Source: a virus
Lineage: Duplodnaviria > Heunggongvirae > Uroviricota > Caudoviricetes
Strand: one strand, 5' to 3'
IMG/VR virus record: IMGVR_UViG_2529292829_000008
DNA: 25,283 nt
In this document: one piece after another, positions 1 through 25,283 of the stretch
How the letters are laid out: each line of letters begins with the position of its first letter
Position numbering within the stretch: position 1 is the first letter of the stretch
Position numbers and translations under genes: made by a program
The notes under the pieces: generated by a model
What the model was told of the DNA's origin: nothing
The model's input: only the letters and a program-made list of their open reading frames with translations
Database searches by the model: none

Positions 1-1053
1 TTACGGGGTAATGCCAACCGCTGCCGCCACTTTGTCGCCACTTGGCAGCGTTGCCAGAGGATTGAAACGGAGCGCCGTTTCCAGATGATCCGGTGCCAGA
101 TGTGCGTAACGCATAGTCATTTTTATATCGTGGTGTCCGAGAATTTTTTGTAAGGCCAGAATGTTTCCACCCGACATCATGAAGTGCGCCGCAAACGTAT
201 GGCGCAGAACGTGTGTGAGTTGACCGCGAGGGAGCACGATAGACGTTTTTTCCATCACGGATAAAAATTGAAAATAGCAGTCTGTGAAGAAATTGAACCC
301 ATCAAGCGCCATGATCTCTTCATAAAGCTCTTTACTGATAGGGATGCTTCTGTTTTTCTTCCCCTTCGTTCTTACAAAGGTAATTCGGTATTTGGTCACC
401 TGTGAGCGGGTAAGATTTACGGCTTCACGCCAGCGTGCGCCTGTGCTTAAGCATATCTTAACTACTAGTGCCAGAATTGGGTCCTGACGTTTGCAATCAG
501 CCAGCAATTCAACAATCTGCTCATGAGTAAGCCATGCCATCTCTTTTTCTGCGATGGTGAATTTTCGCATGTTCTCCAGTGGATTCGGATACGACCATTC
601 GCCCAGGCGGGATAGTTCGCTAAAAACACTACTTAGATAGCTTTGCTCCAGGTTAATGGTGACCGGGCTTGCTCCTTTCTTCCATTTCTCGCTGAAGTAG
701 ATCTCACCTGTCAGGCGTTTATCTCGATAGTGGGCAAACATTTTAGAGGTTAGATCAGTTGCAAGGGGATTGCCCAGAGCGTCAACCATCAGCAGCAATT
801 TGTCATAGACATGCTGCCCGGCAGTCAGAGATTTACCATGTAGTTTGAACCATAGCTCAACCACGTCTTTCAGAGTTCGACGATCCACGGATTCACCCAG
901 CCAGGGCTTTGCTTCGGTTTCTTCCATCGTGTGACGCTCAAAAGCCAGAGCTTCGCCTTTGGTGGTGAATTGTTTACGCACACGACGTCCACTACGTCCG
1001 GCGGGGTAACATTCGCAAAGCCATTTTCCTGTGGTGAGTTTTCGTACTGCCAT
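1..1053 (-). CDS. int: Tyrosine site-specific integrase (P2 Int-like)
   Basis: ORF track 1..1131; N-terminus from Met27 (MAVRKLTTGKW...) aligns with the recalled P2 Int start; C-terminal ...HVLRHTFAAHFMMSGGNILALQKILGHHDIKMTMRYAHL carries the tyrosine-recombinase R..H-x-x-R..Y region; GGAGGG Shine-Dalgarno (SD) before the ATG at 1053. Confidence 0.9.
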   Translation of the reverse strand: MAVRKLTTGKWLCECYPAGRSGRRVRKQFTTKGEALAFERHTMEETEAKPWLGESVDRRTLKDVVELWFKLHGKSLTAGQHVYDKLLLMVDALGNPLATDLTSKMFAHYRDKRLTGEIYFSEKWKKGASPVTINLEQSYLSSVFSELSRLGEWSYPNPLENMRKFTIAEKEMAWLTHEQIVELLADCKRQDPILALVVKICLSTGARWREAVNLTRSQVTKYRITFVRTKGKKNRSIPISKELYEEIMALDGFNFFTDCYFQFLSVMEKTSIVLPRGQLTHVLRHTFAAHFMMSGGNILALQKILGHHDIKMTMRYAHLAPDHLETALRFNPLATLPSGDKVAAAVGITP

Positions 1054-1239
1054 AAAAAATGCCCTCCAATAGAGAGCATTTTTACTGTATGTATAACCAG
1101 TGTCAATGTATGAAATCCTGCGACCATACATCTCACTGAAGCCATAATGAAGTTGGCTATTTTTTGCTATGTGAGTATGTGACTTTTGCGGTTAGCCTGC
1201 GGCTCATTGTTATATTAGGCGCAGATATAAAAGCAAAAT

Positions 1240-1431
1240 TTATCGCGAGTTTTTAGTACAGATTTTTTTTGATTTACTAATAGTTCCATCATTGCAAACG
1301 AACTTTCCATCGGAGGTACAGTGAGAGACACCTCCCTTTTTCCCAGAACAAGGATAATTTTTAGCATAGGTAGTTAGTGGGTTTAATAACAAAGAGCATG
1401 ATAAAACCACAAAAAATACCTTACCAAGCAT
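1240..1431 (-). CDS. Small predicted secreted Cys-containing Lys-rich protein (hypothetical moron)
   Basis: 63-aa ORF with a hydrophobic N-terminal signal-like segment ([23 protein letters not shown]) and a ~40-aa mature part with 4 Cys; AT-rich; lies between cI and int. No family recognised. Confidence 0.4.
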
Positions 1432-1446
1432 AGTTTCCTCCCGGTA

Positions 1447-2016
1447 TTACCTAACGTACTTAATTGTTAAACTTATAATTTTCCCAATTATTTCAACATC
1501 TCCTATCTTGCACTCGAAGGCTCTGTTTCCACCTTCAACGAAGATTCTTCCACCGGGTAAACGAGTAATGTCGCGGATTGTTATTTCGCCATCAATACTT
1601 ATTACCCATTTACCGTCACGTATATCATCAAATTCTTTATCACAAATAAATTCAGAATTGTTATCTGTGATGACAAAAGGTTTTTTAAACGTAGAGGGTA
1701 GAAATCCCTTATCAAAAATATAAAAACCGTCTTCACGCAAGGCACCATCAGATAATACATATTTAGCAACTTCCATAGTATTTGTATTACCTGAAGTTTG
1801 CTTTGAACCATGTCCGGTTGTGAGCCAATTAAGCGAGGTGCCCGTTTCAAGGGCGCACTGGATTACCCATTCTGCTGGGAATGAGTCACGCATGTAGCGT
1901 GTGGCGAGTGTACTTTTAGAGATTCCTAAATGATCGCACAACGCCTGTCGAGTTTTGAATCCATAAGCTTCTACCATGCGCTCTATAGCGCCTCGTCCGC
2001 CTTTCTCCAAATTCAT
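1447..2016 (-). CDS. cI: CI-type immunity repressor (phage 186 CI-like, HTH N-terminal domain)
   Basis: ORF 1447..2022 with likely ATG at 2016 preceded by GGAG; HTH-like segment ...QALCDHLGISKSTLATRYMRD...; sits opposite apl/cII as in 186. No LexA-like S24 Ser-Lys motif seen. Confidence 0.7.
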   Translation of the reverse strand: MNLEKGGRGAIERMVEAYGFKTRQALCDHLGISKSTLATRYMRDSFPAEWVIQCALETGTSLNWLTTGHGSKQTSGNTNTMEVAKYVLSDGALREDGFYIFDKGFLPSTFKKPFVITDNNSEFICDKEFDDIRDGKWVISIDGEITIRDITRLPGGRIFVEGGNRAFECKIGDVEIIGKIISLTIKYVR

Positions 2017-2040
2017 GGTCACTCCAAGTGAACTTTTATC

Positions 2041-2069
2041 TTGACGATTTCACTGTGCGATCGTATGTT
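2041..2069 (+). promoter_or_regulatory. Candidate early lytic promoter pR (TTGACG-N17-TATGTT)
   Basis: TTGACG at 2041-2046, 17-bp spacer, TATGTT at 2064-2069, about 70 bp upstream of the apl ATG; flanked by inverted hexamers GTGAAC (2029-2034) and GTTCAC (2075-2080) that could be operator half-sites. Confidence 0.45.
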
Positions 2070-2141
2070 TATGGTGTTCACAAAATACAAACGATCCGTA
2101 TTCGTCCTGATTAATCATCATTAAACGAGGAATGTTGCATC

Positions 2142-2363
2142 ATGAGACCTAACATTTCAATCACTCTTACCACGCCTCATGTGACTATTGAACGCTATAG
2201 CGAGCTGACAGGGCTGTCCATCGATACCATCAATGACATGTTGGCTGACGGACGCCTTATCCGTCACCGTCTGCGCAAAGATAAAAAACGTGAAAAAGTG
2301 ATGATCAACATAGCAGCCATGACCGTTGATGCGCTTTCAGAATGCAATCTAAACCTTAATTAG
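2142..2363 (+). CDS. apl: Apl/Cox-like small HTH excisionase / transcriptional regulator
   Basis: 73-aa first gene of the rightward early operon, directly upstream of cII; HTH-like [24 protein letters not shown]; GAGGA SD. Confidence 0.55.
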
Positions 2364-2395
2364 TTCGATTCTGAAATACATCAGAGGCATTGACC

Positions 2396-2905
2396 ATGTT
2401 TGATTACCAAGTTTCCAAACATCCACATTTTGATGAAGCCTGTCGTGCATTCGCATTGCGCCACAACCTAGTGCAACTGGCAGAACGTGCAGGCATGAAT
2501 GTGCAGATTCTGCGGAACAAGCTGAACCCAGCTCAACCTCATTTATTAACCGCACCAGAAATCTGGTTGCTTACCGATCTGACTGAAGATTCAACGCTGG
2601 TAGATGGCTTTCTGGCACAGATTCACTGCCTGCCATGTGTACCGATTAATGAGGTGGCAAAAGAGAAACTGCCGCATTACGTCATGAGTGCAACCGCAGA
2701 GATCGGGCGTGTTGCTGCAGGTGCGGTATCTGGCGATGTAAAAACCAGTGCAGGTCGTCGTGATGCTATCAGCAGCATTAACTCTGTAACACGACTGATG
2801 GCGCTGGCTGCTGTTTCATTGCAGGCCCGTTTACAGGCTAATCCTGCGATGGCGAGTGCAGTTGATACCGTGACTGGCCTCGGTGCTTCATTCGGTTTGC
2901 TGTGA
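2396..2905 (+). CDS. cII: CII-like lysogeny-establishment activator (phage 186 CII-like)
   Basis: From ATG 2396 the product is 169 aa, beginning [20 protein letters not shown]..., matching my recollection of 186 CII in start and length; AGAGG SD 8 nt upstream. Confidence 0.7.
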
Positions 2906-2912
2906 GGTGCTT

Positions 2913-3113
2913 ATGCTGACGAAAGAACCATCATTTGCATCGCTGCTGGTAAAACAAAGCCCGGCAATGCACTACGGTCACGGCTGGATCATGGGTGAGG
3001 ATGGAAAACGCTGGCATCCGTGCCGTTCACAAGATGAATTGCTGGCGGAACTATCAACGAATAAACGGGGGAACAAATGGCTATTGAAAGCGCTGCGGCG
3101 ACTGTTCCATTAA
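2913..3113 (+). CDS. Hypothetical early protein (position of 186 fil/dhr-type genes)
   Basis: ORF 2883..3113; ATG at 2913 after GAGG; 66 aa; function unknown. Confidence 0.4.
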   Translation: MLTKEPSFASLLVKQSPAMHYGHGWIMGEDGKRWHPCRSQDELLAELSTNKRGNKWLLKALRRLFH

Positions 3114-3418
3114 GCCCCGGTGAACGCCTGAATGGACTTAATCACATTGCGGAGTTAAGGGCGAAAGTATTTGGCCTGAATATTGAGTCAGAGCTTGAGC
3201 GGTTTATTAAAGATATGCGTGATCCACGGGATATCAATAACGAACAAAATAAACGGGCATTGGCTGCTATATTCTTTATGGCAAAAATTCCAGCTGAACG
3301 TCATAGCATCAGCATTAATGAGCTGACCACTGACGAAAAGCGGGAGTTGATTAAAGCAATGAATCATTTTCGTGCAGTGGTGAGCTTATTTCCCAGACGG
3401 CTAACCATGCCGAATTAA
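3077..3418 (+). CDS. Hypothetical early protein
   Basis: 113-aa ORF with ATG and a GGGGGA SD-like motif; same strand and context as early operon genes. Confidence 0.45.
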   Translation: MAIESAAATVPLSPGERLNGLNHIAELRAKVFGLNIESELERFIKDMRDPRDINNEQNKRALAAIFFMAKIPAERHSISINELTTDEKRELIKAMNHFRAVVSLFPRRLTMPN

Positions 3419-3485
3419 CCAACTAATGAAATTAATGGCGTGAACCCGCCGGGTATCCCTTTATCTAAATTCAGGAGAATTGATT

Positions 3486-3719
3486 ATGCGTAATATTGAA
3501 ACCCTCACGACTAAAACCGGACCGGATGATGCAGGGCTTAATATTTTACTGACAGAGGCTCGTCTGGAAGAACGCCGGGCAAGGGCTGAAGCAATGGCAG
3601 CTCGCCTTGATAGCCTGGCGTGTCATATCACATCCCGCCAGCTAAACCACGTCGAAGCGGCAGAACTGCTGCGTGTGACTGCTGAAGCAATCCAGAACGA
3701 AGCGCAGGAGATCCACTAA
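3486..3719 (+). CDS. Hypothetical early protein
   Basis: ORF 3480..3719; ATG at 3486 with AGGAG 8 nt upstream; 77 aa; stop overlaps the next start (ATGA-type coupling). Confidence 0.45.
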   Translation: MRNIETLTTKTGPDDAGLNILLTEARLEERRARAEAMAARLDSLACHITSRQLNHVEAAELLRVTAEAIQNEAQEIH

Positions 3720-3946
3720 TGGCTGATGCAATGGATCTCGTCCAGCAGCGAGTTGAAGAAGAACGCCAACGTCATATCCGTGCTGCCCGTGCCAAAACGC
3801 CGGGCGTGTCCCGCGTGCTTTGCGTTGAGTGTGAAGCGCCAATTCCGCCAGCACGCCGTCGTGCCATTCCGGGTGTGCAGCTTTGCATTACCTGTCAGGA
3901 AATCGCAGAGCTGAAAGGCAAACATTACAACGGAGGTGCTGTATGA
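3719..3946 (+). CDS. TraR/DksA-family C4 zinc-finger protein
   Basis: 75 aa with C-x2-C-x19-C-x2-C (CVECEAPIPPARRRAIPGVQLCITCQ), the spacing pattern of phage/plasmid TraR-like DksA zinc fingers rather than Ogr (C-x2-C-x22-C-x4-C). Confidence 0.65.
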   Translation: MADAMDLVQQRVEEERQRHIRAARAKTPGVSRVLCVECEAPIPPARRRAIPGVQLCITCQEIAELKGKHYNGGAV

Positions 3947-4800
3947 GCACCATCCTGAAATGGGCGGGAAATAAACCCGCCATAATGTCCGAACTGAAAA
4001 AGCATCTTCCTGCTGGCCCGCGACTGGTTGAACCTTTCGCGGGTTCCTGTGCTGTGATGATGGAGACGGATTACCCCAGCTATCTTGTTGCGGATATTAA
4101 TCCTGATTTAATCAACCTCTATAAAAAGGTTGCTGCTGATTGTGAGGCGTTTATATCTCGTGCCAGAGCTTTATTTGAGGAAGCAAACAGGGAGGTGGCT
4201 TATTACAACATAAGGCAGGAGTTTAATTACTCCACTGAAATTACTGATTTCATGAAAGCGGTATATTTTCTGTATCTCAATCGTCATGGTTACCGTGGGT
4301 TATGTCGCTATAACAAGAGCGGGTATTTCAACATTCCCTACGGTAATTATAAAAATCCGTATTTCCCTGAAAAAGAAATTCGCGCATTTGCAGAGAAAGC
4401 CCAGCGAGCAACGTTTATCTGCGCCAGCTTTGATGAAACGCTGGCGATGCTGCAGGGGGGGGATGTGGTGTATTGCGATCCGCCTTATGACGGTACGTTT
4501 TCCGGTTATCACACTGACGGCTTCACTGAAGATGACCAGTATCACCTGGCATCCGTTCTTGAACATCGGTCATCAGAAGGACATCCCGTCATTGTTTCTA
4601 ACAGTGACACATCCCTGATCCGTTCGCTGTATCGCAATTTTACTCACCACTACATCAAGGCAAAACGCAGCATCGGTGTGGCAGCTGGTGATAGTAAATC
4701 TGCAACAGAAATCATTGCTGTTTCCGGGGCGCGCTGCTGGGTGGGATTTGATCCTTCGCGTGGCGTAGATAGTTCTGCTGTGTACGAGGTGCGTGTATGA
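3943..4800 (+). CDS. dam: DNA adenine methyltransferase, Dam-like (D12 class N6-A MTase)
   Basis: From ATG 3943 (GGAGG SD): KWAGNK near the N-terminus, FAGSCAV (motif I-like), [15 protein letters not shown], and catalytic DPPY ([10 protein letters not shown]); near-colinear with E. coli Dam as I recall it. Confidence 0.88.
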
Positions 4801-7211
4801 GTCATGACGATATGAGCAACTCTAGCGGCTTTAACGAGGCCGCTGCATCATTTTCATGGAACGGCCCGAAAAAGGCCATTAACCCTTATCTGGACCCGGC
4901 GGAAGTTGCGCCGGAGTCTGCACTTTCAAACCTGATCACTCTGTATGTTGCCGATAACGAGCAGGAACAACTGCGCCGCGAGGCACTGAGTGAGCAGGTC
5001 TGGGAGCGTTATTTCTTTAATGAATCCCGTGATCCTGTCCAGCGCGAAATGGAGCAGGATAAGCTCATTAGCCGGGCAAAGCTGGCGCATGAGCAGCAGC
5101 GTTTTAATCCAGACATGGTCATTCTGGCTGACGTCAACGCCCAGCCTTCCCATATCAGCAAGCCGCTGATGCAACGTATTGAATACTTCAGCAGCTTGGG
5201 CAGGCCAAAGGCTTATTCCCGCTATTTGCGTGAGACGATTAAGCCATGTCTGGAACGACTGGAGCATGTACGCGACAGTCAGCTATCCACTTCTTTTCGC
5301 TTTATGGCAAGCCATGAAGGGCTGGACGGCCTGCTGATCCTGCCTGAAATGAGTCAGGATCAGGTAAAACGCCTGTCCACCCTGGTAGCTGCGCATATGA
5401 GCATGTGCCTTGATGCCGCTTGTGGCGATTTATATGCCACCGATGACGTTAAGCCAGAAGAAATCCGCAAGACATGGGAAAAGGTGGCAGCGGAAACCCT
5501 GCGACTGGATGTTATCCCGCCTGCGTTTGAGCAACTCCGCCGGAAAAGAAACCGCCGTAAACCAGTGCCCTATGAACTCATTCCGGGCTCGCTGGCGCGT
5601 ATGCTGTGCGCCGACTGGTGGTATCGGAAATTGTGGAAGATGCGTTGCGAATGGCGGGAAGAGCAGTTGCGTGCTGTCTGCCTGGTCAGCAAAAAAGCAT
5701 CTCCCTATGTCAGCTATGAAGCTGTGATGCATAAACGTGAGCAGCGCCGTAAGTCGATGGAGTTTTTCCGTTCTCATGAACTGGTGAACGAAGACGGAGA
5801 CGCGCTGGATATGGAAGATGTGGTAAACGCCAGCTGCAGCAACCCGGCGCATCGCCGCAATGAGATGATGGCCTGTGTTAAAGGTCTGGAGCTTATCGCG
5901 GAAATGCGCGGTGACTGCGCCGTTTTCTACACTATTACCTGTCCGTCACGTTTCCATTCCACGCTCAATAACGGCAGACCCAACCCGACCTGGAAAAACG
6001 CGACGGTAAGACAAAGCAGCGATTATCTGGTCGGTATGTTTGCTGCATTTCGTAAGGCGATGCACAAAGCCGGGTTGCGCTGGTATGGCGTGCGGGTGGC
6101 TGAGCCGCATCACGACGGCACAGTTCACTGGCACCTGTTGTGTTTCATGCGCAAAAAAGACCGCCGCGCCATTACTGCATTGTTGCGTAAGTTTGCTATC
6201 CGTGAAGACCGCGAGGAGCTGGGCAATAACACGGGGCCGCGCTTTAAGTCTGAGCTGATTAACCCGCGCAAAGGAACGCCGACAAGCTACATAGCGAAAT
6301 ACATCAGTAAGAACATTGACGGGCGTGGTCTGGCTGGCGAGATCAGCAAGGAAACGGGTAAATCTCTTCGTGATAACGCTGAATACGTGAATGCCTGGGC
6401 GTCTTTGCATCGTGTTCAGCAATTCCGCTTCTTTGGTATTCCGGGGCGTCAGGCTTACCGTGAACTGCGATTGCTGGCTGGTCAGGCGGCAAGGCAGCAG
6501 GGTGACAAAAAAGCAGGTGTGCCGGTACTGGATAACCCGCGCCTTGATGCCATTCTGGCTGCTGCTGATGCTGGTTGTTTTGCCACCTATATCATGAAGC
6601 AGGGAGGTGTACTGGTTCCCCGTAAATATCACCTCATCAGAACCGCTTATGAAATTAACGAAGAGCCGACCGCCTATGGCGATCACGGTATTCGTATTTA
6701 TGGCATCTGGTCACCCATTGCAGAGGGCAAGATCTGCACTCATGCAGTGAAGTGGAAAATGGTTCGTAAGGCCGTTGACGTTCAGGAGGCGGCAGCCGAC
6801 CAGGGCGCTTGCGCCCCTTGGACTCGTGGCAATAACTGTCCCCTTGCTGAAAATTTGAACCAACAAGGGAAAGACAAATCAGCTGATGGGGACTCCAGAA
6901 CGGATATTACCCGTATGAATGACAAGGAGTTGCACGATTACCTGCACAGTATGAGCAAAAAAGAGCGCCGGGAACTGGCTGCAAGGTTACGCCAAGTGAA
7001 ACCGAAACGGCGTAAAGACTACAAACAGCGAATTACAGACCATCAGCGACAGCAGCTCGTCTATGAACTGAAGTCCAGGGGATTTGATGGCAGCGAGAAA
7101 GAAGTCGATTTGCTCCTTCGCGGCGGCAGTATTCCGTCAGGAGCAGGCCTGCGTATCTTCTATCGGAACCAGCGTCTGAAGGAAGATGATAAGTGGCGGA
7201 ACCTGTATTAA
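4797..7211 (+). CDS. A: Replication initiation endonuclease (P2 gpA-type rolling-circle initiator)
   Basis: 804 aa; HUH motif ([10 protein letters not shown]) and paired active-site tyrosines ([12 protein letters not shown]), as in P2 gpA; start overlaps the dam stop. Confidence 0.9.
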
Positions 7212-7303
7212 TTACGCGGGTTAACAATTCGTGCTCTTAATAATACCAGGCATATCAGGCCGATGAACGTAAAAAAACGTTTTACATCAGTAAGATTATT
7301 ATA

Positions 7304-7323
7304 TACTGTAAATATAAACAGTG
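7304..7323 (+). promoter_or_regulatory. LexA (SOS) box TACTGTAAATATAAACAGTG
   Basis: CTGT-N8-ACAG core at 7306-7321 with an AT-rich centre, about 40 bp upstream of the 7364 ORF; a partial second half-site (ATACAGTA) follows at about 7330-7337. Confidence 0.6.
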
Positions 7324-7363
7324 GTTATGTATACAGTATTGTTTTGGTGTCATAGGAGGAAAG

Positions 7364-7552
7364 ATGCAGGACTATTTTTTGGAGTCTTTGAAGCTTCAGC
7401 GCATTGATTTTTTTCTTAAGCTTGTAGCGGCTAGTGAGTGTAGTGATGAAGAGAAGGGGCTGGCTCTGCAGTGGGTTTCTGAATTGACTGATGAACTTAT
7501 GGCAAAAATCAGAAGCCACGAATACAACCGCTCAATGGATATCATCAGCTGA
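7364..7552 (+). CDS. Small hypothetical protein, first gene of the LexA-boxed operon (possible Tum-like antirepressor component)
   Basis: 62-aa ORF with strong AGGAGGA SD; immediately downstream of the LexA box and upstream of the DinI-like gene. Confidence 0.4.
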   Translation: MQDYFLESLKLQRIDFFLKLVAASECSDEEKGLALQWVSELTDELMAKIRSHEYNRSMDIIS

Positions 7553-7562
7553 GGTGACTTTT

Positions 7563-7796
7563 ATGCGCATTGAAATAATGATCGATAAAGAGCAGAAGAT
7601 TAGCCAGTCTACCCTGGACGCCCTTGAATCCGAGCTTTACCGCAATCTGCGCCCCCTGTATCCCAAAACGGTAATTCGCATTCGCAAAGGTAGTTCTAAC
7701 GGTGTGGAACTAACCGGACTGCAACTGGATGAAGAAAGAAAACAAGTGATGAAAATTATGCAGAAGGTGTGGGAGGACGACAGCTGGCTGCATTAA
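7563..7796 (+). CDS. dinI: DinI-family protein
   Basis: From ATG 7563 (GAGGTGA SD): MRIEIMIDKEQKISQSTLDALESELYRNLRPLYP...VMKIMQKVWEDDSWLH, resembling E. coli DinI (MRIEVTIAK...ILQETWE...) in length and motifs. Confidence 0.7.
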   Translation: MRIEIMIDKEQKISQSTLDALESELYRNLRPLYPKTVIRIRKGSSNGVELTGLQLDEERKQVMKIMQKVWEDDSWLH

Positions 7797-7988
7797 GAAA
7801 CGTTGCCCCCAGGAGGATTCATTCTGATGGGGGCTAGTTTGGGCAATGAGTGAAATAAGGCGTAAGGTGGGCGGTTATTTTGATAAGTGATCGTCCGCTT
7901 TGTGTCAGAAGCAGAAGTGGGAGTGTCTGAGACTCTCTAAAAGTTGATGATTCACTTACAAAACCATTTTCCTGATGAATGCTTACAC

Positions 7989-8324
7989 TTACGAATGATC
8001 ATTCTGTTTAGTCTTCATGAGAAAATCCCGAATCTTTGCCAAGTTTGAATTTTCGGGGATTGAATCCATGTACGGATCACGCTCAAACACTAATTGCTCA
8101 GATTCAACGAAAGCCTGCCACTCTACTGGGTCTAGCTCAAATCCCATTGCTGTCATATCACTTTCATCTTCCCCCTCGATCCAGTGGACTAAATAAAACA
8201 ATTCATCATCAGGAGAATCATCCTCACCATCAACAATATCAACATCGGTTACAGTGATACGTAGGGTGGGATCGATTTTTGAGACATAAATTCCTAACTG
8301 TGGTATAGGGGGAATATTGTTCAT
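7989..8324 (-). CDS. Highly acidic hypothetical protein (111 aa)
   Basis: ATG with AGGAG SD; roughly 26 Asp/Glu versus about 8 basic residues; AT-rich; located beside cos. Confidence 0.5.
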   Translation of the reverse strand: MNNIPPIPQLGIYVSKIDPTLRITVTDVDIVDGEDDSPDDELFYLVHWIEGEDESDMTAMGFELDPVEWQAFVESEQLVFERDPYMDSIPENSNLAKIRDFLMKTKQNDHS

Positions 8325-8703
8325 GGAAACTCCTTTTATTGGTGTTTGCTATTTGAATAAAAATACGCCAAACAGAGTGTTAACTGTGAATATGGAAAGA
8401 ATCGTTGTAAGTACCCCGCTTAGGTGTCCCATTCTATTTTAGAGGTTCTCGTGCATATGGATTATGTTATCTGAAAGCTAACTTCCGCTTCCCGTTCACA
8501 GCGAACATTCATCTTTGTAAACCCGTATGATCCGTTTTTCAAGTGGCCATTCAGATACGGATTTTCACTTCCTTGACAGTGCATGACTATGCTGCATGAA
8601 ATCGCATGATCGATTGAGGATCGTCTTTGCTCAGATCCGCCAGAACTGGCGGGCTTTTGCTCATGTCATGCATGTGCATGAAAACCACTGCATAAAGCGG
8701 GCA

Positions 8704-8722
8704 GGCGTGGCGGGGATACGAG
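8704..8722. other. Candidate cos site (P2/186-type cohesive end, cosN)
   Basis: GGCGTGGCGGGGATACGAG: the first 13 nt match the 19-nt cohesive ends of 186/P2 as I recall them (GGCGTGGCGGGGAAAGCAT / GGCGAGGCGGGGAAAGCAC); lies in a 475-bp non-coding region between the replication and packaging modules. Confidence 0.55.
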
Positions 8723-8799
8723 CGCGCGCATTGATTTCAAAAGATGAAATCAAGTGGTACGATAAGTAGGATTACTACCAATTCTCAAAGGGATGTCTC

Positions 8800-10497
8800 A
8801 TGCATAGAATTGTTAAAGCTCATCTTGATAACTTCGTGAAAAGTCACGGTATTGAAAATCATCAAGAGGACACGCAGTTCGAGCTATTTTGTAATAAAGC
8901 TTTGCTGTCTTCTCGTATAAGTATGGATTATGAAATTGACGATGTAACAACCGGGGCTGGTGATGATGGCATGGATGGTGTTGCCATCATAATTGATGAA
9001 GAATTGTGTATATCTTCTGAAGATGCTACTTCAATATTTTCCTCATTACGTAAAAATCATGATGTTGATATTGTTTTCATTCAATCAAAGCGTAGTGAGT
9101 CTTTTGATTTAGGTGATTTTTTAAAGTTTAAAGCTTCCGTTTTTAGATTTATAGAGGATTCTCCTTACTTATGTGTGGATGAAATTCAAAAAAATGCAAG
9201 GGAAGTTTTTGATGTCATAATAAAAAATGTACCTAAGATAAGAGGTGGGCGACCAACTTTTACTGCTAAATATGTTGCAACTGGTTTATATAAAAAACCT
9301 AAAGAGTTAGAGAATGCTCGGAAGTTATTTGCAAAAGAAATTGACGAGTTGGGGTATTTCTGTAATGTTAGCGTTGAGTTTGTTGATCGTGATGAATTAA
9401 CACGTACTTGGATTGATACTTATTCAGTTGTCAATGCTGAATTGCCATTATTTAGTAATGCACCACTTCCCAAAATTAATGGTATAGAAGAAGCTTATCT
9501 TGCTGTCGTTAAAGCAAAGGATTTTGTTGGTAATTTATTGATGACGGACGAGGGGTCTCTCCGTAATCATGTTTTTGTTGAGAACGTCAGGGCGTTCTTG
9601 GGAATTGATAATCCTGTTAACGCATCGATTGCTGAGACAATTAAAAATAAAGATGCCGCTTCACGATTTCCTGTTTTAAATAATGGAATAACAATTGTTA
9701 GTCCGGATGTAAAACTTCAAGGGAGTATTTTACATCTAGAAAATTTTCAGATAGTTAATGGCTGTCAGACATCAAATGTGCTTTACGAATGCCGCGATTC
9801 CTTAGATGATACGATGATGGTTAACTTGAAAGTCGTAGAGACATTAAACGAAGATGTTTTTTCAGAATTGGTTCGAGCGACTAACAGTCAGACTAAAGTT
9901 GATGAGACTCAGTTCTATTCTCTTCGTCCAATAATAAAGAAAGTAGAAGCGTACTTTGATACTTATGAAGGGCAGGATGGTCGTTTATATTTAGAAAGAC
10001 GTGAAAGACAATTTATCGGTAGAGATATACCTGCAGTTAGAGTATTTTCAGTTCATATGGCAGCTAAATGTGTAGCAGCTATGTTCTTCCGTCGGCCAGA
10101 TCTTTCATATAGATACCCTAAAAAAATGTATGAATTGTTGGCTGAGAAAATATTTTCTAATGATACCAAGGAGATTGTATTTTATTCAGCATGTTTAACA
10201 TTATATAGATTACACTTACTTACTTCTAATGCTGATATTCCACAAAATATCAGGAAGTACAAATGGCATTTAATGGCGGTAGTTGGTGCTTTAATTGCCG
10301 GAAAGGATGTGCCTAATTTTGGATCTAAGAAAATGGATGCGTATTGTAATAAAATCATCACTGAAATGACAAAGCATGGTGATAAAATAAAAGCTACTTT
10401 CCAGAAGGCTGTTGATATTGTTTTGTCAATTGATGATATCACTGATGATAGAATGAAAAGGCAAGCTATTTTAGAGGAAATGCTTGCCAAGATTTAA
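8800..10497 (+). CDS. Low-GC cargo protein, candidate AIPR-like abortive-infection / defence protein
   Basis: 565-aa ORF, much more AT-rich than the backbone; sits between cos and the portal gene; contains ...FPVLNNGITIVSPDV...ENFQIVNGCQTSNVLYE... (DNA about 9751-9774), which I recall as resembling the conserved NGxQT core of the AIPR family. ORF call is solid; family assignment is tentative. Confidence 0.55.
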   Translation: MHRIVKAHLDNFVKSHGIENHQEDTQFELFCNKALLSSRISMDYEIDDVTTGAGDDGMDGVAIIIDEELCISSEDATSIFSSLRKNHDVDIVFIQSKRSESFDLGDFLKFKASVFRFIEDSPYLCVDEIQKNAREVFDVIIKNVPKIRGGRPTFTAKYVATGLYKKPKELENARKLFAKEIDELGYFCNVSVEFVDRDELTRTWIDTYSVVNAELPLFSNAPLPKINGIEEAYLAVVKAKDFVGNLLMTDEGSLRNHVFVENVRAFLGIDNPVNASIAETIKNKDAASRFPVLNNGITIVSPDVKLQGSILHLENFQIVNGCQTSNVLYECRDSLDDTMMVNLKVVETLNEDVFSELVRATNSQTKVDETQFYSLRPIIKKVEAYFDTYEGQDGRLYLERRERQFIGRDIPAVRVFSVHMAAKCVAAMFFRRPDLSYRYPKKMYELLAEKIFSNDTKEIVFYSACLTLYRLHLLTSNADIPQNIRKYKWHLMAVVGALIAGKDVPNFGSKKMDAYCNKIITEMTKHGDKIKATFQKAVDIVLSIDDITDDRMKRQAILEEMLAKI

Positions 10498-10550
10498 TTA
10501 TACCTTGATATGTATATTAACGTGATTTTTTAAGTTGAATATCTAAGTAA

Positions 10551-10583
10551 AAAGAGTGCTTTTATTGTTAAGCACTCTTTTTT
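10551..10583. terminator. Bidirectional rho-independent terminator between the cargo gene and portal gene
   Basis: Perfect 11-bp inverted repeat AAAGAGTGCTT (10551-10561) / AAGCACTCTTT (10570-10580) with an 8-nt loop, followed by a T-run ending at 10583 and preceded by an A-run. Confidence 0.6.
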
Positions 10584-10584
10584 A

Positions 10585-11619
10585 TTAAGCTAACTCAAGG
10601 CTATATGTATTGAATTTAATAATGTCATCTTCTACCCACTCATTAATTTCTTTGATTCTTTCCTGTAAGGGGGTTAATTCGTTACGGACGAATACCTTGC
10701 TGGCTTTTTCAATATCGCCAAATCCACCAGTGTTTTGTGGAATAATGCCCATCATCTGCGGAGGAACTCGATGTGCTGCCATCATGTCATCGCGACTGAC
10801 ATTTTTGATATTCAGAAACTCATCCTTCGCCGCGACTTCTGACAACGGGATGATCTGAAGCCCGTCCTTTTTGCCGTTAGGCGAGTACATAAACAAATTG
10901 CGGAAGTTGCCTGGACCTTTGGCACTTTTCATCGCGTTGCGGAGGTTGTTTACATCTTCCTGGTTTTGCGCGGCGTCGGTCATGTACATGATGAAGCCTG
11001 CATGACTGCCGTTAATGTAATACTTCCGGCGGAACAGCGTGGCGGACTCGTTGAGCAGGGCTGACGGAATGACAGAAAGATAGCCGGGCAGGCCGTAGAT
11101 TTCTTGATTAATATCCGGCTCCATCAGGTGAAAAATGCTGCCTTTCGTGAACTGATACGGCTGCGTGGTCATGCCGTATTGCACAAACCAGTAGGTATCC
11201 AGGTCTAACCCGCGTCGGGGGTATTTTGCCAGCGCAGGCTCAAGGGCGATAACTTCACCGAATCGGTTCGTGCGTTTCTCCAGGTAGGCGTTACCAAATA
11301 CCAGATAGTCCTGCACAAAACGCGAAAAAGCCTGCTGGCTGAGCAGCGGGGGGGGGATGTAGGTACTGGTCAGAATGTTGCATTTCACCGCAATTGGTGA
11401 ACTGTGATGCACGGCGGCGCGGAAGGTGCGCGCCAGTCCGTCAAAGCTTACTGGCGGCTCATACCAGCGATCTGTCTGTAAGCATTCCACATAGTCCAGC
11501 AGTTCGCGGCGGTCCAGAACAGGAACGGGATCACCGAAGCTGAATGCTTCGGCTGTAGTCTGGCTTTTATGCTGAATCTGGGTCGTCGCCGCAGCGCGCT
11601 TCTTCTTACTCTTTCCCAT
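10585..11619 (-). CDS. Q: Portal protein (P2 gpQ-like)
   Basis: 344 aa, same length as P2 gpQ; ...SFDGLARTFRAAVHHSSPIAVKCNIL...FRRKYYINGSHAGFIMYMTDAA... is colinear with my recollection of gpQ. Confidence 0.92.
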   Translation of the reverse strand: MGKSKKKRAAATTQIQHKSQTTAEAFSFGDPVPVLDRRELLDYVECLQTDRWYEPPVSFDGLARTFRAAVHHSSPIAVKCNILTSTYIPPPLLSQQAFSRFVQDYLVFGNAYLEKRTNRFGEVIALEPALAKYPRRGLDLDTYWFVQYGMTTQPYQFTKGSIFHLMEPDINQEIYGLPGYLSVIPSALLNESATLFRRKYYINGSHAGFIMYMTDAAQNQEDVNNLRNAMKSAKGPGNFRNLFMYSPNGKKDGLQIIPLSEVAAKDEFLNIKNVSRDDMMAAHRVPPQMMGIIPQNTGGFGDIEKASKVFVRNELTPLQERIKEINEWVEDDIIKFNTYSLELA

Positions 11620-13385
11620 TAAAAAATCTCCACAATATTGCTGGTATTGGCGGATTCGCCCTGCAGCGGTTCGTTAAACAATGCGTGCATCGTTGCCCAG
11701 GCCAGATCGGCATGGCTGGCTTCTTCGCTGCGGCTGGCTTCATAGGTCGGGCGGTTGCCGCTAGCGGTGGTGGCCCGACGGATTGCCATAAAGGACTGCG
11801 CTATGTCGGTGTGCCCGGCGTCAAACTCCAGGCGGCGGTGGCTAATAATGTCGTAGGCCTTGAGTACCAGGGCGTTTTTAACGTTGGGATTGTAGACAAA
11901 CTCCCGGACGGCAGGAAAGAACGCTTTCACGTTCTCGTAAACCCCGTGGCCGACGCCAGTTGAGTCGATGCCGATGTATGTCACGTTGTACTGTTCGGTC
12001 AGTTTTTTGATGGCGTCAGCCTGGGCGCGGAAGTCCATCCCGCGCCACTGGTGACGTTCAAGAATGCGAAACTTGCCGCCCGGCACGGCTGGCGGTGCCA
12101 CCACCACGCATCCAGCGCTGTCGCCGTTTTGTGTACCTTTTGCCGGGTCATAACCGATCCACACTTCGCGCCAGCCAAACGGGCGTAGCGCCAGTGCATG
12201 AAAGTCGGTCCAGACTTCCCAGCTGTCCACCATGCACGCCTGCAGCTCGCTGAGCGGGAAGACGGACGCGAGATCGTCCACGAACTCACACATCAGCAGG
12301 TTCTGGTATTCGTCCGGGCTGTACTCCATGCGCAACTGGTCGAGATCGAACAGGTTACATCCGCCGCGCACCGCATCTTCCACGGTGACTATCTGGCGGT
12401 ATTGCCCGTCTGCGCACAGCAGGCCGGGGGCCAGATTGTTGTGGGACAGGTCGATGTCCACCTTATCGGCTTTGTTGCGCCCACGGTTGAACAGCGCACC
12501 GGACCAGAACGGATAAGCACTGTGGGTCAGGCTGGATGGTGTGGAAAAATAGGTCTGTCGCCATTTCTTGTGAATAGCCATACCGGAAGCTACTTTGCGC
12601 AGCTCCTGGAATTTCGGTATCCAGAAATATTCATCCAGATACAGGTTGCCGTGGTAACTCTGGGCAGTGCGGGCATTGGTGCCGAGGAAGTAAAGCGTGG
12701 CCCCGTTAGGAAGCACCATCGGATCGCCTTTCAGCTCCACCTCCACTTCTTTGGCGAAGTCGATGATGTACTGCTTAAAGACGTGGGCCTGAGCCTTGCT
12801 GGCGGAAAGGAAAATCTGGTTACGCCCGGTTAGCAGGGCGTCAATCAGGGCTTCACGGGCAAAATAGAAGGTCGCGCCGATCTGGCGTGACTTCAGCAGG
12901 TTGCGGATGCGGTTGGTTTTTCCGGCTTCCCACCAGTGGCGCTGGTAGTTGAACATGGAGGAATGGAAGATTTCTTCCAGCTTCTCAATCTGTTCATCGG
13001 TGAAAACGTTCTTTTCCGGCTGACGGCGCGGGCCTTTGTTGCGGTTGGCGACGTTAGGGTTTAAGTCGGCTTCGTTGCCGCCATTGTTAAACTTGCCGAT
13101 GCGCGCGTGGCGCTCCGACTGGCGCGCCAGCAGGTCAATCTCTTTGAAATCTTTCCCTTCTTTGTGCTCCTTCATAATGAGCTGGCAGTAGCGGGCGGCG
13201 GTGGTGAGCTGCATCTGATCCAGCGGCCCATAGTCACCCCACTTGTCGCGTTTCTTCCAGCTGTGAACGGTTGCAACTTTCTCGCCCAGCATTTCAGCAA
13301 TGCGGGCTACGCGATATCCCTGAAAGTACAGCAGCATGGCCTGCCGACGGGGATCGAGATCTGCGGGTGTCAGTGTGGTGTTCAT
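11619..13385 (-). CDS. P: Terminase large (ATPase) subunit (P2 gpP-like)
   Basis: 588-aa ORF directly upstream of and overlapping the portal gene start; length and position match P2 gpP. Confidence 0.9.
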   Translation of the reverse strand: MNTTLTPADLDPRRQAMLLYFQGYRVARIAEMLGEKVATVHSWKKRDKWGDYGPLDQMQLTTAARYCQLIMKEHKEGKDFKEIDLLARQSERHARIGKFNNGGNEADLNPNVANRNKGPRRQPEKNVFTDEQIEKLEEIFHSSMFNYQRHWWEAGKTNRIRNLLKSRQIGATFYFAREALIDALLTGRNQIFLSASKAQAHVFKQYIIDFAKEVEVELKGDPMVLPNGATLYFLGTNARTAQSYHGNLYLDEYFWIPKFQELRKVASGMAIHKKWRQTYFSTPSSLTHSAYPFWSGALFNRGRNKADKVDIDLSHNNLAPGLLCADGQYRQIVTVEDAVRGGCNLFDLDQLRMEYSPDEYQNLLMCEFVDDLASVFPLSELQACMVDSWEVWTDFHALALRPFGWREVWIGYDPAKGTQNGDSAGCVVVAPPAVPGGKFRILERHQWRGMDFRAQADAIKKLTEQYNVTYIGIDSTGVGHGVYENVKAFFPAVREFVYNPNVKNALVLKAYDIISHRRLEFDAGHTDIAQSFMAIRRATTASGNRPTYEASRSEEASHADLAWATMHALFNEPLQGESANTSNIVEIF

Positions 13386-13431
13386 GGCACAAACCTACAG
13401 CCTTGAATGAAGGCTTTCCCCGCCTGCGGTT

Positions 13432-13449
13432 TGTGTGGTTGTCGGTACA
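13432..13449. promoter_or_regulatory. Candidate Ogr/B-dependent late promoter element (TGT-N12-ACA) in the P/O divergent region
   Basis: TGTGTGGTTGTCGGTACA; its centre is about 55 bp upstream of a plausible start site roughly 30 nt before the O ATG (13528), the geometry of P2 late promoters. Confidence 0.5.
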
Positions 13450-13527
13450 AATACCGCACATTGTTTCACTGCCCCCATCACCGCAACCATAAGGCTCCAG
13501 TAAGTTTTTTCTAACGGAGCACGGCTC

Positions 13528-14361
13528 ATGACAGTGAAAGCAAAGCGTTTTCGCATCGGGGGGGAAGGTGCCACCACCGACGGGCGCGAAATCCAGCGTG
13601 AATGGCTGGAACAGATGGCAGCCAGCTACAACCCGGCGGTGTATACCGCGCTGATTAACCTTGAGCACATCAAGTCTTATCTGCCGGACAGCACCTTTAA
13701 CCGCTACGGCAAGGTGACGGCGCTGTTTGCTGAAGAAATCACGGAAGGTCCGCTGGCGGGCAAGATGGCGCTGTATGCCGACGTTGAGCCAACGGAATCC
13801 CTGGTGGCGCTGGTGAAAAAAGGCCAGAAATTATTCACCTCTATGGAAGTCAGCCCGAAGTTCGCTGATACGGGCAAAGCCTACCTGGTCGGCCTGGCTG
13901 CCACTGATGACCCTGCCAGTCTGGGTACGGAAATGCTGACATTCAGCGCCAGTGCAGCTCATAACCCGCTGGCAAACCGCAAGCAGAATCCTGCAAATCT
14001 CTTTACCGCTGCAGAGGAAACGGTGATCGAACTGGAAGAAATCCAGAATGACAAACCGTCCCTGTTTGCCCGAGTCACGGCGTTGTTTACCAAAAAAGAG
14101 CAGTCCGATGACGCCCGGTTCTCTGATGTGCATAAGGCCGTGGAGCTGGTCGCCACTGAGCAGCAGAACCTGAGCGCACGCACCGAAAAATCCCTGTCTG
14201 AGCAGGAAGAACGCCTGTCTGAGCTGGAGACTGCCCTGCAGGCACAGCAGACCGCCTTTAACGAACTGGTGGACAAGCTGAGCCAAGAAGACAGCCGCCA
14301 GGACTACCGCCAGCGTGCAACAGGCGGTAACGCCCCCGCTGACACTCTGACCAATTGCTGA
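13528..14361 (+). CDS. O: Capsid scaffolding protein (P2 gpO-like)
   Basis: 277 aa; ...RIGGEGATTDGREI...INLEHIKSYLPD...YLVGLAATDDPASLGTE...SDDARFSDVHKAV...ATGG...TNC, colinear with P2 gpO. Confidence 0.9.
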   Translation: MTVKAKRFRIGGEGATTDGREIQREWLEQMAASYNPAVYTALINLEHIKSYLPDSTFNRYGKVTALFAEEITEGPLAGKMALYADVEPTESLVALVKKGQKLFTSMEVSPKFADTGKAYLVGLAATDDPASLGTEMLTFSASAAHNPLANRKQNPANLFTAAEETVIELEEIQNDKPSLFARVTALFTKKEQSDDARFSDVHKAVELVATEQQNLSARTEKSLSEQEERLSELETALQAQQTAFNELVDKLSQEDSRQDYRQRATGGNAPADTLTNC

Positions 14362-14377
14362 TGGAGCACAAAACCTG

Positions 14378-15436
14378 ATGAAGAAGAATACCCGCTTTGC
14401 TTTTAACGCTTACCTGCAGCAGCTGGCGCGTCTGAACGGTGTGGCAGTTGAAGAACTGTCCAGCAAGTTCACCGTAGAGCCGTCCGTGCAGCAGACATTG
14501 GAAGACCAGATCCAGCAGTCCACCGCTTTCCTGACGCTGATTAACGTCACGCCAGTGACTGAGCAGTCCGGTCAGCTGCTGGGGTTGGGAGTTGGCAGCA
14601 CCATTGCCGGAACCACTGATACCACCGCGAAAGAGCGTGAACCTGTCGATCCGACGCTGATGGTCGATGTGGAATATAAATGCGAGCAGACCAACTTTGA
14701 CACGGTACTGACCTACGCGAAGCTGGACCTGTGGGCGAAGTTTCAGGATTTTCAGGTGCGTATCCGTGACGCCATCGTGAAACGTCAGGCACTGGACCGC
14801 ATCATGATCGGCTTTAACGGCGTGAAGCGTGCGAAAACCTCCAACCGTAGCGAAAACCCGCTACTGCAGGATGTGAATAAAGGCTGGCTGCAGAAAATCC
14901 GTGAGGATGCACCGGATCACGTCATGGGCAGCACCACCACGGGCGGTGAAACCACACCGGGTGCGGTGAAAGTCGGGAAAGGTGGCGAATATGCCAACCT
15001 GGATGCCGTGGTGATGGATGCCGTTAACGAGCTTATCGACGTGGTCTATCAGGACGATGACGATCTGGTGGTGATTTGCGGTCGTGAACTGCTGTCTGAC
15101 AAGTATTTCCCGCTGGTCAACAAAGAGCAGGAAAACAGTGAAAAACTGGCTGCCGATATGATCATCAGTCAGAAACGCATGGGTGGCCTGCAGGCCGTGC
15201 GTGCGCCGTTCTTCCCGCCGAATGCGCTGCTGATCACCCGTCTGGATAACCTGTCCATCTACTGGCAGGAAGACACCCGCCGCCGTTCAGTTATCGACAA
15301 CCCGAAACGTGACCGGATTGAAAACTTTGAATCCGTTAACGAAGCCTATGTGGTTGAGGACTACCGCTGCGCCGCACTGGTGGAAAACATCCAGATTGGT
15401 GATTTCAGTGCCGCCGCAGCCGAAACCGGAGCGTAA
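14378..15436 (+). CDS. N: Major capsid protein (P2 gpN-like)
   Basis: 352 aa; ...RFAFNAYL...FTVEPSVQQTL...LDLWAKFQDFQVRIRDAIVKRQALDRIMIGFNGVKRA...ISQKRMG... closely matches P2 gpN. Confidence 0.92.
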   Translation: MKKNTRFAFNAYLQQLARLNGVAVEELSSKFTVEPSVQQTLEDQIQQSTAFLTLINVTPVTEQSGQLLGLGVGSTIAGTTDTTAKEREPVDPTLMVDVEYKCEQTNFDTVLTYAKLDLWAKFQDFQVRIRDAIVKRQALDRIMIGFNGVKRAKTSNRSENPLLQDVNKGWLQKIREDAPDHVMGSTTTGGETTPGAVKVGKGGEYANLDAVVMDAVNELIDVVYQDDDDLVVICGRELLSDKYFPLVNKEQENSEKLAADMIISQKRMGGLQAVRAPFFPPNALLITRLDNLSIYWQEDTRRRSVIDNPKRDRIENFESVNEAYVVEDYRCAALVENIQIGDFSAAAAETGA

Positions 15437-15439
15437 TCC

Positions 15440-16090
15440 ATGAGCCTGAGTCCCGCACGGCAGCATCGCCTGCGCGTTCAGGCTGAACAGGCCGCCCGCG
15501 AGGGCGGCAGTGTTCGCCACGCATCGGGCTATGACCTGATGCTGCTGCAACTGGCGGAAGACCGCCGCCGTCTCAAGGGCGTTCAGTCCACGGTCAAAAA
15601 AGCGGAAATCAAGGTGGAGCTGCTGCCGAAGTACGCCGCCTGGGCAGAGGGTGTCCTGGCTGCCGGAGGCGCTCAACAGGATGACGTGCTGATGTACGTG
15701 ATGCTGTGGCGCATTGATGCCGGAGATTATGCCGGAGCGCTGGAGATCGGGCGTCATGCCCTGCGTCATGGCTGGGTGATGCCACTGGGTAACCGCAACG
15801 TGCAGACCGTGCTGGCAGAGGAAATGGCAGACGCCGCGCAGAGCGCAATGCTTGCCGCCACCGGCTTTGATGCCGATCTGTTGCTGCAGACGCTGGAGCT
15901 GACAGACGGTCTGGATATGCCGGACCAGTCACGGGCACGTCTGCATAAAGCGATTGGCGCTGTCCTGAGTGAAAGCAATCCGGCTTCCGCCCTTAATCAT
16001 CTCAACCATGCGTTACAGCTCGATCCCCGCTGTGGCGTGAAAAAAGACAAACAGCAGCTGGAGCGCAGACTGCGCAATGACAGCCGCTGA
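15440..16090 (+). CDS. M: Terminase small (endonuclease) subunit (P2 gpM-like)
   Basis: 216 aa; ...QDDVLMYVMLWRIDAGDYAGALEIGRHALRHG... matches P2 gpM (...QDDILMTVMLWRLDTGDIAGALEIARYALKYG...). Confidence 0.9.
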   Translation: MSLSPARQHRLRVQAEQAAREGGSVRHASGYDLMLLQLAEDRRRLKGVQSTVKKAEIKVELLPKYAAWAEGVLAAGGAQQDDVLMYVMLWRIDAGDYAGALEIGRHALRHGWVMPLGNRNVQTVLAEEMADAAQSAMLAATGFDADLLLQTLELTDGLDMPDQSRARLHKAIGAVLSESNPASALNHLNHALQLDPRCGVKKDKQQLERRLRNDSR

Positions 16091-16185
16091 CAGAACGTGC
16101 CCCCGCGCACGGGCGGCACGGGGGGGCGAAAGGCACTGCCACATCAAAACCCCGTCCACCGCCCTTTATTTCAGGAGAAAGCAGC

Positions 16186-16650
16186 ATGAAGTTTGTTGCG
16201 CCAGAACAGGCACCGGAACAGGCGGAAATCATCAGAAATACGCCGTTCTGGCCTGATGTGGACCTGTCGGAGTTTCGCAGCGTGATGCGCACTGACGGCA
16301 CGGTGACGCAGCCGCGTTTAAAGCAGGTTGCGCTGTCAGCAATTTCGGAGGTCAACGCAGAGCTGTATGAGTTTCGCAGACGCCAGCAGATGCTGGGGTA
16401 TGCCTCGCTGGCAGAGCTTCCGGCGGAACAGCTGGACGGCAAAAGTGAGCGCATTCAGCACTATTTCAACGCGGTTTACTGCTGGGCACGCGCCATGCTC
16501 AACGAACGTTACCAAGACTATGACGCCACGGCGTCTGGTGTGAAGCGGGGCGAGGAACTGGCGGAAGCAAGCGGGGATTTGTGGCGTGACGCCCGCTGGG
16601 CCATCAGCCGGGTGCAGGATGCGCCGCACTGCACAGTGGAGCTTATCTGA
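16186..16650 (+). CDS. L: Head completion / stabilisation protein (P2 gpL-like)
   Basis: 154-aa ORF with AGGAG SD, in the gpL position between M and X. Confidence 0.85.
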   Translation: MKFVAPEQAPEQAEIIRNTPFWPDVDLSEFRSVMRTDGTVTQPRLKQVALSAISEVNAELYEFRRRQQMLGYASLAELPAEQLDGKSERIQHYFNAVYCWARAMLNERYQDYDATASGVKRGEELAEASGDLWRDARWAISRVQDAPHCTVELI

Positions 16651-16853
16651 TGAAAGTGCGTGCGCATCAGTATGACACGGTGGACGCGCTTTGCTGGCGT
16701 CATTACGGGCGCACGCAGGGTGTCACGGAGCAGGTACTGAAGGCAAATCCGGGGCTTGCCGAATATGGCCCCTTTTTACCTCACGGGCTGCAGGTGGAGC
16801 TGCCGGACATTCCGACCACCACCACCGTGCAGACCGTCCAGCTATGGGACTGA
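16650..16853 (+). CDS. X: Tail protein X (P2 gpX-like)
   Basis: 67 aa; ...DTVDALCWRHYGRTQGVTEQVLKANPGLAEYGPFLPHGLQVELPD... matches P2 gpX. Confidence 0.88.
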   Translation: MKVRAHQYDTVDALCWRHYGRTQGVTEQVLKANPGLAEYGPFLPHGLQVELPDIPTTTTVQTVQLWD

Positions 16854-16856
16854 ATT

Positions 16857-17072
16857 ATGACGCTTGAGCGAATCAGCGCCTTTATCACGTACTGCATCGC
16901 CGTTGTGCTGGCCTGGCTGGGCGATTTGTCCATCAAGGATGCCTCAACGCTGGGCGGCCTGATGATTGGTGTGCTGATGCTGGCTATCAACTGGTACTAC
17001 AAACACAAAGCCTACCAGCTTCTGCGCGACGGGCAGATCTCGCGGGAGGACTATGAATCCATCAATCGTTAA
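16857..17072 (+). CDS. Y: Holin (gpY position)
   Basis: 71 aa with two hydrophobic segments and a charged C-terminus, immediately upstream of and overlapping the endolysin gene. Confidence 0.65.
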   Translation: MTLERISAFITYCIAVVLAWLGDLSIKDASTLGGLMIGVLMLAINWYYKHKAYQLLRDGQISREDYESINR

Positions 17073-17565
17073 ACGCTGCCTTGTCGGGGCCGTGCTGGCT
17101 ATTGCTGCCACGCTGCCGGGGTTTCAGCAGCTTCACACCTCCGTGGAGGGGCTGAAACTGATTGCCGATTACGAAGGCTGTCGTCTGCAGCCGTATCAGT
17201 GCAGCGCGGGCGTCTGGACCGACGGCATTGGTAACACGTCAGGCGTCATTCCCGGCAAAACCATTACGGAACGACAGGCAGCAGAAGGACTGATTTCCAA
17301 CGTGCTGCGTGTGGAGCGGGCGCTGGAAAGGTGTGTGAAACAACAGCCGCCGCAGAAGGTATATGACGCTGCGGTGTCGTTTGCCTTCAACGTGGGAACG
17401 GGCAATGCCTGCAGTTCCACGCTGGTGAAATTACTCAATCAGCGGCGCTGGGCGGATGCGTGCCGACAGTTGCCGCGCTGGGTTTATGTGAAAGGTGTGT
17501 TTAATCAGGGGCTGGATAACCGCCGTGCGCGGGAGATGGCCTGGTGTTTACAGGGAGCAAACTGA
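17053..17565 (+). CDS. K: Endolysin, T4-lysozyme-type muramidase with N-terminal hydrophobic (SAR-like) segment
   Basis: 170 aa; hydrophobic N-terminus (LVGAVLAIAATLPGF) then an E...D...T arrangement (DYEGCRLQPY...WTDGIGNT) typical of GH24 lysozymes. Confidence 0.85.
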   Translation: MNPSIVKRCLVGAVLAIAATLPGFQQLHTSVEGLKLIADYEGCRLQPYQCSAGVWTDGIGNTSGVIPGKTITERQAAEGLISNVLRVERALERCVKQQPPQKVYDAAVSFAFNVGTGNACSSTLVKLLNQRRWADACRQLPRWVYVKGVFNQGLDNRRAREMAWCLQGAN

Positions 17566-17566
17566 A

Positions 17567-17944
17567 ATGAAAAAGAAATTAATCAGCGGGCTGTTTCTGA
17601 TGTTATGGATGGCGCTGTTAATCGCAGCAATGGTGTATCCCCAGGGGATTTTTCCGGTACTGGCAGCGTCCGGCGTTTGGGTAGCCTGTTTACTGACATG
17701 GGCGGTAATTCCGGTAGCACTGGCTGCGTTAATTAAGAATGGCCCGCTCTGGCAGGAGTTGAGGGCATCTTTGCTGAAGACCATTACCCGAAAAGAAAAC
17801 GTATTTATCAGCTGGGTGATGCGATTGCTGATTGTCGTAAGTCTCGCCTGGACGGGGTGGGCTATTACCCTGGTCTTTTATCTACTGACCGTTATTGCCT
17901 TCTGGATCACCCGTAATCAGATGGCGCAACAGGTAGCAGCATGA
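17567..17944 (+). CDS. lysA: LysA-like lysis-accessory membrane protein
   Basis: ORF 17495..17944; ATG at 17567 just after the endolysin stop; about 125 aa with several hydrophobic helices. Confidence 0.6.
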   Translation: MKKKLISGLFLMLWMALLIAAMVYPQGIFPVLAASGVWVACLLTWAVIPVALAALIKNGPLWQELRASLLKTITRKENVFISWVMRLLIVVSLAWTGWAITLVFYLLTVIAFWITRNQMAQQVAA

Positions 17945-18369
17945 ACCGGTTGCTGCTGGTTATGCTGGCGTTATTACTGGCGGCGCTGGGCTGGCAGACG
18001 TGGCGGCTGGCTGATGCCAGCCAGACCATCAGCACGCAGGCAGACGAGCTGCAGAGCAAAAGCCAGGCACTGGCAAAGAGCAACAGCCAGCTTATCAGCC
18101 TGTCCATTCTGACTGAAACCAATAACCGGGAGCAGGCGCGGCTCTATGCCGAAGCAGAACAGACCAGCGCGCTGCTGAGACAACGACAACACCGGATAGA
18201 GGAACTGAAACGTGAGAACGAGGATTTACGCCGCTGGGCTGATACTCCTTTGCCTGCTGACATTGTCCGGCTGCGGGAACGTCCGGCACTCACCGGAGGT
18301 GCAGCTTACCGTCAGTGGTTGTCCGCGAGTGACGCCGTGTCGGCTGGAGCAGGCAGCGCCGCGCACTAA
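17941..18369 (+). CDS. lysB: LysB, Rz-like inner-membrane spanin
   Basis: 142 aa with N-terminal transmembrane segment (LLLVMLALLLAALGW) and a coiled-coil-like periplasmic region; ATGA overlap with lysA. Confidence 0.7.
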   Translation: MNRLLLVMLALLLAALGWQTWRLADASQTISTQADELQSKSQALAKSNSQLISLSILTETNNREQARLYAEAEQTSALLRQRQHRIEELKRENEDLRRWADTPLPADIVRLRERPALTGGAAYRQWLSASDAVSAGAGSAAH

Positions 18370-18502
18370 CGGTGATCTGAACGCATTGCTAGATGAAACG
18401 GAGGCCGCCTGGGCGGTCTGTGCAGACAAAGTGGACATGATTATTGCGTGTCAGGAGCGAAACAGTGAACAAACCACAGTCCCTGCGCCACGCCCTCAAT
18501 AA
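18212..18502 (+). CDS. lysC: LysC, Rz1-like outer-membrane lipoprotein spanin, overlapping lysB in another frame
   Basis: Lipobox LLTLSGC, then ...QLTVSGCPRVTPC...PRTNGDLNALLDETEAAWAVCADKVDMIIACQ..., close to my recollection of P2 LysC; starts inside lysB and extends past its stop. Confidence 0.65.
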   Translation: MRTRIYAAGLILLCLLTLSGCGNVRHSPEVQLTVSGCPRVTPCRLEQAAPRTNGDLNALLDETEAAWAVCADKVDMIIACQERNSEQTTVPAPRPQ

Positions 18503-18896
18503 AGCAGTGCCTTATGTCCGCAATAACCCGGACAAACTGCATCTGTTTGTGGATAACGGTTCGCTGGTTGCCACCGGGGCCAGCTCCATGTCATGGGAGT
18601 ACCGTTATACCCTCAACGTGGTGATTGAGGATTTCAGCGGCGACCAGAATCTGCTGATGGCTCCCGTGTTGCTGTGGCTCAGAGAGAACCAGCCGGACGC
18701 CATCAACAACCCGGAGCTGCGCGAAAAACTGTTCACCTTTGAAGTGGATATTCTGCGCAATGACGTGTGTGATATCAGCCTGAATCTGCAGCTGACAGAG
18801 CGCGTACTGGTCAGCACTGACGGCACTGTGTCCAGTGTTGAAGCTGTAGCGGAACCCGATGAACCTGAAGAAATGTGGACGGTGAAACGTGGATGA
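18465..18896 (+). CDS. R: Tail completion protein R (P2 gpR-like)
   Basis: ORF 18444..18896; alignment with P2 gpR (...SLRRALTDAV...FVDNGS...YTLNV...PVLAWLRENQPD...) suggests the GTG at 18465 after AGGAGCG; the ATG at 18444 is the alternative start. Confidence 0.8.
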   Translation: MNKPQSLRHALNKAVPYVRNNPDKLHLFVDNGSLVATGASSMSWEYRYTLNVVIEDFSGDQNLLMAPVLLWLRENQPDAINNPELREKLFTFEVDILRNDVCDISLNLQLTERVLVSTDGTVSSVEAVAEPDEPEEMWTVKRG

Positions 18897-19338
18897 ACTG
18901 CAGAAGGTGGACGACTGGCTGAGTGCCTTGCTGGCGAATCTGGAGCCAGCCGCAAGAAGCCGCATGATGCGCCAGCTGGCGCAGGAACTGCGCCGGACAC
19001 AGCAGCAGAATATCAGGATGCAGCGCAACCCTGACGGCAGCAGCTATGAACCGCGACGGGTAACAGCACGCAGTAAAAAAGGCCGTATCAAACGTCAGAT
19101 GTTTGCAAAGCTGCGCACCACAAAATACCTGAAAACTGCCGCCAGCGCGGATTCTGCCAGCGTACAGTTTGAAGGTAAGGTACAGCGCATTGCCCGCGTT
19201 CACCATTACGGCCTGCGTGATCGCGTCAGTCGAAAAGGACCGGAGGTCCGCTATGCAGAGCGCCGCTTGCTGGGTTATAGTAATAATAGTTATCTAATCG
19301 TTAGTGATTTACTAATGAAATGGCTAACGCATCGTTAG
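18889..19338 (+). CDS. S: Tail completion / virion morphogenesis protein S (P2 gpS-like), C-terminus altered at the cargo junction
   Basis: 149-aa ORF (GTG start overlapping the R stop) with ...RVHHYGLRDRVSRKGPEVRYAERRLLG...; the last ~20 codons are AT-rich, consistent with replacement by the adjacent insertion. Confidence 0.8.
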   Translation: MDELQKVDDWLSALLANLEPAARSRMMRQLAQELRRTQQQNIRMQRNPDGSSYEPRRVTARSKKGRIKRQMFAKLRTTKYLKTAASADSASVQFEGKVQRIARVHHYGLRDRVSRKGPEVRYAERRLLGYSNNSYLIVSDLLMKWLTHR

Positions 19339-19349
19339 CCATTACGAGA

Positions 19350-20795
19350 TTAATGAGTTTTAAGTGCCTCTGTTAAAGATTTTCGATGATGTTCCCAAAA
19401 GGCAAAATCATTTACGTTTGAACTAAACCTCAAATGCTCTTCAGAATATATTGTTTCACGGTGATCGCATCCAAGAAGACATAGAATTAATCTGGTTAGA
19501 TATATTGTTAAGTGTTCACAAGCAACTGCAATGTTTATCAAGTTGTCACTTGGTATAATTACACCATGTATAATTATATTTCTGATTTCAGAAAGTCCTA
19601 GCTTACCAGATTCATTAAATAATGGCCATAAGTCATGAGTATGGATTAAATGTTCTTTAAGAAATTCTTGTGTGGCATCTTTTAATGATATTCTATTCAG
19701 TTCTCCTAGTTTGCTTTTTATTTTTCCTCTAGTTGTTGAATCTTTGATAACGTCCTTGGTGATGACTCTTTCAATTGTTTGTCTTAATGATTTAAACTCG
19801 CTTTCACATAGAATGAAGGTCGTATTGTTTTTTTCTTTATGAGTTAAGATAATAGATTCAAAAGATTGGAAAAGTGAAAGGTATCGAGACTCAAGATATT
19901 GGTTTGATGCATTGAGGACATTAATGGCTAATCGGATGTTCTGTCTGTAATGGGATGACAAATATGTGTGAAACATATTTTCAATATTTTCTTTGGCTTG
20001 TGATGGCATCATTAAGTGTTCTTTTTTGGTATCCTTAATAGGATTTTTTATCCTACAGCGAAAAACTGTATATACACCATCATTAGATTTTAGGTTCAAG
20101 TAACGACAAACTACTTTGTTACTATTGATAAATGATAAGATATCATTAAATGCGTCAATTTTGTCAATGTAGTTGTTTCTTACATCATCAATGGTTAAAT
20201 TAGAATTGTTGGGCTTTATTTTTAGGATTTGTTTTGTGCTGATTTCAAATTTTTCATTGCGTTCTAGTTTTAATTCGATATCTAATTTTATATCTTCGTC
20301 ATTGTTAAGTTTAACAATAATAGACTCTGGCTTTGTAAGAGTGATGTTACCATTCGAAGATAAATTGTACTGAATGTTAGGGGAAAGTAGTTGATGGTCA
20401 CTGTTGTAGAATGTTATTTCCGTATCAGGCGTATTATGTGCTTTATTATTTATAATGACTTCATTGGGAATGATGTTAAATGTATAGTATTGAGTTTTTC
20501 CTGAGTGACGGTCGACGATGTTTTCTATTCTACAATCGATTAGTTTTATCACTGAGCGAATATCACCATTTACATAATGAGTGCAAAATTCAATGTCTAA
20601 ATTATTTTTTCCATAAAGCTTGATGGTTTTTTTACTATAGGTCTTTATCTGAATCCTATCCCAGCTTTCTTTATTGTTGACAGTAACATTGCAAGTCATT
20701 TTGATACTGTTTTCTGTTTTTATATTATCGTCATTAATAGTAATTGGGTTGTGGTCATAAGAAAAAGTAACTTTAATTGATTCATACGTGTTCAC
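19350..20795 (-). CDS. Low-GC cargo protein with C-terminal HEPN-like R-N-x3-H motif (candidate abortive-infection RNase)
   Basis: 481-aa ORF, antisense to the flanking tail genes; GTG start with perfect AAGGAG SD; very AT-rich; N/K/I-rich N-terminal two-thirds; C-terminal region contains SEIRNIIIHG (DNA 19566-19583). ORF call is solid; function is a hypothesis. Confidence 0.6.
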   Translation of the reverse strand: MNTYESIKVTFSYDHNPITINDDNIKTENSIKMTCNVTVNNKESWDRIQIKTYSKKTIKLYGKNNLDIEFCTHYVNGDIRSVIKLIDCRIENIVDRHSGKTQYYTFNIIPNEVIINNKAHNTPDTEITFYNSDHQLLSPNIQYNLSSNGNITLTKPESIIVKLNNDEDIKLDIELKLERNEKFEISTKQILKIKPNNSNLTIDDVRNNYIDKIDAFNDILSFINSNKVVCRYLNLKSNDGVYTVFRCRIKNPIKDTKKEHLMMPSQAKENIENMFHTYLSSHYRQNIRLAINVLNASNQYLESRYLSLFQSFESIILTHKEKNNTTFILCESEFKSLRQTIERVITKDVIKDSTTRGKIKSKLGELNRISLKDATQEFLKEHLIHTHDLWPLFNESGKLGLSEIRNIIIHGVIIPSDNLINIAVACEHLTIYLTRLILCLLGCDHRETIYSEEHLRFSSNVNDFAFWEHHRKSLTEALKTH

Positions 20796-20810
20796 TGATG
20801 TTTATCTCCT

Positions 20811-20828
20811 TGTGTGGTAAGCGACACA
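20811..20828. promoter_or_regulatory. Candidate Ogr/B-dependent late promoter element (TGT-N12-ACA) upstream of V
   Basis: TGTGTGGTAAGCGACACA, sharing the TGTGTGGT start with the dyad at 13432; it is unusually close to the V ATG (20875) for a -55 centre and overlaps the SD of the divergent cargo gene. Confidence 0.4.
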
Positions 20829-20874
20829 ATATTATCAAATTTTGAATTAAGAAAAAGGCTGCCATAGTTGCCTT

Positions 20875-21453
20875 ATGAACGCACAACTGACCGAAATCAT
20901 GCGCCTTATCACCAACCTGATCCGCACAGGGGTAGTTACCGAAGTGGACAGGGAAAACTGGCTTTGCCGGGTGAAAACGGGCGAGCTTGAAACCAACTGG
21001 ATTAACTGGCTGACGCTGCGTGCCGGGAATGCCCGCACATGGTGGCGACCATCGGAAGGTGAGCAGGTGGTGCTGCTGAGTCTGGGCGGAAATCTGGAAA
21101 CCGCCTTTGCGCTGCCCGCTGTCTATTCGAATCAGTTCGCACCACCGTCGACGTCGGCGGACGCCTGCGTGACAGAACATCCTGACGGTGGCTGGTTTGA
21201 ATACGAACCCGCCACCGGGCGCTGGTATGTCAGGGGCATCAAATCAATGGTCATTGAGGCCGCTGACAACATCACCATGAAAACCAGTGAGTTTGTACTG
21301 GAGGCTGACCGCACGTGCATTAACAGCGAAGTGGTGATCAATGGTGGCGTTACCCAGGGCGGCGGAGCGATGAGTTCTAACGGGATTGTGGTTGATGCGC
21401 ATCAGCATACTGGCGTCCTGAAAGGCGGCGATACAACCGGAGGCCCGGTATGA
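20875..21453 (+). CDS. V: Baseplate spike / assembly protein V (P2 gpV-like)
   Basis: 192 aa; MNAQLTEIMRLITNLIRTGVVTEVD...WLTLRAGNARTWWRPSEGEQVVLLSLGG...SSNGIVVDAHQHTG... is colinear with P2 gpV. Confidence 0.9.
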   Translation: MNAQLTEIMRLITNLIRTGVVTEVDRENWLCRVKTGELETNWINWLTLRAGNARTWWRPSEGEQVVLLSLGGNLETAFALPAVYSNQFAPPSTSADACVTEHPDGGWFEYEPATGRWYVRGIKSMVIEAADNITMKTSEFVLEADRTCINSEVVINGGVTQGGGAMSSNGIVVDAHQHTGVLKGGDTTGGPV

Positions 21454-21809
21454 CGCTTTATTGCGGGATGAACAATACCAGCGGCAAAGTCATTACTGAT
21501 ATTGACCATCTGCGCCAGTCGGTGCGGGACATTCTGCTGACGCCGCAGGGTAGCCGCATTGCTCGCCGTGAATATGGTTCCCTGCTGTCGGCACTGATAG
21601 ACCAGCCACAAAATCCGGCGTTACGCCTGCAGGTCATGTCGGCAGTGTATGTGGCGCTGAGTCGCTGGGAGCCACGGCTGACGCTGGATTCCATCACCAT
21701 TAACAGCAATTTTGACGGTTCAATGGTGGTGGGACTGACTGGGCGGCGTAATAACGGTGTGCCTGTTTCCCTTTCCGTATCAACAGGAGCAGAGAATGGC
21801 AGTGATTGA
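21450..21809 (+). CDS. W: Baseplate wedge protein W (gp25/GPW family)
   Basis: 119 aa; ...ILLTPQGSRIARREYGSLLSALIDQPQNPALRLQVMSAVYVALSRWEPRLTL... matches P2 gpW; ATGA overlap with V. Confidence 0.9.
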   Translation: MTLYCGMNNTSGKVITDIDHLRQSVRDILLTPQGSRIARREYGSLLSALIDQPQNPALRLQVMSAVYVALSRWEPRLTLDSITINSNFDGSMVVGLTGRRNNGVPVSLSVSTGAENGSD

Positions 21810-22704
21810 CCTTTCGCAGTTGCCTGCGCCGCAGATTGTCGATGTGCCGGACTTTGAGACGTTGCTTGCCGAACGCAAGGCCGAATTTGTTGCGCTTCAT
21901 CCGAAAGATGAGCAGGAAGCAGTGATCCGCACGCTGGAACTGGAATCTGAACCAGTCACCAAATTGTTGCAGGAGAACGCTTACCGTGAGTTGCTTCTGC
22001 GCCAGCGCATTAACGAAGCCGCGCAGGCGGTGATGGTGGCTTACGCGATGGGCGGCGATCTTGACCAGCTCGCTGCCAACTACAACGTGAAACGCCTGAC
22101 GGTGACGCCTGCTGATAATGACGCTGTGCCGCCCGTTGCGGCTGTGATGGAAAGCGATGAAGCGTTACGCCTGCGTGTGCCTGCAGCCTTTGAAGGGCTT
22201 TCGGTTGCGGGGCCAACTGCCGCTTATGAATTTCATGCCCGAAGCGCCGACGGTCGGGTGGCGGATGCCAGTGCAACCAGCCCGGCACCTGCAGAGGTGG
22301 TGCTGACTGTCCTTAGCCGCGAAGGCGACGGAACTGCAGAAAAAGACTTGCTGGATGTGGTGGAGAACGCCCTGAACAGTGAGAACGTCCGCCCGGTGGC
22401 TGACCGTCTGACGGTTCGCAGCGCAGAAATCATCCCGTACCGAGTGGAAGCCACCATTTTTCTTTATCCGGGACCGGAAGCAGAGCCGGTAATGGCAGCG
22501 GCAAAAGCCAGCCTGCAGAAGTACATCGCCAGTCAGACGCGTCTTGGTCGGGATATTCGCCGTAGCGCCATCTTTGCCGCCCTGCATGTTGAGGGTGTGC
22601 AGCGTGTGGAGCTGGCTTCCCCTCTGGCGGATGTGGTCCTGAACAAAACACAGGCGGCATCATGTACGCAGTGGAGCGTAACCAACGGAGGAACGGATGA
22701 ATAG
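21796..22704 (+). CDS. J: Baseplate protein J (P2 gpJ-like)
   Basis: ORF 21757..22704; ATG at 21796 gives MAVIDLSQLPAPQIVDVPDFETLLAERKA..., matching the P2 gpJ N-terminus (MPIIDLNQLPAP...); ...RLGRDIRRSAIFAALHVEGVQRVELASPLADVVLN... is also conserved. Confidence 0.9.
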   Translation: MAVIDLSQLPAPQIVDVPDFETLLAERKAEFVALHPKDEQEAVIRTLELESEPVTKLLQENAYRELLLRQRINEAAQAVMVAYAMGGDLDQLAANYNVKRLTVTPADNDAVPPVAAVMESDEALRLRVPAAFEGLSVAGPTAAYEFHARSADGRVADASATSPAPAEVVLTVLSREGDGTAEKDLLDVVENALNSENVRPVADRLTVRSAEIIPYRVEATIFLYPGPEAEPVMAAAKASLQKYIASQTRLGRDIRRSAIFAALHVEGVQRVELASPLADVVLNKTQAASCTQWSVTNGGTDE

Positions 22705-23302
22705 TCTGCTGCCACCGGGTTCAACGCCACTGGAGCGCCGACTGGCGCAAGCGTGCAGCGGGATTTCTGATTTGCAGGTGCCGCTGCGTGACCTGTGGGA
22801 TCCGGCGACCTGTCCGGTCAGTTTCCTGCCTTATCTCGCCTGGGCGTTCTCTGTGGATCGCTGGGACGAGGGCTGGACAGAAAGCGTCAAGCGCCAGGTG
22901 GTGAAGGATGCTTTTTATATTCATCAGCATAAAGGAACCACCAGTGCCGTGCGGCGGGTGGTGGAGCCGTTCGGCTTCCTGATACGCATTATTGAGTGGT
23001 GGCAGACTGGAGAAACACCGGGCACGTTTCGCCTGGACATCGGCGTGCAGGACCAGGGCATCACTGAAGATACCTATCTGGAACTTGAGCGGCTGATAAG
23101 CGATGCCAAACCATGTAGCCGTCACATGATCGGCATGTCCATCAATCTGCAAACTAGTGGCCCGCACTGGGTAGGGGTCGCCAGCTATCTTGGTGAAGAA
23201 ATCACGATCTATCCGTATATCAACGAAACAATTATTTCTGGCGGCACCGCGCATGAAGGCGGGGCGGTCCATGTTATTGACACAATGAGAGTGAATCCAT
23301 GA
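22697..23302 (+). CDS. I: Baseplate / tail protein I (P2 gpI-like)
   Basis: 201 aa; ...LWDPATCPVSFLPYLAWAFSVDRWDEGW...HQHKGTTSAVRRVVEPFGFLIRIIEWW...GTFRLDIGV... matches P2 gpI. Confidence 0.9.
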   Translation: MNSLLPPGSTPLERRLAQACSGISDLQVPLRDLWDPATCPVSFLPYLAWAFSVDRWDEGWTESVKRQVVKDAFYIHQHKGTTSAVRRVVEPFGFLIRIIEWWQTGETPGTFRLDIGVQDQGITEDTYLELERLISDAKPCSRHMIGMSINLQTSGPHWVGVASYLGEEITIYPYINETIISGGTAHEGGAVHVIDTMRVNP

Positions 23303-24642
23303 GCACAAAATTTTATACCCTGCTGACGGATATTGGCGCGGCGAAACTTGCCAGCGCCGCCGCGCTCGGTGTGCCGCTAAAAATTACCCATATGGCGGTG
23401 GGCGATGGCGGTGGAGTATTGCCAACGCCGGACGCAAAGCAGACGGCACTGGTAAATGAGAAACGCCGGGCTGCGCTGAATATGCTCTATATCGACCCGC
23501 AAAACAGCAGCCAGATTATTGCTGAACAGGTGATCCCTGAAAACGAGGGCGGTTGGTGGATACGTGAAGTGGGCCTGTTTGATGAATCCGGGGCATTGAT
23601 TGCCGTGGGCAACTGCCCGGAAAGCTATAAGCCGCAACTGGCTGAAGGCAGCGGGCGCACCCAGACCGTGCGCATGGTGCTGATTACCAGCAGCACGGAC
23701 AATATCACCCTGAAAATTGACCCTGCCGTCGTGCTGGCAACCCGCAAGTATGTGGATGACAAGGTACTGGAGCTGAAGGTGTTCGTGGATGATAAGATGG
23801 CAAAACATCTTGCCGCACCGGACCCGCATTCACAGTATGCACCCAAAGAAAGCCCGACATTGACCGGAACACCCAAAGCGCCAACGCCAGCGGAGGGGAA
23901 TAACACCACGCAGATTGCGACCACCGCGTTTGTTCAGGCGGCACTGATGGCCCTTATTAATGGTGCGCCAGCCACACTGGATACGCTGAAAGAAATTGCC
24001 GCTGCCATTAATAATGACCCGAAATTCAGTACCACCATTAACAATGCGCTGGCACTGAAAGCGCCGCTGTCGAGTCCGGCACTCACCGGAACGCCAACAG
24101 CTCCCACGGCGGCGCAGTCGGTCAACAATACACAGATTGCCACTACCGCTTTTGTGAAATCGGCAATTGCAGCAATGGTGGGTTCTGCACCTGCGGCACT
24201 GGATACGCTGAACGAACTGGCAGCGGCGCTGGGGAATGATCCGAACTTTGCCACGACAATGCTTAATGCGCTGGCAGGTAAACAACCGCTGGACAATACG
24301 CTTACCAATTTGAGTGGAAAGGATGTAGCTGGTCTTCTCACATACCTTGGTTTTGGAGAAGGTGCTAACTGGGTTATGTTACCTGGAGGAATGATAATTC
24401 AGCGTGTTTATCTTGGATTTCCTGTTGGCACCAATGCAAGACACATAACTTTCCCCCGGTCGTTTACAACAACGAACTATTCCATCTCAATTAACTGGAA
24501 TGATATCGGTACTGTAACAACTGAAACACTATCGCCAGCAAATGTGGCGGTTGTTCATCAAACAAAATCATTAACAGGGGCCAGCATCTGGCAGGCAGGT
24601 CCCGGGGGATTTAATGTGGACATTATAGCGGTGGGGTATTGA
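23299..24642 (+). CDS. H: Tail fibre protein H (conserved N-terminal part, tandem internal repeats, AT-rich variable C-terminal domain)
   Basis: 447 aa; N-terminus [24 protein letters not shown]... typical of P2-like fibre proteins; two ~73-aa repeats each containing [11 protein letters not shown]; composition shifts to AT-rich after about 24300. Confidence 0.85.
23851..24290 (+). repeat. Tandem duplication (two units of about 220 bp / 73 aa) inside the tail fibre gene
   Basis: Unit 1 [73 protein letters not shown]; unit 2 [74 protein letters not shown]. Confidence 0.6.
24335..24360. other. Candidate Hin/Gin/Cin-family DNA-invertase crossover site inside the tail fibre gene
   Basis: TTCTCACATACCTTGGTTTTGGAGAA; by my recollection about 18 of 26 positions match Mu gix (TTCCTGTAAACCGAGGTTTTGGATAA), including the GGTTTTGGA core; sits at the constant/variable boundary of H where composition changes. 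Confidence 0.45.
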
Positions 24643-24643
24643 T

Positions 24644-25072
24644 ATGTACGTATGGAGCGCTAAAGCAAATGGCTTTTTCCCCATATCGGAGAAAGAAAAA
24701 TTTGAGGCATCAGGTCTGTGGCCTGATGATGGTGTAATAGTCAGTGAGGAAGAACATAAAAAGTTATTTATGGATATTCCACCAGGAAAACAGATTGGAA
24801 CACTGAATGGAAAACCAGCACTGATAGATATTCCTCAGCCGACCAAAAAGGAATTAATAGCTATTGCTGAAGTTAAAAAATCCCAATTACGGGAAAAAGC
24901 TGACAGTGAAATATCCTGGCGTCAGGATGCTGTTGATGCTGATATCGCAACTGATGAAGAAACTTCAACTCTCACCGAATGGAAGAAATACCGTGTGCTG
25001 CTGATGCGTGTTGATACTTCAACAGCACCCGATATTGAATGGCCTACGCCTCCGGCAGTTCAGGCCAGATGA
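24644..25072 (+). CDS. G: Tail fibre assembly (chaperone) protein G
   Basis: 142 aa directly after H; C-terminus ...[27 protein letters not shown] is the conserved tail-fibre-assembly ending. Confidence 0.8.
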
Positions 25073-25283
25073 CATCCGGCGCGGTGCTGGTATCTGTTGC
25101 CGTCACCGCGTCAATGTAATCCAGCACGGCGTTAAGTCGGGTTGTTTCTGCCTGAGTCAGTTTCCGTCCGGCCTGTAATTTCAGCTGAATCAGACTAATG
25201 GAAGCCATTGCTGCATCAATCAGTGACTGGCGCTGTGCTTCTGCTGCTTCTACTGCGGCGTTATGCTGTGCCTCAGTATCTGT
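25044..25283 (-). CDS. Second tail fibre assembly protein, convergent, 3' end only (5' end beyond window)
   Basis: Manual minus-strand translation, open to the window edge: [79 protein letters not shown], stop at 25044-25046; same C-terminal family signature as G and overlaps the G 3' end by about 29 bp. Absent from the ORF track because no start codon lies inside the window. Confidence 0.7.

What the first reader, a model, noticed from the sequence alone, without database searches (positions are those of the whole stretch)
1240..1431. Small secreted cysteine-containing peptide gene wedged between cI and int
In 186-type phages int directly follows cI; here an AT-rich 63-aa ORF with a signal-peptide-like N-terminus and a 4-Cys, Lys-rich mature part lies between them on the same strand, so it would be expressed from the lysogen with cI and int. 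It could be a lysogenic-conversion factor (envelope, toxin or exclusion peptide).
Basis: inference. Interest (0 to 1): 0.4.

Follow-up and report, generated by a model that had tools for sequence, protein, structure and literature searches.

The report
Prophage copy of secreted YdcA mini-protein
The small ORF is a real, strongly conserved gene for a tiny secreted, disulfide-rich, positively charged protein of the catalogued but uncharacterised YdcA family; it is carried as cargo behind the repressor gene of a P2/186-like E. coli prophage, and its function (perhaps blocking incoming foreign DNA) is untested.

Summary
Bases 1240-1431 on the minus strand encode a 63-aa protein. A GGAGG ribosome-binding site lies 5 nt upstream, and the start codon is 15 nt after the cI stop. 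The protein has a Sec-type signal peptide and a 40-aa mature part with four Cys and net charge +7.

It is not a new gene. It passes the NCBIfam YdcA-family model NF007463 and matches PHROG 6000. RefSeq annotates it in 632 of 5426 complete E. coli genomes, including E. coli B/BL21. Divergent alleles show dN/dS of 0.02-0.05, and the mature peptide is invariant.

In phage 186, cI overlaps int. Here and in relatives, the cI-int gap is a cargo slot that also holds PD-Lambda-1 and a PDC-S20 NTPase. YdcA homologs follow the repressor in the Haemophilus phages HP2/S2 and in Yersinia, Oceanisphaera, Aquabacterium and Thorsellia prophages.

The function is unknown. Three clues point to DNA traffic through the envelope:
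- The domain is fused or adjacent to three unrelated secreted nuclease families.
- It sits in the mobilisation operon of 4-kb Acinetobacter plasmids.
- It resembles the lobes of Legionella T4SS subunit Dis2.

My best guess is a lysogen-expressed periplasmic exclusion factor, held at low-to-moderate confidence. The gene is already catalogued and of modest interest.

The parts
1240..1431 (-). CDS of the 63-aa YdcA-family protein precursor, stop codon included
   Evidence: ORF list. NCBIfam NF007463 scores 116.1 bits against a cut-off of 93. phrog_6000 hits at E 5e-34. RefSeq annotates it as 'YdcA family protein'. dN/dS is 0.02-0.05.
1363..1431 (-). Predicted Sec/SPase I signal peptide (residues 1-23, [23 protein letters not shown]), with cleavage predicted after T-Y-A
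   Evidence: The n-h-c layout can be read from the sequence. Of 80 homologs, 77 have a hydrophobic core plus a -3/-1 site 2-3 residues before the conserved Pro-Cys. All amino-acid changes between E. coli alleles fall at residues 17, 20 and 24. No SignalP run was available.
1243..1362 (-). Mature 40-aa peptide [40 protein letters not shown], with 4 Cys and net charge +7
   Evidence: Alignment A1 shows invariant or nearly invariant P27, C28, S29, G30, K31, K32, G33, G34, V35, H37, C38, F44, C46, D48, G49, S52, S54, K55 and C58. The AF2 model has pLDDT 82-89 over this part.
1437..1442 (-). Shine-Dalgarno sequence GGGAGG, 5 nt upstream of the ATG
   Evidence: Read from the sequence.
1447..2016 (-). 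cI repressor gene (186 type). Its stop codon lies 15 nt upstream of the ydcA-like ATG, so it is the presumed first gene of the lysogenic transcript.
   Evidence: Pfam Phage_CI_repr hits at 2.8e-33 and Phage_CI_C at 2.9e-28. RefSeq coordinates come from the identical prophage. The operon logic comes from the phage 186 annotation: pL drives cI, int and orf69.
1112..1446 (-). Variable cargo slot between the cI stop and the conserved int-upstream region. Here it holds only the ydcA-like gene and its 3' flank.
   Evidence: Homology to Klebsiella phage 4LV2017 stops at about window 1111. That phage has a 349-aa ORF in the slot. Phage 813R9 has PD-Lambda-1 there, and E. coli NC101 has YdcA followed by a PDC-S20 KAP NTPase. 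The left boundary is approximate (1112-1135).
1055..1083 (-). Terminator-like hairpin (13-bp stem, 3-nt loop, U-run) that ends 1 nt before the int ATG and contains the int SD in its 3' arm
   Evidence: RNA folding gives -17.5 kcal/mol and z -5.7, with 0 of 200 shuffles folding as well. It is also present in the longer fold. Phage 813R9 has a different but still pairing stem at the same place.
1..1053 (-). Tyrosine integrase gene (P2/186 type), downstream of the slot
   Evidence: Pfam Int_N hits at 3.2e-32 and Phage_integrase at 7.3e-22. The RefSeq start is at the equivalent of window 1053.

Best explanation
The ORF is a translated accessory gene ('moron') of a 186-like P2-family prophage. It encodes a phage-borne member of the YdcA family.

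Step 1, inferred from architecture. The gene is transcribed with cI from the lysogenic promoter. Its own strong SD, 15 nt after the cI stop, drives translation, so it is made continuously in lysogens.

Step 2, inferred from sequence and family conservation. The precursor is exported by Sec and cut after Ala23. This releases a 40-residue, +7-charged peptide into the periplasm, where its four cysteines form two disulfides. The fold would resemble one lobe of Legionella Dis2.

Step 3, hypothesis. The small cationic domain binds a polyanionic ligand or a conduit in the envelope. The most likely target is DNA in transit, or the machinery that carries it. In the lysogen this would hinder entry of foreign DNA, meaning superinfecting phage genomes and possibly conjugative or transforming DNA. 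That makes it a superinfection-exclusion-type lysogenic conversion function, analogous but not homologous to K139 Glo.

My probabilities: steps 1-2 about 0.85-0.9; step 3 about 0.3.
For: Gene reality and selection:
- Family HMM hits exceed the curated cut-off.
- The gene is present in 632 of 5426 complete E. coli genomes.
- dN/dS is 0.02-0.05, and the mature peptide is invariant at dS of about 0.3.

Expression with cI:
- The gap to cI is 15 nt with a GGAGG SD, and no promoter or terminator is predicted between the two genes.
- The phage 186 lysogenic operon is annotated from pL.
- In HP2 the homolog's ATG overlaps the cI stop.
- A repressor lies immediately upstream in Yersinia, Thorsellia, Oceanisphaera and Aquabacterium prophages, across three repressor types.

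Export:
- 77 of 80 homologs have a signal-peptide layout.
- Signal peptides diverge while the mature part is conserved.

Fold:
- The only PDB relative is Dis2/Lpg0823 (profile E 5.8e-5; Foldseek top hit, probability 0.82).
- A Dis2-like protein carries the YdcA Pfam family PF27300.
- Dis2 lobes are disulfide-pinned and lie next to the outer membrane (PMC8486379).

Link to DNA traffic:
- The YdcA domain is fused, after a signal peptide, to Endonuclease_NS (P0189, P0210, P0145, P0194), SNase (P0100) and a PLD-like domain (PLDc_2; P0205).
- It lies next to SNase genes on the same strand in 2 of 77 species loci.
- It sits in a TraD-YdcA-hyp operon on 3.9-4.1 kb MOBQ plasmids.
- It has Lys-rich repeat tails in Providencia.
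- The core has a median net charge of +4 across 81 homologs.

Slot logic:
- The same cI-int slot carries PD-Lambda-1 and PDC-S20.
- The slot is described as a defence hotspot in K139-like phages (PMC9122126).
- K139 Glo, annotated as a periplasmic exclusion protein, is encoded there.
- In Oceanisphaera, YdcA occupies the Glo position after a BRCT-like ORF.
- Periplasmic nucleases borne on mobile elements are known to block incoming DNA (PMC12378983).
Against: - No experiment on any YdcA-family protein shows DNA binding or exclusion.
- PADLOC has no model that matches it.
- The nuclease fusions could equally mean that the domain is an envelope anchor or a protein-protein adaptor.
- Dis2 contacts the lipoproteins DotK, DotC and DotD, not the channel (PMC12716638), and Dis2 lobes are acidic with net charge -3.
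- Many family members are chromosomal with unrelated neighbours. The K-12-type ydcA lies next to a cytochrome b561 gene.
- The only reported phenotype of chromosomal ydcA is sensitivity of the deletion mutant to 3-hydroxypropionate, together with acid induction (PMC7642389).
- In Moraxella and Acinetobacter phages the homolog sits in the late, structural gene block, not the lysogeny operon.
- Signal-peptide cleavage and disulfides are predicted, not measured.
Confidence: 0.4

Rival explanations
1. It is an envelope-fitness factor. Like chromosomal ydcA, the phage copy would be a periplasmic stress or envelope-homeostasis protein, for example acting in tolerance of acid or organic acids. It would benefit the lysogen generally and would have nothing to do with incoming DNA.
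For: An E. coli W ydcA deletion is more sensitive to 300 mM 3-hydroxypropionate, and ydcA is reported as acid-induced and under YdcI control (PMC7642389). Most family members are chromosomal with heterogeneous neighbours. A cationic peptide could bind phospholipid head groups, LPS or periplasmic glucans.
Against: The phage protein belongs to a different NCBIfam equivalog from K-12 YdcA: NF007462 scores 68 against a cut-off of 118, with 57% identity. This reading does not explain the recurrent nuclease fusions and adjacency, the mobilisation-operon context, or the repeated capture directly behind prophage repressors.
Confidence: 0.25
2. It is a protein-protein adaptor or decoy at the outer membrane. 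As a single Dis2-like lobe, the peptide would dock onto outer-membrane lipoproteins or a trans-envelope machine such as a receptor, secretin, T4SS or Tol-Pal. It would alter that machine's function, for example by masking a phage receptor or entry route, without binding DNA itself.
For: Dis2 is a structural subunit that contacts DotK, DotC and DotD near the outer membrane (PMC8486379, PMC12716638). Sequence and fold similarity link the YdcA domain to Dis2. There is one VasL (T6SS) fusion and the TraD-linked plasmid context. Known exclusion factors such as Cor and Llp act by blocking receptors (my own knowledge).
Against: Homology to Dis2 is weak, and loss of Dis2 has only mild effects (PMC12716638). 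The mature domain is about 75% identical from E. coli to Moraxella and Haemophilus. That argues for a universal ligand rather than a lineage-specific protein partner. The nuclease fusions are explained less directly.
Confidence: 0.15
3. It is a secreted antimicrobial or toxin peptide, meaning a bacteriocin- or defensin-like cationic disulfide peptide released by lysogens to harm competitors or host cells.
For: It is small, cationic and disulfide-rich with a leader, and it is carried on phages and tiny plasmids.
Against: A Sec signal peptide delivers the product only to the periplasm in a diderm. No immunity, export or lysis partner gene is present in the slot. The family is common as a single chromosomal gene. 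Fusion to nucleases does not fit an antimicrobial-peptide reading.
Confidence: 0.05
4. It is a spurious or decaying ORF, a chance open frame in AT-rich DNA with no function.
For: It is short and AT-rich. In one genome it is interrupted by ISKpn13 without evident harm.
Against: The family HMM hits exceed curated cut-offs. There are 458 representative clusters. dN/dS is 0.02-0.05 with an invariant mature part. The SD is strong.
Confidence: 0.02

Closest known systems
E. coli K-12 YdcA (b1419) and the YdcA family (NCBIfam PRK10040 models, Pfam PF27300, PHROG 6000)
   Same: The layout is the same: a Sec signal peptide followed by a domain of about 35 aa with the motif PCSG.KGG[VI]SHC..GKF[VI]CNDG[ST]ISxSKK.C and four Cys. 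The window protein passes NF007463.
   Different: It belongs to a different equivalog subgroup from the K-12 protein: NF007462 scores below its cut-off, and identity is 57%. It is encoded in a prophage lysogeny operon rather than next to cybB. The family has no established function.
Glo of Vibrio phage K139
   Same: It is encoded in the lysogenic operon of a P2-family phage between cI and int. It has a signal peptide and is annotated as a periplasmic protein involved in phage exclusion (PMC4870250). In an Oceanisphaera prophage, YdcA occupies the equivalent position after a BRCT-like ORF.
   Different: There is no sequence relationship (hhalign probability 1.2%). Glo is 137 aa and not Cys-rich. 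No exclusion phenotype has been shown for YdcA.
Dis2 (Lpg0823), outer-membrane-cap subunit of the Legionella Dot/Icm T4SS (PDB 7MUC/7MUD)
   Same: It is the only solved structure with detectable similarity. Each lobe carries CCSKMGG[IV]NYC...G.LVCN[ND]G..S, matching the YdcA motif. It is periplasmic, disulfide-pinned and close to the outer membrane (PMC8486379).
   Different: Dis2 has two lobes, five disulfides and an acidic net charge, and it is a stoichiometric T4SS subunit. The phage protein is a single basic lobe with no T4SS nearby. The similarity is weak.
Periplasmic or secreted nucleases of mobile elements (for example IdeA/SxnA of Vibrio ICEs and Dns of the Campylobacter prophage CJIE1)
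   Same: They are encoded on mobile elements, exported, and act on incoming DNA in the periplasm (PMC12378983). The YdcA domain forms the N-terminal module of Endonuclease_NS, SNase and PLD-type proteins of this kind.
   Different: The window protein has no catalytic domain. It could at most bind DNA, not degrade it.
Lipoprotein or periplasmic superinfection-exclusion factors (Cor, Llp, P1 Sim; recalled from my own knowledge, not tested here)
   Same: They are small, exported, prophage-encoded proteins made in the lysogen that block entry of other phages.
   Different: There is no homology. The window protein has no conserved lipobox: Cys12 lies within the signal peptide and is not conserved.

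Membership tests
YdcA family (NCBIfam NF007463 PRK10040.1-2 / Pfam PF27300 / PHROG 6000) | Scores above the curated cut-off of the family HMM over the full length | tested here: met
   NF007463 gives E 4.2e-34 and 116.1 bits against a cut-off of 93, covering residues 5-63 and profile positions 1-58 of 58. phrog_6000 gives E 4.6e-34 over positions 1-56 of 56.
YdcA family (NCBIfam NF007463 PRK10040.1-2 / Pfam PF27300 / PHROG 6000) | Pfam PF27300 domain | tested here: met
   PF27300 is not in the local Pfam copy, so the direct scan found nothing relevant. It is precomputed for cluster representative P0001, which is 97% identical, and the window protein belongs to that cluster.
YdcA family (NCBIfam NF007463 PRK10040.1-2 / Pfam PF27300 / PHROG 6000) | N-terminal Sec signal peptide followed by a single conserved domain of about 35-40 aa with four Cys | tested here: met
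   Alignment A1 shows the conserved columns. Of 80 homologs, 77 have a hydrophobic core and a -3/-1 site. The four conserved Cys are at positions 28, 38, 46 and 58.
K-12-type YdcA equivalog (NF007462 PRK10040.1-1) | Scores above the equivalog cut-off | tested here: not met
   It scores 68 bits against a cut-off of 118. The phage protein is a paralogous subgroup, not the K-12 ortholog.
Dis2-like T4SS outer-membrane-cap subunits | Two tandem lobes pinned by five disulfides | tested here: not met
   The mature part has a single lobe with 4 Cys. Dis2 is described in PMC8486379.
Dis2-like T4SS outer-membrane-cap subunits | Significant sequence or fold similarity to Dis2 lobes | tested here: inconclusive
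   [not shown]
Periplasmic superinfection-exclusion proteins of P2-family phages (K139 Glo type) | Encoded between cI and int on the lysogenic strand | tested here: met
   for the window, and for K139.
Periplasmic superinfection-exclusion proteins of P2-family phages (K139 Glo type) | Homology to Glo | tested here: not met
   hhalign gives a probability of 1.2%.
Periplasmic superinfection-exclusion proteins of P2-family phages (K139 Glo type) | Confers exclusion of superinfecting phage | not testable with these tools
   This needs plating-efficiency assays on isogenic strains.
Known anti-phage defence proteins (PADLOC-DB v2) | Match to a defence-system model | tested here: not met
   The ORF has 0 hits. 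Slot neighbours in relatives hit PD-Lambda-1 (3e-120) and PDC-S20 (2e-171).
Exclusion lipoproteins (Cor/Llp type) | Lipobox with a conserved +1 Cys at the end of the signal peptide | tested here: not met
   The only candidate is VLSC at residues 9-12. It lies too early, follows Lys4 within 8 residues, and is not conserved in homologs. The family uses an A-x-A type site.

The most novel reading that the evidence does not exclude
The YdcA domain would be a previously unrecognised, widespread periplasmic module that binds DNA, or docks onto a DNA conduit. It would be about 35 aa long, with two disulfides and a cationic surface.

Mobile elements would deploy it in three ways:
- alone, as a lysogen-expressed blocker of incoming phage, conjugative or transforming DNA (this prophage, HP2/S2, and prophages in Yersinia and other genera);
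- fused to secreted nucleases as their substrate-capture domain;
- duplicated, as the Dis2 subunit of the Dot/Icm T4SS.

Because E. coli B/BL21 carries this exact gene, a new superinfection-exclusion mechanism would be sitting in the most widely used laboratory strain.
Probability: 0.25. Interest if true: 0.65.

Novelty: already known. Interest (0 to 1): 0.35.

Why it matters
As a sequence feature the gene is already catalogued. It has NCBIfam, Pfam and PHROG families and a RefSeq annotation in hundreds of genomes. The finding is therefore ordinary as a gene discovery.

What remains open is the function of a very conserved exported mini-protein that about 12% of complete E. coli genomes carry directly behind a prophage repressor. 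The contexts assembled here turn 'function unknown' into a specific, cheap test in E. coli B/BL21 or ATCC 8739. Those contexts are:
- a cargo slot shared with validated anti-phage genes;
- the positional equivalent of the K139 exclusion protein Glo;
- fusion to three unrelated nuclease families;
- placement in plasmid mobilisation operons;
- resemblance to a T4SS subunit that the literature describes as having no homologs.

If the DNA-traffic reading holds, it would add a new small-protein class to superinfection exclusion. It would also give a first functional handle on Dis2 and on the N-terminal domain of many secreted nucleases.

Tried and rejected
- **Local Pfam scan of the ORF.** It gave only sub-threshold noise (GULLO2-like_3rd, PBCV_basic_adap), because PF27300 is newer than the local copy.
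- **DUF3761 relationship.** From memory I suspected a link to a 'C.DG..S.S' motif. No Pfam hit supported it, so I dropped it.
- **PADLOC.** No hit for the ORF.
- **Homology to K139 Glo.** None.
- **Lipoprotein reading.** Rejected, because the VLSC sequence is neither positioned nor conserved as a lipobox.
- **Independent promoter for the ORF.** The only promoter-like site nearby lies inside the ORF (1427-1398), so I did not count it.
- **Intrinsic terminator between cI and the ORF.** None found.
- **IMG/VR scan.** There were 493 hits, but the 80 loci returned were all near-identical E. coli prophages and gave no new context.
- **Literature on 'ydcA'.** Most hits concern unrelated genes of the same name, such as the Bacillus rhomboid YdcA and ORF names on the gonococcal island and F-like plasmids. 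I did not follow these up. Only PMC7642389 concerns the E. coli protein.
- **Nilsson and Haggard-Ljungquist regulatory-region paper (PMC3448106).** My search of it for terms on inserted or extra genes found no mention of the ORF.
- **UniRef name 'Conjugal transfer protein'.** I could not trace it to any experiment. It may stem from the TraD-adjacent plasmid copies.

Full report
**Observation**

Bases 1240-1431 on the minus strand encode 63 aa, [63 protein letters not shown]. It lies between a 186-type cI repressor and a P2/186-type integrase. The repressor (1447-2016/2022) hits Pfam Phage_CI_repr and Phage_CI_C, and the integrase (1-1053) hits Int_N and Phage_integrase. All three genes are on the minus strand.

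The cI stop codon is followed by 15 nt containing GGGAGG, placed 5 nt before the ATG. The pattern scan finds neither a promoter nor a terminator between cI and the ORF.

The predicted precursor has a typical Sec/SPase I signal: Lys4, a 12-residue hydrophobic core, Pro at -6 and T-Y-A at -3 to -1. The predicted mature peptide is 40 aa and 4.26 kDa, with four Cys, 8 Lys and 1 Arg against 2 Asp, and pI 9.6. The ORF is 35% G+C against 50% for the window. The 3' half of cI is similarly AT-rich.

**It is a real gene under purifying selection**

The protein matches NCBIfam NF007463 (PRK10040.1-2) at E 4e-34 and 116 bits, above the curated cut-off of 93, over the whole model. It also matches PHROG 6000 at E 5e-34.

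A search of 5.8 billion proteins returns 64 relatives. Nearly all carry the precomputed Pfam family PF27300, and several are named 'YdcA family protein'. A profile search of 1.84 billion cluster representatives finds 458 clusters at E of 0.001 or better.

RefSeq already annotates the gene as 'YdcA family protein' or 'hypothetical protein'. A DNA search finds it in 632 of 5426 complete E. coli genomes. It is 100% identical in E. coli B, BL21 derivatives, C43(DE3) and ATCC 8739.

Alleles that differ by 3-7% at the DNA level show 10-11 synonymous against 1-2 non-synonymous differences, giving dN/dS of 0.02-0.05. Every amino-acid change (N17S, T20A, K24R) lies in the signal peptide or at the predicted +1 residue. 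Residues 25-63 are invariant at dS of about 0.3.

Across the family the signal peptides diverge freely, while the mature motif PCSGKKGG[VI]SHC..GKF[VI]CNDG[ST]ISKSKK.C is nearly invariant. Of 80 homologs from different species, 77 have a hydrophobic core and a -3/-1 cleavage site 2-3 residues before the conserved Pro-Cys. A lipoprotein reading is rejected, because the VLSC sequence at residues 9-12 is too early and is not conserved.

**Genomic setting**

In phage 186 itself the cI stop overlaps the int start, and the lysogenic operon runs from pL through cI, int and orf69.

In this prophage, homology to other 186-like phages resumes only about 60-80 nt upstream of the int ATG. The interval from about 1112 to 1446 is therefore a cargo slot. 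Related phages fill the same slot differently:
- Klebsiella phage 4LV2017 has a 349-aa ORF.
- Phage vB_EcoM-813R9 has a 558-aa protein that matches PD-Lambda-1 at 3e-120.
- E. coli NC101 has the YdcA gene followed by a KAP NTPase that matches PADLOC candidate PDC-S20 at 2e-171.

In NC101 the cI and cox alleles are different, yet YdcA keeps its place directly behind cI. In strain MB50 the gene is split by ISKpn13.

Rousset et al. (PMC9122126) describe the cI-int interval of K139-like Vibrio phages as a defence hotspot. The K139 record annotates Glo, encoded there, as a periplasmic protein involved in phage exclusion. Glo is not homologous to YdcA.

**The same placement recurs far outside E. coli**

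- The Haemophilus phages HP2 and S2 contain an unannotated 60-aa YdcA homolog whose ATG overlaps the cI stop codon.
- Among 77 species-level loci, Phage_CI repressors lie immediately upstream in 4 and integrases immediately downstream in 5. Three of these loci are in Yersinia species.
- In Thorsellia an S24-type repressor precedes a probably decayed copy.
- In Oceanisphaera the order is S24 repressor, BRCT-like ORF, YdcA, then a 332-aa ORF. This mirrors K139, where the order is cI, orf2 (BRCT), glo, int.
- In Aquabacterium an HTH repressor and an ORF of unknown function precede YdcA at the end of a P2-like prophage, next to gpD.

The context is not universal, however. Moraxella and Acinetobacter phages carry the gene within the structural block. 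The K-12-type chromosomal ydcA sits next to a cytochrome b561 gene. Most other neighbours are heterogeneous.

**Clues to mechanism**

(a) Domain fusions. Among the longer relatives, the YdcA domain follows the signal peptide and precedes one of three unrelated nuclease folds. These are Endonuclease_NS (P0189, P0210, P0145, P0194), staphylococcal-nuclease-like (P0100) and a PLD-like domain (PLDc_2; P0205). There is also one VasL fusion. No other enzyme class recurs.

(b) Gene adjacency. SNase homologs lie next to YdcA on the same strand in two further loci.

(c) Basic extensions. Providencia proteins carry long Lys-rich repeat tails, and one relative has three YdcA domains in tandem. The Cys1-Cys4 core has a median net charge of +4 over 81 homologs.

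(d) Plasmids. Acinetobacter MOBQ plasmids of 3.9-4.1 kb, with only 5-6 genes, carry a TraD, YdcA-like, hypothetical operon. This may explain the UniRef name 'Conjugal transfer protein'.

(f) Literature. Periplasmic nucleases encoded by ICEs and prophages are known to block incoming DNA (PMC12378983). The only phenotype reported for chromosomal ydcA is 3-hydroxypropionate sensitivity of the deletion mutant, together with acid induction (PMC7642389).

**Interpretation**

The following are shown or strongly inferred: a translated, Sec-exported, disulfide-stabilised, cationic mini-protein, encoded as the first cargo gene behind cI and therefore made in lysogens.

The following is hypothesis, at a probability of about 0.3. 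The domain binds DNA, or the machinery that passes DNA through the periplasm. On this reading the phage copy acts as a superinfection-exclusion-type factor.

The main rivals are:
- a general envelope or stress fitness factor (0.25);
- a Dis2-like protein adaptor or decoy at the outer membrane (0.15);
- a secreted antimicrobial peptide (0.05);
- a spurious ORF (0.02).

A 13-bp hairpin followed by a U-run lies directly in front of the int ATG, at 1055-1083 on the minus strand. It folds at -17.5 kcal/mol with z -5.7, and the int Shine-Dalgarno sequence sits in its 3' arm. Phage 813R9 has a different stem sequence that still pairs at the same position. This suggests that the cI-plus-cargo transcript is attenuated before int, and that int translation is masked. 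The ydcA-like gene lies upstream of this structure, so it is tied to cI rather than to int.

**Novelty and score**

The gene and its family are already catalogued, but the function is uncharacterised. The assembled contexts give a concrete hypothesis that can be tested in E. coli B/BL21. I score interest at 0.35. The most novel reading not excluded is a new periplasmic DNA-traffic module shared by prophages, secreted nucleases and Dis2. I give that reading a probability of about 0.25 and an interest of about 0.65 if true.

Noticed in passing
window 1055-1083 (minus strand), with a promoter-like site at 1106-1078: A strong terminator-like hairpin (13-bp stem, U-run, dG -17.5, z -5.7) ends 1 nt before the int ATG and holds the int SD in its 3' arm. 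Phage vB_EcoM-813R9 has a different but still pairing stem at the same spot, which looks like a compensatory change. This suggests attenuation of the lysogenic transcript before int and masking of int translation. A TTGACA-17-AAAAAT promoter-like site overlaps the hairpin.
   Followed up: partly
[not shown]
   Followed up: yes
[not shown]
   Followed up: partly
L006 3591-5267 (phage vB_EcoM-813R9); L172 242-1573 (E. coli NC101); L005 1851-2900 (Klebsiella phage 4LV2017): The cI-int slot of related 186-like prophages carries PD-Lambda-1 (3e-120), or a PDC-S20 KAP NTPase (2e-171) placed after YdcA, or a 349-aa ORF of unknown function. The slot therefore behaves as a defence and cargo hotspot in E. 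coli and Klebsiella phages, as reported for K139-like Vibrio phages.
   Followed up: partly
Proteins P0189, P0210, P0145, P0194, P0100 and P0205; loci L156 6213-6902 and L165 4963-5856: The YdcA domain is fused, after a signal peptide, to Endonuclease_NS, SNase or a PLD-like domain (PLDc_2). It also lies next to SNase genes on the same strand. These are three unrelated nuclease folds sharing one small N-terminal module.
   Followed up: partly
L174 728-904 and L175 640-816 (Acinetobacter plasmids pApiMCR53a and pGFJ6, 3.9-4.1 kb): Tiny MOBQ mobilisable plasmids with only 5-6 genes carry a 58-aa YdcA homolog in an apparent TraD, YdcA, 243-aa ORF operon.
   Followed up: no
L108 4725-7200 (Oceanisphaera submarina): The gene order is S24/HTH repressor, BRCT-like ORF, YdcA, then a 332-aa ORF, all co-oriented with gaps of about 20 nt. 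This mirrors K139, where the order is cI, orf2 (BRCT), glo, int, so YdcA sits where the exclusion protein Glo sits.
   Followed up: partly
L117, L127 and L134 (Providencia species); L118, L123, L126 and others (alpha- and beta-proteobacteria): Family variants exist. Providencia proteins have 100-190-aa Lys-rich tails built of 'KEKATKA(S/T)DKDSAKA' repeats. Many alpha- and beta-proteobacterial proteins have a second Cys-rich basic module, CSCRSG.YCTGPRGG.YC..DSG.KSY.RR.
   Followed up: no
L173 358-1537 (E. coli MB50): The prophage ydcA-like gene is interrupted by an ISKpn13 (IS5-family) insertion. RefSeq marks the remnant as a YdcA-family pseudogene.
   Followed up: no
window 1-3 and loci L168-L171: The window starts exactly at the int stop codon. 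In complete E. coli genomes this prophage end lies about 100 bp from rcdA (ybjK), so the attachment site is just outside the window.
   Followed up: no
window 1054-1131 and 2017-2022: The mechanical ORF list extends int to an upstream ATG at 1131 and cI to a GTG at 2022. RefSeq annotation and homology place the starts at 1053 (MAVRKL...) and 2016 (MNLEKG...).
   Followed up: yes

Follow-up and report, generated by a model that had tools for sequence, protein, structure and literature searches.

The window, by which we mean the whole stretch of 25,283 nucleotides that was analyzed, is a P2/186-like prophage (Fels-2/186-like, P2-family) with E. coli as its host. Its left end is occupied by an integrase gene on the minus strand (1-1131), followed by cI on the same strand (1447-2022; Pfam Phage_CI_repr and Phage_CI_C), which encodes a 186-family immunity repressor, presumably the protein on which the antirepressor described below acts. 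Next come cII (2390-2905), a DUF5347 gene of the early operon on the plus strand (3077-3418), and a plus-strand gene for a D12-class Dam methylase (3883-4800), whose counterpart in Fels-2 is annotated as similar to the Dam of retron Ec67. The 3′ end of the methylase gene overlaps the start of replication gene A (4797-7211; Phage_GPA, E 1e-126), while the portal gene Q lies farther to the right on the minus strand (10585-11619), with the late genes beyond it. Between gene A and the portal gene sits a candidate SOS operon of two plus-strand genes, which encode a 62-aa protein, hereafter ORF62 (7364-7552), and a 77-aa DinI-family protein (7563-7796), preceded by a LexA operator. The region 7200-8800 was 99-99.9% identical to chromosomal E. 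coli prophages, and parts of it were matched in 1316 of 5426 complete E. coli genomes.

The first predicted LexA box, TACTGTAAATATAAACAGTG (7304-7323, plus strand), agrees with the consensus at 17 of 20 positions and has both its CTGT and its ACAG arm intact. Its core (7306-7321) is the sole CTGT-N8-ACAG in the 25.3-kb window, and no other site in the window matched the 20-mer LexA consensus when up to three mismatches were allowed. A match of that quality was found in none of 100 dinucleotide shuffles, so that the near-consensus box described ahead of the operon in the original prediction was borne out. The prediction had named a single box, however, and this part has to be amended, as a second predicted box, CAGTGGTTATGTATACAGTA (7319-7338, plus strand; 15 of 20 positions), directly follows. 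Its core, GTGG-N8-ACAG (7321-7336), combines a degenerate left arm with the regular right arm, and the two 16-bp cores overlap by one base, G7321. As read from the sequence, the operator is thus an overlapping pair of predicted LexA boxes in the dual layout of the colicin type. When positions 7296-7345 were compared with plasmids by BLASTN, the matches were found on small Col-type plasmids and on Yersinia pPCP1, just 5′ of the colicin Y, colicin E1, and pesticin genes. The 37-mer at 7304-7340 was identical to the colicin Y operator at 34 of 37 positions and to the colicin E1 and pesticin operators at 32 of 37 each.

The conservation of the operator was examined in 80 close relatives from IMG/VR, which contained 50 distinct upstream sequences. 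Box 1 was kept at the same position in 79 of the 80, and both boxes were present in 74. Among the 50 distinct sequences, variation fell mainly within the middle of the spacer of box 2 and at positions immediately 3′ of its ACAG, which is the pattern expected from LexA binding. One relative, L004, had box 1, the left part of box 2, and all promoter sequence further upstream swapped for unrelated GC-rich sequence, the replacement lying directly upstream (of position 6001) of what remains, TATACATACAG. The prophage at this locus may be rearranged or truncated, its antirepressor having escaped LexA control.

By analogy with the 186 promoter p95, which is annotated as TTCACA, 18 nt, and then the TACTGT with which the LexA box begins, a probable −10 hexamer TACTGT (7304-7309, plus strand) was placed inside the left arm of box 1. 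The same layout points to TTTACA (7281-7286, plus strand) as the probable −35 hexamer, at a spacing of 17 nt. On this comparison, the operon promoter is likely the equivalent of p95. A generic promoter and terminator scan of 7100-8100 called neither kind of element, and the candidate promoter was missed because its poor −10 hexamer matches the consensus at only three of six positions.

The first gene of the operon, tumA-like, encodes the predicted antirepressor of the prophage CI. Its Shine-Dalgarno sequence AGGAGG (7354-7359, plus strand) ends 4 nt before the ATG and was near-invariant across the 50 distinct upstream sequences, with one variant reading GAGGAGG instead of TAGGAGG. ORF62 is labelled "hypothetical protein" in essentially all annotations; it had no meaningful match in Pfam, NCBIfam, or PADLOC, and it was assigned to phrog_698 (E 1.3e-37). 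A pairwise BLASTP comparison of ORF62 with 186 Tum gave no alignment, but the relationship could be detected by profile methods. The N-terminal 70 aa of 186 Tum matched the same family, phrog_698 (E 5.9e-6), and both that part of Tum and ORF62 matched phrog_8554 and phrog_1993. An exhaustive HMMER search for the ORF62 family yielded 67 cluster representatives, and an HMM built from 31 of them aligned with residues 5-48 of 186 Tum at 36.3 bits. Alignment of the ORF62 family against the N-terminal halves of Tum proteins with hhalign gave a probability of 95.9% (E 5.9e-9), while ORF62 itself is only about 20% identical to the N-terminal half of 186 Tum. The common motif is roughly (L/V)QRI-x-L-x-x-RLVA-x3-C-x3-DKELAL-x-W(I/V)-x-EL. 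These sequence comparisons support homology between ORF62 and the antirepressor portion at the N terminus of 186 Tum. PsP3 TumA scored weakly against the ORF62 profile, at 4.5 bits.

Nearly all of the 67 representatives were stand-alone proteins of 50-100 aa; in the few longer ones the match lay at or near the C-terminal end, or there was no aligned stretch. A Tum-like fusion to DinI was found in none of the 67. The AF2 model of ORF62 is a helical hairpin with helices at residues 2-23 and 28-61 (pLDDT 88). A Foldseek search of the PDB with this model returned generic helical matches only, all with E above 1, and a sequence search of the PDB found no match. A literature search for TumA together with antirepressor likewise had no match. 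The profile evidence justifies naming ORF62 a TumA-type antirepressor, which is of practical value given how the protein is currently labelled.

The second gene, tumB-like, starts at ATG 7563, 10 nt after the ORF62 stop codon, and is preceded by GAGGTG (7551-7556), which overlaps that stop codon; its translation is probably coupled to that of ORF62. Its product covered the full Pfam DinI profile PF06183 (positions 1-63) at 81.3 bits against a cut-off of 24.2 (E 6.6e-23), which confirmed the operon as one encoding a 62-aa and a DinI-family protein. Alignment to the E. coli DinI structure 1GHH gave E 2.7e-6. Against the host-DinI equivalog NCBIfam NF007893, the score was 42.7 bits, below the cut-off of 111, and by this sequence criterion the protein is classed as a phage DinI-like paralogue and not the host protein. 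Over 75 aa it was 41% identical to residues 71-145 of 186 Tum (E 3e-24), in agreement with the earlier remark that Tum is DinI-related in part. The suggestion of a split Tum also held, both proteins being homologous to Tum halves, and their combined size, 62 + 77 = 139 aa, is close to the 146 aa of 186 Tum, as had been pointed out. Since the two genes lie in different frames with a 10-nt gap, the operon has the split form of PsP3 and Fels-2 and not the fused 146-aa form of 186.

The DinI frame is open upstream to ATG 7491, and in the stretch 7491-7562 it overlaps, at +1 relative to ORF62, the 3′ end of that gene. For this reason, gene callers often give the DinI protein as 85-101 aa. E. coli DinI, PsP3 TumB, and the short form of 186 Tum agree with the 77-aa version that begins at ATG 7563. 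A programmed frameshift from ORF62 into the DinI frame was considered, and no frameshift signal was noted on reading the overlap. The idea of a frameshift fusion was dropped, given that the DinI gene has its own Shine-Dalgarno sequence and ATG, and that PsP3, E. coli DinI, and the 186 short forms start at the equivalent methionine.

Just 3′ of the operon, a GC-rich hairpin (7798-7840, plus strand) with the core GCCCCCA...TGGGGGC (7805-7834) and a weak U tract folds at −20.4 kcal/mol (z −2.2). It was not called by the terminator scan and may be a possible, perhaps partial, terminator like 186 t95a. Converging on the operon from the minus strand is a very acidic 111-aa ORF (7989-8324), which matched phrog_17127 (E 2e-70) and had no match in Pfam, NCBIfam, or PADLOC. 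It occupies the slot taken in Fels-2 by the unrelated same-strand gene STM2726 and in 186 by orf97; an equivalence of STM2726 with orf97 was considered and rejected, as the two have no similarity. Farther downstream, the variable cargo that separates the tum operon from portal gene Q includes a plus-strand gene for a 565-aa AIPR-family abortive-infection protein (8800-10497; Pfam AIPR 1.5e-43, PADLOC AbiU 4e-112, phrog_1841 "Abi alpha-like"), whose product is 93% identical to that of the Fels-2 AIPR/AbiU gene STM2723.1.

The original prediction rested in part on the absence of an autocleavage motif from CI, and the domain analysis agreed, as Pfam assigned Phage_CI_repr and Phage_CI_C to the window CI and no Peptidase_S24 (autocleavage) domain was found. 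The window CI is 32% identical to 186 CI (E 2e-37). A non-cleavable CI of the 186 type fits a prophage induced through an antirepressor rather than by RecA-mediated cleavage, and the SOS induction documented for Fels-2 calls for some antirepressor when CI lacks an autocleavage domain.

Among the loci with an ORF62 at least 97% identical to that of the window, the full-length CIs ranged from 95% down to 39% identity to the window CI. In the divergent CIs (39-55% identical), the N-terminal helix-turn-helix domain was 62-74% identical and the C-terminal domain 28-46%. These CIs come from the loci L005, L010, L017, L018, L020, L024, L025, L028, L039, L063, L064, L068, L071, L077, and L083, where cI is found near the left end of each locus. 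Some of them carry a linker insertion of about 18 aa. An ORF62 conserved at 97% or more alongside a CI that is only 39-55% identical is unexpected for a strictly cognate pair of antirepressor and repressor. The pattern suggests that TumA recognizes the N-terminal domain of CI and may act across CIs with differing C-terminal domains; mosaic recombination confounds this reading.

The DinI gene lay in the same arrangement, 10 nt downstream, in 77 of the 80 loci with an ORF62 at least 97% identical, while among 80 loci of the 186 type tum was fused in 79 and a single LexA box was present in 76. The distant TumA-family loci L167-L189, obtained from three viral-contig scans with distant members, encode proteins 34-58% identical to ORF62. 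A single LexA box (15-18 of 20 positions) was located 35-60 nt before the start codon in all 22 of these with enough upstream sequence. A 186-family CI and gene A were found upstream in all 20 with enough flank, and the portal gene downstream in 23 of 23. Only one distant subgroup had a DinI gene. Because the distant loci kept the LexA box and CI and mostly lacked DinI, the constant core of the module is the LexA box, TumA, and a 186-type CI, with DinI as an optional element that may be fused, adjacent, or absent. The TumA-like ORFs of L167-L182 and L185-L189 (about 7001-7210 in each locus) have a conserved glycine-rich C-terminal tail that ends in LQ and reads roughly K(N/R/S)PQ-x-GG-x3-5-GG-x-LQ, and a motif-based scan downstream of these ORFs found no DinI gene.

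We consider it very probable that the operon serves SOS induction in a Fels-2/186-like prophage of the P2 family and represents the split tumA/tumB form of the module. LexA, probably as two dimers, would keep the operon off in a lysogen by covering the −10 region together with the transcription start. Upon DNA damage, activated RecA would promote the self-cleavage of LexA, and the operon would be transcribed. These two steps would follow from the sequence, its conservation, and the expression data for Fels-2. The TumA-like hairpin would then bind the RecA-uncleavable 186-type CI and stop it from binding DNA, resulting in derepression of the lytic promoter, as is suggested by the homology to Tum and by the report on PsP3, from which we infer the mode of CI binding. 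The co-translated TumB-like protein would bind RecA filaments and adjust how strong the SOS signal is or how long it lasts, a role proposed from its membership in the DinI family and the annotation of the 186 short forms. Because the operator is an overlapping pair of the colicin type, we infer that the second LexA box probably leads to tighter repression and later induction than at the single-box p95 of 186. Such a module would set the timing of awakening after DNA damage in a prophage class that is very common in E. coli, Salmonella, and Klebsiella.

Other readings of the locus were weighed against this one. The operon might be an SOS-induced accessory unit only, in which a phage DinI modulates the host RecA and ORF62 has some other role that is not needed for induction. 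LexA-controlled DinI homologues are indeed common prophage cargo, the Gifsy dinI genes being an example, ORF62 is called hypothetical nearly everywhere, and a near-invariant ORF62 next to a strongly varying CI would fit a host-directed target equally well. We nevertheless regard this reading as improbable, as ORF62 is homologous to the part of Tum that is missing from the truncated, non-inducing DinI-like forms, and members of its family are always accompanied by a LexA box and a CI of the 186 family, often without DinI. The lack of an autocleavage domain in CI, which leaves the documented induction of Fels-2 in need of an antirepressor, speaks against it as well.

A still less probable reading is that the LexA-like sequence is fortuitous or vestigial, with the operon expressed constitutively or read from the upstream gene A transcript. 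Read-through is conceivable, since the generic scan found no sigma-70 promoter or terminator between gene A and ORF62, but a chance origin is difficult to reconcile with the empty shuffle control, with the retention of both boxes in 74 of 80 relatives with variation confined to spacer positions, with the LexA box in all distant relatives that have upstream sequence, or with the damage-inducibility of the Fels-2 orthologue. Finally, we give almost no credence to ORF62 being a "levan regulatory protein," a name given in one UniRef entry and some records of Klebsiella phages. The name has no backing from any Pfam, NCBIfam, or PADLOC family, every locus examined had the context of a phage SOS operon, and the label looks like annotation transfer.

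We put forward two further ideas jointly and only tentatively, as they are somewhat less likely to hold than to fail. The dual operator would raise the SOS threshold or delay induction relative to the single-box 186 and PsP3, and TumA would recognize the conserved N-terminal domain of CI. In colicins, such dual boxes bind two LexA dimers and produce very tight repression (PMC2994835). If the second idea is true, P2-like prophages residing in the same cell could be induced by a single TumA even when the C-terminal domains of their CIs diverge. No paper stating either the dual-operator threshold or N-terminal recognition was found in the literature covered, which did not extend to Bunny et al. 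(2002). Modest leads that can be tested, concerning induction timing and prophage cross-talk, come from the double operator and the mismatch between a conserved TumA and variable CIs.

The closest known counterpart of the operon is that of Fels-2 in Salmonella Typhimurium LT2, STM2728/STM2726.1 (STM2727), whose promoter and two genes are about 96% identical in DNA to those of the window, with 95% identity between ORF62 and STM2728. Fels-2 shares the double LexA operator and the position after gene A. STM2728 is annotated as hypothetical, and STM2726.1 as "DinI family protein, similar to PsP3 TumB." The two loci differ in their hosts, E. coli for the window and Salmonella Typhimurium for Fels-2, and in the third gene, as Fels-2 has STM2726 (243 aa) downstream on the same strand, whereas the window has the unrelated 111-aa ORF on the opposite strand. 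When Salmonella TA100 was treated with the mutagen MX, STM2727 was among the most strongly induced genes of the LexA regulon, and the operon STM2726-2728 was flagged.

PsP3 shares the split architecture, the position after gene A, and the upstream LexA box. Its upstream gene of about 60 aa, tumA, is annotated as "similar to 5' end 186 tum; UV induction of prophage," and its 77-aa dinI-like gene, tumB, as "similar to dinI and 3' end of 186 tum." However, PsP3 TumA is only 22% identical to ORF62, tumA and tumB of PsP3 lie in the same frame with a stop codon between them whereas the window ORFs are in different frames, the PsP3 operator has a single LexA box compared with two in the window, and the PsP3 CI is larger (286 aa). 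Lemire et al. (2011) described tum as split in two in Fels-2 and PsP3, with the upstream gene of PsP3 as the antirepressor (PMC3121763); the antirepressor activity of the split upstream gene is a personal communication quoted second-hand in that source (PMC3121763).

In 186, Tum expressed from the LexA-repressed p95 inactivates CI, and the LexA box overlaps the TACTGT −10 hexamer as it does in the window. Tum binds CI and prevents it from binding its operators (PMC3121763). The 186 CI belongs to the same family as the window CI and is likewise without autocleavage. The differences are that 186 Tum is one polypeptide of 146 aa, whose internal starts also give short DinI-like forms annotated to "modulate SOS induction," that its operator has a single LexA box, and that the third gene is a different one, orf97.

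The colicin and pesticin operators (cea, cya, pst) resemble the window operator in that the left arm of their second box is a degenerate GTGG and the two cores share one base. In colicins, the dual boxes control toxin genes, whereas in the window they precede a prophage antirepressor, and the colicin promoters have TTGACA upstream of the boxes, where the window sequence is unrelated. The antirepressors GfoA, GftA, and FsoA of the Gifsy and Fels-1 prophages and AntC of N15 follow the same principle, as each is a small LexA-repressed antirepressor acting against a non-cleavable repressor, often with a dinI homologue. No sequence relationship to ORF62 was detected for any of them, and they belong to lambdoid phages with a different repressor family and the reversed gene order, dinI first.

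The split tumA/tumB arrangement had thus already been described for PsP3 and Fels-2, a precedent that the original prediction had missed. The module in the window is real but ordinary and adds nothing conceptually to these known systems. Beyond them, it contributes two small additions, the double operator of the colicin type and a conserved TumA paired with variable CIs.

Follow-up and report, generated by a model that had tools for sequence, protein, structure and literature searches.

The cos-proximal region of the prophage

The window, by which we mean the whole stretch of 25,283 nucleotides analysed here, is a P2-family (186/Fels-2-like) E. coli prophage. Between the early operon and the cohesive-end site it contains a 111-aa gene of the family DUF8087, flanked by remnants of two other genes. 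The relevant features are the following:

1-1131, minus strand: integrase
1447-2022, minus strand: 186-type CI
2142-2363: Apl
4797-7211, plus strand: gpA, end of the early operon
7364-7552, plus strand: 62-aa ORF (phrog_698, a family without known function)
7563-7796, plus strand: DinI/Tum-like gene, the last early-operon gene (Pfam DinI, 1.4e-22)
7952-8002, minus strand: integrase 5′-end remnant of 16 codons, MIIRKCKHSSGKWFCK and stop, overlapping the DUF8087 stop (intact form, MTVRKLPSGKWLSECY...)
7953-8502, minus strand: orphan module of ~0.5 kb (blastn extents and alignment of eight orphan copies)
7989-8324, minus strand: DUF8087 coding sequence, 111 aa (ORF call, PHROG match, dN/dS and AlphaFold2 model)
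8330-8335, minus strand: Shine-Dalgarno sequence AAGGAG, 5 nt upstream of the DUF8087 ATG, read from the sequence
8349-8432, minus strand: remnant of a Flk_N-like C-terminal transmembrane tail, 27 codons, MGHLSGVLTTILSIFTVNTLFGVFLFK and stop (intact C-termini, ...GILLGAVLFK and stop)
8461-8466, minus strand: candidate -10 element, hexamer CATAAT (6/8 orphan copies, CATACT in the other two)
8580-8730, no strand: conserved cos region, a 150-bp block kept in 85 phage records
8704-8722, no strand: cos cohesive-end site, GGCGTGGCGGGGATACGAG
8800-10497, plus strand: 565-aa AbiU/AIPR single-gene defence cargo (PADLOC AbiU, 4.4e-112; Pfam AIPR, 1.5e-43)
10585-11619, minus strand: portal Q
11619-13385, minus strand: terminase P

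The first 13 bases of the window cos are identical to the start of the phage 186 cos (13/13), and positions 8695-8716, which comprise the 9 bases before cos and those 13, match the P2 cosR region at 20/22 positions. The 150-bp cos region is present in P2-like phages with or without DUF8087. A regulatory RNA or terminator was also considered for this block and rejected, as Rfam returned nothing, the fold z-score was -0.08 and the block is the cos region. The cos site is located ~380 bp upstream of the DUF8087 ATG, in agreement with the original prediction, which had placed the gene beside cos and in an orientation opposite to its neighbours; DUF8087 (minus strand) indeed runs towards the DinI-like gene and away from the 565-aa gene, both of which are on the plus strand.

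The cos site separates the DUF8087 gene from the AbiU gene, and therefore the two are found at opposite ends of the virion DNA. In the virion chromosome DUF8087 is the final gene at the right end and is transcribed inward, while AbiU is located at the left end, in the cos-Q interval. Because cos sits between these genes, the published 'gpA-gpQ hotspot' is really two slots flanking cos. The right-virion-end slot is occupied by DUF8087 here, by tin/old in P2 and by STM2726 in Fels-2; the left-virion-end slot contains AbiU, retrons and others, which swap independently of the right-end slot. This hotspot was catalogued by Rousset et al. (2022), whose Table S5A lists the window protein only as 'hypothetical' and who did not include it among the systems they cloned.

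Two further observations concern the same prophage. The DinI/Tum-like gene has two possible starts, at 7491 (101 aa) or 7563 (77 aa, the RefSeq-annotated form), and the frame from 7491 overlaps the preceding 62-aa ORF. A 481-aa ORF of low GC content (~0.30; 19350-20795, minus strand) lies between the tail genes at 18889-19338 and 20875-21453, at a position of the P2 'orf30' type, which points to a second cargo or candidate defence slot.

The 111-aa protein and the DUF8087 family

The ORF starts with ATG and encodes 26 acidic (D+E) and 7 basic (K+R) residues, giving a net charge of -19 and a pI of 4.05; the strongly acidic 111-aa protein that was originally described, including its quoted sequence, is thus exact. 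Its AT-richness was likewise confirmed: the gene has a GC content of 0.405, the window one of 0.496 and the phage structural genes values of ~0.55-0.60. The AAGGAG form of the ribosome-binding site is found only in the window and in copy L059, and the AAAGG core of the Shine-Dalgarno sequence is present in 7/8 aligned orphan copies. We recovered 61 close homologues across Enterobacterales and 84 at the profile level, all with a precomputed PF26332 assignment. Pairwise dN/dS values were 0.07-0.33, including orphan copies in different genera and unrelated genomic contexts, and dS reached ~0.4 among orphan copies in at least 6 genera and ~1.0-1.1 relative to the Xenorhabdus copy. The net charge of 98 family members had a median of -16 (range -22 to -6). 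Given the Shine-Dalgarno site, the homologues, the dN/dS values and the family-wide acidity, the DUF8087 ORF is a genuine gene and more than a chance frame. Purifying selection prevails overall, yet certain orphan copies are in decay, as seen in the frameshifted or N-terminally truncated variants P0039, P0041 and P0054 from Enterobacteriaceae contigs, one of which is fused to an integrase stub.

Judged by sequence matching, the window protein is a full-length member of DUF8087 (PF26332) and PHROG 17127, both families without assigned function. The match to phrog_17127 (E 2e-70) covered residues 1-111/111, and the protein is named 'DUF8087 domain-containing protein' by RefSeq and PGAP (WP_001059831.1). 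When 1.84 billion representatives were searched exhaustively with the profile, only 34 clusters were found, indicating that the family is small and coherent. The window protein matched no NCBIfam model and, at E ≤ 1, no family in a Pfam scan whose model set lacks PF26332. The family profile retrieved no PDB chain by sequence at E ≤ 10, and neither the window protein nor one distant member matched any defence or candidate-defence model of PADLOC-DB 2.0 at E ≤ 1. When 50,697 deposited phage genomes, P2 included, were searched by tblastn with the 111-aa protein, none matched. Neither DUF8087 nor WP_001059831 is mentioned in the main text of any paper. The gene itself is therefore already catalogued as a DUF, and what is new is its independence from AbiU, its origin in a lysogeny operon, its spread as a 0.5-kb module and its association with defence slots.

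Structure prediction with AlphaFold2 on 39 sequences gave a model with a pLDDT of 72, and an alignment of 67 sequences that included distant members raised this to 84.5 (pTM 0.71) with unchanged topology. The model has predicted strands at residues 11-15, 22-31, 43-50, 61-64 and 78-82 and predicted helices at 66-76, 84-87 (short) and 94-109 (C-terminal), so that the predicted DUF8087 fold is a small beta-barrel with helices. Invariant or near-invariant residues in the family are P8, G11, Y13, V25, V28, V46, D56, E63, W69 and L78, and the long acidic loop (residues 32-41) differs in length between relatives, several of which lack it. No catalytic motif or known domain was found in DUF8087.

The original prediction had likened the composition of the protein to that of DNA mimics such as Ocr and ArdA. 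Ocr (T7 gp0.3) and ArdA have in common with DUF8087 their size range, a very low pI and carriage on mobile elements. However, the window protein did not match the Ocr profile PF08684 (Pfam, E ≤ 1) and showed no sequence match to ArdA or ArdB-KlcA (PF07275/PF03230), and the ancestral operon of DUF8087 is lysogenic and not early or leading. Ocr is an all-helical, banana-shaped dimer with a DNA-like array of carboxylates, and ArdA is an elongated three-domain protein; with five beta-strands and three helices, the predicted DUF8087 fold is unrelated to either. Fold searches of BFVD and the PDB were run with the pLDDT-72 model, which has the same topology as the pLDDT-84.5 model, and returned no significant match, nothing Ocr-like and not CarS. 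The CarS antirepressor of Myxococcus xanthus is an acidic DNA-mimicking binder with SH3 topology (PMC2926617). Mimics of the CarS type appear to share both fold class and charge with DUF8087, and the model is compatible with this one known class of beta-barrel DNA mimics.

Origin in a lysogeny operon and spread as a 0.5-kb module

Intact operons with DUF8087 were found in Klebsiella (K. aerogenes), Enterobacter kobei, Buttiauxella and several IMG/VR prophage contigs. They consist of four genes on one strand, in the order HTH repressor (~130 aa), Flk_N-like tail-anchored protein (~210 aa, PF27202/phrog_5825), DUF8087 and integrase, with gaps of 10-30 nt and the DUF8087 stop overlapping the integrase start. 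DUF8087 is located between Flk_N and int in 8/79 Flk_N-like loci of IMG/VR; alternative occupants of this gap are a DUF2511 secreted protein (41 loci), BRCT and BRCT/WYL proteins, lipoprotein-like ORFs and others. Since only 8 of the 79 gaps contain DUF8087, the gap is a cargo slot expressed with the repressor, in which DUF8087 is one interchangeable occupant. The idea that DUF8087 and the Flk_N-like membrane protein form an obligate pair was rejected on the same count and because of the many alternative cargos.

Compared to these operons, the orphan copies retain stubs of both neighbours. The Flk_N remnant in the window ends 24 nt before the DUF8087 ATG, a spacing that matches the intact operons, and its frame is confirmed by the read-through variant P0003. 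The 27 codons are kept in most orphan copies (e.g., L021, L023, L024 and L059), and the mini-ORF is probably a relic because it lacks a start codon in Morganella (L031) and has a broken frame in L063; the same two losses led us to discard it as a small hydrophobic toxin partner. Longer integrase remnants are found downstream of DUF8087 in L021-24, L031, L059-61 and L065. The fragment moved without the native operon promoter. A scan for consensus sigma-70 promoters upstream of DUF8087 found none, the CATAAT hexamer included, and the block around this hexamer is largely invariant in the eight-copy alignment. Together, these results show that DUF8087 arose in the lysogeny-operon cargo slot of other P2-like prophages and was excised as a ~0.5-kb fragment with stubs of its neighbours.

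A separate observation concerns the other genes of native operons L025, L026, L067 and L070, in which a conserved motif is common to the HTH repressor, at its C-terminus (...GQGNRVAGRDYNENKK), and the Flk_N-like protein, at its N-terminus (...NRxAGRDFHEGN...). Residues ~35-110 of the Flk_N-like protein also weakly resemble Ant-type antirepressor PHROGs (E ~1e-7). These similarities hint at a possible pair of repressor and membrane-anchored antirepressor in the native lysogeny operons.

The orphan module of the window has 84-90% nucleotide identity to copies in Serratia, Symbiopectobacterium, Lonsdalea, Proteus, Morganella and an unrelated myovirus. Its left boundary is constant in all contexts and its right ends are nested truncations; the same left boundary in different contexts indicates that the truncated fragment itself spread. 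Copies are found in a Serratia chromosomal islet, in a Proteus T6SS/IrmA island and beside a Xenorhabdus filamentous prophage. The copy in a Morganella island adjoins a type II Mokosh gene (MkoC, score 1497), and this island carries elsewhere an ArdB/KlcA (PF03230) gene that is unrelated to DUF8087. The copy in the unrelated myovirus adjoins a PDC-S45-like gene, that in an Edwardsiella prophage adjoins a DUF4365-TPR gene, and that in a Providencia P2-like prophage is located between ogr and an AAA_15/21 pair. An immunity protein of a toxin-antitoxin or polymorphic-toxin pair was looked for in the same neighbourhoods, and no neighbour is conserved across DUF8087 contexts, the Flk_N-like gene lying upstream in the native operon only, where DUF8087 is optional; the Proteus copy has a T6SS PLD/PAAR cluster ~1.5 kb away and lies within the same 0.5-kb module. 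In copies L059-L061 a (GGAAGC)n microsatellite (~5760-5800) is found exactly at the left (upstream) boundary of the module, and the longer right arm of these copies contains a 71-aa integrase stub, a 127-aa ORF (phrog_26730) and a GNAT acetyltransferase. The distribution of the module shows that this fragment was inserted anew into accessory or defence slots on several mobile elements; in the window, DUF8087 is the last gene before cosR.

More distant relatives (30-40% identity, 94-101 aa) have a basic N-terminal extension, MGQAKLRGSKEERIAQSKA, and are hosted by small int/HTH_17/Phage_GPA integrative elements of Nitrosospira-like bacteria and metagenome contigs (L072, L075-L079). In them, too, DUF8087 adjoins integrase and variable cargo. 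The gene set of these elements comprises integrase, DUF8087, an HTH_17 protein, a P2 gpA-type Rep and variable cargo (SRA-HNH, TIR-NLR-like, DEAD helicase, PEP-CTERM protein).

Within E. coli, DUF8087 is present in 132/5,426 complete genomes (~2.4%), and we examined the cargo across cos in a sample of 46 E. coli loci. The protein is 96-100% identical to the window protein in all 46, and identical in most, and the DinI-like gene is 100% identical across all E. coli loci with DUF8087. In contrast to this constancy, the cargo beside DUF8087 falls into at least 20 unrelated clusters and is missing in three loci. These clusters include three GmrSD types, several retron RTs, ShosTA, PIN_12, a Schlafen-type ATPase, SIR2+AAA, PDC-S06, bSEFIR, AbiL, an OLD-like AAA_21, an ORC/Cdc6-like protein and AbiU itself, which occurs in 2/46 loci. 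E2348/69, BL21(DE3)/BLR(DE3) and many other E. coli strains encode the identical protein at this position, separated from the DinI-like gene by 192 nt. DUF8087 is beside a DprA-type ShosTA system in E2348/69, while in the defective P2-like prophage of BL21(DE3)/BLR(DE3) (L007/L003) it lies ~470 bp from the retron Ec86 effector/RT pair. Conversely, Fels-2 carries a 93%-identical AbiU without DUF8087, and an unrelated gene replaces the 111-aa ORF.

These results indicate that DUF8087 is functionally independent of the neighbouring AbiU, and a partnership of the two was rejected because the cargo swaps while DUF8087 stays identical and Fels-2 has AbiU alone. The proposed partnership with the 565-aa cargo gene, and with it the expected co-occurrence with homologues of that gene, is therefore not borne out, there being no conserved AbiU/AIPR association. 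The earlier interpretation as a whole is partly supported, in its account of the acidity and the position at cos; the AbiU partnership did not hold, and no match to Ocr or ArdA in sequence or fold was found. The AbiU gene can be treated as a self-contained system either way. Together, the data show that DUF8087 recurrently adjoins defence systems, yet is independent of them, and that it is an autonomous, selectively maintained, non-enzymatic cargo gene ('moron') of temperate elements.

Possible roles of DUF8087

The arrangement at the right virion end resembles that of phage P2, where the old-tin lysogenic-conversion transcript has the same position and the same inward orientation from the cosR end. 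Like DUF8087, P2 tin is the first accessory gene past the early replication operon, is on the opposite strand and is non-essential cargo. However, Tin has 253 aa compared to the 111 aa of DUF8087, and the two proteins are not homologous, as tblastn with P2 included detected nothing. P2 Tin is said, in work of Mosig et al. from 1997, to exclude by poisoning T4 gp32.

We tentatively favour, with a probability of about 0.3, that DUF8087 is a lysogen-expressed acidic decoy targeting a nucleic-acid-binding protein made by a competing phage or satellite, causing a Tin-like exclusion. The protein would be expressed from the prophage and act alone, without enzymatic activity. As a stoichiometric decoy, it would present the conserved negative surface of a compact beta-barrel, with a patch formed by D56...E63-L-D-P-x-E-W69 and the acidic loops as the putative binding surface, and would sequester a basic nucleic-acid-binding protein of the competitor, leading to exclusion in the manner of P2 Tin. 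A competing phage is favoured as the target because the slot-mates at both locations are lysogenic-conversion or defence genes and the ancestral operon is lysogenic. Against the decoy, a protein of 111 aa with neither membrane anchor nor enzyme domain is unusual as a stand-alone defence, and an anti-defence gene or a regulator would be just as likely to lie near defence genes. The frameshifted copies, the negative promoter scan and the lack of a PADLOC match likewise count against it. The proposed acidic decoy mechanism rests on composition and predicted fold class, and some relatives do without the longest acidic loop.

The same acidity could instead serve the establishment of the element in a new host, if the protein blocked a DNA-targeting immune protein of the host (type I R-M, BREX, RecBCD-like or Gabija-like). 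An anti-defence mimic of this kind would fit an extreme acidity that is conserved across the family, a spread among unrelated mobile elements that include the island with ArdB/KlcA, and the absence of a tie to any single defence neighbour; small acidic beta-barrel mimics are known, CarS among them. The gene is moreover located at the cos-proximal right virion end and read inward, and in P2/186 the right end of the virion DNA is reported as the tail-attached end. However, neither in sequence nor in fold does DUF8087 resemble Ocr, ArdA, ArdB or a solved mimic, its ancestral home is a repressor-integrase operon with slot-mates of the lysogenic-conversion type and not an early or leading region, none of the 50,697 deposited phage genomes contains it by tblastn, and the acidic loop is variable or missing in relatives. 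We regard this role as a live rival, somewhat less probable than the decoy. A regulatory role in the biology of its own element, which we consider quite unlikely, is suggested by the translational coupling of DUF8087 to int in the native operons. As a regulator of this type, it may act as a decoy for a Cox/Apl/AlpA-type HTH protein or for the arm-binding domain of the integrase, thereby stabilising lysogeny, or as an antagonist of H-NS or a similar nucleoid protein, relieving the silencing of AT-rich cargo. Acidic DNA mimics that bind H-NS or HU, such as DMP12 and T4 Arn, are known, and the neighbours of DUF8087 are AT-rich. In the distant small elements (L072, L075-L079), DUF8087 is divergent from the HTH_17-Rep operon, at the place expected for an immunity gene, and no conventional repressor gene is visible. 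One of these elements (L079) nevertheless has a disrupted copy, DUF8087 is optional in the Flk_N-int slot with unrelated cargo taking its place, and the orphan copies are under purifying selection without an integrase, a matching Cox/Apl partner or a common neighbour.

Two further explanations were considered. The stubs of former neighbours on both flanks, the loss of the native promoter and the frameshifts in some copies would all be expected of a functionless relic that hitch-hikes with the debris of a degraded lysogeny operon. The dN/dS values among orphan copies in at least 6 genera disfavour such a relic and make it very improbable, and the frame is intact with the Shine-Dalgarno core preserved across independent contexts, while the common left boundary places the spread of the fragment after its truncation. 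A dedicated partner of the 565-aa AbiU gene, whether antitoxin, immunity protein or sensor, can be given next to no credence: what suggested it was the adjacency and divergent orientation of the two genes in this window, but AbiU is a single-gene system that in Fels-2 does without DUF8087, the cargo across the 46 loci is unrelated or missing, and cos lies between both genes. Returning to the decoy for a nucleic-acid-binding protein, a broader formulation is that DUF8087 founds a new family of stand-alone, non-enzymatic conflict proteins that mimic nucleic acids and neutralise a widely conserved DNA-binding protein, be it a host immune effector, for a broad anti-defence effect, or a replication or recombination protein of a rival phage, for exclusion by a single protein. 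Such a compact acidic beta-barrel would travel as a self-sufficient 0.5-kb module, found in defence islands as well as at the cos end of P2-like genomes. We consider this reading doubtful.

The P2 cos-proximal hotspot is among the best-mined sources of new anti-phage systems, and the carriers of DUF8087 include the workhorse strains BL21(DE3)/BLR(DE3) and the EPEC prototype E2348/69. Were DUF8087 to act in exclusion or as an anti-defence decoy, the repertoire of phage-host conflict would gain a new non-enzymatic protein family, and phage and retron experiments in E. coli B would contain a hidden variable; if it is merely a maintained accessory gene, the finding is ordinary. As the identical gene lies beside retron Ec86 in BL21(DE3), a nucleic-acid-mimicking conflict protein of the kind outlined above could also modulate assays of the retron or of other defences in E. 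coli B. The defective prophage of E. coli B also contains a truncated gpA fused to a CII-like fragment.

Follow-up and report, generated by a model that had tools for sequence, protein, structure and literature searches.

Phages of the P2 type package monomeric circles. The cos site of the P2 family contains a 55-bp core (Ziermann and Calendar 1990, cited in PMC5694545 and PMC5247547), for which these two papers give no limits, and cos is reported to be all that P4 and P4-like satellites have in common with their helpers (PMC9122126). The genome announcement of phage SEN8 prints its cos as ggcgtggcggggatacgag, assigned during annotation, and analogy has led to related ends of the ACGAG type being assigned to SEN4/SEN5 and to Stenotrophomonas phage Smp131. 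A more remote counterpart is the cos of phage lambda (cosQ-cosN-cosB, with the repeats R1–R3 and the IHF site I1), in which the nicking site is likewise flanked on one side by several repeats, the presumed targets of the small terminase; it has no sequence relation to the site described below, and its overhang measures 12 nt instead of 19 nt.

In this study, we describe positions 8580–8729 of a 25,283-nt stretch of DNA (IMG/VR record IMGVR_UViG_2529292829_000008; referred to in its full length as the window), which we are highly confident represent the cos site, at which DNA is packaged and the cohesive ends are formed, of a P2-family prophage of the Fels-2 type. The host of the prophage is probably E. 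coli. The feature is already known, and a cos site is an ordinary, textbook component of P2-family phages.

Materials and methods

The region was aligned with the circularised junctions of P2, 186 and SEN8 and with the internal cos regions of Fels-2, SopEPhi, RE-2010, Klebsiella phage 4LV2017, Yersinia phage vB_YpM_MLG42, E. coli phage vB_EcoM-813R9, Erwinia phage ENT90 and a Klebsiella Gegevirus. IMG/VR was scanned with the 22-nt core pattern AAAGYGGGCNGGCGNGGCGGGG, which retrieved at least 119 cos regions with enough flanking sequence. The 119 listed loci are all distinct over positions –160 to +30, and a greedy filter merging sequences of >88% identity reduced them to 74 representatives; since the loci were selected by the 22-nt pattern and are phylogenetically related, locus counts overstate the independent support. 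Offsets are given relative to the start of cosN, and P4-like loci were recognized by tblastn to P4 genes.

Results and discussion

The alignment delimits a conserved block of about 150 bp (8580–8729) with sharp edges, which opens at the first TGCATG, closes at GCGCGC and is bordered by unrelated cargo on either flank. Within the block, three distal direct repeats (R1–R3) are followed by a spacer, a dyad, the inverted repeat TCATGCA-NN-TGCATGA, the motif AAAAC, cosN and GCGCGC. The block is kept in P2, 186, P4, SEN8, Fels-2, SopEPhi and RE-2010 and in relatives from Klebsiella, Yersinia and Erwinia. BLAST against phage records matched 83–89 records; most among the matches listed cover approximately 8578–8730, and the weaker ones among those listed cover only the cos-proximal part of this range. 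The first-pass annotation of the window had read this region as cos and had proposed its alignment with the cos regions of other P2-like phages. In that alignment the repeats are conserved and the flanks unrelated, and the reading is borne out both by the conservation in related phages and by the fixed offsets of GCAT motifs from cosN (in about 90% of the 119 listed loci).

The predicted cosN is located at 8704–8722 on the plus strand and corresponds to a 19-nt 5' cohesive end with the sequence GGCGTGGCGGGGATACGAG, placed by its homology with P2 and 186 and its identity with SEN8. No second copy of the 19-mer exists in the window, even at three mismatches. It is identical to the annotated ends of 186 and P2 at 15 and 14 of the 19 positions, respectively, and equals bases 1–19 of the SEN8 record, where they are labelled 'putative cos site'. 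The same 19-mer is present in SEN8, Fels-2, SopEPhi, RE-2010, the Yersinia relative MLG42 and the E. coli relative 813R9; that of Klebsiella phage 4LV2017 deviates at a single position. P2, 186 and the window have in common a GC-rich cosN of 19 nt that starts with GGCG(A/T)GGCGGGGA, the 55-bp core, three distal TGCAT motifs, a proximal TGCAT(G/T)AAAAC, the GCGCGC block and an adjoining portal gene. They differ at cosN positions 14, 16, 17 and 19 and at the base that follows, where the window has TACGAG followed by C, and P2 and 186 have AAGCAT or AAGCAC followed by T. The 19-mer had been described as diverging from those of 186/P2 in its last six positions; it does differ from 186 there, but at only four of the six (AAGCAT vs TACGAG). 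The variant cosN that had been suspected is real but not new, as it is the published cos of SEN8 and belongs to the commonest class among the loci listed.

The cut positions and the virion ends of the phage in the window are predicted from these comparisons. PhageTerm analysis of Serratia phage BZS1 yielded a 12-nt 5' overhang, GCATTGCGCGCC (PMC7556043), which resembles the right part of an AGCAT-type cosN plus the adjoining GCGCGC and not the classical 19-mer. In view of this 12-nt overhang, the cut positions of P2-type phages are possibly non-uniform; the BZS1 result may reflect different cutting in some relatives, or an artefact.

The left edge of the module is formed by R1–R3 (8580–8609, plus strand), which comprise TGCATG at 8580, TGCATG at 8593 and CGCATG at 8603. 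Their start-to-start spacing is 13 and 10 bp, about one helical turn, and the distal repeats are also found in P2, 186 and P4; homology with E. coli 30EVA1 and with Fels-2 starts exactly at 8580/8581. On the plus strand of the window, GCATG starts at 8581, 8594, 8604, 8670 and 8676, with an inverted CATGC at 8667. These six motifs within 110 bp constitute the densest GCATG/CATGC cluster of the window (Poisson P ~5e-8, ~1e-5 when corrected for all windows; background of 43 in 25,283 bp on both strands). The five GCATG motifs noticed in the first reading are therefore present and more densely clustered than expected by chance, and two elements that it had missed can be added: a further TGCAT at 8689 and a perfect inverted repeat, TCATGCA-TG-TGCATGA, at 8666–8681, the right arm of which opens the 55-bp core. 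A depletion of GCATG in the window as a whole was also considered (43 observed vs 98 from shuffles) and was refuted by an independent-base expectation of 49.0 and a maximal-order Markov expectation of 47.8.

Among the 119 listed loci, GCAT is found at –123, –110, –100 and –28 from the start of cosN in 91, 105, 104 and 117 cases, respectively, and all four GCAT motifs are present in 107 loci; in the flanking DNA, GCAT occurs at a background rate of 0.0044 per bp. The motifs of the window at 8581, 8594, 8604 and 8676 sit exactly on these four offsets, and the motif at 8670 is specific to the window, which has ATGCATG where its relatives have ATGCAGG. The proximal inverted repeat is reflected in TGCAT at –29 (116 of 119 listed loci) and ATGCA at –36 (87 of 119). 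Both the TGCAT repeats at –124, –111 and –101 and the inverted TGCA repeat at –37 to –24 are common to helpers and P4-like satellites. Because the repeats are conserved at fixed offsets and common to satellites, they are most likely terminase recognition elements, in agreement with the first-pass annotation, which had named them as candidates for this role.

Downstream of the spacer lies a dyad with a perfect 7-nt inverted repeat (8637–8658, plus strand), which reads CCGCCAG-AA-CTGGCGG followed by GCTTTT. The small GC hairpin with a T-run had been reported at exactly this place: the stem arms are CCGCCAG (8637–8643) and CTGGCGG (8646–8652), and GCTTTTG comes next. The core of the dyad that is conserved in the family, GCCAGNNCTGGC (8639–8650, i.e. 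–65 to –54), has the form GCCAG-NN-CTGGC and is present with at most two mismatches in 96 of the 119 listed loci.

The hairpin could instead be mainly an intrinsic terminator that ends rightward transcripts, arriving from the replication/tum side or from the cargo, before they enter cos, and not a packaging element. We consider this a serious possibility, though one that falls somewhat short of probable, and it is compatible with cos if termination is a second role. The stem and U-run match the pattern of a terminator (seven pairs, then CTTTTG), and the stem of the relatives is stronger, with 8 bp (GCCCGCCA/TGGCGGGC) followed by TTTT. Among the loci listed, 62 of the 65 members of the ACGAG class have a T-run after the dyad, vs 13 of 54 other loci. 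The outer stem pairs covary, the pair at (–69, –50) being G:C in 60 and C:G in 26 of the listed loci, and stem pairing drops from 64% to 22–36% when the partner column is shifted by one to three positions. In phage 186, moreover, a terminator (t95b) is annotated a short way upstream of the cos block. Against a terminator as the main function, GCCAGNNCTGGC is conserved in sequence and not merely in pairing, and the core is retained in 186, P4 and the satellites without a T-run after it, 186 having its separate terminator upstream. In the window itself, the stem is down to seven pairs and folds as RNA with –13.3 kcal/mol (z = –1.4; 16 of 200 shuffles at least as good), and the nearest upstream ORF (7989–8324) is on the opposite strand. 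For the ACGAG class, hairpin and T-run would probably also halt rightward transcription before cos, in addition to the dyad's place in the packaging module.

The GCCAG-NN-CTGGC dyad is missing from P2, in which all three distal TGCAT repeats are retained, as is the 55-bp core; the dyad is therefore not universally essential. In P2 (NC_001895), the starts of the leftward old-tin transcript are annotated at 33424 and 33426, about 150 bp before cosN and near the distal repeats, which places the old-tin promoter by inference where the dyad stands in other phages.

The spacer between R3 and the dyad (8608–8637) contains three GATC sites (8608–8611, 8619–8622 and 8634–8637); the arrangement GATC-N7-GATC is typical of ACGAG-class cos sites, and in the listed loci GATC peaks near –100 and –85. 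The spacer is probably not needed for packaging, because it is not common to P4-like satellites of the same class.

The counterpart of the 55-bp core was placed at 8675–8729 (plus strand) by the match between P2 and P4, which are identical to each other at 52 of the 55 positions of this stretch. The window shares 42 of the 55 positions with P2, 44 with 186, 43 with P4 and 53 with SEN8, the latter agreeing at 138 of 150 positions across the entire module. Only the last of the five GCATG motifs first noticed falls inside the core, yet R1–R3, the dyad and the inverted repeat's left arm, all of which are outside it, are conserved as well. The conserved signal may accordingly extend over about 150 bp, far more than the 55 bp of the published core, which would be mildly new, although older literature may cover it. 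The right edge of the module is the GCGCGC block (8724–8729), which occurs at +20 to +25 in 103 of the 119 listed loci and at which the homology between phages stops.

The window most closely resembles the group of SEN8 and Fels-2 (Fels-2, SopEPhi, RE-2010, 4LV2017, vB_YpM_MLG42 and vB_EcoM-813R9), which has the same offsets of R1–R3, the same GATC spacer, hairpin with T-run and inverted repeat, and in which cos is likewise situated between cargo cassettes. Differences private to the window are ATGCATG in place of ATGCAGG, which creates the extra GCATG at 8670; ACTGCAT in place of ACTACAT, which creates the TGCAT at 8689; and ATCCGCC in place of GCCCGCC, which shortens the stem. The flanking cargo of the window also differs from that of the group.

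P4 has the same architecture as the window, with three TGCAT motifs, a dyad (CCGCGCC/GGCGCGG), TGCATTAAAAC, cosN and GCGCGC. Eleven of the 119 listed loci are P4-like, although one of them (L061) matched the P4 integrase alone. Three of these P4-like loci (L045, L061 and L077) belong to the CTACGAG class; their R1–R3 are nearly base-for-base those of the window, and they share the dyad, the inverted repeat, cosN and GCGCGC but have neither the GATC spacer nor the T-run. The exact ATACGAG 19-mer was found in none of the satellites among the loci listed. All DNA of the P4-like satellites outside the module is unrelated to the window. Given that helpers and satellites reportedly have cos alone in common, the packaging signal is best sought among the elements present in both, and spacer and T-run would seem to be features of the phage lineage. 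Turning to lambda, no match to the IHF consensus WATCAANNNNTTR within one mismatch is present on either strand between 8560 and 8760, and an IHF element of a lambda-type cosB was thus not found there.

The 119 listed loci fall into 18 cosN classes, of which that of the window is the commonest (ATACGAG, 42 loci), followed by ATAGCAT (20), CTACGAG (18), AAAGCAT (12) and AAAGCAC (9). The right half of cosN comes in discrete classes, namely ACGAG followed by C vs AGCAT or AGCAC followed by T. Among the listed loci, gpP shows a median identity to the gpP of the window of 98% for members of the ACGAG class, compared with 63% for those of the AGCAT/C class. Membership in a cos class follows the lineage of the terminase (gpP and gpM) and of the head genes, and the same is true of all genes tested. 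The covariation of class and terminase was rejected as evidence of specificity, since the capsid protein gpN and the replication protein gpA follow the class as well, and the link between class and terminase is consequently inseparable from shared ancestry. If the distal elements were needed for recognition by gpM and the classes were not interchangeable, the two might define packaging compatibility groups of helpers and satellites, a suggestion that we regard as doubtful and offer only tentatively, and which older literature may already cover.

The genes around the module were identified with Pfam. To the left of cos are the replication protein gpA (4797–7211, plus strand), a DinI/Tum-like protein (7491–7796, plus strand) and cargo; to the right are an AIPR protein as cargo (8800–10497, plus strand), the portal protein (gpQ homologue; 10585–11619, minus strand; Phage_portal), the large terminase (gpP homologue; 11619–13385, minus strand; Terminase_6N, Terminase_6C and Terminase_5), the scaffold (gpO; 13528–14361, plus strand), the major capsid protein (gpN; 14378–15436, plus strand), the small terminase (gpM homologue; 15440–16090, plus strand; Phage_term_smal, E = 2e-40) and the head completion protein (gpL; 16186–16650, plus strand). 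The gene order is that of P2 and 186, the same layout is found in Fels-2 and SEN8, and gpQ and gpP are transcribed toward cos. The locus combines the features by which a cos of the P2 family is recognized, i.e. homology of cosN, the 55-bp core, the position between A and Q, its own gpP and gpM, and the sharing of the site with satellites.

The DinI-like ORF encodes 101 aa as listed, with the DinI domain at residues 38–100. Its true start is probably internal, because relatives in E. coli and Fels-2 are annotated with 77 aa; the situation recalls the nested Tum/DinI starts annotated in 186.

Packaging would proceed as follows. The small terminase gpM, presumed to read the cos signal, would, judging by their conservation, bind the repeated TGCAT elements and possibly also the dyad, and would thereby place the large terminase gpP, presumably the nuclease and ATPase that cuts cosN, on its target. 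There, gpP would nick the top strand 5' of G8704 (8703/8704) and the bottom strand opposite 8722/8723, which, by homology with P2 and 186, would result in 19-nt 5' overhangs. Of the two chromosome ends, the terminase would presumably hold the one with the recognition block.

Alternatively, the site could be an inactive relic in a prophage that no longer packages DNA. The weaker stem of the hairpin, as compared with the relatives, and the few private substitutions in the window would fit such decay, but every conserved element is intact and at its canonical offset, and the ORFs of portal, TerL, scaffold, capsid, TerS and gpL are all full-length, which makes a relic improbable.

Two further readings would do without packaging. 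The first-pass annotation had pointed to a TTGACA hexamer at 8573–8578 and had suggested that the repeats might instead mark a small transcript. The hexamer is present, is a perfect –35 element and is separated by about 60 nt from the terminator-like hairpin downstream, from which an sRNA of about 60–80 nt could be construed. It lies, however, just outside the conserved block and is replaced by TTGGCT or TAGACA in the closest flanks, and a scan for a sigma-70 promoter found no acceptable –10 partner. An Rfam search of 8300–8900 at E <= 1 gave no match, and the motifs are fixed to the cut site and common to phages and satellites with unrelated upstream DNA. The suggestion of a small transcript consequently did not hold up, and we consider an sRNA very improbable.

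Even less credence can be given to the reading that the region encodes a small protein. A 57-codon ORF does exist in the window (8596–8769), and CDSs across cos are annotated as 'hypothetical protein' in Yersinia phage vB_YpM_MLG42 (L011, 2518–2661) and in Klebsiella phage ST512-KPC3phi13.6 (L014, 1517–1666). On the other hand, 29 of the 64 listed relatives of the same class have an in-frame stop inside the block, and none of the reading frames stays open in the majority of these relatives; in view of these stops, the two annotated CDSs are probably spurious. The ORF has no Pfam match and runs across cosN into non-homologous DNA, and no CDS is annotated over the cos block in two RefSeq stretches of E. 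coli (65COLEC and 30EVA1).

The locus was partially matched in 1316 of 5426 E. coli genomes, in which it forms a mosaic of cassettes found in different strains; the exact junction between left flank and cos had no exact match in representative genomes. Strain 65COLEC agrees with the window in its left cassette and in cos as far as about 8755, where different cargo takes over. In 30EVA1, the left cargo is another one, and agreement with the window starts at exactly 8580 and includes the AIPR gene. In E. coli genomes, the breakpoints of recombination are thus at 8580 and about 8755. Since the two strains each share one side with the window, the cassettes on either side of cos exchange independently. 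Judged from these sequences, cos is a fixed pivot between two independently exchanged cassettes, in agreement with the published hotspot adjacent to cos (PMC9122126).

The cargo slot between cos and portal is occupied by the AIPR gene (565 aa; Pfam E = 1.5e-43). Fels-2 has a gene of the same length in its place, with 83% DNA identity over the shared stretch 8581–10695; the counterpart in RE-2010 is annotated as 'AIPR family protein, prevents superinfection', and a frameshift is annotated for that of E. coli 30EVA1. In 65COLEC, the right-hand cargo is an ImmA/IrrE peptidase pair and not AIPR. The left cargo slot (7989–8324 on the minus strand and 8330–8579) contains a 111-aa ORF (7989–8324) without a Pfam match, whose counterpart in 65COLEC is the RefSeq hypothetical protein WP_001059831.1 (111 aa; 99% DNA identity). 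A perfect 9-bp inverted repeat (8731–8753; TTGATTTCA-N5-TGAAATCAA), the left arm of which is absent from Fels-2, directly adjoins the cos module on its right and precedes the AIPR gene. The repeat may represent an operator or a scar of recombination.

For annotation, the cos site fixes the genome ends and the orientation of the prophage and marks the pivot between two cargo (defence) cassettes. While the understanding of P2-type packaging is otherwise unchanged, the alignment suggests for engineering purposes (P2/P4 cosmids and transducing particles) that the signal comprises about 150 bp and not 55 bp, and that helpers of the Fels-2 type may need a signal of the ACGAG class.

What the first reader, a model, noticed from the sequence alone, without database searches (positions are those of the whole stretch)
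8800..10497. AT-rich 565-aa cargo gene between cos and the portal gene: candidate AIPR-like abortive-infection protein
Seen in sequence: an AT-rich single-gene block sits between the cos-like site and the 3' end of Q, ending in a strong bidirectional terminator. The cos-proximal variable region of P2-like phages is an established carrier of anti-phage genes (old and tin in P2 itself). The protein contains ...NNGITIVSPDV...ENFQIVNGCQTSNV..., which I recall as resembling the conserved core of the AIPR family, but I cannot verify this without a profile search. It could equally be an unrelated or new defence family.
Basis: partly seen in the sequence, partly recalled or inferred. Interest (0 to 1): 0.8.

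Follow-up and report, generated by a model that had tools for sequence, protein, structure and literature searches.

The report
AbiU anti-phage gene beside prophage cos

The parts
8578..8730 (.). Conserved cos region of Fels-2/186-type P2-like phages. It marks the left boundary of the variable cargo.
   Evidence: Only this part of 8300-10700 matches 44 other P2-like phage records at 86-91%. It aligns with the P2 cos junction.
8704..8722 (.). cos-like 19-mer GGCGTGGCGGGGATACGAG (predicted cohesive-end site).
   Evidence: Pattern search. Identical in Fels-2, E. coli PE144, E. coli 30EVA1 and the P0001 contig. Collinear with P2 cosR/cosL.
8755..8763 (+). Predicted extended -10 promoter element TGgTACGAT (inferred).
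   Evidence: Conserved as TGnTAnnAT about 37-45 nt before the ATG in P2-like, Morganella lambdoid and Dickeya island copies. The consensus scanner, which requires a -35 element, did not list it.
8787..8793 (+). Shine-Dalgarno-like AAAGGGA, 6 nt before the ATG.
   Evidence: Read from the sequence. AAGG is conserved in all P2-like carriers.
8800..10497 (+). AbiU/AIPR-family gene, 565 aa, intact.
   Evidence: dN/dS is 0.03 against the Fels-2, PE144 and Pantoea alleles. All family-invariant residues are present.
8800..9549 (+). N-terminal domain (aa 1-250): PD-(D/E)xK restriction-endonuclease fold. Candidate active site is E28, D59 (GMDG) and Q95-S-K97.
9550..10050 (+). AIPR core (aa 251-417): ParB/sulfiredoxin-like fold. 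It carries the invariant residues N262, R264, N274, N294-N295-G296-T298, N320-G321-Q323-T324, N362, Q364 and R400-R401.
10051..10494 (+). C-terminal all-helical domain (aa 418-565). It is the least conserved part and is a candidate sensing or specificity module.
   Evidence: Secondary structure and pLDDT of about 80-90. Mean column conservation is 0.395, against 0.534 for the core. There is no conserved Rx4-6H motif.
10549..10582 (.). 13-bp hairpin flanked by an A-run and a T-run. Predicted bidirectional terminator for the AbiU gene and the convergent P-Q operon.
   Evidence: Fold gives dG -18.3 and z -5.4. It is in the same position as the annotated tQ of P2.
10585..11619 (-). Portal gene Q (context; right boundary of the slot).
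   Evidence: Homologues are annotated as phage portal protein.

Best explanation
The gene is a single-protein anti-phage defence gene of the AbiU/AIPR family, carried as cargo in the cos-proximal hotspot of a Fels-2/186-type P2-like prophage. The mobile unit is small: an extended -10 promoter, a ribosome-binding site and the ORF. It is therefore probably expressed constitutively from the prophage, independently of phage regulation (inferred). The protein has three modules. The first is an N-terminal PD-(D/E)xK nuclease with E28, D59 and Q95-x-K97. The second is a highly conserved ParB/sulfiredoxin-fold core whose invariant Asn/Gln/Arg residues (NNGIT, NGCQT, TNxQ, ERR) most likely form a nucleotide- or nucleic-acid-binding pocket. 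The third is a variable helical C-terminal domain. The proposed mechanism is as follows. The C-terminal domain and the ParB-like core sense an infection cue or foreign nucleic acid. This licenses the nuclease, which cuts phage (and perhaps host) nucleic acid early in infection. That would fit the delayed phage transcription reported for lactococcal AbiU. Shown here: family membership, domain folds, residue conservation, location, mobility and purifying selection. Inferred: expression, nuclease activity, gating by the ParB-like module, and any protective phenotype. Whether the cell survives (restriction-like) or dies (abortive) is open.
Confidence: 0.6

Rival explanations
1. It is a direct, non-abortive Type IV-like restriction enzyme. 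The ParB-like core and C-terminal domain recognise modified or otherwise non-self phage DNA, and the PD-(D/E)xK domain cuts it, sparing the cell. In logic this resembles GmrSD, BrxU, SspE or MspJI. This differs from the best explanation only in the trigger and in the fate of the cell.
Against: The DUF262 DGQQR motif and the HNH/DUF1524 nuclease that define GmrSD-type enzymes are absent. No DNA-modification reader domain (SRA-like or similar) was detected. The lactococcal prototype was classed as abortive infection, with only a 10- to 100-fold drop in EOP.
Confidence: 0.2
2. It is a passenger with no protective role in this host. The gene is a horizontally spreading selfish cassette that is maintained elsewhere and gives no measurable phage resistance in E. 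coli.
For: pFR77 (the P4-borne AIPR) is not among the validated systems. The nearest E. coli allele is a frameshifted pseudogene. The gene is present in only about 0.1% of complete E. coli genomes, although about 1264 of them carry this cos region. The prototype AbiU gives only modest protection.
Against: The ORF is intact with every invariant residue present. dN/dS is 0.03 across carriers with saturated synonymous sites. The cluster at 93% identity has 216 member sequences. Two AIPR subfamilies have been captured independently in the same slot, one with 25% identity. The pFR77 protein is too distant (28% over the core) for its negative result to transfer.
Confidence: 0.12
3. It is a HEPN-type RNase toxin, as stated for AIPR proteins by Makarova et al. 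[quoted passage not shown]
For: The literature statement. The delayed-transcription phenotype could reflect RNA cleavage. The C-terminus is all-helical.
Confidence: 0.03
4. It serves the phage's own life cycle. A ParB-like plus nuclease protein next to cos could act in packaging, partition or replication of the P2-like genome.
For: It lies directly beside cos and the packaging genes, and it has a ParB-like fold.
Against: The gene is absent from about 99% of related prophages that share the same cos and Q. Near-identical copies occur in a lambdoid prophage, in chromosomal islets and in bacteria from other phyla with no phage context. In sister phages the slot holds unrelated cargo. Its GC content marks it as foreign.
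Confidence: 0.03

Closest known systems
AbiU (AbiUi/AbiU1) of Lactococcus lactis plasmid pND001, as modelled by PADLOC PDLC02357
   Same: Full-length collinear homology to the PADLOC model (374 bits; model positions 3-532 of 537). The three-module layout is the same. The E...D...QxK, NVRxF, NNGIT, NGxQT, TNxQT and (E/D)RR motifs are all preserved against a lactococcal plasmid homologue. Like AbiUi, which suffices alone, it is a single gene.
   Different: Only 24% identical to the lactococcal-type protein. There is no AbiUii-like (HEPN) second gene downstream. C322 of the NGCQT motif is Leu in the lactococcal protein. It is carried by a Gram-negative P2-like prophage rather than a plasmid. The phenotype is untested.
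Fels-2 STM2723.1 (YP_001718749.1) and E. coli WP_087890510
   Same: The Fels-2 protein is 93.5% identical, with the same cos-to-gene-to-Q arrangement, the same cos 19-mer and the same upstream leader. The PE144 gene encoding WP_087890510 is 84% identical at DNA level and lies in the same slot. WP_087890510 is listed as 'AIPR' cargo of the P2 hotspot in Table S5A of Rousset et al. 2022.
   Different: The alleles are old: dS is about 1.26. Fels-2 annotates it only as a hypothetical protein. PGAP gives the E. coli protein an N-terminal extension of 18 codons, which in this window is closed by a TAG at 8767-8769.
P2 old and tin, and the gpA-gpQ defence hotspot (Rousset et al. 2022)
   Same: Non-essential, AT-rich lysogenic-conversion cargo next to cos in a P2-family phage. 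It falls within the hotspot as defined, from gpA to gpQ.
   Different: old and tin lie on the gpA side of cos and are transcribed away from it. This gene lies on the Q side, in what is a 186-bp gap in P2. The proteins are unrelated: Old is an ATPase with a TOPRIM nuclease.
GmrSD / BrxU / SspE / DndI (DUF262 ParB-like NTPase plus DUF1524 HNH nuclease)
   Different: The domain order is reversed, with the nuclease first. The nuclease is PD-(D/E)xK, not HNH. The motif is NGCQT rather than DGQQR. There is no sequence-level relationship. It is an analogue, not a family member.
MzaE of the MZA system
   Same: It shares the AIPR core (PADLOC MzaE E 1.2e-9; NCBIfam NF041935 42 bits, aa 258-400).
   Different: The score is far below the equivalog cutoff (42 against 1050). 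Only the core matches. No MzaA-D genes are nearby.
RE-2010 gp14 and P4-borne pFR77 AIPR proteins
   Same: Same Pfam family and same motif set. RE-2010 gp14 occupies the identical cos-Q slot, and pFR77 sits next to the P4 cos.
   Different: They are 25% and 28% identical respectively, over partial lengths, so they belong to separate AIPR subfamilies. pFR77 was cloned and tested but is not among the validated systems.

Membership tests
Pfam AIPR (PF10592) | Whole-protein score above the Pfam gathering threshold | tested here: met
   150 bits against a cutoff of 25; E 1.5e-43; aa 260-514 against model positions 2-274 of 308.
Pfam AIPR (PF10592) | Conserved core motifs NNGIT and (I/V)VNGxQT | tested here: met
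   N294, N295, G296, T298, N320, G321, Q323 and T324 are invariant in 68 diverse homologues and are present here.
AbiU (PADLOC PDLC02357 / lactococcal AbiUi) | Full-length match to the AbiU profile | tested here: met
   E 4.4e-112, 374 bits, aa 2-563 against model positions 3-532 of 537. For comparison, a lactococcal plasmid AIPR scores 590 bits, Fels-2 375 bits and RE-2010 228 bits.
AbiU (PADLOC PDLC02357 / lactococcal AbiUi) | Collinear homology to a lactococcal AbiU-type protein | tested here: met
   24% identity over 478 aa, E 4e-26, against L. cremoris pC42 WP_126355208 (589 aa, followed by a 341-aa gene). I could not confirm that this protein is identical to the AbiUi of Dai et al. 2001, because that paper is not held.
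AbiU (PADLOC PDLC02357 / lactococcal AbiUi) | Confers phage resistance with delayed phage transcription | not testable with these tools
   The phenotype is known only for the lactococcal prototype.
P2-family cos-proximal defence hotspot (Rousset et al. 2022) | Variable cargo located between replication gene A and portal gene Q, adjacent to cos | tested here: met
   gpA is 4797..7211, cos is 8704-8722, the gene is 8800..10497 and Q is 10585..11619. Only the cos block is shared with other P2-like phages. The homologue WP_087890510 appears in their Table S5A.
PD-(D/E)xK nuclease superfamily | Restriction-endonuclease-like alpha/beta fold | tested here: met
PD-(D/E)xK nuclease superfamily | Conserved acidic and lysine catalytic motif: E ... 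D ... (D/E/Q)xK | tested here: met
   E28 67/68, D59 68/68, Q95 67/68 and K97 59/68. Placement on helix 1, strand 2 and strand 3 is consistent with the model's secondary structure. Spatial clustering could not be checked because coordinates are not exposed.
PD-(D/E)xK nuclease superfamily | Metal-dependent nuclease activity | not testable with these tools
   This needs biochemistry.
ParB/sulfiredoxin fold (ParB, KorB, Srx, DndB, DUF262) | Fold similarity of the AIPR core to solved ParB/Srx structures | tested here: met
ParB/sulfiredoxin fold (ParB, KorB, Srx, DndB, DUF262) | Equivalent phosphate-binding motif (GERRxR / DGQQR / DGQHR / GGCHR) at the strand-to-helix turn | tested here: inconclusive
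   In the model NGCQT lies at a strand-to-helix junction (strand 70-73 and helix 75-83 in domain numbering), and it resembles GGCHR/DGQHR. No residue-level superposition was available. No Pfam ParBc, DndB or DUF262 hit was found.
GmrSD/BrxU/SspE type IV restriction (DUF262 + DUF1524) | DUF262 domain with a DGQQR motif plus a C-terminal DUF1524 HNH nuclease | tested here: not met
   No Pfam DUF262 or DUF1524 hit. The nuclease is N-terminal and of the PD-(D/E)xK type. The relationship is analogy only.
MzaE (MZA system) | NCBIfam NF041935 equivalog score, and neighbouring mzaA-D genes | tested here: not met
   42 bits against a cutoff of 1050. The neighbours are cos and Q.
HEPN RNases | All-helical domain with a conserved Rx4-6H motif | tested here: not met

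The most novel reading that the evidence does not exclude
AbiU/AIPR proteins may be a distinct architecture of nucleotide-gated defence nuclease. In this reading a ParB/sulfiredoxin-fold switch, whose pocket is built from the invariant NNGIT/NGCQT/TNxQ/ERR residues, binds an NTP or a phage-derived nucleotide or nucleic acid. It then licenses an N-terminal Mrr/FokI-like PD-(D/E)xK nuclease, while the variable helical C-terminus sets phage specificity. This would be convergent with GmrSD, BrxU and SspE but built from different parts. An E. coli/Salmonella prophage copy with its own promoter would make the mechanism of AbiU, unknown since 2001, directly testable in a tractable host.
Probability: 0.35. 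Interest if true: 0.55.

Novelty: already known. Interest (0 to 1): 0.25.

Why it matters
As a catalogue entry it adds little. AbiU/AIPR genes are already reported in P2-like phages and P4 satellites, standard tools (PADLOC, PGAP) label this gene automatically, and the reference phage Fels-2 carries a 93.5%-identical copy. The residual value is practical. AbiU is one of the classical Abi systems whose mechanism has never been solved, and no solved structure matches it by sequence. This enterobacterial copy is compact and intact, apparently carries its own promoter, and sits in a genetically tractable phage-host pair. The domain dissection here (PD-(D/E)xK nuclease, ParB/Srx-like core, variable helical tail) gives specific residues to mutate. 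It also corrects an older statement that AIPR proteins carry an N-terminal HEPN domain. The comparison further shows that the P2 hotspot has two sub-slots, one on each side of cos. The Q-side slot, which is empty in P2 itself, repeatedly holds single defence cassettes that converge on Q.

Full report
OBSERVATION. The two quoted peptides are at aa 294-304 and 314-327. The gene has GC 0.346. Its neighbours Q, P and A have 0.504, 0.569 and 0.528. A cos-like 19-mer, GGCGTGGCGGGGATACGAG, lies at 8704-8722. It is identical in Fels-2 and three other carriers and aligns with the P2 cos junction. It sits in a 150-bp block (8578-8730) that is the only part of 8300-10700 shared with 44 other P2-like phage records. 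Downstream, a 13-bp hairpin at 10549-10582 is flanked by an A-run and a T-run. It folds at -18.3 kcal/mol (z = -5.4; none of 200 shuffles folds as well) and ends 2 nt before the stop codon of the convergent portal gene Q (10585..11619, -). That is the position of the annotated tQ terminator in P2.

THE WINDOW. The window is a Fels-2/186-type member of the P2 family. In order it carries integrase, CI, CII, DUF5347, Dam, gpA, DinI, a 111-aa minus-strand ORF, cos, the gene in question, and then Q, P, O, N, M, L and the lysis and tail genes.

FAMILY.
- Pfam AIPR (PF10592): 150 bits against a cutoff of 25.
- PADLOC AbiU: full-length match, E 4.4e-112, aa 2-563 on model positions 3-532 of 537.
- PHROG 1841 'Abi alpha-like abortive infection': E 5e-147.
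- MzaE: only the core matches, at 42 bits against a cutoff of 1050, so it is not MzaE.
For calibration, a Lactococcus cremoris plasmid AIPR protein (589 aa, followed by a 341-aa gene, the layout described for abiUi/abiUii) scores 590 bits on the AbiU model. The Fels-2 protein scores 375 bits and the RE-2010 protein 228 bits. The window protein aligns collinearly with the lactococcal protein over 478 aa (24% identity, E 4e-26), and every motif is preserved except C322, which is Leu in Lactococcus.

ALREADY ON RECORD.
- Fels-2 STM2723.1 is 93.5% identical and sits in the same cos-to-Q slot, annotated as a hypothetical protein.
- PGAP labels the E. coli copies 'AIPR family protein'.
- One of them, WP_087890510, is listed as AIPR cargo of the P2 hotspot in Table S5A of Rousset et al. 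2022.
- That paper defines the gpA-gpQ region as a defence hotspot.
- A 2026 NAR survey states that AbiU occurs in both P2-like phages and P4 satellites.
- A Salmonella comparative study places AbiU in Typhimurium-specific prophages.
Family and location are therefore known.

- Copies at 85-93% identity lie in the same slot of P2-like prophages, in one case opposite an RM system across cos. Others lie in a Morganella lambdoid prophage between the replication and Q-antiterminator modules, and in a Dickeya chromosomal islet beside a DUF87 ATPase.
- Copies at 61-67% identity occur in IS-rich islands, in defence islands next to a PLD nuclease, an AAA_15 ATPase, MmeI/Eco57I methylases and T5orf172, or as solo insertions among housekeeping genes. 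These hosts span several phyla.
- None of the contexts examined is core genome.
- A second AIPR subfamily (25% identical) occupies the identical slot in Salmonella phage RE-2010.
- Sixty plasmid records carry more distant members.
- In E. coli the gene is rare. About 7 of 5426 complete genomes have it, although 1264 carry this cos region, and the closest copy (98.7% nt) is frameshifted.

A REFINEMENT OF THE P2 ANALOGY. In P2, old and tin lie on the gpA side of cos. The cos-Q interval is only 186 bp and contains nothing but tQ. The gene here is inserted into that interval. Sampling related phages shows that this Q-side sub-slot is a general cargo site, always transcribed towards Q. SopEPhi has orf14 and orf15 there, one Klebsiella phage has a SEFIR-domain protein, another has an ATPase plus an RloB-domain protein, and RE-2010 and Fels-2 have AIPR proteins.

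THE MOBILE UNIT.
- Between P2-like carriers, homology runs from cos through the gene into Q.
- In the lambdoid and island copies it runs only from 15-47 nt upstream of the ATG to the stop codon.
- Alignment of the leaders shows a conserved extended -10 element about 37-45 nt before the ATG. It reads TGgTACGAT here (8755-8763), TGaTATGAT in Morganella and TGaTAGAAT in Dickeya. An AAGG ribosome-binding site follows.
- I infer that the cassette carries its own minimal promoter and is expressed independently of its context. This has not been shown.
- The 583-aa start used by PGAP for WP_087890510 is not open in this window, because a TAG lies at 8767-8769. Homologues across phyla are 565-566 aa and begin MHRI.

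SELECTION. dN/dS against the Fels-2, PE144 and Pantoea alleles is 0.03, with dS above 1.2. The protein is strongly constrained and the alleles are old. The whole-library search found 3602 representatives at 50% clustering, of which 550 have E at or below 1e-30. Most are full-length with the same architecture.

ANATOMY OF THE PROTEIN. A full-length AlphaFold2 model (pLDDT 76) has a confident N-terminal alpha/beta domain and a confident C-terminal helical domain. Foldseek found nothing significant.

C-terminal domain. The helical domain is the least conserved part (0.395 against 0.534 for the core). It has no conserved Rx4-6H motif, so the published statement that AIPR proteins carry a HEPN domain is not supported for this protein.

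MECHANISM (inferred). The most likely reading is a self-contained defence nuclease. The variable C-terminal domain and the ParB-like core act as the sensor or switch, binding a nucleotide or foreign nucleic acid. The N-terminal PD-(D/E)xK domain is the effector. This is analogous in logic to GmrSD, BrxU and SspE, but the domain order is reversed and the nuclease fold is different, so it is not a member of that family. The only phenotype on record for the family is from lactococcal AbiU: delayed phage transcription and a 10- to 100-fold drop in EOP. Whether the cell survives is unknown.

EVIDENCE AGAINST A ROLE IN E. COLI. A P4-borne AIPR gene (pFR77) was cloned by Rousset et al. but is not among the seven protective systems they report. 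It is only 28% identical over 132 aa, so the result transfers poorly. The gene is also rare in E. coli and one copy is a pseudogene.

VERDICT. The gene is a bona fide AbiU/AIPR-family member in a documented hotspot, so it is already known in kind and in place. The residual interest is that the AbiU mechanism remains unsolved. This copy, together with the domain map and the residues identified here, offers a tractable way to test it.

Noticed in passing
window 19350-20870 (gene 19350..20795, - strand): A second AT-rich cargo block (GC about 0.35) lies between virion-morphogenesis gene S (18889..19338) and baseplate gene V (20875..21453), the slot of P2 orf30 (recalled, not checked). It is a single 481-aa gene with no PADLOC hit, only a sub-threshold Pfam DUF7239 match, and a full-length match to PHROG 22870 'unknown function'. 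Only 1 of 5426 complete E. coli genomes carries it, while about 1037 have S and V adjacent without it. The 132-aa ORF at 20782..21180 (-) overlaps V and is probably spurious. This unknown-function gene is a better novelty candidate than the AbiU gene.
   Followed up: partly
window 7989-8324 (- strand): A 111-aa acidic ORF lies on the gpA side of cos, in the other sub-slot of the hotspot. It matches PHROG 17127 'unknown function' and has no Pfam or PADLOC hit. The part of the gene tested (8300-8324) plus the adjoining DNA up to cos is 99-100% identical in many E. coli prophages.
   Followed up: partly
L002 (E. coli 30EVA1) 12165-13918: The closest E. coli copy of the AbiU gene (98.7% nt) is annotated as frameshifted, that is, a pseudogene. 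The window copy is intact.
   Followed up: no
L003 (E. coli PE144) 6165-7916; window 8746-8799: RefSeq protein WP_087890510 is annotated with an 18-codon N-terminal extension (583 aa). In the window that frame is closed by TAG at 8767-8769. Homologues from many phyla are 565-566 aa and begin MHRI, so the RefSeq start is probably too far upstream.
   Followed up: yes
L024 3725-5158; L025 3824-5810; L022 3778-5326; L004 3437-5101: The Q side of cos is a recurrent cargo sub-slot in Fels-2-like Peduoviridae, and the cargo always converges on Q. It holds a SEFIR-domain protein, an ATPase plus RloB-domain pair, two unknown SopEPhi genes, or a distant AIPR protein. In P2 itself the slot is an empty 186-bp gap.
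   Followed up: partly
window 3883-4800 (+): The prophage encodes a Dam-type orphan N6-adenine methyltransferase just upstream of gpA (PADLOC oMTase, E 7e-111). This would matter for self/non-self discrimination if AbiU turned out to be sensitive to DNA modification.
   Followed up: no
L008 8832-11742 (Dickeya dadantii): In the Dickeya chromosomal islet, the 89%-identical AbiU gene lies next to a DUF87/FtsK-like ATPase and a 403-aa protein with no recorded domain. In a second strain an IS (rve) element is inserted between them. This may be a small defence islet.
   Followed up: no
literature: PMC3506569: [quoted passage not shown] The fold and motif analysis of this protein does not bear this out. 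According to the 2026 FEMS review, the HEPN protein of the lactococcal locus is the separate AbiUii.
   Followed up: yes

Follow-up and report, generated by a model that had tools for sequence, protein, structure and literature searches.

The window, by which we mean the whole stretch of 25,283 nucleotides analysed here, is a P2-like (Peduoviridae) prophage in which the gene for the large terminase subunit (P) and that for the capsid scaffold/protease (O) point away from each other. The two start codons, that of P at 13385 on the minus strand and that of O at 13528, are separated by a spacer of 142 bp, which holds the sequence TGTGTGGTTGTCGGTACA at 13432-13449. This sequence reads TGT, 12 nt and ACA and has its centre at 13440.5. 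This reading confirms the element that had been placed between P and O in the original prediction, and the partial dyad TGT-N12-ACA of P2-type late promoters is thereby present in its exact form. The P/O region is 98-99% identical to the corresponding regions of Escherichia phage 500465-1 and Klebsiella phage 4LV2017. The genes and the predicted elements discussed below are collected in Table 1.

Table 1. Genes and predicted regulatory elements of the P/O region, of gene V and of the early region, with positions in the window.
Feature	Position	Strand	Basis
Gene P, large terminase subunit	11619..13385	-	Pfam Terminase_5, Terminase_6N and Terminase_6C
Predicted pP transcription start (A of the P ATG)	13385..13385	-	55.5-bp spacing, as to the mapped P2 P start
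Predicted pP -10, TAGGTT on the minus strand	13392..13397	-	-12 to -7 from the A of the P ATG
Predicted activator (Ogr/B-type) dyad, TTGT-N12-ACAA	13431..13450		Alignment to annotated P2/186 sites and arm invariance
-35-like element of pO, TTGTTT	13461..13466	+	TTGT at offsets 76-79 invariant in 79/79
Predicted pO -10, AACCAT	13485..13490	+	AA[C/A]CAT at a constant place in 72/79, displaced by 1 nt in 7/79
Shine-Dalgarno of O, GGAG	13516..13519	+	8 nt before the ATG, inside the predicted ~30-nt leader
Gene O, capsid scaffold/protease	13528..14361	+	Pfam Phage_GPO, E 3e-112
Second late-promoter dyad (predicted), TGTGTGGTAAGCGACACA, pV	20811..20828		Centre 20819.5, 55.5 bp from the A of the V ATG (20875)
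CI gene	1447-2022	-	
CII gene	2390-2905	+	
DinI/Tum-like gene	7491-7796	+	
Dam-type methyltransferase gene	3883-4800	+	

The conservation of the spacer was followed in P/O regions gathered from 80 species-representative bacterial genomes and 80 viral contigs, in which both start codons were placed by tblastn. The clade was cut at a P N-terminus at least 80% identical to that of the window, a criterion that avoids selecting on the motif, and the 134 loci obtained in this way all carry an exact TGT-N12-ACA at the same place. These loci represent 79 distinct spacers and 29 distinct versions of the 18-mer, and the distinct spacers have diverged to a mean pairwise identity of 73%, with a minimum of 44%. 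Among the first 110 columns of the spacer just 19 never vary, and these cluster in TTGT (offsets 46-49 from the P start), ACAA (62-65), the pP -10, a second TTGT (76-79) and an A at offset 100, the hexamer adjoining the P ATG contributing three positions. The arms TTGT and ACAA of the dyad are constant in all 79 distinct relatives, while the 12 nt between them vary.

The annotated activator sites of P2 and 186 allow a direct comparison. The P2 record (NC_001895) has one "activator binding site; pO, pP promoters" (feature 3057-3087) and gives transcription starts at 3016 (minus) for the P operon and at 3127 (plus) for the O operon, each 55.5 bp from the centre of the dyad TGTGTCAGTGATAAGCCA; the 186 record (NC_001317) has one "B protein" site (feature 3798-3817) for "activation of pV and p12 promoters". 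When all three sequences are aligned, the dyad of the window falls on both annotated sites. It shares the whole left half, TGTGTGG, with 186, while the match to P2 extends over the left arm, the -10 positions and the place of the -35-like element of pO, between homologous P and O genes whose O proteins are ~44-48% identical. In P2 as in the window, where this is a prediction, one partial dyad serves two divergent late promoters, and the activator is of the same Ogr_Delta family, as found in relatives of the window. The late-promoter architecture of P2 and 186 that had been proposed for the divergent spacer is thus well supported by the alignment, and the predicted site is on these grounds homologous to the activator sites annotated for pP/pO in P2 and for p12/pV in 186. 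These two annotated sites are imperfect and read TGT-N12-CCA, the right arm of 186 being CCA, whereas the window has a perfect TTGT-N12-ACAA and therefore fits the published consensus better than the model phages do. A further difference concerns the P gene, which in P2 has a 23-nt leader with a GAGG ribosome-binding site and a distance of 78.5 bp from the dyad centre to the ATG, against 55.5 bp in the window; the P homologue of 186 is also leadered, with the same 78.5 bp.

Sites of this type have been described in other members of the family. In Smp131 a single TGT-N12-ACA motif was assigned to both PP' and PO' (PMC3931495), and in phiRSY1/phiRSA1 the motif TGTTGT-N13-ACAACA lies upstream of the same late operons (PMC5694545), both being sequence predictions with unmapped starts. 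The spacer of 13 nt is found in the Ralstonia, Burkholderia and Pseudomonas lineages, as compared with 12 nt in the window. Prediction of late promoters from such dyads is routine in genome papers on P2-like phages (PMC3931495, PMC5694545), and the present site is a prediction of this known kind.

On the rightward side, the predicted -10 of pO begins 18 bp beyond TTGTTT and aligns with the P2/186 hexamer GAAACT, located 7 nt upstream of the mapped P2 O start (3127). Burkholderia AP3 has a TTG at the same distance from the dyad as the -35-like element, and in relatives from Ralstonia and Aeromonas the TTG is displaced by one or two bases at most. Since AACCAT is a weak -10 with a pyrimidine 7 nt beyond it, the O start can be placed only within about 3 nt; it is predicted at ~13496-13499, with the dyad centre ~56-58 bp away. 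The original prediction had put the dyad at about -55 from the O promoter, and the value of about -56 reached here from P2 homology and from the conserved -35-like and -10-like elements agrees with it. For promoters of this class the dyad is centred at about -55, with a range of -55 to -58, and the distances annotated elsewhere are 56.5-58.5 bp for P2 pF and 57.5 bp for 186 pJ. A Shine-Dalgarno core is present upstream of O in all 79 distinct relatives, and the O ATG stands anywhere between 81.5 and 100.5 bp from the dyad, so that the length of the O leader appears free to change. A promoter scan of 13300-13620 returned no consensus sigma-70 promoter, which fits activator-dependent promoters. 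Sigma-70-type -10 elements are present and a consensus -35 is absent, a TTG at -35 being kept in pO and none in pP.

The leftward side has a different geometry. At every one of the 134 loci 55.5 bp separate the dyad centre from the first base of the P ATG, with no indels. The hexamer next to the ATG has T(-12), A(-11) and T(-7) unchanged in 79/79 distinct sequences and otherwise varies (TAGGTT in 28, TATGTT in 22, TATTTT in 13, TAGGCT in 7, TAGTCT in 6 and TAATCT in 3), and it aligns with TAGCCT, the pP hexamer of P2, which occupies -12 to -7 relative to the P start mapped in that phage (3016). The start codon of P is ATG in all 79, and a Shine-Dalgarno 4-mer precedes it in only 28, compared with 79/79 for O. 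The window thus has what is looked for in a leaderless gene, of which lambda cI is an example, namely a -10 ending 6-7 nt before the ATG and no conserved Shine-Dalgarno sequence. The fixed 55.5-bp spacing, the TAnnnT at -12 to -7 and the lack of a conserved ribosome-binding site together suggest that the P mRNA of this prophage lineage is probably leaderless, with leftward transcription starting exactly on the A of the P ATG, a reading that we favour with some reservation. The 78.5 bp between dyad and P ATG in P2 and 186 can be accounted for in the same scheme, as 55.5 bp to the mapped P2 start plus a leader of 23 nt.

There is no in-frame start upstream of the ATG at 13385, and in the N-terminal alignment the motif DPRRQA, which is conserved with P2 and 186, precedes the internal Met17; the ATG at 13385 is therefore taken as the true start of P. 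The internal Met17, which is the start used in the NC_047818 annotation, was rejected, as DPRRQA would be left out and Terminase_5 of Pfam already matches from residue 11. In that RefSeq entry of Klebsiella phage 4LV2017 (NC_047818, L004 13949-15667) gpP is begun at the internal ATG and loses DPRRQA, and the mis-start was probably caused by a true start without a ribosome-binding site.

A -10 adjoining the P ATG was seen by eye in prophages of Rahnella, Serratia, the Sodalis group, Pectobacterium and Yersinia, and likewise in Burkholderia AP3, a Ralstonia phage, Aeromonas LPM4, phiCTX and Vibrio K139. A P leader of 23-28 nt with a ribosome-binding site is found in P2, 186 and some Enterobacter, Serratia and Edwardsiella prophages, and some of the leadered P genes of this group have an inverted repeat inside the leader. 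As the -10-at-ATG geometry recurs in so many other prophages and phages, P2 and 186 may be the exceptions in the family with regard to the P leader. The 23-nt P leader of P2 (2994-3016, GTATTCATCACGGCGAGGTATTC before the ATG) contains the direct repeat GTATTCAT, and a short duplication in a leaderless ancestor may have created this leader. In the literature searched, the primary P2 papers lying outside it, neither P nor V of a P2-like phage was described as leaderless.

Gene V offers an internal control for the leaderless geometry, because the P2 record puts the V transcription start on the V ATG, which implies a leaderless V. In P2 the dyad centre lies ~55-57 bp from the A of the V start codon; the value is 55.5 bp for V of the window and, by prediction, for its P. 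A leaderless P is not the arrangement of P2, whereas the start of V on its ATG is annotated there. The V upstream regions of the relatives comprise 37 distinct sequences, many of them unrelated, different cargo genes being present there. In spite of this, an exact TGT-N12-ACA is present in all 37; its centre lies 54.5-57.5 bp away from the V ATG, and in 30 of them at exactly 55.5 bp. The leadered genes O and F lack a near-fixed dyad-to-ATG spacing of 55.5 bp, and in two complete relatives (L003, L004) a dyad lies 83.5-85.5 bp upstream of the tail-sheath gene. Of the late morphogenetic operons of P2-type phages (P-Q, O-S, V-G and F-D), those at P/O and at V are preceded by dyads in the window, the F operon being outside it.

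Next to the V dyad the window has a gene for a 481-aa protein at 19350-20795 (-), in the slot between S and V that is taken by orf30 in P2. The start codon is GTG, and the GGAG ribosome-binding site ends 2 nt before the V dyad. The gene is absent from the relatives L003 and L004. A sub-threshold match to DUF7239 was the sole Pfam match of its product, and PADLOC gave none.

The activator had been expected outside the window, and this is in line with our search. A tblastn search for an Ogr/Delta homologue in the window gave nothing significant, and the lone zinc-finger-like pattern sits in a non-coding frame. Two close relatives of the window (NC_049342 and NC_047818) have, directly after gene D, a protein of 72-78 aa of the Ogr_Delta family (Pfam PF04606, E 9e-21; CX2CX22CX4C), which shares 54-63% identity with P2 Ogr and 186 B. 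The window appears to correspond to the final 25.3 kb of contig AQDU01000088.1, and its right end (about 24644-25283) falls in the tail-fibre region, where the contig stops about 640 bp past the tail-fibre gene H. Among complete E. coli genomes the best match is 96.8% identical over 82% of the query. Because the contig ends in this tail-fibre/assembly region, the rest of the prophage, including the ogr gene expected from the relatives, must be on another contig. In a related contig (L165) an invertase lies next to rearranged tail genes.

The early region of the prophage is 186-like and not P2-like, with a CI repressor that has a C-terminal domain, CII (CP76) and a DinI/Tum-like protein, and the prophage is probably SOS-inducible. 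A Dam-type N6-adenine methyltransferase is also encoded in this region. Since the early region resembles that of 186, the regulatory logic of the prophage may resemble that of B more than that of Ogr. At roughly the old/tin place of P2, flanked by the DinI-like gene and Q, the window has a gene (8800-10497, +) for a 565-aa AIPR/AbiU-type abortive-infection protein (Pfam PF10592, E 1.5e-43; PADLOC AbiU, E 4e-112), and relatives of the window have retrons or other defence genes in this slot.

Overall, we consider it about 90% probable that the dyad is a single site for the Ogr/B-family C4 zinc-finger late activator of the prophage, common to the two divergent late promoters. The activator, whose gene would follow D outside the window, at the right end of the prophage, would be made after induction and would bind TTGT-N12-ACAA centred at 13440.5, midway between the two promoters. 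From about -55 it would recruit or stabilise sigma-70 RNA polymerase on promoters that have a usable -10 and a poor -35. In P2, late activation proceeds via the alpha subunit of RNA polymerase. Rightward transcription from ~13496-13499 would then give the late operon that starts with O, and leftward transcription from at or next to 13385 would give P and Q. Binding, start sites and activator dependence are what we infer here from the sequence.

A motif with only six specified bases has little information, and it could be asked whether its presence between P and O is a chance occurrence without function. The counts by themselves do point in that direction. The window has three exact TGT-N12-ACA matches compared with 6.67 +/- 2.64 in dinucleotide shuffles, so that the motif is not enriched and enrichment was dropped as evidence. 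The weight-matrix scan that the original prediction had called for was run with a matrix of six sites from the model phages (P2 supplied three annotated sites and 186 two, to which we added a 186 orf32 site of our own choice), and it did not single out the site, which ranks only 28th of 50,528 positions and scores under the shuffle maxima; the matrix, in which the uninformative spacer columns dominate, was dropped as a discriminator. The statement that there is only one dyad holds for the P/O spacer, which has a single conserved dyad, but two further exact matches had been missed, namely the V dyad and one at 13374..13391 (TGTGGTGTTCATGGCACA). The latter spans the start codon of P, its left arm falling in codons of the P N-terminus (Thr-Thr), and it is rejected as a coincidence since its ACA arm varies in the relatives; that an evidently accidental match occurs so near is itself a point for chance. 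The bare motif, then, proves nothing alone, and the case for a real site is made by position and conservation. At the shuffle density of ~2.6e-4 per position, two matches that lie no more than a few bases from where P2 predicts them, one aligned to the P2/186 site and the other 55.5 bp from the V ATG, have an estimated joint probability of the order of 1e-6. The arms are invariant in 134/134 relatives while the core varies, and the motif is kept at the same distance in all 37 unrelated V upstream regions. These conservation data effectively refute chance, to which we give hardly any weight.

If the site is real, it could still activate pO only, with P read from a separate upstream promoter that has a degenerate site of its own and gives an ordinary leader. 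The original prediction had left the leftward promoter as either shared or degenerate. A one-armed TGT at 13463-13465 (within TGTTTCACTGCCCCCATC, 13463-13480), a one-mismatch dyad at that place in a few relatives, ~57 bp from the O ATG, and the AGGT within TAGGTT 7 nt before the P ATG, a possible weak ribosome-binding site on a longer transcript, would be consistent with such a separate promoter. However, the element at 13463 keeps TTGT alone and stands at the expected -35 place of pO, so that it was discarded as a degenerate second dyad for pP and read as the -35-like element of pO. A leadered P start needs a dyad ~20-25 bp further to the right, and none is conserved there. The AGGT is replaced in 51 of the 79 distinct sequences by -10-like and not ribosome-binding-like sequences (TATGTT, TATTTT and others), T-12, A-11 and T-7 remaining unchanged in all, and P2 and 186 have one site for both promoters. 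A separate promoter for P thus seems unlikely. With one dyad, both predicted starts ~55.5 bp away from it and no second conserved dyad, the data support a site shared by pP and pO, and of the two options left by the original prediction it is the shared promoter that appears to apply. It is less likely still that the dyad is bound by some other regulator, for example CRP of the host or a repressor or excisionase of the phage. Its arms TGTG (left) and ACA (right) do resemble CRP half-sites, and with a 186-like early region (CI, CII, DinI/Tum-like) other phage regulators are present. The CRP site is TGTGA-N6-TCACA, though, and its arms equal TGT-N10-ACA, whereas the spacing here is N12 in 134/134 loci and never N10, with N11 in Rahnella and N13 in Burkholderia, Ralstonia, Aeromonas and phiCTX. 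The same motif is moreover found, at the spacing known for Ogr/B, before each late operon checked, these being P/O and V in the window and its relatives and the sheath operon in two relatives. An RNA hairpin or terminator was also considered for the dyad and rejected, the fold z-score being -1.1 and the "terminator-like" match trivial; no Rfam family matched in the window.

The present data leave the understanding of P2-type late control unchanged, and the putative leaderless terminase mRNA is the sole mildly novel element. Their value for annotation is that predicted late promoters are located for a very common Klebsiella/Escherichia P2-like prophage lineage, and a shared site explains why a single dyad lies between P and O. 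The dyad also marks the sequence through which P4-like satellites could trans-activate the late genes of their helper. Gene callers that need a ribosome-binding site can mis-start P, as seen for NC_047818. Should mapping of the starts bear out the leaderless P mRNA, the terminase gene would, like V, belong to the late genes that are translated from leaderless transcripts. The P/O spacer would then be a natural and conserved divergent promoter pair, one leaderless and one leadered, under one activator site, and such a pair would be useful for studying the balance of the two translation modes late in infection.

Follow-up and report, generated by a model that had tools for sequence, protein, structure and literature searches.

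Among the described systems closest to the locus studied here, ApeA is a predominantly helical protein of about 585 aa that has a catenin-like domain at its N-terminus and a PafA-like Mid domain. It assembles into 10- or 12-mer doughnuts with a ligand pocket between the N-terminal and HEPN domains; the arginine corresponding to R405 of the protein described below is essential in Ec1 and Ec2 ApeA, and overexpression of ApeA is toxic even without phage (bioRxiv 10.64898/2026.01.26.701840, 10.64898/2026.03.20.713152). A second class, "ApeA-NTD1 + HEPN(Apea)", was defined computationally by Anantharaman et al. 2013 (PMC3710099) and comprises an about 300-aa, mostly beta N-terminal region and an Apea-type HEPN domain. 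Third, the HepT toxins (PDB 8XDJ, 7AE2, and 5YEP) are minimal HEPN proteins of about 130 aa that are neutralised by an adjacent MNT antitoxin. With respect to location, a comparable described gene is orf30 of phage P2. The P2 reference annotation lists Orf30 as non-essential and places it on the minus strand, with the O-operon terminator that follows S on one side and the pV activator-binding site that precedes V on the other; the V transcription start is the first base of V.

Here, we analyzed a cargo gene that lies between S and V in the window, i.e., the whole 25,283-nt stretch of viral DNA that was analyzed. We infer that this gene is probably a moron of a P2-like prophage and encodes a stand-alone anti-phage protein of the abortive-infection or superinfection-exclusion type. 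The cargo CDS (19350 to 20795, minus strand) extends from a GTG start codon (20795-20793) to a TAA stop codon (19350-19352, included in the CDS) and encodes a protein of 481 aa. Its neighbours, S (tail completion; 18889 to 19338) and V (baseplate spike; 20875 to 21453), are both on the plus strand and match Pfam Phage_tail_S (E 1e-40) and Phage_base_V (E 7e-18) plus Apex, respectively. As stated in the original prediction, the ORF is AT-rich and antisense between S and V and has its own AAGGAG ribosome-binding site. We measured a GC content of 0.306 (31%) vs 0.540 for S and 0.570 for V (54-57%) and located the ribosome-binding site at 20806 to 20811 (minus strand), 10 nt 5' of the GTG. The first base of this Shine-Dalgarno sequence is the last base of the pV dyad, and an (A)AGGA box abutting the pV dyad is also seen before divergent cargo alleles. 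For a copy in E. coli 23CRST035 that is 97.8% identical, RefSeq gives the same 481-aa extent and the name "hypothetical protein", and the identical protein is present on 18 public E. coli contigs. Because the 1.45-kb frame is open in 31%-GC DNA and 454 cluster representatives (50% identity) match the protein at E<=1e-3 in an exhaustive HMMER search, a chance origin of the frame is unlikely, and we regard the cargo ORF as a real gene.

Alignment against the empty site of strain 600468 and against SEN8 delimits the whole variable cassette to 19275 to 20868 (no strand assigned). Similarity to the empty site stops within the last ~20 codons of S, which are allele-specific, and restarts about 6 nt before the V ATG; the junction is 290 bp long when empty vs 1761 bp in the window. 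The cargo stop codon is 11 nt from S and the start codon 79 nt from V, and these gaps leave no room for a partner gene, as in a single-gene system; the cassette contains no other plausible ORF. A candidate terminator shared by the O operon and the cargo gene is a perfect 11-bp hairpin (AATGGCTAACG / CGTTAGCCATT) with a 3-nt loop at 19319 to 19343 (no strand assigned), directly after the cargo stop codon and overlapping the S stop codon (19336-19338). The 57-nt segment with this hairpin and a small neighbouring hairpin has an MFE of -16.9 kcal/mol. The hairpin was not called by a strict terminator scan because it has no clean T-run; the P2 annotation places the rho-independent O-operon terminator at the equivalent position.

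On the other side of the gene, an activator site of the Ogr type (TGTGTGGTAAGCGACACA; 20811 to 20828, plus strand) that conforms to the TGT-N12-ACA consensus (PMC3931495) belongs to the late promoter pV, which drives V-W-J-I-H-G. The window contains only three such boxes, the other two being in the P/O divergent region, and exactly 55 nt separate the centre of the pV box from the V ATG in the window and its relatives (14 of 16 sequences, i.e., the window and 15 loci), irrespective of the cargo. From the pV box to the start codon of V extends an AT-rich spacer that differs between alleles (20829 to 20874, minus strand). As read from the sequence, this spacer is a candidate site for the divergent promoter of the cargo gene, e.g., with an extended -10 element TGaTAATAT at 20829-20837. 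Consensus promoter and terminator scans of 19100-21000 gave nothing above background, and no sigma-70 promoter for the cargo gene. The layout of the window equals that of the P2 annotation, in agreement with the earlier proposal that this junction is the P2 orf30 site, and the cargo gene has the position of a moron in the transcription-unit gap from the O-operon terminator to the pV late promoter. While it shares slot and orientation with Orf30, it is nearly twice as long and without sequence similarity, and homology to Orf30 was ruled out (best BLASTP E 0.78).

A word-indexed protein search with the cargo protein recovered only 4-5 clusters, and it took the exhaustive HMMER search to reveal the family. 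A close Salmonella allele is found in 555 blocks of the assembly index. Among 5426 complete E. coli genomes, 843 match the S/V flanks; the cargo gene is present in only 1 of these 843, and many others have the empty 290-bp junction. A tblastn search of 50,697 deposited phage genomes gave no match, and the gene was found in prophages and IMG/VR contigs. In each of the related phage and prophage loci (22/22), the S-V junction likewise contains an antisense family member. Across these loci, identity is 27-100% for the cargo protein, 58-100% for S, and 64-100% for V, and phages with near-equal flanks hold very different cargo alleles. Within the protein, conservation of the N-terminal domain is about half that of the HEPN domain. 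The divergent cargo in a conserved backbone and the faster-evolving N-terminus are an arms-race signature. Based on its GC content of 0.31, its rarity, and its antisense position in the orf30 slot, the cargo gene is accessory and foreign.

Among the other cargos of this junction are the validated defence protein Ec3ApeA, in a prophage of E. coli EC416, a protein with an FRG domain (SEN8), and a DUF6216 protein. These cargos and the described tail-gene defence hotspot in P2 (PMC13586616) point to the S-V slot as a defence hotspot. For distant homologs in chromosomal loci, the neighbours are mostly BREX and restriction-modification genes. In a neighbourhood census of one distant subfamily, which gives raw counts for a small sample (20 metagenomic loci with 94 neighbouring ORFs), we observed matches to PglX (4-5 ORFs, E=0), BrxC, type IIG restriction-modification enzymes, Eco57I (5), N6_Mtase (4), GmrSD (2), HSDR_N, ParE/Phd, AAA_21 (AbiEii-like), Abi_2, and a reverse transcriptase. 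The expectation that homologs would lie in phage or defence contexts is thus borne out both at the S-V junction and by the distant environmental homologs, which lie beside BREX, restriction-modification, toxin-antitoxin, and Abi genes.

The C-terminal part of the protein (about aa 261-445; 19461 to 20015, minus strand) is modelled as an all-alpha HEPN domain. Originally, the HEPN reading was based on one motif, SEIRNIIIHG (aa 402-411), which contains the predicted catalytic R-N-x3-H (R405 N406 I I I H410; 19566 to 19583, minus strand; R405 codon 19581-19583, H410 codon 19566-19568). This motif is conserved family-wide. Across 73 homologs that are 17-91% identical, R405, H410, and E313 do not vary, and N406 is retained in at least 90%; R405, N406, and H410 are conserved in the same way in subfamilies A2, A3, and A4. 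Conserved blocks of the domain are E302...FQSFES (with E313), KLGELNR (K362-R368), DLWP (W390), IRNIIIHG, and A425..H428-L429. Moreover, 25 of the 73 homologs match Pfam HEPN_Apea (PF18739) at E<=0.01 (best 5.1e-10), and the Lelliottia allele at the S-V junction does so with an E of 0.009. The cargo protein and its isolated C-terminus gave nothing against PF18739 at E<=10; the protein therefore stays below the gathering threshold of this family (24.4 bits) when compared directly and is connected to it transitively, via clear homologs. The modelled all-alpha core superposes on solved HEPN domains, so that the structure comparison, too, came out in favour of the HEPN fold. Together, these data support that the C-terminal domain, as modelled, is a HEPN domain with a predicted RNase motif. 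Other direct searches with the cargo protein returned little: a Pfam scan gave only a borderline DUF7239 match (24.3 bits with the complete sequence and 26.5 bits with only the N-terminus), of which we found no mention in the literature searched; NCBIfam and PADLOC (2023) scans gave zero matches; and phmmer and profile searches of PDB sequences with the protein and the family gave nothing even at E<=10.

HEPN domains occur also in toxin-antitoxin toxins and secreted toxins. Therefore, we considered that the gene might be a prophage addiction module or selfish toxin, in which the HEPN RNase would keep the prophage or the cassette stable, e.g., by post-segregational killing or growth arrest, and would have no dedicated anti-phage role. 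The solved folds nearest to the C-terminal domain are indeed the HEPN toxins of HepT/MNT toxin-antitoxin systems, ParE/Phd genes adjoin some distant homologs, and the toxicity of overexpressed ApeA without phage would also fit. However, the cargo protein differs from HepT in that it has about 260 additional N-terminal residues and no partner gene; the cassette is without an antitoxin, an MNT partner, or any second ORF, and a two-gene HEPN-MNT system was ruled out on these grounds. The dominance of BREX and restriction-modification genes among the chromosomal neighbours and the presence of validated Ec3ApeA in the same slot also argue against addiction, and the hypervariable N-terminal domain better suits sensing of a changing target. 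We consider this explanation unlikely.

We give equally little credence to the possibility that the cargo protein is a canonical ApeA in disguise, i.e., a divergent member with the same doughnut decamer or dodecamer, deoxydinucleotide pocket, and tRNA anticodon cleavage. Several features are common to the two: both are encoded by a single gene in an AT-rich moron and have a C-terminal HEPN domain with R-N-x3-H-(S)G and an upstream E-S-L helix motif. The slot is shared with Ec3ApeA, which is likewise antisense between S and V of a P2-like prophage. When the profiles are aligned at low stringency, the R-N-x3-H of the cargo protein aligns with RNNIVH of Ec3ApeA, and the conserved blocks E-x-LL-x-[LF]-[FW]-x-[AS]-[LF]-E-[ST]-L, an invariant W, R-N-x-[LI]-[IV]-H-[SG]-G, and a downstream H are collinear at this stringency. 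In addition, the homolog A0A744JWZ8 (P0165; 91% identical) carries the automatic UniProt name "ApeA N-terminal domain-containing protein". In contrast to ApeA, the cargo protein has 481 aa, i.e., it is about 100 residues shorter, and its N-terminus is beta-rich and Hcp-like rather than helical. The ApeA pocket uses the N-terminal and HEPN domains of ApeA, and that N-terminal domain is absent here. The A1 family profile matched none of the ApeA PDB chains 9hxj, 9hxi, 9hxn, and 9hxm at E<=10, all of which were in the library, and hhalign of A1 against an ApeA alignment gave probabilities of 6.6% when run over the full length and 12.8% when restricted to the C-terminus. In the proposed PADLOC check, PADLOC v2 matched the cargo protein with 0 families; over the 73 homologs, it gave weak "Cas13-ApeA" matches in 11 and no match to an ApeA model. 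Based on profile, PADLOC, length, and architecture evidence, canonical ApeA membership was rejected, and the cargo protein is most likely only distantly related to the ApeA system.

The class described in 2013 fits the architecture of the cargo protein: the secondary structure of the cargo model and the observed contexts agree with the published description of "ApeA-NTD1 + HEPN(Apea)", and the automatic UniProt name of P0165 accords with this class. In the Pfam copy used, we found no ApeA_NTD1 match for the cargo protein, P0001, P0165, or any of the 72 aligned homologs. The original prediction that the family might be undescribed thus holds in part. Functional annotation is lacking (PHROG 22870, which matches across the full length of the cargo protein, is of unknown function; the NCBI name is hypothetical; PADLOC gives zero), but the protein fits a class already catalogued.

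The N-terminal 300 aa had been described as containing no recognisable motif, a view that has to be revised: residues 1-195 of the model contain 13 beta strands in a confidently modelled domain. This beta-rich domain (about aa 1-200; 20196 to 20795, minus strand) has an Hcp/phage tail-tube-like fold and is the least conserved part of the protein. It is followed by a linker/middle region (about aa 201-260; 20016 to 20195, minus strand) with a long helix (202-224) and two strands, in which the nearly invariant S221 and R246 fall; the protein is modular. The N-terminal model superposes on Hcp and tube proteins, the best fold matches being T6SS Hcp proteins, and sequence identity to Hcp and contractile-tail tube proteins (PDB 3V4H, 9QPE, 4HKH, 6J0B, and 3J9Q) is 5-15%. 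Unlike these proteins, the cargo N-terminal domain is fused to a predicted RNase and has no T6SS or tube-assembly context. A BFVD fold search gave weak tail-tube matches only and no full-length viral homolog. In the literature searched, we found neither the Hcp/tail-tube similarity of the N-terminal domain nor the P2 S-V location.

The tube-like fold, together with the location of the gene inside the tail module and beside pV, would fit a phage offensive or structural factor that enters the virion or tail via this domain, or is expressed in the lytic phase, and whose RNase acts on the newly infected host in takeover or counter-defence. We consider this very unlikely, as the gene runs antisense to the two late operons, with the O-operon terminator and pV in between, is missing from most P2-like prophages, and has a foreign composition, and its distant homologs occur in BREX and restriction-modification loci that have no phage structural genes in the vicinity. 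A structural tail protein was rejected on the grounds of antisense orientation, rarity, foreign GC content, and non-phage homologs. In Enterobacteria, some Hcp proteins carry a toxin extension at the C-terminus, and the best N-terminal fold matches are T6SS Hcp proteins, but an inter-bacterial "evolved Hcp" with a HEPN toxin delivered by T6SS is highly improbable, since none of the loci examined showed T6SS genes or an adjacent immunity gene, the location is constantly in P2-like phages or defence islands, and extra beta structure and the middle region lie between the Hcp-like part and the HEPN domain.

For a stand-alone anti-phage protein, we suggest the following mechanism, which is modelled largely on other HEPN systems. 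Assuming expression in the lysogen, the protein would be made from its own divergent promoter. By analogy, the HEPN domain would dimerise to form a composite R405/H410 RNase site that is held inactive, and the fast-evolving Hcp/tail-tube-like domain may serve as infection sensor, oligomerisation scaffold, or both. Infection by a competing phage would then lead to RNA cleavage and stop phage propagation. The RNA target would most likely be tRNA anticodon loops or other essential RNA, as for ApeA, PrrC, and RloC. In this scheme, the RNase activity and its target, the trigger, the oligomeric state, and the defence phenotype itself are all putative.

A more specific proposal, which we regard as rather doubtful, is that the N-terminal domain mimics phage tail-tube or baseplate-hub subunits and represents a new sensing logic. 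In a first version, the domain would co-assemble with tail-tube, tube-initiator, or chaperone proteins of a contractile-tailed phage that invades the cell, or would be displaced by them; this would switch on the HEPN RNase, and the protein would sense tail morphogenesis directly. In a second version, the domain would form Hcp-like hexameric rings holding three HEPN dimers round a central channel, resulting in an ApeA-like doughnut by convergence. Because the translation start overlaps the Ogr box of pV and the presumed promoter is inside the pV spacer, Ogr activation in the prophage's own lytic cycle could shut the cargo gene off and spare the resident phage.

PADLOC v2 defence annotation misses the cargo gene. 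An anti-phage role, if true, would add a widespread single-gene HEPN defence to the catalogue and would establish that P2-like phages have a genuine defence slot between S and V (the orf30 site). There, unrelated N-terminal sensors, i.e., the helical ApeA type and the beta-rich Hcp-like type, would then pair with Apea-type HEPN effectors. The divergent alleles in a conserved phage backbone are a natural panel for the mapping of sensor specificity, and the tail-tube-like domain raises the testable idea that tail morphogenesis and RNase activation are linked.

The cargo gene is a 481-aa ORF on the minus strand (19350..20795), with a GTG start at 20795 and an AAGGAG Shine-Dalgarno sequence ten bases 5' of the GTG (20806-20811, minus strand). 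Its GC content is 0.306 compared to 0.540 for S (18889-19338) and 0.570 for V (20875-21453), which Pfam identified as Phage_tail_S and Phage_base_V. A copy at 97.8% identity is annotated in RefSeq with the same extent. The coordinates, GC contrast, Pfam neighbors and RefSeq extent confirm the original prediction of an antisense, AT-rich 481-aa ORF preceded by AAGGAG. Eighteen public E. coli contigs encode the identical protein, always named "hypothetical".

In its entirety, the window is a P2-like prophage, in which Pfam identified integrase, CI, a CII-like regulator, Dam methylase, GPA, DinI, portal, terminase, capsid, lysis and tail genes. We also observed a 565-aa AIPR ORF (abortive infection phage resistance, PF10592, E 1.5e-43; 8800-10497, plus strand) between a DinI-like gene and portal gene Q, in the classical cos-proximal old/tin defense hotspot of P2-like phages; this ORF is probably a second defense cargo. 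A D12-class Dam methyltransferase gene (3883-4800, plus strand) lies just 5' of replication gene A and the DinI-like gene (7491-7796, plus strand) 3' of it; both possibly have accessory or anti-restriction functions.

Alignment with an empty site delimits a variable cassette at ~19275-20868, with edges within the final ~20 codons of S and ~6 nt 5' of the V ATG. These S codons (19275-19338) vary among the junction alleles of the window, the empty site and Salmonella phage SEN8, and only at a (K/Q/E)-W-L motif do the S alleles become alike again. Immediately beyond the cargo stop is a perfect 11-bp hairpin (19319-19343), which also overlaps the stop codon of S; because the latter lies inside the cassette hairpin, the swapped module takes in part of a structural gene. 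At the other side, the cargo Shine-Dalgarno box abuts the dyad of a TGT-N12-ACA box (20811-20828), the consensus of the Ogr-dependent late promoters PP, PO, PV and PF (PMC3931495). The window contains three such boxes, all at expected P2 late promoters: this one at PV and two (13374-13391 and 13432-13449) in the P/O divergent promoter region (PP/PO). The distance from the PV box center to the V ATG is exactly 55 nt in 14 of 16 sequences (the window and 13 of 15 loci), irrespective of cargo, although the intervening sequence is not conserved. This fixed spacing implies a leaderless V mRNA, as in the P2 reference annotation, where V transcription starts at the first base of V. The allele-specific AT-rich spacer between dyad and V would be the only place for a cargo promoter, e.g., TGaTAATAT (20829-20837); a promoter consensus scan called nothing in this spacer.

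In the P2 reference annotation, S is followed by a rho-independent O-operon terminator, then by the non-essential Orf30 on the minus strand, the pV activator-binding site and finally V. The window has the same layout, placing the cargo gene in the orf30 slot, as originally predicted; in this slot, two late operons leave a natural gap. The cargo is not an Orf30 homolog, as sequence comparison with P2 Orf30 revealed no relationship. Of 5426 complete E. coli genomes, 843 match the S/V flanks; only one of these carries the gene, while many others have an empty 290-bp junction. Alternative cargos are a DUF6216 protein (~1.07-kb span) and a hypothetical protein (~1.1 kb) in E. coli (genomes H60, H61, H65 and H66) and an antisense FRG-domain gene in SEN8 (locus L002, 2654-3589), none of known function.

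Homologs of the cargo gene share this hotspot location. A 91% identical Salmonella allele (555 blocks in the assembly index) is at the S-V junction in each of three representative places, which together account for 26 contigs. Scans of GTDB genomes and IMG/VR identified 22 further loci (Lelliottia, Pantoea and 20 viral contigs), all with the homolog antisense between V and S. Identity to the window across related loci is 27-100% for the cargo, 58-100% for S and 64-100% for V; phages with near-equal flanks carry cargo alleles at 27%, 30% and 36% identity to the window protein, which indicates either that the gene has resided there for long and diverged fast or that alleles are swapped. All phage-borne alleles have a GC content of 31-36% in flanks of 57-62%.

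Direct scans of the protein gave little: PHROG 22870 (unknown function) matched over the full length, and Pfam DUF7239 was borderline for the whole protein (24.3 bits, under the gathering score of 24.6). When the N-terminal domain was scanned alone, DUF7239 reached 26.5 bits over aa 140-200 (about 20196-20378); no paper in the literature searched mentions this domain. The window protein had no match in PADLOC, NCBIfam or PDB sequences. An exhaustive HMMER search returned 454 cluster representatives at E<=1e-3 (261 at E<=1e-10), and nearly all full-length representatives are about 470-500 aa. In an alignment of 73 of these (17-91% identity), E313, W390, L401, R405 and H410 are invariant, while N406, G411, K362, L366, N367, R368, P391 and a few others are conserved at >=90%. 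R405, N406 and H410 form the R-N-x3-H motif within SEIRNIIIHG (aa 402-411), and Pfam HEPN_Apea matched 25/73 homologs (best E 5e-10). Thus, the original reading of this motif as HEPN-like holds, and a HEPN fold is supported.

Distant metagenomic homologs (~20-24% identical) have no P2 genes nearby. Among 94 neighboring ORFs at 20 such loci searched with Pfam and PADLOC, we found PglX (4-5 ORFs, E=0), BrxC, type IIG restriction-modification enzymes, Eco57I (5), N6_Mtase (4), GmrSD (2), HSDR_N, ParE/Phd, an AbiEii-like ATPase, Abi_2 and reverse transcriptase, a defense-island signature in a small sample lacking a background control. In loci L030-L071, the homologs are co-directional with large neighbors; in L033, an ORF matching the BrxC C-terminus lies upstream, and several loci encode PglX-type methyltransferases. 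These distant members thus look like accessory genes within BREX operons. We consider it improbable that the cargo gene is an addiction toxin.

ApeA is a single-gene HEPN defense protein of ~585 aa, mostly helical, that cuts tRNAs in their anticodon loops or cuts phage RNA; it assembles into doughnut-shaped decamers or dodecamers, and its activation goes through a pocket between the N-terminal domain and the HEPN domain (bioRxiv 10.64898/2026.01.26.701840, 10.64898/2026.03.20.713152). The cloned Ec3ApeA fragment opens with the gpV start in reverse complement (supplementary table, ApeA preprint), and in E. coli EC416 (NZ_AP027404, locus L009 3601-5354) the Ec3ApeA gene, split by a frame disruption into two CDS of 588 and 1119 nt, belongs to a P2-like prophage, where it is antisense between V and S. 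Hence, a validated defense gene occupies the very slot of the cargo gene; the word "prophage" is absent from the ApeA preprint text. That the cargo is a divergent canonical ApeA is as doubtful as the addiction toxin. The family matched neither the PADLOC ApeA models nor, as a profile, ApeA chains in the PDB sequence set, and hhalign against 34 Ec3-clade proteins gave a probability of 6.6% (C-termini alone, 12.8%). At low stringency, the alignment was collinear over 181 columns, pairing the E..L-x-[FW]-x-x-[LF]-E-S-L helix, the invariant W, R-N-x-[LI]-[IV]-H-(S)G and a downstream H, which would fit a distant homology confined to the HEPN domains. Judged by sequence, the family is not detectably ApeA.

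The architecture does fit a class described in silico in 2013, ApeA-NTD1 (~300 aa, mostly beta) plus HEPN(Apea) (PMC3710099). The 91% homolog A0A744JWZ8 is auto-named "ApeA N-terminal domain-containing protein" in UniProt; Pfam-A ApeA_NTD1 matched neither the window protein nor the aligned homologs, and A0A744JWZ8 not even at E<=10. The N-termini of Ec1, Ec2 and Ec4 and the C-terminus of Ec3 matched neither ApeA_NTD1 nor HEPN_Apea, and the Pfam "Apea" models and the ApeA defense proteins therefore seem to cover different protein sets. The suggestion of an undescribed family stands in part: the family is catalogued in silico only, lacks functional annotation, is missed by PADLOC v2 and is described or tested in no paper found in the literature searched, but its architecture fits the 2013 class.

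The N-terminal domain, for which the original prediction recognized no motif, has an Hcp/tail-tube-like fold (Foldseek match to Hcp, E 6e-5); a BFVD fold search gave weak tail-tube matches and no full-length viral homolog. Conservation is lowest in this domain, where identity to the window protein is 14-18%, versus 33% in the HEPN domain. A virion-associated or offensive RNase is less likely than either alternative above, and a T6SS evolved-Hcp toxin is very unlikely.

We favor, with reasonable though not high confidence, a prophage-encoded single-gene anti-phage defense. The conserved HEPN domain would be the effector, an RNase, and the variable Hcp-like domain may act as sensor, oligomerization module or both; expressed in the lysogen, the putative oligomer would respond to a trigger by cleaving an RNA target, thereby conferring defense. 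The gene is best classed as a candidate HEPN single-protein defense that resembles ApeA in effector and genomic slot but differs in sensor architecture. The window protein is a solid, testable defense candidate and its tail-tube-like domain is unusual, but the conceptual space around it is already well explored.

Follow-up and report, generated by a model that had tools for sequence, protein, structure and literature searches.

A late-activator-type site upstream of a predicted leaderless V operon, carried within an exchangeable S-V cassette of P2-family phages

The S-V locus

The stretch of DNA analyzed here, 25,283 nucleotides in length and hereafter called the window, comprises most of a P2-family (Peduoviridae) prophage. 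An integrase gene on the minus strand (1-1131) is followed by a replication gene, Q and P on the minus strand, O to S, and V-W-J-I-H-G, an order that matches the P2 GenBank record and a sibling E. coli prophage (NZ_AP045805, E. coli 23CRST035) that is 98.3% identical over the S-V cassette described below. Between the replication gene and Q lies an AT-rich gene of 565 amino acids on the plus strand (8800-10497), which encodes an AbiU/AIPR abortive-infection protein (PADLOC AbiU, 4e-112; Pfam AIPR); at this position the sibling prophage encodes an AAA ATPase instead. Gene V (20875-21453, plus strand) encodes the 192-aa baseplate spike (Pfam Phage_base_V plus Apex), and the open reading frames 3' of it stand at the positions of P2 W, J, I, H and G, with product names taken from the sibling prophage.

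A leftward gene of 481 codons, here called the cargo gene (19350-20795, minus strand), lies between S and V. The GTG at 20795 is favored as its start codon by an anti-Shine-Dalgarno duplex of -8.5 kcal/mol, compared with -2.3 kcal/mol for the alternative ATG at 20785, and the corresponding Shine-Dalgarno sequence AAGGAGAT (20804-20811, minus strand) is 8 nt before the GTG. The next feature toward V is the TGT-N12-ACA dyad TGTGTGGTAAGCGACACA (20811-20828), a predicted Ogr/B/Delta-type late activator site for the V promoter (P_V), which begins only 15 nt from the cargo start codon. It had been described as overlapping the cargo ribosome-binding site, and the two do have 1 nt in common if the dyad is taken from TGT, or 2 nt if taken from TTGT, but essentially they abut.

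The cargo protein

The cargo gene product is most likely a divergent ApeA-like protein, although its membership of the ApeA family is only putative. It has no match among the 2.0 models of PADLOC or in NCBIfam, and against Pfam only a subthreshold match, with HEPN_Apea not matched; genome contigs scanned with the cargo protein and PDB sequences searched with the family profile likewise gave no match. It does match phrog_22870, whose function is not assigned. An exhaustive HMMER search gave 454 representative relatives, mostly of about 480 aa among the matches listed; relatives were taken from protein databases and from Logan/NCBI contigs. In the family alignment, R405 and H410 are invariant within RNxLIHG (R405-N-x-L-I-H410), which by sequence is the Rx4H motif of a predicted C-terminal HEPN domain. 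Pfam HEPN_Apea is matched by 14 of 60 family members, with a best E-value of 5e-10, and a UniRef cluster 91% identical to the cargo protein is named "ApeA N-terminal domain-containing". In the AlphaFold model (pLDDT 93), the N-terminal half is beta-rich, with weak matches to Hcp-like folds, and the C-terminal half is helical. ApeA itself has been reported to cleave tRNA anticodons as a ring-forming nuclease and to protect by abortive infection (bioRxiv 10.64898/2026.01.26.701840).

Position and conservation of the dyad

The dyad is TGT-GTGGTAAGCGAC-ACA, and with one more base on each side it reads TTGT...ACAA (20810-20829). The A of the V ATG (20875) is 55.5 nt from its center, in agreement with the distance of about 55 given in the preliminary description, whose sequence and coordinates are exact. 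The center is also 43.5 nt upstream of 20863, where a -10-like hexamer begins. The abundance of the motif is uninformative and its position is decisive, because the window contains three TGT-N12-ACA matches (starting at 13374, 13432 and 20811) where 6.7 are expected from shuffled sequences. The first 8 nt of the dyad, TGTGTGGT, recur in the window only at 13432, in the P/O intergenic dyad TGTGTGGTTGTCGGTACA (13432-13449), a shared P/O activator site that would be a sister site in the same regulon. This sharing had been offered as support for a common activator; it is real, but not significant by itself, since 26 of 100 shuffles give at least two copies of the 8-mer. Nor is identity of the 8-mer required, because relatives with a near-identical V use different sites, for example TGTATCAGCACTGATACA. 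A separate candidate, an RNA hairpin formed by the dyad in the cargo 5' untranslated region, was rejected because folding is no better than that of shuffles (-4.4 kcal/mol, z = 0.16).

Conservation was assessed in 84 loci with a window-type V, comprising 80 viral contigs encoding a V at least 97% identical to that of the window and four annotated phages. All 84 have a TGT-N12-ACA centered 53-58 nt, mostly 55, before the V ATG, and the other matches in the same loci amount to 21 in 589,980 nt (3.6e-5 per position). There is no gene between S and V in 59 of these loci, where the intergenic region is about 68 nt and TGTATCAGCACTGATACA occupies the same offset. In the remainder, S and V are separated by one of about 15 different cassettes, which measure 0.5-1.9 kb and have individual dyad sequences; these have no homology to one another from dyad to ATG and still keep TTGT, ACA(A) and the distance. 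An offset of 54-57 nt is common to loci with no cargo, to about 15 unrelated cargos and to P2- and 186-type phages. The comparison with relatives having an intact S-V junction, which the preliminary description had proposed, is provided by the 59 cargo-free loci, all of which carry the dyad at the same distance. That description had also considered the short distance to the ATG unusual and linked it to the insertion; the closeness is not caused by the insertion, because cargo-free loci share the geometry and it is common to the whole set.

This pattern makes it extremely improbable that the dyad is a host-factor site, such as one for CRP, or a chance palindrome. The resemblance of TGTG...CACA to CRP half-sites speaks for such an origin, as does the fact that the window contains fewer TGT-N12-ACA motifs than chance predicts. 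The CRP half-sites in TGTGA-N6-TCACA are spaced as TGT-N10-ACA, however, and the spacing in the window and in all relatives is N12. Chance would not place the motif at one offset in 84 of 84 loci in otherwise unrelated sequence, and the motif is retained in close relatives.

It is also very unlikely that the dyad serves mainly as an operator of the cargo gene, to which a repressor, or the late activator in the role of a roadblock, would bind, with its link to V being secondary. Proximity would suit such a role, since cargo transcription must cross a dyad that is 15 nt from the start at 20795, and leftward cargos close to V mostly have a cassette-specific AT-rich P_V core. Yet the motif occurs at the same offset from V in the 59 loci that have no cargo and in those with oppositely oriented cargos, and its position is fixed relative to the V ATG, whereas the cargo start varies from about 46 to 132 nt from that ATG. 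The dyad is a functional-looking element of a well-known kind, real but ordinary. The proposal that it is a second copy of the late activator site and part of the V promoter is borne out by position and conservation.

The V promoter and a predicted leaderless message

Between the dyad and V, the P_V core as predicted from the sequence and a PWM scan consists of a weak -35-like TTGAAT (20842-20847, plus strand; -33 to -28 from the V ATG), a 15-nt spacer and a -10-like CATAGT (20863-20868, plus strand; -12 to -7 from the A of the ATG). The -35-like element is poor and the spacer is short; the core falls below the threshold of the consensus scan and scores 7.6 in the PWM scan. A weak core without a good -35 is as expected of an activator-dependent late promoter. 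The anti-Shine-Dalgarno duplex of V is the weakest of the 14 late genes (-2.9 kcal/mol, the others ranging from -3.7 to -10.3), and there is no GGAG-like run just 5' of the V ATG in the cassette types compared. The start codon is ATG in 241 of 244 V homologs.

Searching with the V proteins of P2 and 186 enlarged the locus set by 160 loci, giving 66 upstream-sequence clusters. A profile of these clusters anchored on the ATG peaks at -65 to -62 (TTGT), -49 to -46 (ACAA), -35 to -33 (TTG) and -12 to -7, where the consensus is CATCCT with A at -11 in 50 of 66 and T at -7 in 58 of 66. This spacing is that of a sigma-70 promoter with its putative +1 on the A of the ATG. Taken together, it is highly probable that the dyad is the upstream activator site of P_V and that the V message is leaderless, starting at or near the A of the ATG, which is the predicted +1 of a V-W-J-I-H-G transcript. 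The site would then lie 55 nt from the start codon because transcription of V starts at that codon. On this reading, the dyad marks where the V late operon begins, and V is better annotated as a leaderless gene than as one that lacks a ribosome-binding site.

A diverged copy of the window cassette, in locus L328, provides a footprint of the region. Its cargo protein is 70% identical to that of the window and its flanking S, V and W DNA is 81-84% identical; the 79-nt spacer between cargo gene and V is 86% identical, compared with 77% for the cargo gene. There are three changes inside the dyad, all in the central N12. The invariant blocks are TGTGTGG, together with the adjoining cargo Shine-Dalgarno sequence, CACAATATTATCAAATTTTGAAT and CTGCCATAGTTGCC; the TTGAAT block, CATAGT, the cargo Shine-Dalgarno sequence and the TGATAATAT block are all unchanged.

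The L328 copy also bears on whether V is transcribed mainly from another promoter, leaving the dyad dispensable, either by read-through from the O operon or from a plus-strand sigma-70-like site at 20701-20728. This site (TTGATA-16-TATTAT) agrees with the consensus at 10 of 12 positions and is the best plus-strand match upstream of V. It lies in AT-rich coding sequence, however, a setting in which such matches are expected (five found, compared with 7.7 in shuffles), and it is destroyed in L328 (TTAAAA ... TGTTGT), for which reason it was rejected as the V promoter. A message from it would have a 140-nt leader without a Shine-Dalgarno sequence before V, and a stable hairpin at the end of S would impede read-through. 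We consider it highly improbable that transcription from elsewhere makes the dyad dispensable to V.

The common form of P_V is GC-rich and contains an inverted repeat, GCCGCCGG-N6-CCGGCGGC, between the -35 and -10 regions (-33 to -12 before the V ATG), as in loci L089, L207 and L220 and in many 186/P2-type loci. From within the V promoter, this repeat could act as a terminator for the O operon upstream.

Comparison with P2, 186 and P4

The late promoters of P2 (P_P, P_O, P_V and P_F) have in common the TGT-N12-ACA motif and dependence on the zinc-finger activator Ogr (PMC3931495). Late operons of this family number four (P-Q, O-S, V-G and F-D), and the window dyad lies directly before the third of them. 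In the P2 GenBank record, S is followed by the leftward non-essential orf30 (9439-10224), an activator site and V. The site is annotated as "activator binding site; activation of pV promoter" at 10239-10266, and the V coding sequence and the "transcription start site for V operon" are both at 10308. The same record has a single site for pO and pP, 55.5 nt from both mapped starts. A published review (PMC4633059), citing Christie & Calendar 1985, counts a P2 gene among the small number of leaderless messages described in E. coli. In the full-text literature, the start of the P2 V transcript at the ATG was found by secondary citation only, and otherwise comes from the GenBank annotation.

P2 and the window have in common the order of S, a leftward non-essential gene and V, a motif of the TGT-N12-ACA class directly after the start of the leftward gene, the class of distance to the V ATG and the lack of a Shine-Dalgarno sequence before V. 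They differ in the leftward gene, which is orf30 in P2 and ApeA-like in the window, and in the sequence from dyad to ATG, which is unrelated between the two. The cargo Shine-Dalgarno sequence abuts the dyad in the window and is 6 nt away in P2. The P_V site of P2 itself is TGT-N11-ACA centered about 58 nt before the ATG, compared with N12 and 55.5 nt in the window, and since P2's own site is off consensus, the geometry of P_V is not rigid.

The B-dependent promoters of coliphage 186 (p12/pV and pJ) and the Delta-dependent promoters of P4 have the same activator family and type of site, and B-protein sites are annotated before pV/p12 and pJ in the 186 record. The 186 homolog of P_V, upstream of orf32, has TGT-N12-CGG and a GC-rich core and is without annotation in that record. 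In its early region (CI, CII, Fil), the sibling prophage resembles 186.

A proposed mechanism for activation of P_V

The window stops in G, short of the ogr position. In the sibling prophage, D is followed by a gene for an ogr/Delta-like protein with the pattern CX2CX22CX4C. This prophage has the matching site TGTGTGGTTGTCGGTACA 87 nt 5' of the ATG of O and the site TGTGTGAATAACGACACA 85 nt 5' of the ATG of the sheath gene FI; unlike V, its O and sheath operons have leaders with a good Shine-Dalgarno sequence.

In P2, Ogr binds the dyad at about -55 and contacts the C-terminal domain of the RNA polymerase alpha subunit, as established by work on Ogr and rpoA109. By analogy, late in lytic growth of the window phage, a small Cys4 zinc-finger activator of the Ogr/B/Delta family would bind TGT-N12-ACA at about -55 and, through the same contact, bring the polymerase to the weak P_V core. 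Transcription would start no more than a base or two from the A of the V ATG, and the V-W-J-I-H-G message, with neither a 5' leader nor a Shine-Dalgarno sequence, would be translated as a leaderless message. We infer the activator dependence and the exact start point of P_V in the window phage; activator binding, the start at the ATG and the consensus are carried over from the P2 record and the literature.

The exchangeable S-V cassette

The breakpoints of the inserted segment were located by anchored comparisons with one cargo-free relative and two other cassettes. On the right, the V ATG is exactly where identity starts; 5' of it, only TTGT...ACAA and scattered bases match. On the left, homology gives out after the motif RRLLG, about 60 nt short of the stop codon of S. 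The exchangeable S-V cassette (about 19276-20874) thus takes in the final ~20 S codons, a hairpin, the cargo gene and all of P_V, and is AT-rich, with about 30-37% GC. It had been suggested that the insertion replaced sequence right up to the promoter; the exchanged segment instead includes all of P_V and the end of S as well. The cassette carries its own P_V because the exchanged segment spans from late S to the V ATG. The last ~20 S codons differ from cassette to cassette (loci L001-L246). The same cassette as in the window is present in IMG/VR locus L081, in an E. coli chromosome and in Salmonella contigs.

Every cassette variant, as judged from the sequences, rebuilds the same predicted promoter geometry from unrelated sequence. 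About 15 unrelated cassettes rebuilding one promoter represent a natural mutagenesis of an Ogr-type promoter, in which the constrained positions are revealed as TTGT, ACA(A), the 55-nt distance, A at -11 and T at -7.

The alternation of unrelated accessory genes at the S-V junction resembles the accessory and defense hotspots of P2-like phages. Hotspots within P2 tail genes are described in the available portions of published surveys, and in those portions a late promoter and the end of S traveling with the cargo are not described (PMC13586616). The S-V defense-gene cassettes are swapped as units that include an essential promoter and the last part of an essential gene, and because these travel with the cassette, the sites of recombination are constrained.

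The stop codon of S falls within a hairpin at 19319-19343, which has a perfect 11-bp stem and a 3-nt loop and is 7 nt beyond the stop codon of the cargo gene. Folding is stable for either strand (z = -4.9 and -6.0), but there is no T-run. The hairpin may terminate transcription in both directions, from the O operon and from the cargo gene.

A possible cargo promoter within P_V

The 15 nt between the cargo start codon and the dyad are too short for a promoter, so the cargo promoter must lie inside the P_V core or V and its transcript must cross the dyad. One candidate is an extended -10, TGATAATAT (20829-20837, minus strand; -46 to -38 of P_V), which is hypothetical. It is the best leftward PWM match (TGaTAATAT), but it is no better than chance, as 177 of 500 shuffles score as well, and the best leftward matches across the cassettes are at scattered positions. 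The TGATAATAT block is unchanged in L328, but a part in P_V accounts for this equally well.

Where a leftward cargo has its start no more than about 130 nt from V, the P_V core is mostly AT-rich and specific to the cassette; the common GC-rich core ttgccgc...ggcggcatccttcccc is retained where the cargo points rightward or has its start over 170 nt from V. This orientation pattern fits a shared back-to-back promoter region, and interference between P_V and a cargo promoter is plausible from the arrangement of the sequence. A more specific arrangement, in which the 46 bp between the dyad and the V ATG would be both the P_V core and a constitutive leftward cargo promoter, the latter occluded by activator and polymerase at P_V, is possible and rather doubtful. 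Were it true, the cargo transcript would begin in or next to the dyad, and an abortive-infection nuclease would be made in the lysogen and shut off when the prophage goes lytic, so that cargo expression would possibly be coupled to the switch between lysogeny and lysis. The same would apply to P2 orf30 and to most leftward hotspot cargos, and would explain why these have AT-rich P_V versions of their own.

The P/O site and the P-Q operon

The geometry of P_V recurs at the P/O site. The start codon of the terminase gene P (13385, minus strand) is 46 nt from the edge of the P/O dyad, the center of which is 55 nt before the ATG, and this offset is exactly 55 in 79 of 79 relatives with a P at least 95% identical. 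There is an in-frame stop three codons upstream of the P ATG, and TAGGTT is found at -12 to -7. Because the P offset is as in P_V, the P-Q operon of the window lineage is predicted from sequence to be a second leaderless late operon, which would differ from that of P2, where P has a 23-nt leader. A further TGT-N12-ACA, TGTGGTGTTCATGGCACA at 13374-13391, is 58 nt from the P/O site and overlaps the start codon of P; with several matches expected per window, it is probably due to chance. The codons immediately following the AUG are CA-rich both in V (20878-20890, AACGCACAACTG) and in P (13370-13382, AACACCACACTG), and downstream CA repeats have been reported to enhance the translation of leaderless messages.

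Follow-up and report, generated by a model that had tools for sequence, protein, structure and literature searches.

The right-hand end of the window, by which we mean the whole 25,283-nt stretch of DNA analyzed here, very probably (we would put it at about 0.9) belongs to a P2-like (Peduoviridae) E. coli prophage and forms the left half of an invertible tail-fibre segment of the Gin/Pin family. A first-pass annotation of the same stretch had proposed such a segment as a host-range switch, and the proposal is supported by a crossover site inside the tail-fibre gene H, by the full cassette in relatives, by the opposite orientation of the segment in another E. coli genome, and by the presence of both junctions in one scaffold.

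Results

Window and features

The gene order of the window, as read from the map of open reading frames (ORFs), is that of a P2-type prophage. The window comes from assembly GCA_000355575.2, where it makes up the final 25,283 nt of draft contig AQDU01000088.1. This contig stops one base past it, and an exact-protein look-up of H matched only this source contig and one other scaffold. The features of the locus and its surroundings are as follows.

Left end of the window: integrase (ORF map)
Minus strand: portal and terminase genes (ORF map)
Capsid and lysis genes, then tail genes, the last being V-W-J-I-H-G, 20875-25072 (ORF map)
23299-24642, plus strand: tail-fibre gene H in its present configuration, 447 aa (ORF; Pfam Phage_tail_fib)
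23299-24348, plus strand: constant part of H, residues 1-350, outside the invertible segment (phage homology; forward match in the E. coli genome L010)
24335-24360, inside H: left 26-bp crossover site, TTCTCACATACCTTGGTTTTGGAGAA, which divides as TTCTCACATACC-TT-GGTTTTGGAGAA
24347-24348: central dinucleotide TT of the left site
24349-24642, plus strand: variable C-terminal exon of H, residues 351-447, gp53-like tip, of low GC content
24349-25283: visible part of the invertible segment, 935 bp (comparison with L010)
24644-25072, plus strand: tail-fibre assembly chaperone G, 142 aa (Pfam Caudo_TAP, 1e-33)
25283-25044, minus strand: 3' part of the alternative assembly gene, its last 79 codons and stop, cut by the contig end (Caudo_TAP, 1.4e-20)

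A crossover site inside H

The protein encoded by H begins with a P2-type domain (Pfam Phage_tail_fib, 5e-65) and over residues 361-447 gives a sub-threshold match to Gp53-like_C. As far as 24361-24362, its constant part agrees with many P2-like phages at 95-96% identity, and BLAST homology to over 40 sequenced phages of this type, from Escherichia and Klebsiella, stops at query base 1063-1064, which is this same position in the window and corresponds to the last bases of the 26-bp site. GC content is 0.51-0.60 over 23300-24250, only 0.40-0.46 between about 24300 and 24950, and 0.52-0.55 past 25000.

The sites used by the Gin, Pin, Cin and Hin invertases are 26 bp long and imperfectly palindromic, with a core of the form ...AACC-NN-GGTT.... 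In the window site, the two 12-nt half-sites agree at 9 of 12 positions. We drew up an IUPAC consensus from Mu gix and the two e14 P-segment sites alone, and it fits the window site with three mismatches; this is its sole match on either strand of the 25.3-kb window, and none of 100 shuffles matched. In a comparison that covered gix and the e14 sites, the window site agreed with the left site of e14 at 21 of 26 positions and with Mu gix at 17-18 of 26. The first-pass annotation had pointed to a turn of H to AT-rich sequence after about 24300 and to a sequence resembling Gin-type crossover sites exactly there, and both observations hold.

A further signal that it had named, a second assembly gene running against G and overlapping its 3' end, is also present. 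The minus-strand ORF at 25283-25044 matches the C-terminal half of Caudo_TAP, and its TAG stop (25046-25044) lies within the last 29 nt of G, so that Caudo_TAP chaperones occupy both strands in convergent orientation with a 29-nt overlap. The DNA of this fragment is 100% identical to a 197-aa gene found on scaffold L003 (7831-8424) and in L010 (4170-4763), and the DNA of G is 100% identical to an inverted copy in L010, where it is annotated WP_000289820.1. Each fibre tip is followed by its own chaperone, either G or the 197-aa TfaE-like protein.

Both orientations of the segment

In L010, the sequence of window positions 24347-25283 lies on the opposite strand, 100% identical over 937 nt, and the constant part of H matches the window in the forward direction at 95.5%. 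The breakpoint is the central TT of the 26-bp site, and a T/G difference at site position 19 has moved with the segment, giving reciprocal hybrid sites. Measured between the site centres (3713/3714 and 5459/5460), the L010 segment is about 1746 bp long, and the window holds its left 54%. The variable exon of H, the first gene part within the segment, adjoins the recombinase, on the opposite strand, in L010, in the isolate genome L013 and in 82 E. coli genomes.

Because the central TT takes codon positions 2 and 3 on both arms of the segment, residues 1-350 of H fuse in frame to either tip. The inverted form of H is predicted to be an open reading frame of 501 aa, replacing the 447 aa seen here, with a new junction that reads GLLTYLGLGEGAPTIGVPFFWPS; when L010 is translated, this fused frame of 501 aa is intact.

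The annotation of the flipped fibre differs from its translation. The RefSeq pipeline splits H of L010 (2665-4170) into two 'incomplete' pseudogene pieces where translation gives one intact ORF, and an identical two-piece annotation stands at 2665-4170 of L011, which is known from annotation alone. These pseudogene calls seem to be an artefact of annotating a fibre gene fused by inversion.

Over 3,884 + 753 nt, scaffold L003 matches the window at 100% identity, and it contains both the junction of the constant part of H with the variable exon and the junction of the recombinase flank with that same exon, the latter spanning the hybrid site TTTTCTTAAACGTTGGTTTTGGAGAA. One inner end is here joined to two outer flanks, and the data from this one isolate therefore hold either two states or two copies of the locus; it is conceivable that two copies of the prophage, and not a mixed population, gave the pair of junctions. 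In a set of 5,426 complete E. coli genomes, the junction of the constant part with the variable exon occurs in 4, the predicted junction of the constant part with the alternative tip in 32, and the junction of the recombinase with the variable exon in 82. The first-pass annotation had named the lack of a partner site or invertase downstream, together with only one orientation in read data, as what would tell against it; both orientations exist, as the inverted copy in L010, the two junctions of L003 and these genome counts attest.

We also considered two clonal isolates, CUVET23-RF4 (L012) and CUVET23-CCU12 (L013), which are 99.98% identical outside the segment. Between the crossover sites (L012, about 3235-5102) the RF4 consensus is garbled, with an identity of 83-94% and some 80-90 gap openings. 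Both crossover sites have the same inner half, which looks like a long-read consensus assembled from reads of both orientations. The garbled segment fits reads of mixed orientation, but it is not a clean sign of inversion, and we set this pair aside as proof of a recent event.

Partner site and invertase in relatives

Past position 25283, the locus was followed in relatives. The best complete-genome relative, the E. coli prophage L001, is 97.3% identical over 1,985 nt and continues past H in the order tfa, tfaE (minus strand), a tail-fibre C-terminus (minus strand), a recombinase (plus strand) and the sheath gene; its tfaE is full-length, convergent and 603 nt long, and its 'recombinase family protein' gene is 567 nt long on the plus strand. 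The top inverted repeat of L001 pairs the site in H with TTTTCATAAACGTTGGTTTGGGAGAA, 1,770 nt apart; TTTTCATAAACGTTGGTTTGGGAGAA is the right-hand site of both L001 and L006, and the e14 P segment has this very sequence as its own right-hand site. Inverted partner sites with a central TT/AA are found in L001 (8837-8862), L002, L005-L007 and L010. The layout of L001 recurs in the sequenced phages 500465-1, Cartapus and KP12, where the recombinase gene is annotated as a DNA invertase. The partner site, the alternative minus-strand C-terminus and the hin/gin/pin-like serine recombinase had all been expected beyond the window; the contig ends one base on, and the closest relatives have all three. 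Some relatives show decay of the silent cassette, among them L002, whose annotation marks the alternative fibre fragment as partial.

Multi-inversion systems have at least three crossover sites and more than two arrangements, and shufflons use the tyrosine recombinase Rci. Scans of L001, L002 and L005-L007 (at up to 7 mismatches) and of L010 (at up to 6) gave two crossover sites each and no third. With two sites and a recombinase of the serine type, a shufflon or other multi-site arrangement (p15B Min, the three-repeat locus of enteropathogenic E. coli, Rci) is ruled out.

The invertase family to which the recombinase belongs is marked by a Resolvase catalytic domain joined to a C-terminal helix-turn-helix (HTH), with the catalytic serine near residue 9-10. 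The recombinase of L003 (2705-3271; the alternative tip is at 7381-7833) is 188 aa long and matches Pfam Resolvase (2e-53) and HTH_7 (6e-15), and the catalytic-serine motif in relatives reads YVRVSTNDQ. Among the P2-like relatives examined the recombinase is 98-99% identical, it matches the sequence of the Gin crystal structure 3uj3 (4e-92), and it is 85% identical to PinE of prophage e14, 78.6% to Cin of P1 and 73% to Gin of phage Mu; the family occurs in 115 phage records (E <= 1e-40). We refine the first-pass annotation in one respect: judged by sequence, the site and the recombinase are nearest to the Pin system of e14 and not to Mu Gin, because the site reaches 21 of 26 positions and the recombinase 85% against e14, versus 17-18 of 26 and 73% against Gin.

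Genes for such invertases have an enhancer in their 5' part, made up of two Fis sites with a spacing of about 47-48 bp. A strict consensus scan of the recombinase genes found one Fis match, at nt 71-85 of the gene and common to gin, pinE and the P2-like genes, and did not find a second Fis site at the expected spacing. The Q-x-x-R-L patch, which is conserved in Fis/enhancer-dependent invertases (PMC3798978), is kept as QIGRL in the recombinase of the relatives.

The P2-like phages of Klebsiella pneumoniae (Kp48xx, KP12) are close to the E. coli prophages both in the constant part of H (94.6-95% identical) and in the invertase (98%), and diverge from them only past the crossover site. Because the difference is confined to sequence past that site, it suggests that cassettes may be exchanged across genera at the tail-fibre locus.

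The contig end

The end of contig AQDU01000088.1 (window 25283; L004 7986) falls within the TfaE-like gene, inside the invertible segment, and the stretch at the contig end is 93.7% identical to e14 tfaP/tfaE. The break probably arose from repeat copies of tfa genes or from mixed orientation in the reads.

Other genes of the prophage

A 565-aa cargo gene (8800-10497, plus strand) lies between the replication genes and the portal gene Q. Because its product matches Pfam AIPR (1.5e-43) and PADLOC AbiU (4e-112), we read it as probably an abortive-infection defence gene in a P2 hotspot. A 481-aa ORF (19350-20795, minus strand) separates tail gene S from tail gene V; its one Pfam match, to DUF7239, is sub-threshold, PADLOC gave no match for it, and the same spot in L001 is filled by other cargo, a DUF4435 gene and an AAA ATPase. 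This ORF is a cargo gene and possibly a candidate for a role in defence. The early region encodes a DinI-like protein (7491-7796, plus strand; Pfam 1.4e-22).

Discussion

We propose that a 188-aa serine DNA invertase, encoded just past the segment and between it and the tail-sheath gene, would pair the site at 24335-24360 with an inverted partner about 1.75 kb downstream. Following the general Gin/Pin-type reaction (PMC3798978), two invertase dimers would bind the two sites and come together in a synapsis on supercoiled DNA aided by Fis and an enhancer, after which a 2-bp staggered cut at TT/AA in both sites, a 180-degree rotation and religation would turn the segment around. In the orientation of the window, the fibre would consist of H residues 1-350 and the 97-residue gp53-like tip, followed by the matching chaperone G; in the inverted orientation, the same N-terminus would bear a tip of about 150 residues, making 501 aa, and the 197-aa TfaE-like chaperone would come next. 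Receptor specificity would in this way be switched reversibly in part of the lysogen population. By comparison with the relatives, we infer that the strain from which the window comes also has the invertase and the partner site and that inversion may be active there; dependence on Fis and an enhancer, and a change of host range between the two tips, are likewise expected of a system of this family.

Not only the phage but also the lysogen may benefit from the switch. Because the relatives and e14 have one and the same right-hand site, resident Pin-type recombinases (PinE, PinQ and PinR) could flip the segment in trans, and one of the two fibre or fragment products could act as a receptor-blocking defence, a role described for the e14 StfE2 chimera against other phages (PMC12529663). 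We consider this extension unlikely; if it were true, the skew of 82 genomes with the silent arrangement to 4 with the expressed one would reflect host selection rather than sampling.

Of the readings that compete with an active switch, the one that survives best is that the invertase or the partner site has been lost or inactivated in the window's strain, leaving the fibre fixed as we see it. The source contig ends at the window, the silent fibre fragment of L002 is partly decayed, and the orientation of the window occurs in only 4 of the 5,426 genomes against 82 with the other, all of which would suit a frozen locus. The crossover site of the window is nevertheless intact, all P2-like relatives examined keep the recombinase at 98-99% identity, and the identical prophage on L003 has an intact 188-aa recombinase together with both junctions, and we judge a frozen remnant to be quite unlikely.

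A different account would make the stretch encoding ...YLGFGEG... a linker at which homologous recombination exchanges tip modules, with no site-specific inversion at all. Such a mosaic joint would agree with the way in which homology to many phages stops exactly at the site and with the finding of several different tips on one constant part across genomes, but it cannot account for a 100% identical inverted cassette that breaks at the central dinucleotide, for the reciprocal hybrid sites, or for a Gin/Pin-family recombinase adjoining the locus in every relative. We regard it as very improbable as the whole explanation, and module exchange and inversion are not exclusive: the two can coexist. 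Chance resemblance of a short sequence to hix/gix sites, which has that shortness and nothing else in its favour, is scarcely credible, and we rule it out on the shuffle test, with its one match in the window to a consensus drawn from independent sites, and on the coincidence of the site with both the homology boundary and the breakpoint in L010.

An invertible segment, the reading that we prefer, has little import beyond correct annotation, as P2-like phages with this locus have already been sequenced and their invertase annotated. It does bear on how such loci are handled. Draft contigs tend to break, and long-read consensus sequences to degrade, inside invertible segments, and breakage of this kind probably explains where the window ends. 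Automatic annotation mislabels the fused fibre, turning a 501-aa H into two pseudogene pieces (L010, L011), and host-range prediction for the prophage should count two fibre tips rather than one.

Comparison with known systems

The closest known systems are the P segment of e14 in E. coli K-12 (PinE; stfP/tfaP and tfaE/stfE) and the fibre loci of P2-like phages. With e14 the locus shares a gene order of fibre gene with internal site, tfa, convergent tfaE, alternative fibre C-terminus and pin. The right-hand site is identical in L001 and L006, the left one agrees at 21 of 26 positions in the window, the recombinase is 85% identical, and the overlapping tfa 3' ends are 93.7% identical in DNA. 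In length, too, the segments are alike, at about 1.75-1.80 kb here and 1,797 bp in e14 (PMC12529663). The two differ in their setting, since e14 is a defective lambdoid element whereas the locus described here belongs to an apparently complete P2-type tail cluster with a Phage_tail_fib N-terminus on H, and their fibre tips are different modules.

In the P2-like loci of Escherichia phages 500465-1 and Cartapus and of Klebsiella phage KP12, the constant part of H is 95-96% identical up to the site. Between their fibre cassettes and the sheath gene there is an invertase, 98-99% identical to that of the window's relatives, which already bears the annotation 'DNA invertase' or 'Mu Gin homolog'. These loci differ from ours only in the cassette pair, which here combines a gp53-like tip and 142-aa chaperone with a tip of about 150 residues and 197-aa chaperone. 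Inversion at the tail-fibre locus of P2-like prophages has been described in enteropathogenic E. coli (EPEC) by whole-genome sequencing (PMC4272514). One locus among the EPEC E2348/69 prophages has three inverted repeats and four variants, whereas the relatives of the window have two sites. A survey of P2-like hotspots also mentions an invertase with inverted neighbouring genes (bioRxiv 10.1101/2024.10.15.618418).

The G segment of Mu (Gin, gix; S/U and S'/U') is alike in its plan: the constant N-terminus of the fibre is encoded outside the segment, the segment itself contains two fibre C-termini, each paired with a chaperone and the two pairs convergent, and the invertase gene, whose product is 73% identical, lies just outside the right-hand site. 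It differs in its size, about 3 kb in Mu against a smaller locus here, in its site, to which ours has only 17-18 of 26 positions in common with gix, and in the non-overlapping arrangement of U and U'. The C segment of P1 (Cin, cix), compared by its invertase alone, has an enzyme of the same family at 78.6% identity. Because inversion in P2-like prophages has been published and annotated, we count the switch as already known: the locus is an ordinary host-range switch of a familiar kind.
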